A DNA stretch of 13,184 bases. Origin: a bacterium. Its GTDB lineage: Bacteria > Fidelibacterota > Marinisomatia > Marinisomatales > UBA1611. Below are positions 1 to 13,184 of this stretch, piece after piece. Made by a program: the position numbers and the translations under genes. The notes beneath the pieces are model-generated. The model ran no database searches and had not been told where the DNA came from. It saw nothing but the letters and a program-made list of their open reading frames with translations. The stretch's first letter is position 1; every line of letters starts with the position of its first letter. The DNA lies in contig JAYPIC010000037.1 in the NCBI GenBank assembly GCA_038127595.1, positions 3,059-16,242 of the forward strand. The letters run 5' to 3'.

Positions 1-175
1 CCCTTCTTATCGCAATTCCTAGAGAAGAGTTAAGTTCTCCCTCTTTATGGATAAAACCCGATATAGGGTCATTGTAGTTGACCTGTTTGACGTTATGAAG
101 GGTTAGTCCGCCGTTTTCATCATCTGACCAAACACCGGCGATGAGGAACTTATCTGAAACAACGATTCCTATCAT
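1..175 (-). CDS. Partial CDS (runs off the left edge); hypothetical, possibly PilM/GspL-like actin-fold N-terminus
   Basis: Not in the ORF track; translated by hand. ATG at 175, 14 nt after the upstream stop, open for 58 codons to the edge: MIGIVVSDKFLIAGVWSDDENGGLTLHNVKQVNYNDPISGFIHKEGELNSSLGIAIRR. The strand-strand-strand-helix pattern loosely resembles the PilM N-terminus. The function call is tentative. Confidence 0.6.
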   Translation of the reverse strand, partial: MIGIVVSDKFLIAGVWSDDENGGLTLHNVKQVNYNDPISGFIHKEGELNSSLGIAIRR

Positions 176-189
176 GATATATTAAAAAC

Positions 190-945
190 CTAATCCCAGC
201 TTCGATTTCCATCATTGATCTCACCATGTCCAAATGACTTTAGAGAGAAAATAAGAAACCTAGGATCTTTATAAGGGTTTTCTTTGGTTATAGGACTTTT
301 TACTTTGAATTTTTTGTTTTCATTGTCAATATTTATCAGATACTGATCACCGCTGAGAGGACAAGTAAAAATACTTGAATCAGGTATAAATGTTTTATAA
401 TACTCAATCAATTCAACTCTTTTTAAAGGCTCTTCACCAAGATTAGCGATAAAGTTTGGATCTTGACTGTAAGTACTTAGGAATTTTTTCTGTGTAAAAC
501 TCGTATCATTTCTACCTAATTCCTGAGAAAACATTACAATCTGCACTGTTGTGTCTAAAATAGTATCTCTTCTGTAACTTTTAAATCCAAATGTCGTATC
601 ATAATTAAAACCGAATGATTCGTTTATGTCTACTGTATACTCCCTACCAAACAAGGTAAGGGACTGCTCTCCAACATAAAGAGAATCACCAAGCAGCGAA
701 TCCCTAGCAGAATTAACCACTTTCATTGCTTCAAAAAAATTAGGATTATATGAACCAGTGAGTTGCTCGTAAAAGGACTCAACATCATAAATATTTTTCA
801 TATTAAATCTACTTTGCTTTTCAAATTCTTGTTCCTCAGACCAGACAGAAACTGGTGCATATATAACAAAGATAAGAAAGAAAAATGCTAGAACCGTGAT
901 AAGCTCTAATAAGTCTGAGAATTTTTTTTGGTCTAATTTTGACAT
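190..945 (-). CDS. Membrane-anchored hypothetical protein with type IV pilin/pseudopilin-like N-terminus
   Basis: 251 aa. Basic leader (MSKLDQKK), then LLELITVLAFFFLIFVIYAP with a Glu-to-Pro spacing of 17 as in pilin E5/P22, then an amphipathic helix (SRFNMKNIYDVESFYEQLTGSY). Canonical G|F cleavage site is absent. Confidence 0.65.
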   Translation of the reverse strand: MSKLDQKKFSDLLELITVLAFFFLIFVIYAPVSVWSEEQEFEKQSRFNMKNIYDVESFYEQLTGSYNPNFFEAMKVVNSARDSLLGDSLYVGEQSLTLFGREYTVDINESFGFNYDTTFGFKSYRRDTILDTTVQIVMFSQELGRNDTSFTQKKFLSTYSQDPNFIANLGEEPLKRVELIEYYKTFIPDSSIFTCPLSGDQYLINIDNENKKFKVKSPITKENPYKDPRFLIFSLKSFGHGEINDGNRSWD

Positions 946-1064
946 GTAACTTTAATTTTCCACATTAGTTATAATAATATACATTAACAACACTGCTCAA
1001 TATTAATAAACCAATAGGCATTGAGGTTATTATTTTCTTAGATATGATAAAAGTAATATTATAA

Positions 1065-2150
1065 TTATAAATCTATCTTTGAAAACGGATTTTTAATTGG
1101 AGAAAGCTCACTTTTCAATGATTCTATAATTTTTTTACTTTGTCTAGATAGTGAGGATGGAGTATCTACAATAACTCTTACGATCTGATCCCCTTTTGAA
1201 GAGCTTCTAAGCATAGGAAAACCCTTACCTCTCATTCTAAGTAGTTTTCCGGATTGTATTCCAGAGGGTATCTTCAATGTAGATTTACCATCTAATGTAG
1301 GAATTTCTACTTTACTACCAAAAACGGCATCTGGATAACTTATTTTAAGCTCGATGAAGATATTTTCACTATCACGAACAAAATATTGATGTGTTTTTTC
1401 CTCAAAAACGACCAGTAAATCACCAGGATTACCCATCATATTTTCATTACCCTGTCCCTCTACAGTCATATAGTTACCAGATTCTACTCCTGCCGGAACT
1501 TTAATATTGATGGTTTTATCTTTTTTAACCATGCCATCTGGTCCAACACCACTGGGTCGACTACCTACGATTTTGCCGTTACCATTACAGCGAGGGCATA
1601 CGCTAGTCTGCTGCATTCTGCCTAGGACGGTATTTGCAATTTGAGTTACTTGCCCTCGCCCACCACATGTTGAGCAATTAGTGAATTGAACTCCATCTGC
1701 AACTACAGAACGCTTCACTTTGATCTTTTTTTCTATACCTTTATTTATTTCTTCATAATCTAAAGCCAATTTTATTCGTATATCCGGCCCTTTGGATCTG
1801 CCTCCTCTTTGTCTACCCCCACCAAAAATGTCACCAAATGGACTACCACCAAAAATATCACCAAATTGGGAAAATATATCTTCCATATCCATATGAACAC
1901 CACCGCCAAAACCACCGCCTTGCGATCCCATACCTACTCCGGCGTGACCAAATTGATCGTACTGACTTTTTTTCTGACTGTCGCTTAGGATACTGTAAGC
2001 TTCGGCTGCTTCTTTAAAATTCTTTTCTGCCTCCGCATTGCCAGGATTTTTATCGGGATGGTACTTAAGCGCAAGCTTTCTATATGCTTTTTTAATTTCA
2101 TCATTAGATGCGCTTTTTGATACGCCGAGTACATCATAAAAATCTCTCAT
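1065..2150 (-). CDS. dnaJ: Molecular chaperone DnaJ (Hsp40) with reduced zinc-finger region
   Basis: J-domain (DFYDVLGV...KYHPDKNPG), G/F region with DIF motifs, two CxxCxGxG repeats ([16 protein letters not shown]), C-terminal domains ([20 protein letters not shown]). 4-nt ATGA overlap with grpE. Confidence 0.97.
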
Positions 2151-2680
2151 TTTTTATTCACCACAACCTTTGCATGTCTTATGACCTTATCATGATATCG
2201 GTATCCTTTTTCAAAAACACTCAAAATAATATTATCGTCCTTTTTTTTATCACTTTGGGTCATCATCGCATCATGAAGCTCAGGATCAAGAACATCCCCT
2301 TCCGAGCCAAAAGGTTCGATTTTTTTATTTTCCAAAAAGCGCTCAATTTTTGAACGAAGTAAACTTATGCCGTTAATGAGAGCATCTTCATTTTTACCTT
2401 CTGAAGCTTCTGCTGATTCAACCATTCGGTTTAAATCATCAAATATTGGCAGAATTTCTTTAATTACACTCTCACCATCATATTGCAATAGAGCAGAAAT
2501 CTCTTTGTTCTTCCTCTTTCTGAAATTTTCAAATTCAGCTTTAAGTCTAACATGCTTATCAATAAGTAAATCTAGTTCTTTCTTATGGTTCGAATTATCT
2601 GATTTAGCTTTTTTCGATTTTTGCTCTGGTTTCTTTTTTACAGTCTGCTTTTTTGTCTTAGCAGTTTTCTTTTCTGTCAA
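2147..2680 (-). CDS. grpE: Nucleotide exchange factor GrpE
   Basis: [30 protein letters not shown] and [19 protein letters not shown] are GrpE motifs. TTG start with GGAG 6 nt upstream. Adjacent to dnaJ. Confidence 0.96.
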
Positions 2681-2686
2681 AATGGA

Positions 2687-2690
2687 CTCC
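2687..2690 (-). promoter_or_regulatory. Shine-Dalgarno-like site for grpE
   Basis: Minus strand reads CGGAGTCCATT-TTG; GGAG lies 6 nt before the TTG start at 2680. Confidence 0.55.
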
Positions 2691-2738
2691 GAATCAATGG
2701 TTTAAAATATTTGCTTGAGTAAAAACAGTAATTATGTA

Positions 2739-3611
2739 TTATTTCATTACTCCTGAAACAGCTCTATAACTACCTAGTACAGAAATTATACCAGAAAGCA
2801 AAGTGAGCCATAAAAACAATACCGGCGCTATGGTTAGTTCAACATTCCAACTAGTAAAATTGTTGATAACATAGTTTACACCATTGATAGTACCAATTAT
2901 AAGTGGAACGGATACAATAGTCGCAATGATTCCATCAATTAGGCCTTCAAAAATAAATGGCATTTGAATGAATAACCTTGTTGCGCCAATTAGTTTTAGT
3001 GAATTAATTAAATCTTTTCGAGAAAATATAGATAATTTAACTGTATTGTAAATAACAAGAACTGCTACAGATATAAAAACAAGTGCAACCCAGGGAAATA
3101 TTTTCATTACTCTAGCGTAAGTCCTTTCAATTTTTTTAATTAAGTGCCCTTGATATCTAACCTCCTCAACACCATCCATTTTTTTAATCTTATTAACAAT
3201 TGGTGTTGCATCGAGGACCTCTTCGGAATTTCTTTTAAGGTTTACAACTGCGCTAACAGGCAATGGGTTATACCCTAATATGCCAAGAATATCTTCTCCG
3301 AATTGGTCCTTGAAAATTCTTACTGCATCATCTTTATTAATGACAGTTGATGAACGAACCCCTTTAATTTCTAGAATGAGATCAGAAACTTCTTTTGCTG
3401 CTTTTAAATCTATATTTTGTTTAAAAAACACTTCGATTTTATATTTTGACCTAAGGTATTGCAGAATGGACTTTGTATTTTCTCCAGCAGTAGCAAGCAG
3501 CCCAACAAAATAAAGAGCAAGAAACAGAGAAAAAACTGCTGTGAAGGTTGTCATCTTATGACGCCAAACATTTTTTAAACCTTCAGAAATTAAATATAAA
3601 AATTTATCCAT
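2739..3611 (-). CDS. ftsX: Cell division ABC transporter permease FtsX
   Basis: Four-TM layout with a large periplasmic loop, YNPLP motif, IYNTVKLSIFSRK...LKLIGATRLFIQMPFIFEG signature. ATG at 3611 overlaps the ftsE stop (TGATG) and is preferred over the track's TTG at 3614. Confidence 0.93.
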   Translation of the reverse strand: MDKFLYLISEGLKNVWRHKMTTFTAVFSLFLALYFVGLLATAGENTKSILQYLRSKYKIEVFFKQNIDLKAAKEVSDLILEIKGVRSSTVINKDDAVRIFKDQFGEDILGILGYNPLPVSAVVNLKRNSEEVLDATPIVNKIKKMDGVEEVRYQGHLIKKIERTYARVMKIFPWVALVFISVAVLVIYNTVKLSIFSRKDLINSLKLIGATRLFIQMPFIFEGLIDGIIATIVSVPLIIGTINGVNYVINNFTSWNVELTIAPVLFLWLTLLSGIISVLGSYRAVSGVMK

Positions 3612-4270
3612 CAACTGCCTCGAAGCAGACCATCTTTAAGTTCAATAATCCTGCGGCCTCTACCTTTGATCAAATTATAGTTGTGTGAAGCCATTAAGAT
3701 AGTAGTACCATTATTATTTATCGTTTCAAGTAATTGAACTAACTCAAAAGCAGCAACCGGGTCAAGGTTCCCAGTAGGCTCATCCGCCAAAATTAGTGAA
3801 GGCTCTTTAACAATGGCTCTTGCCAAAGTTACCCTTTGTTTTTCACCTCCTGATAATTCATATGGGTAATGAGTCCTTTTGCCATCAAAACCTACCATAT
3901 CTAAAGCATCCTCCACTCTATATGCTATTTCGCTTGCATCACAACCAATAACATGTAAGGGAAGTGCCACATTATGGAAAACATTTCGATCATTTAAAAG
4001 ATGATAATCTTGAAAAACCATGCCTATATCTCTTCTCAAAAGTGGAACATGGCTTTTTCTCATTTTATCTGAATTGAAATCACCAACATTTATTTTCCCG
4101 GAATCACAAAATAAATCAAAATAAATCAACCTCATTAAAGTTGTTTTACCAGAACCTGTTGGACCAATTAAAAAAACAAACTCCCCGCTATCAATAGAAA
4201 AAGATAGATTAGTAACTCCTCTACCTTTTTGATGCGTGTAAGAGACATTTTGGAAGTCTATCATATTCAT
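3611..4270 (-). CDS. ftsE: Cell division ATP-binding protein FtsE
   Basis: Walker A GPTGSGKT, LRRDIGMVFQD, signature LSGGEKQRV, Walker B/D-loop ILADEPTGNLD, H-loop ASH. Directly upstream of ftsX. Confidence 0.93.
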   Translation of the reverse strand: MNMIDFQNVSYTHQKGRGVTNLSFSIDSGEFVFLIGPTGSGKTTLMRLIYFDLFCDSGKINVGDFNSDKMRKSHVPLLRRDIGMVFQDYHLLNDRNVFHNVALPLHVIGCDASEIAYRVEDALDMVGFDGKRTHYPYELSGGEKQRVTLARAIVKEPSLILADEPTGNLDPVAAFELVQLLETINNNGTTILMASHNYNLIKGRGRRIIELKDGLLRGS

Positions 4271-4408
4271 AAATTACTCAAATATTTTTTATGGAAAAAG
4301 GATAGAACAATATTGAAAAATTAAATAAAGTTAAATATGAATATTATAACTAGTTATATGATTAAATTATGATAAGCTATTTAAATATAATTTTTTAAAG
4401 GTAATCCA
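4271..4408. promoter_or_regulatory. Divergent promoter region (ftsE / antiporter) containing a 14-bp palindrome
   Basis: Very AT-rich 138-bp gap between divergent genes. TATAAT on + at 4386-4391 and on - at 4348-4343; perfect palindrome TATAACTAGTTATA at 4345-4358. No convincing -35 elements. Confidence 0.5.
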
Positions 4409-5350
4409 TTGAACTTAATTTTAGATCTTGTTTTAGTTTCGTTATCAATCCTAATGCTTTGGAAAGGCGCAGATTGGTTAGTTGATGCCGCATCTGAGAT
4501 TGCTCATTCACTGAAAATATCAGATCTTGTTATAGGACTTACTGTAGTGGCATTTGGAACATCAGCACCTGAATTTGCAGTAACAATTCGTGCTGCTATA
4601 ACTGGCCAGACAGATATCTCAATCGGGAACGTCGTTGGGTCTAATATTTTCAACCTAGGTTTCATTCTAGGCGGAACAGCAATGGTTAGGGCGATCAACA
4701 TAACTCCAAAACTTCTCTACAGAGATGGTATCTTTCTTCTAATTGTAACCATATTGATCTACATCCTATTTTTTGGATTTAATGGCTGGGATGCTGCGGA
4801 TGCAATCAATGCTTATGAAGGGTCAATATTATTTTTGGCTTTAATTGGATACATTATATTTTTGTTTATTAAAAAAGAACCAATTGAAGAAACCCACCCA
4901 AAATCTGCAGACCTACAATCTTACATATGGTTTTTTGTGGGTCTTTTCTCTATTGTATTAGGCGGGCATTTAATGGTTGAGCACGCGTCAAACCTAGCTC
5001 GTGCCTTTGGCGTCTCAGATTGGGTTATAGCAGTCACAATAGTTGCTGCAGGAACTTCAGCGCCTGAGCTAGCGACATCATTGACAGCAGCATTTAAAGA
5101 AAAACATGGAATGGCAATTGGGAATTTACTTGGCAGTGATTTATTTAATCTTCTTGGAGTACTTGGTTTAGCAGGTATAATTAACCCAACTAATATCCAA
5201 TCTGACATTCATTCAAGTATAGTTGTGCTAATCATAATGGTTTCTATGGTACTTGTTATGATGAGAACAGGTTGGCAAATAACTAGACTGCAAGGGACTA
5301 TTCTTGTAACACTAAATTTAATTAGGTGGTATCTAGACTTTGCAGGCTAG
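4409..5350 (+). CDS. Calcium/sodium antiporter, CaCA superfamily (YrbG-like)
   Basis: About 10 TM helices in two repeats; alpha-repeat motifs GTSAPE...GNVVGSNIFN and GTSAPE...GNLLGSDLFN. TTG start preceded by AAGG. Confidence 0.93.
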   Translation: MNLILDLVLVSLSILMLWKGADWLVDAASEIAHSLKISDLVIGLTVVAFGTSAPEFAVTIRAAITGQTDISIGNVVGSNIFNLGFILGGTAMVRAINITPKLLYRDGIFLLIVTILIYILFFGFNGWDAADAINAYEGSILFLALIGYIIFLFIKKEPIEETHPKSADLQSYIWFFVGLFSIVLGGHLMVEHASNLARAFGVSDWVIAVTIVAAGTSAPELATSLTAAFKEKHGMAIGNLLGSDLFNLLGVLGLAGIINPTNIQSDIHSSIVVLIIMVSMVLVMMRTGWQITRLQGTILVTLNLIRWYLDFAG

Positions 5351-5354
5351 GTAA

Positions 5355-5948
5355 TTACGAGTCATTTGATACACTATATAGATTGTTCTTATTTATATAT
5401 TCCCATATTGGCAATGTTACCATATACCTTATTGTAAGATCTTCTACCCACCTTGATCTTATTTTTGAAGAAGAAAGTTCAAACCTTGGAATATTTGCAA
5501 AGTGAACATCTTGCAATATCCAATGAGGTATATCTGAAGGCCTAAAACCTGGTCTTATTGCTACAATTACCTTAGCCTCATCTAATATCTTTTTTGGTTC
5601 TTTCCAATTTTTTAAGTCGATCAAACTATCGCTTCCAATTAGATAGTAGACTTCTTGCTTTTTAAGATTCAATTTGTTTTTTATATCAATTATAGAGTCA
5701 ATAGTGTATGAGGTGCCCTTTCTAACTATATCAACATTTGAGTATTCAAATTTAGGGTTATCTTCAATAGCGATCTTTATCATATTAATTCTATGATCTG
5801 CACTAGTTATACCGTTTTTATGAGGGGGTGAAAATGCAGGAATGAAGAGGACCTTATCAAAATTCTCTGCCTCACATACCGTCTGCGCTATTAGAAGATG
5901 ACCAATATGAGGAGGATCAAAGGTTCCTCCAAATAGACATACTTTCAT
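5355..5948 (-). CDS. nadD: Nicotinate-nucleotide adenylyltransferase
   Basis: GGTFDPPHIGH (HxGH), PPHK, SYTIDS, LIGSD, W in LKNWKE, SSSKIR, and C-terminal YINKNNLY. Confidence 0.96.
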   Translation of the reverse strand: MKVCLFGGTFDPPHIGHLLIAQTVCEAENFDKVLFIPAFSPPHKNGITSADHRINMIKIAIEDNPKFEYSNVDIVRKGTSYTIDSIIDIKNKLNLKKQEVYYLIGSDSLIDLKNWKEPKKILDEAKVIVAIRPGFRPSDIPHWILQDVHFANIPRFELSSSKIRSRWVEDLTIRYMVTLPIWEYINKNNLYSVSNDS

Positions 5949-6685
5949 TATAATTCTTTTTGGGAAAAAACTTCGGTTAATTCAAGCACTAGTTTCTCCT
6001 GCTTTATGGAGTCTCTTCCTTTATCTATCCAATGACTTCTGGCTTTTTTGTCGTTACCTTGTTTCAAGTAAGATTTAATAACCTCATAATGTACATTCTC
6101 AATTATATCAGTATCATAGTAAAGGTCAAGAACCTGGTTAAATGACATTCTAGCTGGCTCAAACTCATCCATCTTCATGTAAAGAATCCCAGTTTCATAT
6201 AATTTTTTTGCGAGTTTGTTTCTTAGAACGCTCATTGATTCTGAAACTGTTCTACTATGCTCGGACTCAGGGAAATCATCAAGGAATTCCCGATACCTTT
6301 CTAGTGCTTTCTCTGTGTATGACTGGTCGTTATAATAATTTGGGCTCTCTATTCTGTACGCCTCACAAATACGAAAACGTGCTTTTTCAAAAAAAGGACT
6401 AAAAGCCATTTTTCTAGTTAAGTTTTCATATTCTTGAATTGAGAGCATGTACTGCTCATTAAGAAAGTAAGCTTCAGCTAGAAAAAATTGTGCATCATCT
6501 CCATAATCTGTTCCTGTACCCCTCGATAAAATAAATTTGAATTCGTCTTGAGCTTTTACAAACTTGCCCTGATCCAAAAAATCCATTCCTATTTTTAAAT
6601 GATCAGCTAGAGGTAAACTCTCATCAGGCAAGGAAGACGAACATCCTATAAAAAATAATAAAAAGGTTATATATATGTATTTCAT
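5948..6685 (-). CDS. bamD: Outer membrane protein assembly lipoprotein BamD (YfiO/ComL)
   Basis: Lipoprotein signal ending FIG-C15; TPR helices (AQFFLAEAYF, YYNDQSYTEKAL, FLDDFPES, LRNKLAKKLYETGILY) with the FCB-type BamD pattern; 245 aa. TAATG overlap with nadD. Confidence 0.88.
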   Translation of the reverse strand: MKYIYITFLLFFIGCSSSLPDESLPLADHLKIGMDFLDQGKFVKAQDEFKFILSRGTGTDYGDDAQFFLAEAYFLNEQYMLSIQEYENLTRKMAFSPFFEKARFRICEAYRIESPNYYNDQSYTEKALERYREFLDDFPESEHSRTVSESMSVLRNKLAKKLYETGILYMKMDEFEPARMSFNQVLDLYYDTDIIENVHYEVIKSYLKQGNDKKARSHWIDKGRDSIKQEKLVLELTEVFSQKEL

Positions 6686-7576
6686 TTAAAAGTTTAATCT
6701 AAAAGATAAACCACCAATACCATGTGTATTATTTGGATCAAATAATAAACCCAAATCTAAATCTACCTTTTTAGCCTTATCTCCATTTTCTTCATTTTTA
6801 ACATTTCGGTTAGCCCAAACTGCTTCTAAACCACTGATTACATGATTAAACATCATTGCACTGATGCTAAATTTAGCAAAAGAAAGCCATTGGTTTGCTT
6901 CATAACGATCATCAAGGTAACTTTGTTTCCTTGGAGTTTTTATAACTATCTCAGTACTATCACCTACATCTTTTTCTTCCCAATACCAATTTGTTGAAAC
7001 ATCTGACCATCCCCCAACAAATTGATCATACTTACCAATGTTCTCATAGTAATGTCTATCTTTAACCATACTAAGATCTTCACTATCCAAATAGCTTGAT
7101 AGGATTGAGAGGCTATCAGAAGTAATGAACTCAGTATTAAATAAATTTACTAAATCACCTTTAAGGTGAATTGTTAAGTGATGAGTCCCAATATAGTTTC
7201 TCATAGCTTTTAATTTATTGTCAGTGAAAAACAAGCCATTATTTTCAATAACTTCTGGACCTGATTGAGTAAAATCCCACCAGTCTTTTACATTCCAATT
7301 TTCATCAGCAAACTTTTGGTAATTCATTCTGATTTCATCAGCTTTTTTGTTTGAATATATGATACTAGTTATACTAACTATCTCCGTCGCAATAAAAATT
7401 CCTGGTTTCCAAAGCGGCTCTTTATTGTACAGTTGACCAAGGCCTGGCACGATCAAAGACATAATCAAAGGTTTTCCTGGATAAAAAGTAGAATCTTTTT
7501 CTAAAGCCGCCTTTGTTGAATCTTGACCGAACAAAGGAATAGTAAAAAGAAAAGATAAAATTAACCTAGAAATCAA
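6686..7576 (-). CDS. Exported hypothetical protein with DUF5683-like motif and C-terminal beta-signal
   Basis: SLIVPGLGQLYNKEPLWK resembles DUF5683; ends GGLSFRLNF. TTG at 7576 gives a clean signal peptide (MISRLILSFLFTIPLFG|Q) and an 11-nt overlap with the upstream gene; the track's ATG at 7612 is the alternative start. Stop abuts the bamD ATG. Confidence 0.75.
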   Translation of the reverse strand: MISRLILSFLFTIPLFGQDSTKAALEKDSTFYPGKPLIMSLIVPGLGQLYNKEPLWKPGIFIATEIVSITSIIYSNKKADEIRMNYQKFADENWNVKDWWDFTQSGPEVIENNGLFFTDNKLKAMRNYIGTHHLTIHLKGDLVNLFNTEFITSDSLSILSSYLDSEDLSMVKDRHYYENIGKYDQFVGGWSDVSTNWYWEEKDVGDSTEIVIKTPRKQSYLDDRYEANQWLSFAKFSISAMMFNHVISGLEAVWANRNVKNEENGDKAKKVDLDLGLLFDPNNTHGIGGLSFRLNF

Positions 7577-10517
7577 ATAATATTTTGAAGTATGTCCTGT
7601 ATTCATCACCATATGAATATGATTCTCCTTTAATTGTTCTATTGAATTTAGTTAATCCTTTGTGAATCTCTAACTCAATTGCAGTTGGATAATTATAAAA
7701 GGAAAAACCATTGACTCTCCACTGAAGACCAATAGATTTTTTCCACATTTGGTCTTCTTTTTCACGCCAGGCATCTCCAAATTGAAAGATTGCTCCCAAA
7801 ACGCTATTTTGCATTATAAACCATCCTATTTTTACGTGCTTCTCCCTCATTAGAGGATAACGAACAGAAAAATCAATCAATGCTGTTCTAGTACCTTCAA
7901 TTCCATAAAATGGGTACCCTTTCAGCCCACTCATACCCCCATTAAAAAAATGAAAAAATGAATCAACCTTTGTATTTGTTATATACCCACCATTTAAGTG
8001 TAAGCTCGTTGTCAACCTTTCAACCCAAGGAAGCTCATAGTGGTAGGTAAAATCGCCTTGAAATCTTGCTAAATTATTATCTTTAAAATTTTCTACTAAA
8101 GTACCAGCATCTGAAAGGTCGAGACCATCAATAAATTTATTTTTCTCTAGATCAATTTTTGCAGATACTTTAAATCCATTAGATGGATTAATATTGCCAT
8201 CTAAACGCGGTTTAATAACGTTTAGTTTCCAGTCTAGATTTATTGATACTCCATTATAATAATCATAAGCTACACCAGCTTCAAGACCTTCTGTGGGAAG
8301 TGACTCACTAACAAACGCCCTATATCTTTGAAATGAACTATATAGCTCTATACTACTACCATAAAAAGGAAATCTTATTCCTGGACGAAACAGCAACATT
8401 CTAAATTTTATGTCACTATCAATCTGATAAATGTCTTGATATTGAGTTTTATCTGAAGTGTTTCTAGTTAGATAAAAAGTCTCAAAGAACAGTGTTGGGT
8501 AAAAACGATTAAATTCAAAAATAAAGAAAAGATCAGTATCCATAAGGCTGTTTAGCGACATACCACCAAATAAACTTAGCCGCTCTATGATTTCACTAGA
8601 ATAAAAATAAAATCCAGGCTTTACTGTACCATATTCTGCCATAACCTTGGGCATAATGAACATATTTGGAAATTGATCAACATATTTATGAGCCTTTGTT
8701 GTATCAGGCATTAGGATAGGATCGGATAGGTTTTCATTCTTTTGATAGTGAGTTTTTGAATATCCTACTAGCGTCTCATCGATCAATTGTAATGAATCTA
8801 TAATCGCTATTTTATAGCCTCCATTATCATATAATGAGTAAAGTACTTTGCCACTCTTATTTATATTTGGCATAAAAGCACCGCCAAATACATTTGTTGC
8901 ATACCCCTGATTTTCATTTTTATCGTCTACAAGATACAGATTGAAAATGCCACTTCTATCATCAGAGTAAATAAGAGAGCCATTTTCAGCAAACGCAATA
9001 TTACGTTCATCCCATAGATTATTATTTAAAACCATACTAATTGTGGAATCTTGAAGGGAAATTTTTGCTATATCGCGGTAATGGTTGGTAGATATATCAA
9101 AATAGAGACAATTATCAAACTCATTGAATTTTAAACTACTGAGCATCGGTCTTTCATCTAAATCTGTTATCTTATCAATTCTATCGCGTTTTAGATCATA
9201 CATATATACATCTTGAGCTCCATCATAAGTGGCAAGAAATGCTATACTACTATCAGTTTTAATGTAAGCAGGTGAAAATGACCTGGCTCCATAAGTAAGC
9301 CTATTTTCTTTTTTTAAATTTAAATCGTATTCATATAGGTCATAGTACCTAGAACCATTCTTATCAGGAAACTTTGGCTTTTTACTATAATAAATTATGT
9401 TACCATCTGGATGCCAAGTTGGCGCAGAATAAACGGCGCCTGAGACCTTCTTTTCTAAGCTGCTATCAAGATCATAGACATACAGGTCTGTCTGCCCAAA
9501 ATAATCATTATTTTTATTACTCAAATAGGCAAATACATTACTATCAGGTGCCCAAATTGGAAACATATTTGTAGTACCACTATCTATAATTATATTAGGC
9601 TTTACATGATTTATATCAATTGGATTAGTAAGCTTTTCATACCTCAACTTAAGTGTGGTGATAAACTCGTCATACACCTGCTCCCCATCAATATCTATAA
9701 CATTATAAAACGCATCATTAATTGAAAACTGAAACGGGTTTGATAACTCTACCATAAGATCCTTTATAATACCAGATCCATATTTGTATGCAATATATCT
9801 AGATAGTGCAAAGCCGGAATTATAGGTTGATTCGTTCCCGATACCTTTTTTACCAAATGTGTTCATTTCATTAAACGAAAGAAGATTATCATTAATTGCT
9901 CTATCTCTTAATATCATATCTCTGTGAGTATCCCAATGATCCCAGTCTGCATTATCGTACATGTACTGAGCTATACCTTCAGCAAGCCAGGGAGGGACAA
10001 CTGTTCCAGGTATTGGATAACTCACTAAAGAATTTGGAAATCCATACAATACATCTTTCCTTTTTTCTTCTTCATACCCCATATACTGAATATATGCTCC
10101 TGGAATCCTATTCCCCATCTTCATTGATTTTTGGAGAGAGACAATATGAGCATATTCATGTGTAATTACATTTTGTAACCACCTGTGACTACCTCTCAAC
10201 TCAAAATTAAGAGGGGTTGCCCATATAACAATTTTATTATCGTAATAATACGCTGCTCCGTTAGAATAATCATCAGCATCTTTCAATATTATATCCGTTT
10301 TATCTTCGGGTACAAAGTCATAAAACTGAGTTATTTTAGGAAAAATTGTCTCAGCTACCGTTGCAGCTTCTCTTGCAGATCTTTCCGTTCCATTATGATA
10401 ATGAATGTTGAAATGTTCAGTTTCAAAAGTAAACCATTCTAACTCTGGATGATTATACTTTGCTTGCCCGGATAACGAGGCATATACAGAAATTATTACA
10501 ATGAGCAAACGAATCAT
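7566..10517 (-). CDS. Zn-peptidase (MA clan/gluzincin-like) + TolB/PD40 beta-propeller + Omp85-like beta-barrel fusion
   Basis: Signal peptide; HEYAH (10146-10160) with downstream PPWLAEGIAQY; PD40-like repeats (PIWAPDS, PTWHPDG, DDRSGIFNLY); amphipathic C-terminal strands with GGMSGLKGY and FQFGDAW; terminal Phe (YFKILFDF). Confidence 0.82.
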   Translation of the reverse strand: MIRLLIVIISVYASLSGQAKYNHPELEWFTFETEHFNIHYHNGTERSAREAATVAETIFPKITQFYDFVPEDKTDIILKDADDYSNGAAYYYDNKIVIWATPLNFELRGSHRWLQNVITHEYAHIVSLQKSMKMGNRIPGAYIQYMGYEEEKRKDVLYGFPNSLVSYPIPGTVVPPWLAEGIAQYMYDNADWDHWDTHRDMILRDRAINDNLLSFNEMNTFGKKGIGNESTYNSGFALSRYIAYKYGSGIIKDLMVELSNPFQFSINDAFYNVIDIDGEQVYDEFITTLKLRYEKLTNPIDINHVKPNIIIDSGTTNMFPIWAPDSNVFAYLSNKNNDYFGQTDLYVYDLDSSLEKKVSGAVYSAPTWHPDGNIIYYSKKPKFPDKNGSRYYDLYEYDLNLKKENRLTYGARSFSPAYIKTDSSIAFLATYDGAQDVYMYDLKRDRIDKITDLDERPMLSSLKFNEFDNCLYFDISTNHYRDIAKISLQDSTISMVLNNNLWDERNIAFAENGSLIYSDDRSGIFNLYLVDDKNENQGYATNVFGGAFMPNINKSGKVLYSLYDNGGYKIAIIDSLQLIDETLVGYSKTHYQKNENLSDPILMPDTTKAHKYVDQFPNMFIMPKVMAEYGTVKPGFYFYSSEIIERLSLFGGMSLNSLMDTDLFFIFEFNRFYPTLFFETFYLTRNTSDKTQYQDIYQIDSDIKFRMLLFRPGIRFPFYGSSIELYSSFQRYRAFVSESLPTEGLEAGVAYDYYNGVSINLDWKLNVIKPRLDGNINPSNGFKVSAKIDLEKNKFIDGLDLSDAGTLVENFKDNNLARFQGDFTYHYELPWVERLTTSLHLNGGYITNTKVDSFFHFFNGGMSGLKGYPFYGIEGTRTALIDFSVRYPLMREKHVKIGWFIMQNSVLGAIFQFGDAWREKEDQMWKKSIGLQWRVNGFSFYNYPTAIELEIHKGLTKFNRTIKGESYSYGDEYRTYFKILFDF

Positions 10518-13184
10518 TTAATAACAGCAATTTTAATAAGCTTTTTGTTTGCATTGTCTAATGCAGGATTAGAAGATTTTGCCTCTATTTTACCAAAATA
10601 AATGCCAGCCTCTAGGCCTTCAATCATAAAATCCCACTCTGATATTTGAAATCCATTTGATGTAACACTCTTTTCAAACTTTTTTATGAAAGAACCTATT
10701 GAATCATAAATGTTCACCGTAATATGATTTGCATCAAAGGTCTCTACTCTAATCTTTGTCGATAGTAATTGCCTTACTGGATTTGGATAGCAATAAGATC
10801 TAATGATAAGATCATTACTATTTAGTGTTGATGTATAAGGGATATCAACCTTTCTTGAATTGGTAAGCGATCCGTTTGCAGTAGTCCAACTATTACCATT
10901 ATTACTATCTTGTTTATCAAATTCAATAACACTGTGTTTTGTGAAAATATAATTTTTCTGATTCATGTTATGTATAAATACCAGATCATCATTTTTGGAC
11001 ATTGAATAGGAAAACAATAAATGACCTTTATTATCGTAAATATATAGTTTACTTGAGTCTTGCGACTTCACGATGATCTCAGGGCTCTCAGAGCCAATGA
11101 TATCTTTAGAAAGAGCTATACCTGAAACCTTATTATCCAGAGGAAAGCCAGATAAAATATGCAAATCACTATCATAGGCTGTAATTACACCATTTTCATC
11201 AATTAAAATTGGGTTTACTATAGCATCCATTGTTAAATCAATACCAATTAAGGATGATGGAGCTTCAGTATATAGAACAGTACTATCGCTTGCTATTAGG
11301 TCTCTTGAAATTAGCTTGTTATTATTTTTATCAATTTCATAAATATTTCTATCTGAAAAAACTTTGTCTTTATGAGAGTTTGTCTCAAATAGATCTAAAA
11401 ATGAAACTTGCGAGAAATTCTCGTTATAGATAGGAAATATGATAGAATCAATAATTGCTGAGGAATAAAACTCAATTATACTAAAATCAGCACTGAATTT
11501 ATATTCTGTAAGGTTTACACTTTCAGCTGCATTCTCATAAATCTGAAGAAGTAAACCATTTGAATTTTCTAGTATTCCTAATTCAATATGCTCCTTGCCA
11601 TCAAGGTAAGAATTTAAATGATGAAATTTAGTCTTTTTATATTCATGGATGTCACTCATAAACCATAAAGAGTCTCTTCCTCCAAAGATAATAGCATTAT
11701 CAAAGTCTTGTGGTGAATAAGCTAGCCTATAATTTGCAGTTGAATCATTAAAACCATATGGCATCATATCATTCAAAATTGATACCGACATTGTATCTGA
11801 TGCGGAACTTATATGTTCAAATGAAAGATTGCTACTTGAGCCATCATTGGAATTAGTATTAGGATATGTAGCAGGAGTAAATGAGGGCAATTCTCCTTCA
11901 TTTTGAGAGTTAGCTCTATAGTATTCTCTGTTTTCTGCAAACCACATATCACCAAAATACCCAGAAGAGGGGTCATCAAACATAAAAAATGAATCAAATC
12001 CAATATCCTGAGCACCGTCAGACTCTTCAAGATCCACACCCATATGATTAATATTTTCATTGATCTTATATGACGACATACCTTGATCTATTTTTCGATT
12101 ATCAATATGCCATATAAGAAGCCCTGAGCCAGGTAATCCTAAATCGTAATTTTGAAACTTTGTAATAACACCATTGTCATCAGTAGACATTGGTATTGAG
12201 TCTATAATAGTTTTAATGAAAGATGGATATTCATCTGTTTCTTTATATATCTTATATCTTAATGAATCTATACTGACACCAGTTTTGTAATGATTATTCC
12301 GGTTTTCAACCAGAAAATATTCAAACTCATTAATATCCACTTTTAAAATATTATTTTTACTTCTTTTCGGCAATGTAACCTGCGAATTTGATGATATTTG
12401 AGCTGGATGGTCCCACCCCGCATAGATTCTAGACCAGGGGTCTGGCGGTGAAGGAATCAGTCCCCGACCGTTATTAGATCCTTGATCCATTAAGCCAAAA
12501 ACACCTATTCTACTTTTCCCATTATCAATATCCCACATTGGCGGAAGTCCAACTGCAAAACCGATCATTAAGGACAGAGTTCCATTTAAACCAAATTGGT
12601 AATCGCATGGATCTGGTTCTCCAGCAAACATAGTATTAGATATATCAAAATTTAAATGATTTTGAGATTCTGGAAGTATCACTCCTTTTGCAATAGTAGC
12701 ATCACCAATTGTAATACTATTAGAGCCAATAGATTCATATATCATATCAGTATCTATGTATGTTGAAGGTATGTCTTCAGGAGTTGGGTCAAGAAAAGGC
12801 AATGAAAAATCCTGACCTATCCCAGCGTGAAAAACAATGATCAAATCGTAATCAGAAAAATTAACTTCATCTCGGTCATAAGCAGCCTCTAAAGAATGAA
12901 TATAAAGCTCTGTAAGCCTCTTATCAGCGATACTATCTTGTCCATATGGATAATAGTGAGACATTTCATATGGTAACTCATAGGGGGAATTATCAATGGG
13001 CATAATGATACTGGAGATTGTGTCAATACCAAATTCATCATAAGAAACAGATCTGAAATAGCTATCAGTAGCTTTTAATTGAGAATAAAAATATGCACCA
13101 TCATGGGGAGGCGGATCGATGTGGTATGGTTCACAATCAATACCCTTAATGGTGTTAAGAAATTTTCCATTTCCTGTCGTGCTC
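10514..13184 (-). CDS. Partial CDS: M6/immune-inhibitor-A-like protein lacking HExxH, with FG-GAP-like repeats and T9SS type A C-terminal sorting domain
   Basis: Frame stays open upstream of the track's Met (13003) to the window edge: STTGNGKFLNTIKGIDCEPYHIDPPPHDGAYFYSQLKATDSYFRSVS. M6-type motifs: IIVFHAGIG, FGLMDQGS, PWSRIYAGW, EYFLVENR, GLLIWHID, VDLEESDG. CTD motifs: YPNP, IYDSIG, AGIYF, KIAVIK. Confidence 0.82.
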   Translation of the reverse strand, partial: STTGNGKFLNTIKGIDCEPYHIDPPPHDGAYFYSQLKATDSYFRSVSYDEFGIDTISSIIMPIDNSPYELPYEMSHYYPYGQDSIADKRLTELYIHSLEAAYDRDEVNFSDYDLIIVFHAGIGQDFSLPFLDPTPEDIPSTYIDTDMIYESIGSNSITIGDATIAKGVILPESQNHLNFDISNTMFAGEPDPCDYQFGLNGTLSLMIGFAVGLPPMWDIDNGKSRIGVFGLMDQGSNNGRGLIPSPPDPWSRIYAGWDHPAQISSNSQVTLPKRSKNNILKVDINEFEYFLVENRNNHYKTGVSIDSLRYKIYKETDEYPSFIKTIIDSIPMSTDDNGVITKFQNYDLGLPGSGLLIWHIDNRKIDQGMSSYKINENINHMGVDLEESDGAQDIGFDSFFMFDDPSSGYFGDMWFAENREYYRANSQNEGELPSFTPATYPNTNSNDGSSSNLSFEHISSASDTMSVSILNDMMPYGFNDSTANYRLAYSPQDFDNAIIFGGRDSLWFMSDIHEYKKTKFHHLNSYLDGKEHIELGILENSNGLLLQIYENAAESVNLTEYKFSADFSIIEFYSSAIIDSIIFPIYNENFSQVSFLDLFETNSHKDKVFSDRNIYEIDKNNNKLISRDLIASDSTVLYTEAPSSLIGIDLTMDAIVNPILIDENGVITAYDSDLHILSGFPLDNKVSGIALSKDIIGSESPEIIVKSQDSSKLYIYDNKGHLLFSYSMSKNDDLVFIHNMNQKNYIFTKHSVIEFDKQDSNNGNSWTTANGSLTNSRKVDIPYTSTLNSNDLIIRSYCYPNPVRQLLSTKIRVETFDANHITVNIYDSIGSFIKKFEKSVTSNGFQISEWDFMIEGLEAGIYFGKIEAKSSNPALDNANKKLIKIAVIK

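Follow-up and report, generated by a model that had tools for sequence, protein, structure and literature searches.

The window, the whole stretch of 13,184 nucleotides that we analysed, holds a run of minus-strand genes headed by M6i, an M6-like pseudoprotease (10514 to 13184) whose 5' end is open where window and contig C37 both end, and which is about 43 amino acids short of a 92%-identical gene in genome G003. It is followed by an Omp85 protein of 983 amino acids (7566 to 10517), a DUF5683 protein (6686 to 7612 from its ATG, with an alternative TTG start at 7576), bamD (5948 to 6685) and nadD (5355 to 5948; NF000840 above cut-off), all on the minus strand; the first three are the core members of what we call the trio. 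The initial annotation had described the first four as envelope genes with tight junctions, and both the genes and the junctions proved real when the reading frames were re-read from the sequence: M6i and the Omp85 gene share a 4-nt ATGA overlap, the Omp85 and DUF5683 genes overlap by 47 nt from the ATG at 7612 or by 11 nt if the TTG at 7576 is taken as the start, and DUF5683 meets bamD at a 0-nt junction. In addition, bamD overlaps nadD by 1 nt, which had gone unremarked, and the gene run thus extends into housekeeping genes. The reading of these junctions as a sign of coupling did not survive comparison with background, as computed from mechanical ORF calls of the Marinisomatota genome G000: gaps of 20 nt or less separate 61% of its 1279 co-directional ORF pairs, and all three gaps are that short in 247 of its 808 four-gene runs. 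Contigs from four metatranscriptome RNA runs cover 26 to 30 of 30 bins, a coverage that has no silent control and resolves neither strand nor a single transcript, and each junction is bridged in at least one of these runs, again with strand and transcript unity not resolvable. Promoter-like sites were not enriched (40 found against 46.7 expected), no terminators stood above chance, and the viral contigs searched gave no match.

M6i comprises an M6-like pseudoprotease domain (TIGR03296, E 7e-14), a poorly conserved middle, for which orthologue L155 gives an FG-GAP_3 match indicative of FG-GAP-like repeats, and a type A C-terminal domain (CTD) of the type IX secretion system (T9SS). Its zinc site is dead: at 12557 to 12571 (minus strand) LMIGF replaces HExxH and, next, GLPP replaces GLPD, in a register set by aligning orthologue L162 to PDB 4yu5, and an HExxH string was found in only 1 of 89 M6i orthologues and in none of the 150 top representatives. 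The CTD (10517 to 10789, minus strand) scores 30.3 bits against PF18962 (cut-off 27) and passes TIGR04183, and the best PDB match of the family profile is the CTD of PorU (E 8.6e-5). An inactive M6-like protein with a type A CTD, as initially described, is therefore what the window encodes.

Equally well founded was the description of the second protein as a POTRA-less Omp85 with an intact zinc-peptidase motif. Behind its signal peptide lie a gluzincin peptidase domain, a TolB-like propeller (PD40, 34.3 bits against a cut-off of 20.9) and a barrel of which 16 strands could be counted in an AlphaFold2 model (pLDDT 90.8, pTM 0.90), strands 5-9 being long; POTRA domains were found neither as Pfam matches nor as elements of this model. 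Structure comparison (VIA) returned TolB (Z 23.0), BamA 8xnb (Z 21.4, rmsd 4.4, 310 aligned), TamA (Z 19.6) and Sam50 (Z 19.5), the last three for the barrel; Foldseek matches include the propellers of tricorn and S9 proteins, and a PDB sequence search found TolB only. In loop 6 of the barrel (7575 to 8660, minus strand; residues 620-981) the motif reads LKGY, which varies on the VRGF/Y defined in PMC12611786, and the protein is absent from the TIGR03303 (BamA) matches. The peptidase motif (9978 to 10160, minus strand) consists of H120-E121-x-x-H124 (HEYAH) and E180 (WLAEG); although Peptidase_MA_2 stays below its cut-off here (E 2.7e-5), it exceeds it in several orthologues, and HExxH plus WxAEG is kept in 106 of 106 orthologues and in 89 of 89 of a second set. 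The peptidase is thus invariant in a module whose M6 site is dead throughout the family. Between HExxH and E180 the model places a clade-specific beta-hairpin insertion (residues ~140-170), which two paralogues in G000 lack in alignment; the protein is 17-21% identical to aligned paralogues and belongs to one clade.

The third protein is a DUF5683 protein of the YENIGKY type. Behind its signal peptide comes a long helical hairpin of moderate hydrophobicity (hydropathy in the family peaks at 1.0) that bears a globular tip, and the C-terminal end forms a beta-hairpin that closes on F or W, the last residue in 74 of 89 orthologues. It matches PF18935 at 37.1 bits (cut-off 26.7) over residues 45-114 only, with orthologue L155 below the cut-off. 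With its AlphaFold2 model (pLDDT 88.2), a fold search found no chain at Z 8 and only generic helical hairpins, a result that does not imply a new fold. An ESM Atlas search returned only clusters that were unnamed, TolB-named or DUF5683. The host, for its part, encodes T9SS proteins: in G000, SprA, which a run of N splits, is above its cut-off, PorU scores 570 bits against 420, and there are five passing PorV-family genes and 61 CTD matches (~60 CTD proteins).

Gene order, which the initial annotation had named as a check, is conserved across three phyla. In all 40 Marinisomatota loci examined it reads porV-M6i-Omp85-DUF5683-bamD-nadD (porV being off-contig in one), and porU-porV-M6i-Omp85-DUF5683 occurs in 17 of 20 Bacteroidota-wide 20-kb loci, some with genes inserted after M6i, and in all four loci of a third phylum, PorU and PorV in these other phyla having been identified by NF033707 and NF033710. 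The loci of relatives also supply what lies past the right edge: porV, the operon's first gene, falls beyond the end of contig C37 and so outside the window. The barrel upstream of M6i scores 84.8 bits against PF19572 (cut-off 27) and 185 against NF033710 (cut-off 250), which orthologue L155 passes at 272. Within Marinisomatota, nadD, ftsEX, grpE and dnaJ are often equally syntenic with the trio. BamD itself is unambiguous (TIGR03302, 102.9 bits against 81.4; lipobox FFIG-C15; TPR matches), is the sole TIGR03302-passing gene in G000, where a canonical, TIGR03303-passing BamA is encoded elsewhere, on contig C4, and adjoins the trio in none of the 35 loci outside Marinisomatota.

The three genes are also kept and lost together. 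Omp85 and M6i occur in the identical 66 of 151 Bacteroidota-wide genomes, the opposite of the independent profiles that would speak against a module, and YENIGKY-type DUF5683 occurs in all 66 and in two more, G203 and G246, which have neither M6i nor Omp85. This co-presence persists when the genes are unlinked: G170 has them at three separate loci, and the trio is partly unlinked yet complete in G248, G272, G284, G292, G167 and G151. Among 121 Marinisomatota genomes, the trio genes are present in 113, 113 and 108; all three are absent together in seven, and the single misses of the other seven genomes trace to contig ends (six) or to a sub-threshold match (one). Every carrier has one copy. Related genomes in these counts are not independent, and in a mutual-information analysis of 89 paired alignment rows the signal was chiefly phylogenetic and told nothing about coevolution. 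The losses are clean: porV abuts bamD in all six genomes of genus g26, and in G057 porV and the trio are both gone, while both lineages keep bamD and SprA, as well as BamA (tested in one of them). The trio is missing from the smallest genomes (~1 Mb). Eight module-less PorU loci fall in four separate places on a FastTree PorU tree, which suggests four further losses, bringing the count to at least six; some nodes of this tree are weakly supported (0.54-0.78), and it samples 8 of the 46 genomes that have PorU but no module.

Those 46 are among 109 PorU-positive Bacteroidota-wide genomes, and because they lack the trio, and g26 and G057 retain SprA without it, the trio is dispensable for secretion. 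Conversely, PorU is found in 63 of the 66 carriers; the contig of G158 begins at porV, and G234 and G258 have neither PorU nor PorZ yet keep porV and the trio, which rules out strict dependence on PorU. We also considered M6i as a substitute for PorZ and rejected it, since PorZ occurs alongside M6i in most carriers.

We conclude that M6i, the Omp85 protein and the DUF5683 protein very probably form a functional unit to which BamD does not belong; the earlier suggestion of a T9SS-linked module thus holds for these three, by gene order and joint profiles, and fails for BamD. Because they are kept and lost together in three phyla, usually beside T9SS genes, the trio is likely an undescribed outer-membrane machine. 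A putative physical complex of the three seems probable; a complex prediction on barrel residues 596-983, M6i 24-345 and DUF5683 40-305, with paired 89-row alignments and run without controls, scored 0.00 and speaks neither for nor against it. That the trio, inherited and lost as a unit beside porV/porU, is a T9SS-dependent outer-membrane complex that does not include BamD and serves as a proteolytic checkpoint, we hold to be about evenly balanced, and quality-control cleavage as its predicted task somewhat less assured than that. In such a machine, M6i would be exported through SprA by virtue of its CTD and stay on the surface on a PorV-type barrel with the CTD uncut, as are those of PorA, PorU and PorZ (PMC11285876). 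Its dead M6 cleft could bind polypeptide without cutting it and cap the Omp85 barrel on its outer side, and DUF5683 would be a partner embedded in the membrane, where its C-terminal hairpin could pair with the edge of the barrel. Gluzincin and propeller may hang in the periplasm like the N-terminal domains of other Omp85 proteins, a placement adopted from Omp85 convention, the membrane side having been left open for metalloprotease-Omp85s by Heinz & Lithgow (PMC4104836). There the gluzincin would cleave polypeptides that the barrel holds or lets pass, the likeliest substrates being stalled or spent T9SS or outer-membrane proteins, much as BepA, a zinc protease that works with an Omp85 machine and sets the precedent (PMC13067283), does for BAM.

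Other readings fit parts of these data. The trio might be a platform for assembly and display, in which the barrel would insert DUF5683 or hold it in place and anchor the secreted M6i as an extracellular canopy, much as BamG/BamH sit on the BamA of Bacteroidota, the peptidase making one maturation cut in its own partner; the retained Omp85 fold and loop-6 motif, the long strands 5-9 and the aromatic-terminated hairpin of DUF5683 agree with this, and barrel, transmembrane partner and surface canopy are combined elsewhere (PMC12611786, PMC12578637). We nevertheless think it unlikely: there is no POTRA to receive substrates, the genome already has a canonical BamA, and the use of a dead protease as canopy goes unexplained. 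Protein scavenging, with M6i binding environmental peptides, the barrel admitting them and a propeller-gated periplasmic peptidase digesting them, would suit the tricorn- and S9-like arrangement of propeller and peptidase and the loss of the trio from the smallest genomes, but a single copy at a fixed position behind porUV is more in keeping with machinery than with a nutrient locus, and with no TonB-dependent or peptide transporter seen as a constant neighbour we regard it as distinctly improbable. Placed no higher is the view that these envelope genes merely share regulation in one old operon, where each does a related but distinct job and no complex forms; that the operon also holds bamD and nadD and has junctions at background level speaks for it, whereas M6i and Omp85 share the same genomes even where unlinked, and the repeated joint losses spare flanking genes. 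Finally, the single non-canonical BAM-like complex of all four proteins that was first proposed is not supported and very improbable, since BamD, for all its 40 of 40 placements behind DUF5683 and its 0-nt junction in the window, is a housekeeping neighbour outside the trio: a lone copy that BamA needs, retained in all seven Marinisomatota genomes without the trio (six of g26 and G057), linked no more closely than nadD and facing a barrel that lacks POTRA5, on which BamD docks.

Returning to the proteolytic checkpoint, a broader version would make it an ancestral trans-outer-membrane protease machine of the FCB group, lost in model Bacteroidia, in which the surface pseudoprotease captures proteins and the barrel feeds them to the fused periplasmic zinc protease. 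This extension is speculative and, we judge, rather unlikely; if true, an Omp85 would be moving polypeptide inward for destruction, instead of assembling or exporting it. To our knowledge, all T9SS work has been done in model Bacteroidia, and the distribution of the trio suggests that the deep FCB T9SS carries an extra outer-membrane module invisible to studies of Flavobacterium and Porphyromonas.

The claim that no characterised system has such a composition stands in part: a literature search found no description of an M6i-Omp85-DUF5683 module, although the dead protease and the Omp85 architecture each have a record. NCBIfam NF052323, 'T9SS-dependent M6-like inactivated metalloprotease', combines an inactivated zinc site with a type A CTD as M6i does; its name gives no partner or function, and its cut-off of 600 bits is exceeded by syntenic orthologues in other phyla (655-909) and missed in Marinisomatota (342-542: 341.7 for the window fragment, 520 and 542 for two full-length orthologues). 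The PorQUVZ attachment complex likewise has CTD-bearing parts that remain at the cell surface together with PorV-family barrels, and the trio genes lie behind porU-porV; we know of no Omp85 barrel or zinc peptidase in that complex, and the trio survives the loss of PorU and PorZ. The Bacteroidota BAM (BamADGH; PMC12611786, PMC12578637) resembles the trio in joining an Omp85 barrel to a transmembrane and an extracellular partner, with a FadL-type barrel nearby. It is, however, built on an essential, POTRA-bearing BamA with BamD, whereas the trio is dispensable and its barrel is not co-inherited with BamD; its surface partners are lipoproteins and not T9SS cargo, and the word 'peptidase' has no occurrences in the main texts of the two papers. 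BepA (YfgC; PMC13067283) is, as the trio peptidase would be, a periplasmic zinc protease at an Omp85 barrel, but it is a separate M48 protease, whereas the trio has a clan-MA gluzincin fused to a second barrel of its own. Closest is the 'WD40-like' Omp85 architecture catalogued in 2014 by Heinz & Lithgow (PMC4104836), which shares with the window protein an Omp85 barrel and a TolB-like propeller instead of POTRA, and for which Table S3 of that survey lists barrel, WD40 and aminopeptidase structural matches; the window protein has its traits, namely a 16-strand barrel, a propeller without POTRA and an N-terminal gluzincin-like domain. The survey's entries on this subfamily give no function, partner or gene context, and peptidase-propeller Omp85s have been on record since then with no function given in the literature examined. 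The clade described here differs in its own hairpin insertion and its fixed partners: one clade of peptidase-propeller Omp85s now has a pair of obligate partners, a constant association with porUV and lineages that are natural knock-outs, and cultured Ignavibacteria, Balneolia or Calditrichota-type strains offer a way to test what such proteins do.

The initial annotation described four envelope genes, and all are seen in the sequence as minus-strand open reading frames with the junctions it reported: M6i (an M6-like pseudoprotease with a CTD, here short of about 43 N-terminal residues), a peptidase-propeller-Omp85 protein, a YENIGKY-type DUF5683 protein and bamD follow one another at -4, -47 (-11 if a TTG start is used) and 0 nt, and bamD runs into nadD by -1 nt. 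That such tight junctions point to coupling did not survive comparison with the host genome (G000; 2.0 Mb, 33% G+C): because gaps are all ≤20 nt in 247 of its 808 co-directional four-gene runs, packing here is at background level and uninformative. The window is the terminal part of contig C37, and close homologues bear the labels Marinimicrobia or Marinisomatota. Inside bamD, about 150 nt ahead of nadD, lies a sigma-70-like site (6102-6129, minus strand; 11/12 match, with TG), and such sites are overall no more numerous than chance. Downstream of dnaJ, positions 190-945 encode a conserved 251-aa protein with a hydrophobic N-terminal helix and no match in Pfam or NCBIfam. The Ca/Na antiporter gene at 4409-5350 is oriented opposite to that of most relatives, whose co-directional copy is just 28-48% identical to it, probably reflecting gene replacement inside its own family.

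The conserved order of the first three genes (the trio) was borne out both in Marinisomatota and in other phyla. Genes past the right edge were inspected through the close relative G003, whose proteins are 92-97% identical to the window's: a PorV-family gene, preceded by a 157-nt gap, heads the operon 11 nt upstream of M6i, and this porV is absent from the G000 assembly. All 40 Marinisomatota loci fetched have the order porV-M6i-Omp85-DUF5683-bamD-nadD; in one, porV falls outside the contig, and in one a run of N interrupts M6i. They were picked for long contigs, 20 from the 38 genomes matched in one search and 20 from the 113 matched in another. At L056:2544-5891 the PorV-family gene of the operon encodes 1115 aa where other loci have about 450, which points to a large insertion or a fusion. 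Order within Marinisomatota alone proves little, because ftsEX, grpE and dnaJ often hold their places just as firmly in these loci. Contigs labelled Ignavibacteria, Bacteroidota and KSB1 carry porU-porV-M6i-Omp85-DUF5683, in some with a gene inserted after M6i. Of 20 additional 20-kb loci, 17 show the same porU-porV-trio order, as do all four loci from a third phylum, in which the trio is followed by another DUF5683 gene. A 217-253-aa gene with an FlgD-Ig-like domain between M6i and the Omp85 gene (L155:8997-9650, L159:9213-9974, L207, L223) is a possible optional fourth member in several lineages.

BamD does not share this history. A BamD profile search of 35 trio loci outside Marinisomatota (four under 10 kb) gave no match, and bamD lay on contigs other than the trio's in all five genomes searched. 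The fourth gene passes the BamD cut-off and is the sole passing BamD of G000, with canonical BamA on contig C4. The proposed four-gene, T9SS-linked module thus stands in part: the trio is upheld by its order behind porV or porU-porV and by joint inheritance, and BamD is a local neighbour.

The phylogenetic profiles of M6i, Omp85 and DUF5683 are not independent. A search of 121 Marinisomatota genomes detected the Omp85 gene and M6i in 113 each and the DUF5683 type in 108; single misses in seven genomes, once inspected, were six contig ends and one sub-threshold match, and the whole trio is absent from seven. Six of these seven form one 1-Mb genus (96-99% complete) in which porV abuts bamD in 6/6, and G057 (95% complete) has lost porV along with the trio on a continuous contig. 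Bacteroidota-wide, 66 of 151 genomes carry the Omp85 gene and exactly these 66 carry M6i; DUF5683 matches with E below 1e-29 occur in all 66 and in two more genomes, weaker matches in G172 and G185 being excluded. Co-presence persists when the genes are unlinked, as at three separate loci in G170.

The trio requires a T9SS background, yet it is neither core T9SS nor bound to the sortase, as follows from the distribution of PorU and PorZ. Trio-less Marinisomatota retain SprA (5/5 tested) and BamA (4/4 tested), and a PorU search of all seven found none. PorU occurs in 109 of the 151 Bacteroidota-wide genomes, namely 63 of the 66 trio carriers and 46 trio-less genomes. Eight of the latter, placed on a PorU tree (FastTree with G000 as the root; weak support at some nodes), fall in four separate spots among carriers; we infer that the trio-less genomes with top PorU scores are Bacteroidia. 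G234 and G258 retain porV and the trio and lack PorU and PorZ, the latter elsewhere found together with M6i. In four genomes of the same class (G045, G056, G073, G130), PorU lies in frames of just 708-862 aa whose match to the profile begins at position 366-475, and three further genomes gave no match at 1e-60; all keep the trio, which suggests progressive decay of PorU in the lineage. G000 itself is T9SS-positive; its sprA (C83:1128-7125) is divided between a 423-aa and a ~1600-aa frame that meet at a run of N, suggesting a gap in the assembly, not a broken gene.

Against NF052323, whose cut-off is 600 bits, M6i scores 341.7. Its type A CTD exceeds the cut-off for that domain, and the top PDB match of the M6i family profile, a weak one, is the PorU CTD. 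LMIGF stands at its HExxH position, in a register set by an orthologue that retains HQFAH and aligns to PDB 4yu5. The HExxH string occurs in 1/89 orthologues and in none of the best 150 representatives. That orthologue (L162:2063-5023) retains both histidines in its HQFAH, and 5/115 parsed representatives also keep both, an intermediate stage in the decay of the active site.

The peptidase-Omp85 protein, in which HExxH and WxAEG are kept by 106/106 aligned sequences, is predicted with high confidence to combine a helical peptidase domain with a propeller and a barrel of 16 strands (pLDDT 90.8, pTM 0.90), the propeller matching TolB (Z 23.0) and the barrel BamA (Z 21.4), TamA (Z 19.6) and Sam50 (Z 19.5). 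Two G000 paralogues of this architecture (C15:28193-31366, L238; C8:9138-12050, L239), about 21% identical to the window protein, have intact HExxH and lack the hairpin insertion that follows it there. The C15 type is retained even by the 1-Mb genus without the trio (L083, L084) and may therefore be more essential than the others. In another trio-less genome (L235:15840-19115), a C15-type paralogue 2.5 kb from porU has SITEM in place of HExxH, a degenerate zinc motif that marks it as a putative pseudo-peptidase Omp85. Stand-alone genes partially matching the Omp85-protein profile (L232:2867-4915, 682 aa; L258:516-1499, 327 aa) immediately adjoin porU in two distant genomes.

The DUF5683 model (pLDDT 88.2) shows a long helical hairpin that carries a globular tip and is only moderately hydrophobic, with a beta-hairpin at the C-terminus, and the terminal residue is F or W in 74/89 orthologues. 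A list of P. gingivalis outer-membrane-vesicle proteins includes a DUF5683 protein (PMC13744359), weakly suggesting an outer-membrane location. YENIGKY-type genes also occur without M6i or the Omp85 gene (G203 C1:551292-551957; G246 C1:1900276-1900917).

We propose that M6i would be exported and then held on the cell surface with its CTD uncut, as described for PorA, PorU and PorZ (PMC11285876), where it would cap the Omp85 barrel and bind polypeptide; DUF5683 would be the barrel's membrane partner, and the gluzincin peptidase would cut in the periplasm. By analogy with BepA, a zinc protease that serves an Omp85 machine (PMC13067283), we favour a role in cleaving stalled or spent T9SS or outer-membrane proteins over a maturation and display platform, a peptide scavenging unit or mere co-regulation of the three genes.

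The WD40-like Omp85 subfamily was defined by Heinz & Lithgow, with aminopeptidase matches already in their Table S3 (PMC4104836), and the passage of a 2024 paper restating that description gives no function (PMC11358297). The initial annotation knew of no characterised system of such composition, and a full-text literature search, thin for subscription papers and mostly at listing level, likewise found none described. The trio is thus real, T9SS-linked and deeply conserved, an apparently undescribed combination of individually catalogued parts, and the Bacteroidota BAM is, from what two published papers set out in the parts consulted, a different machine.
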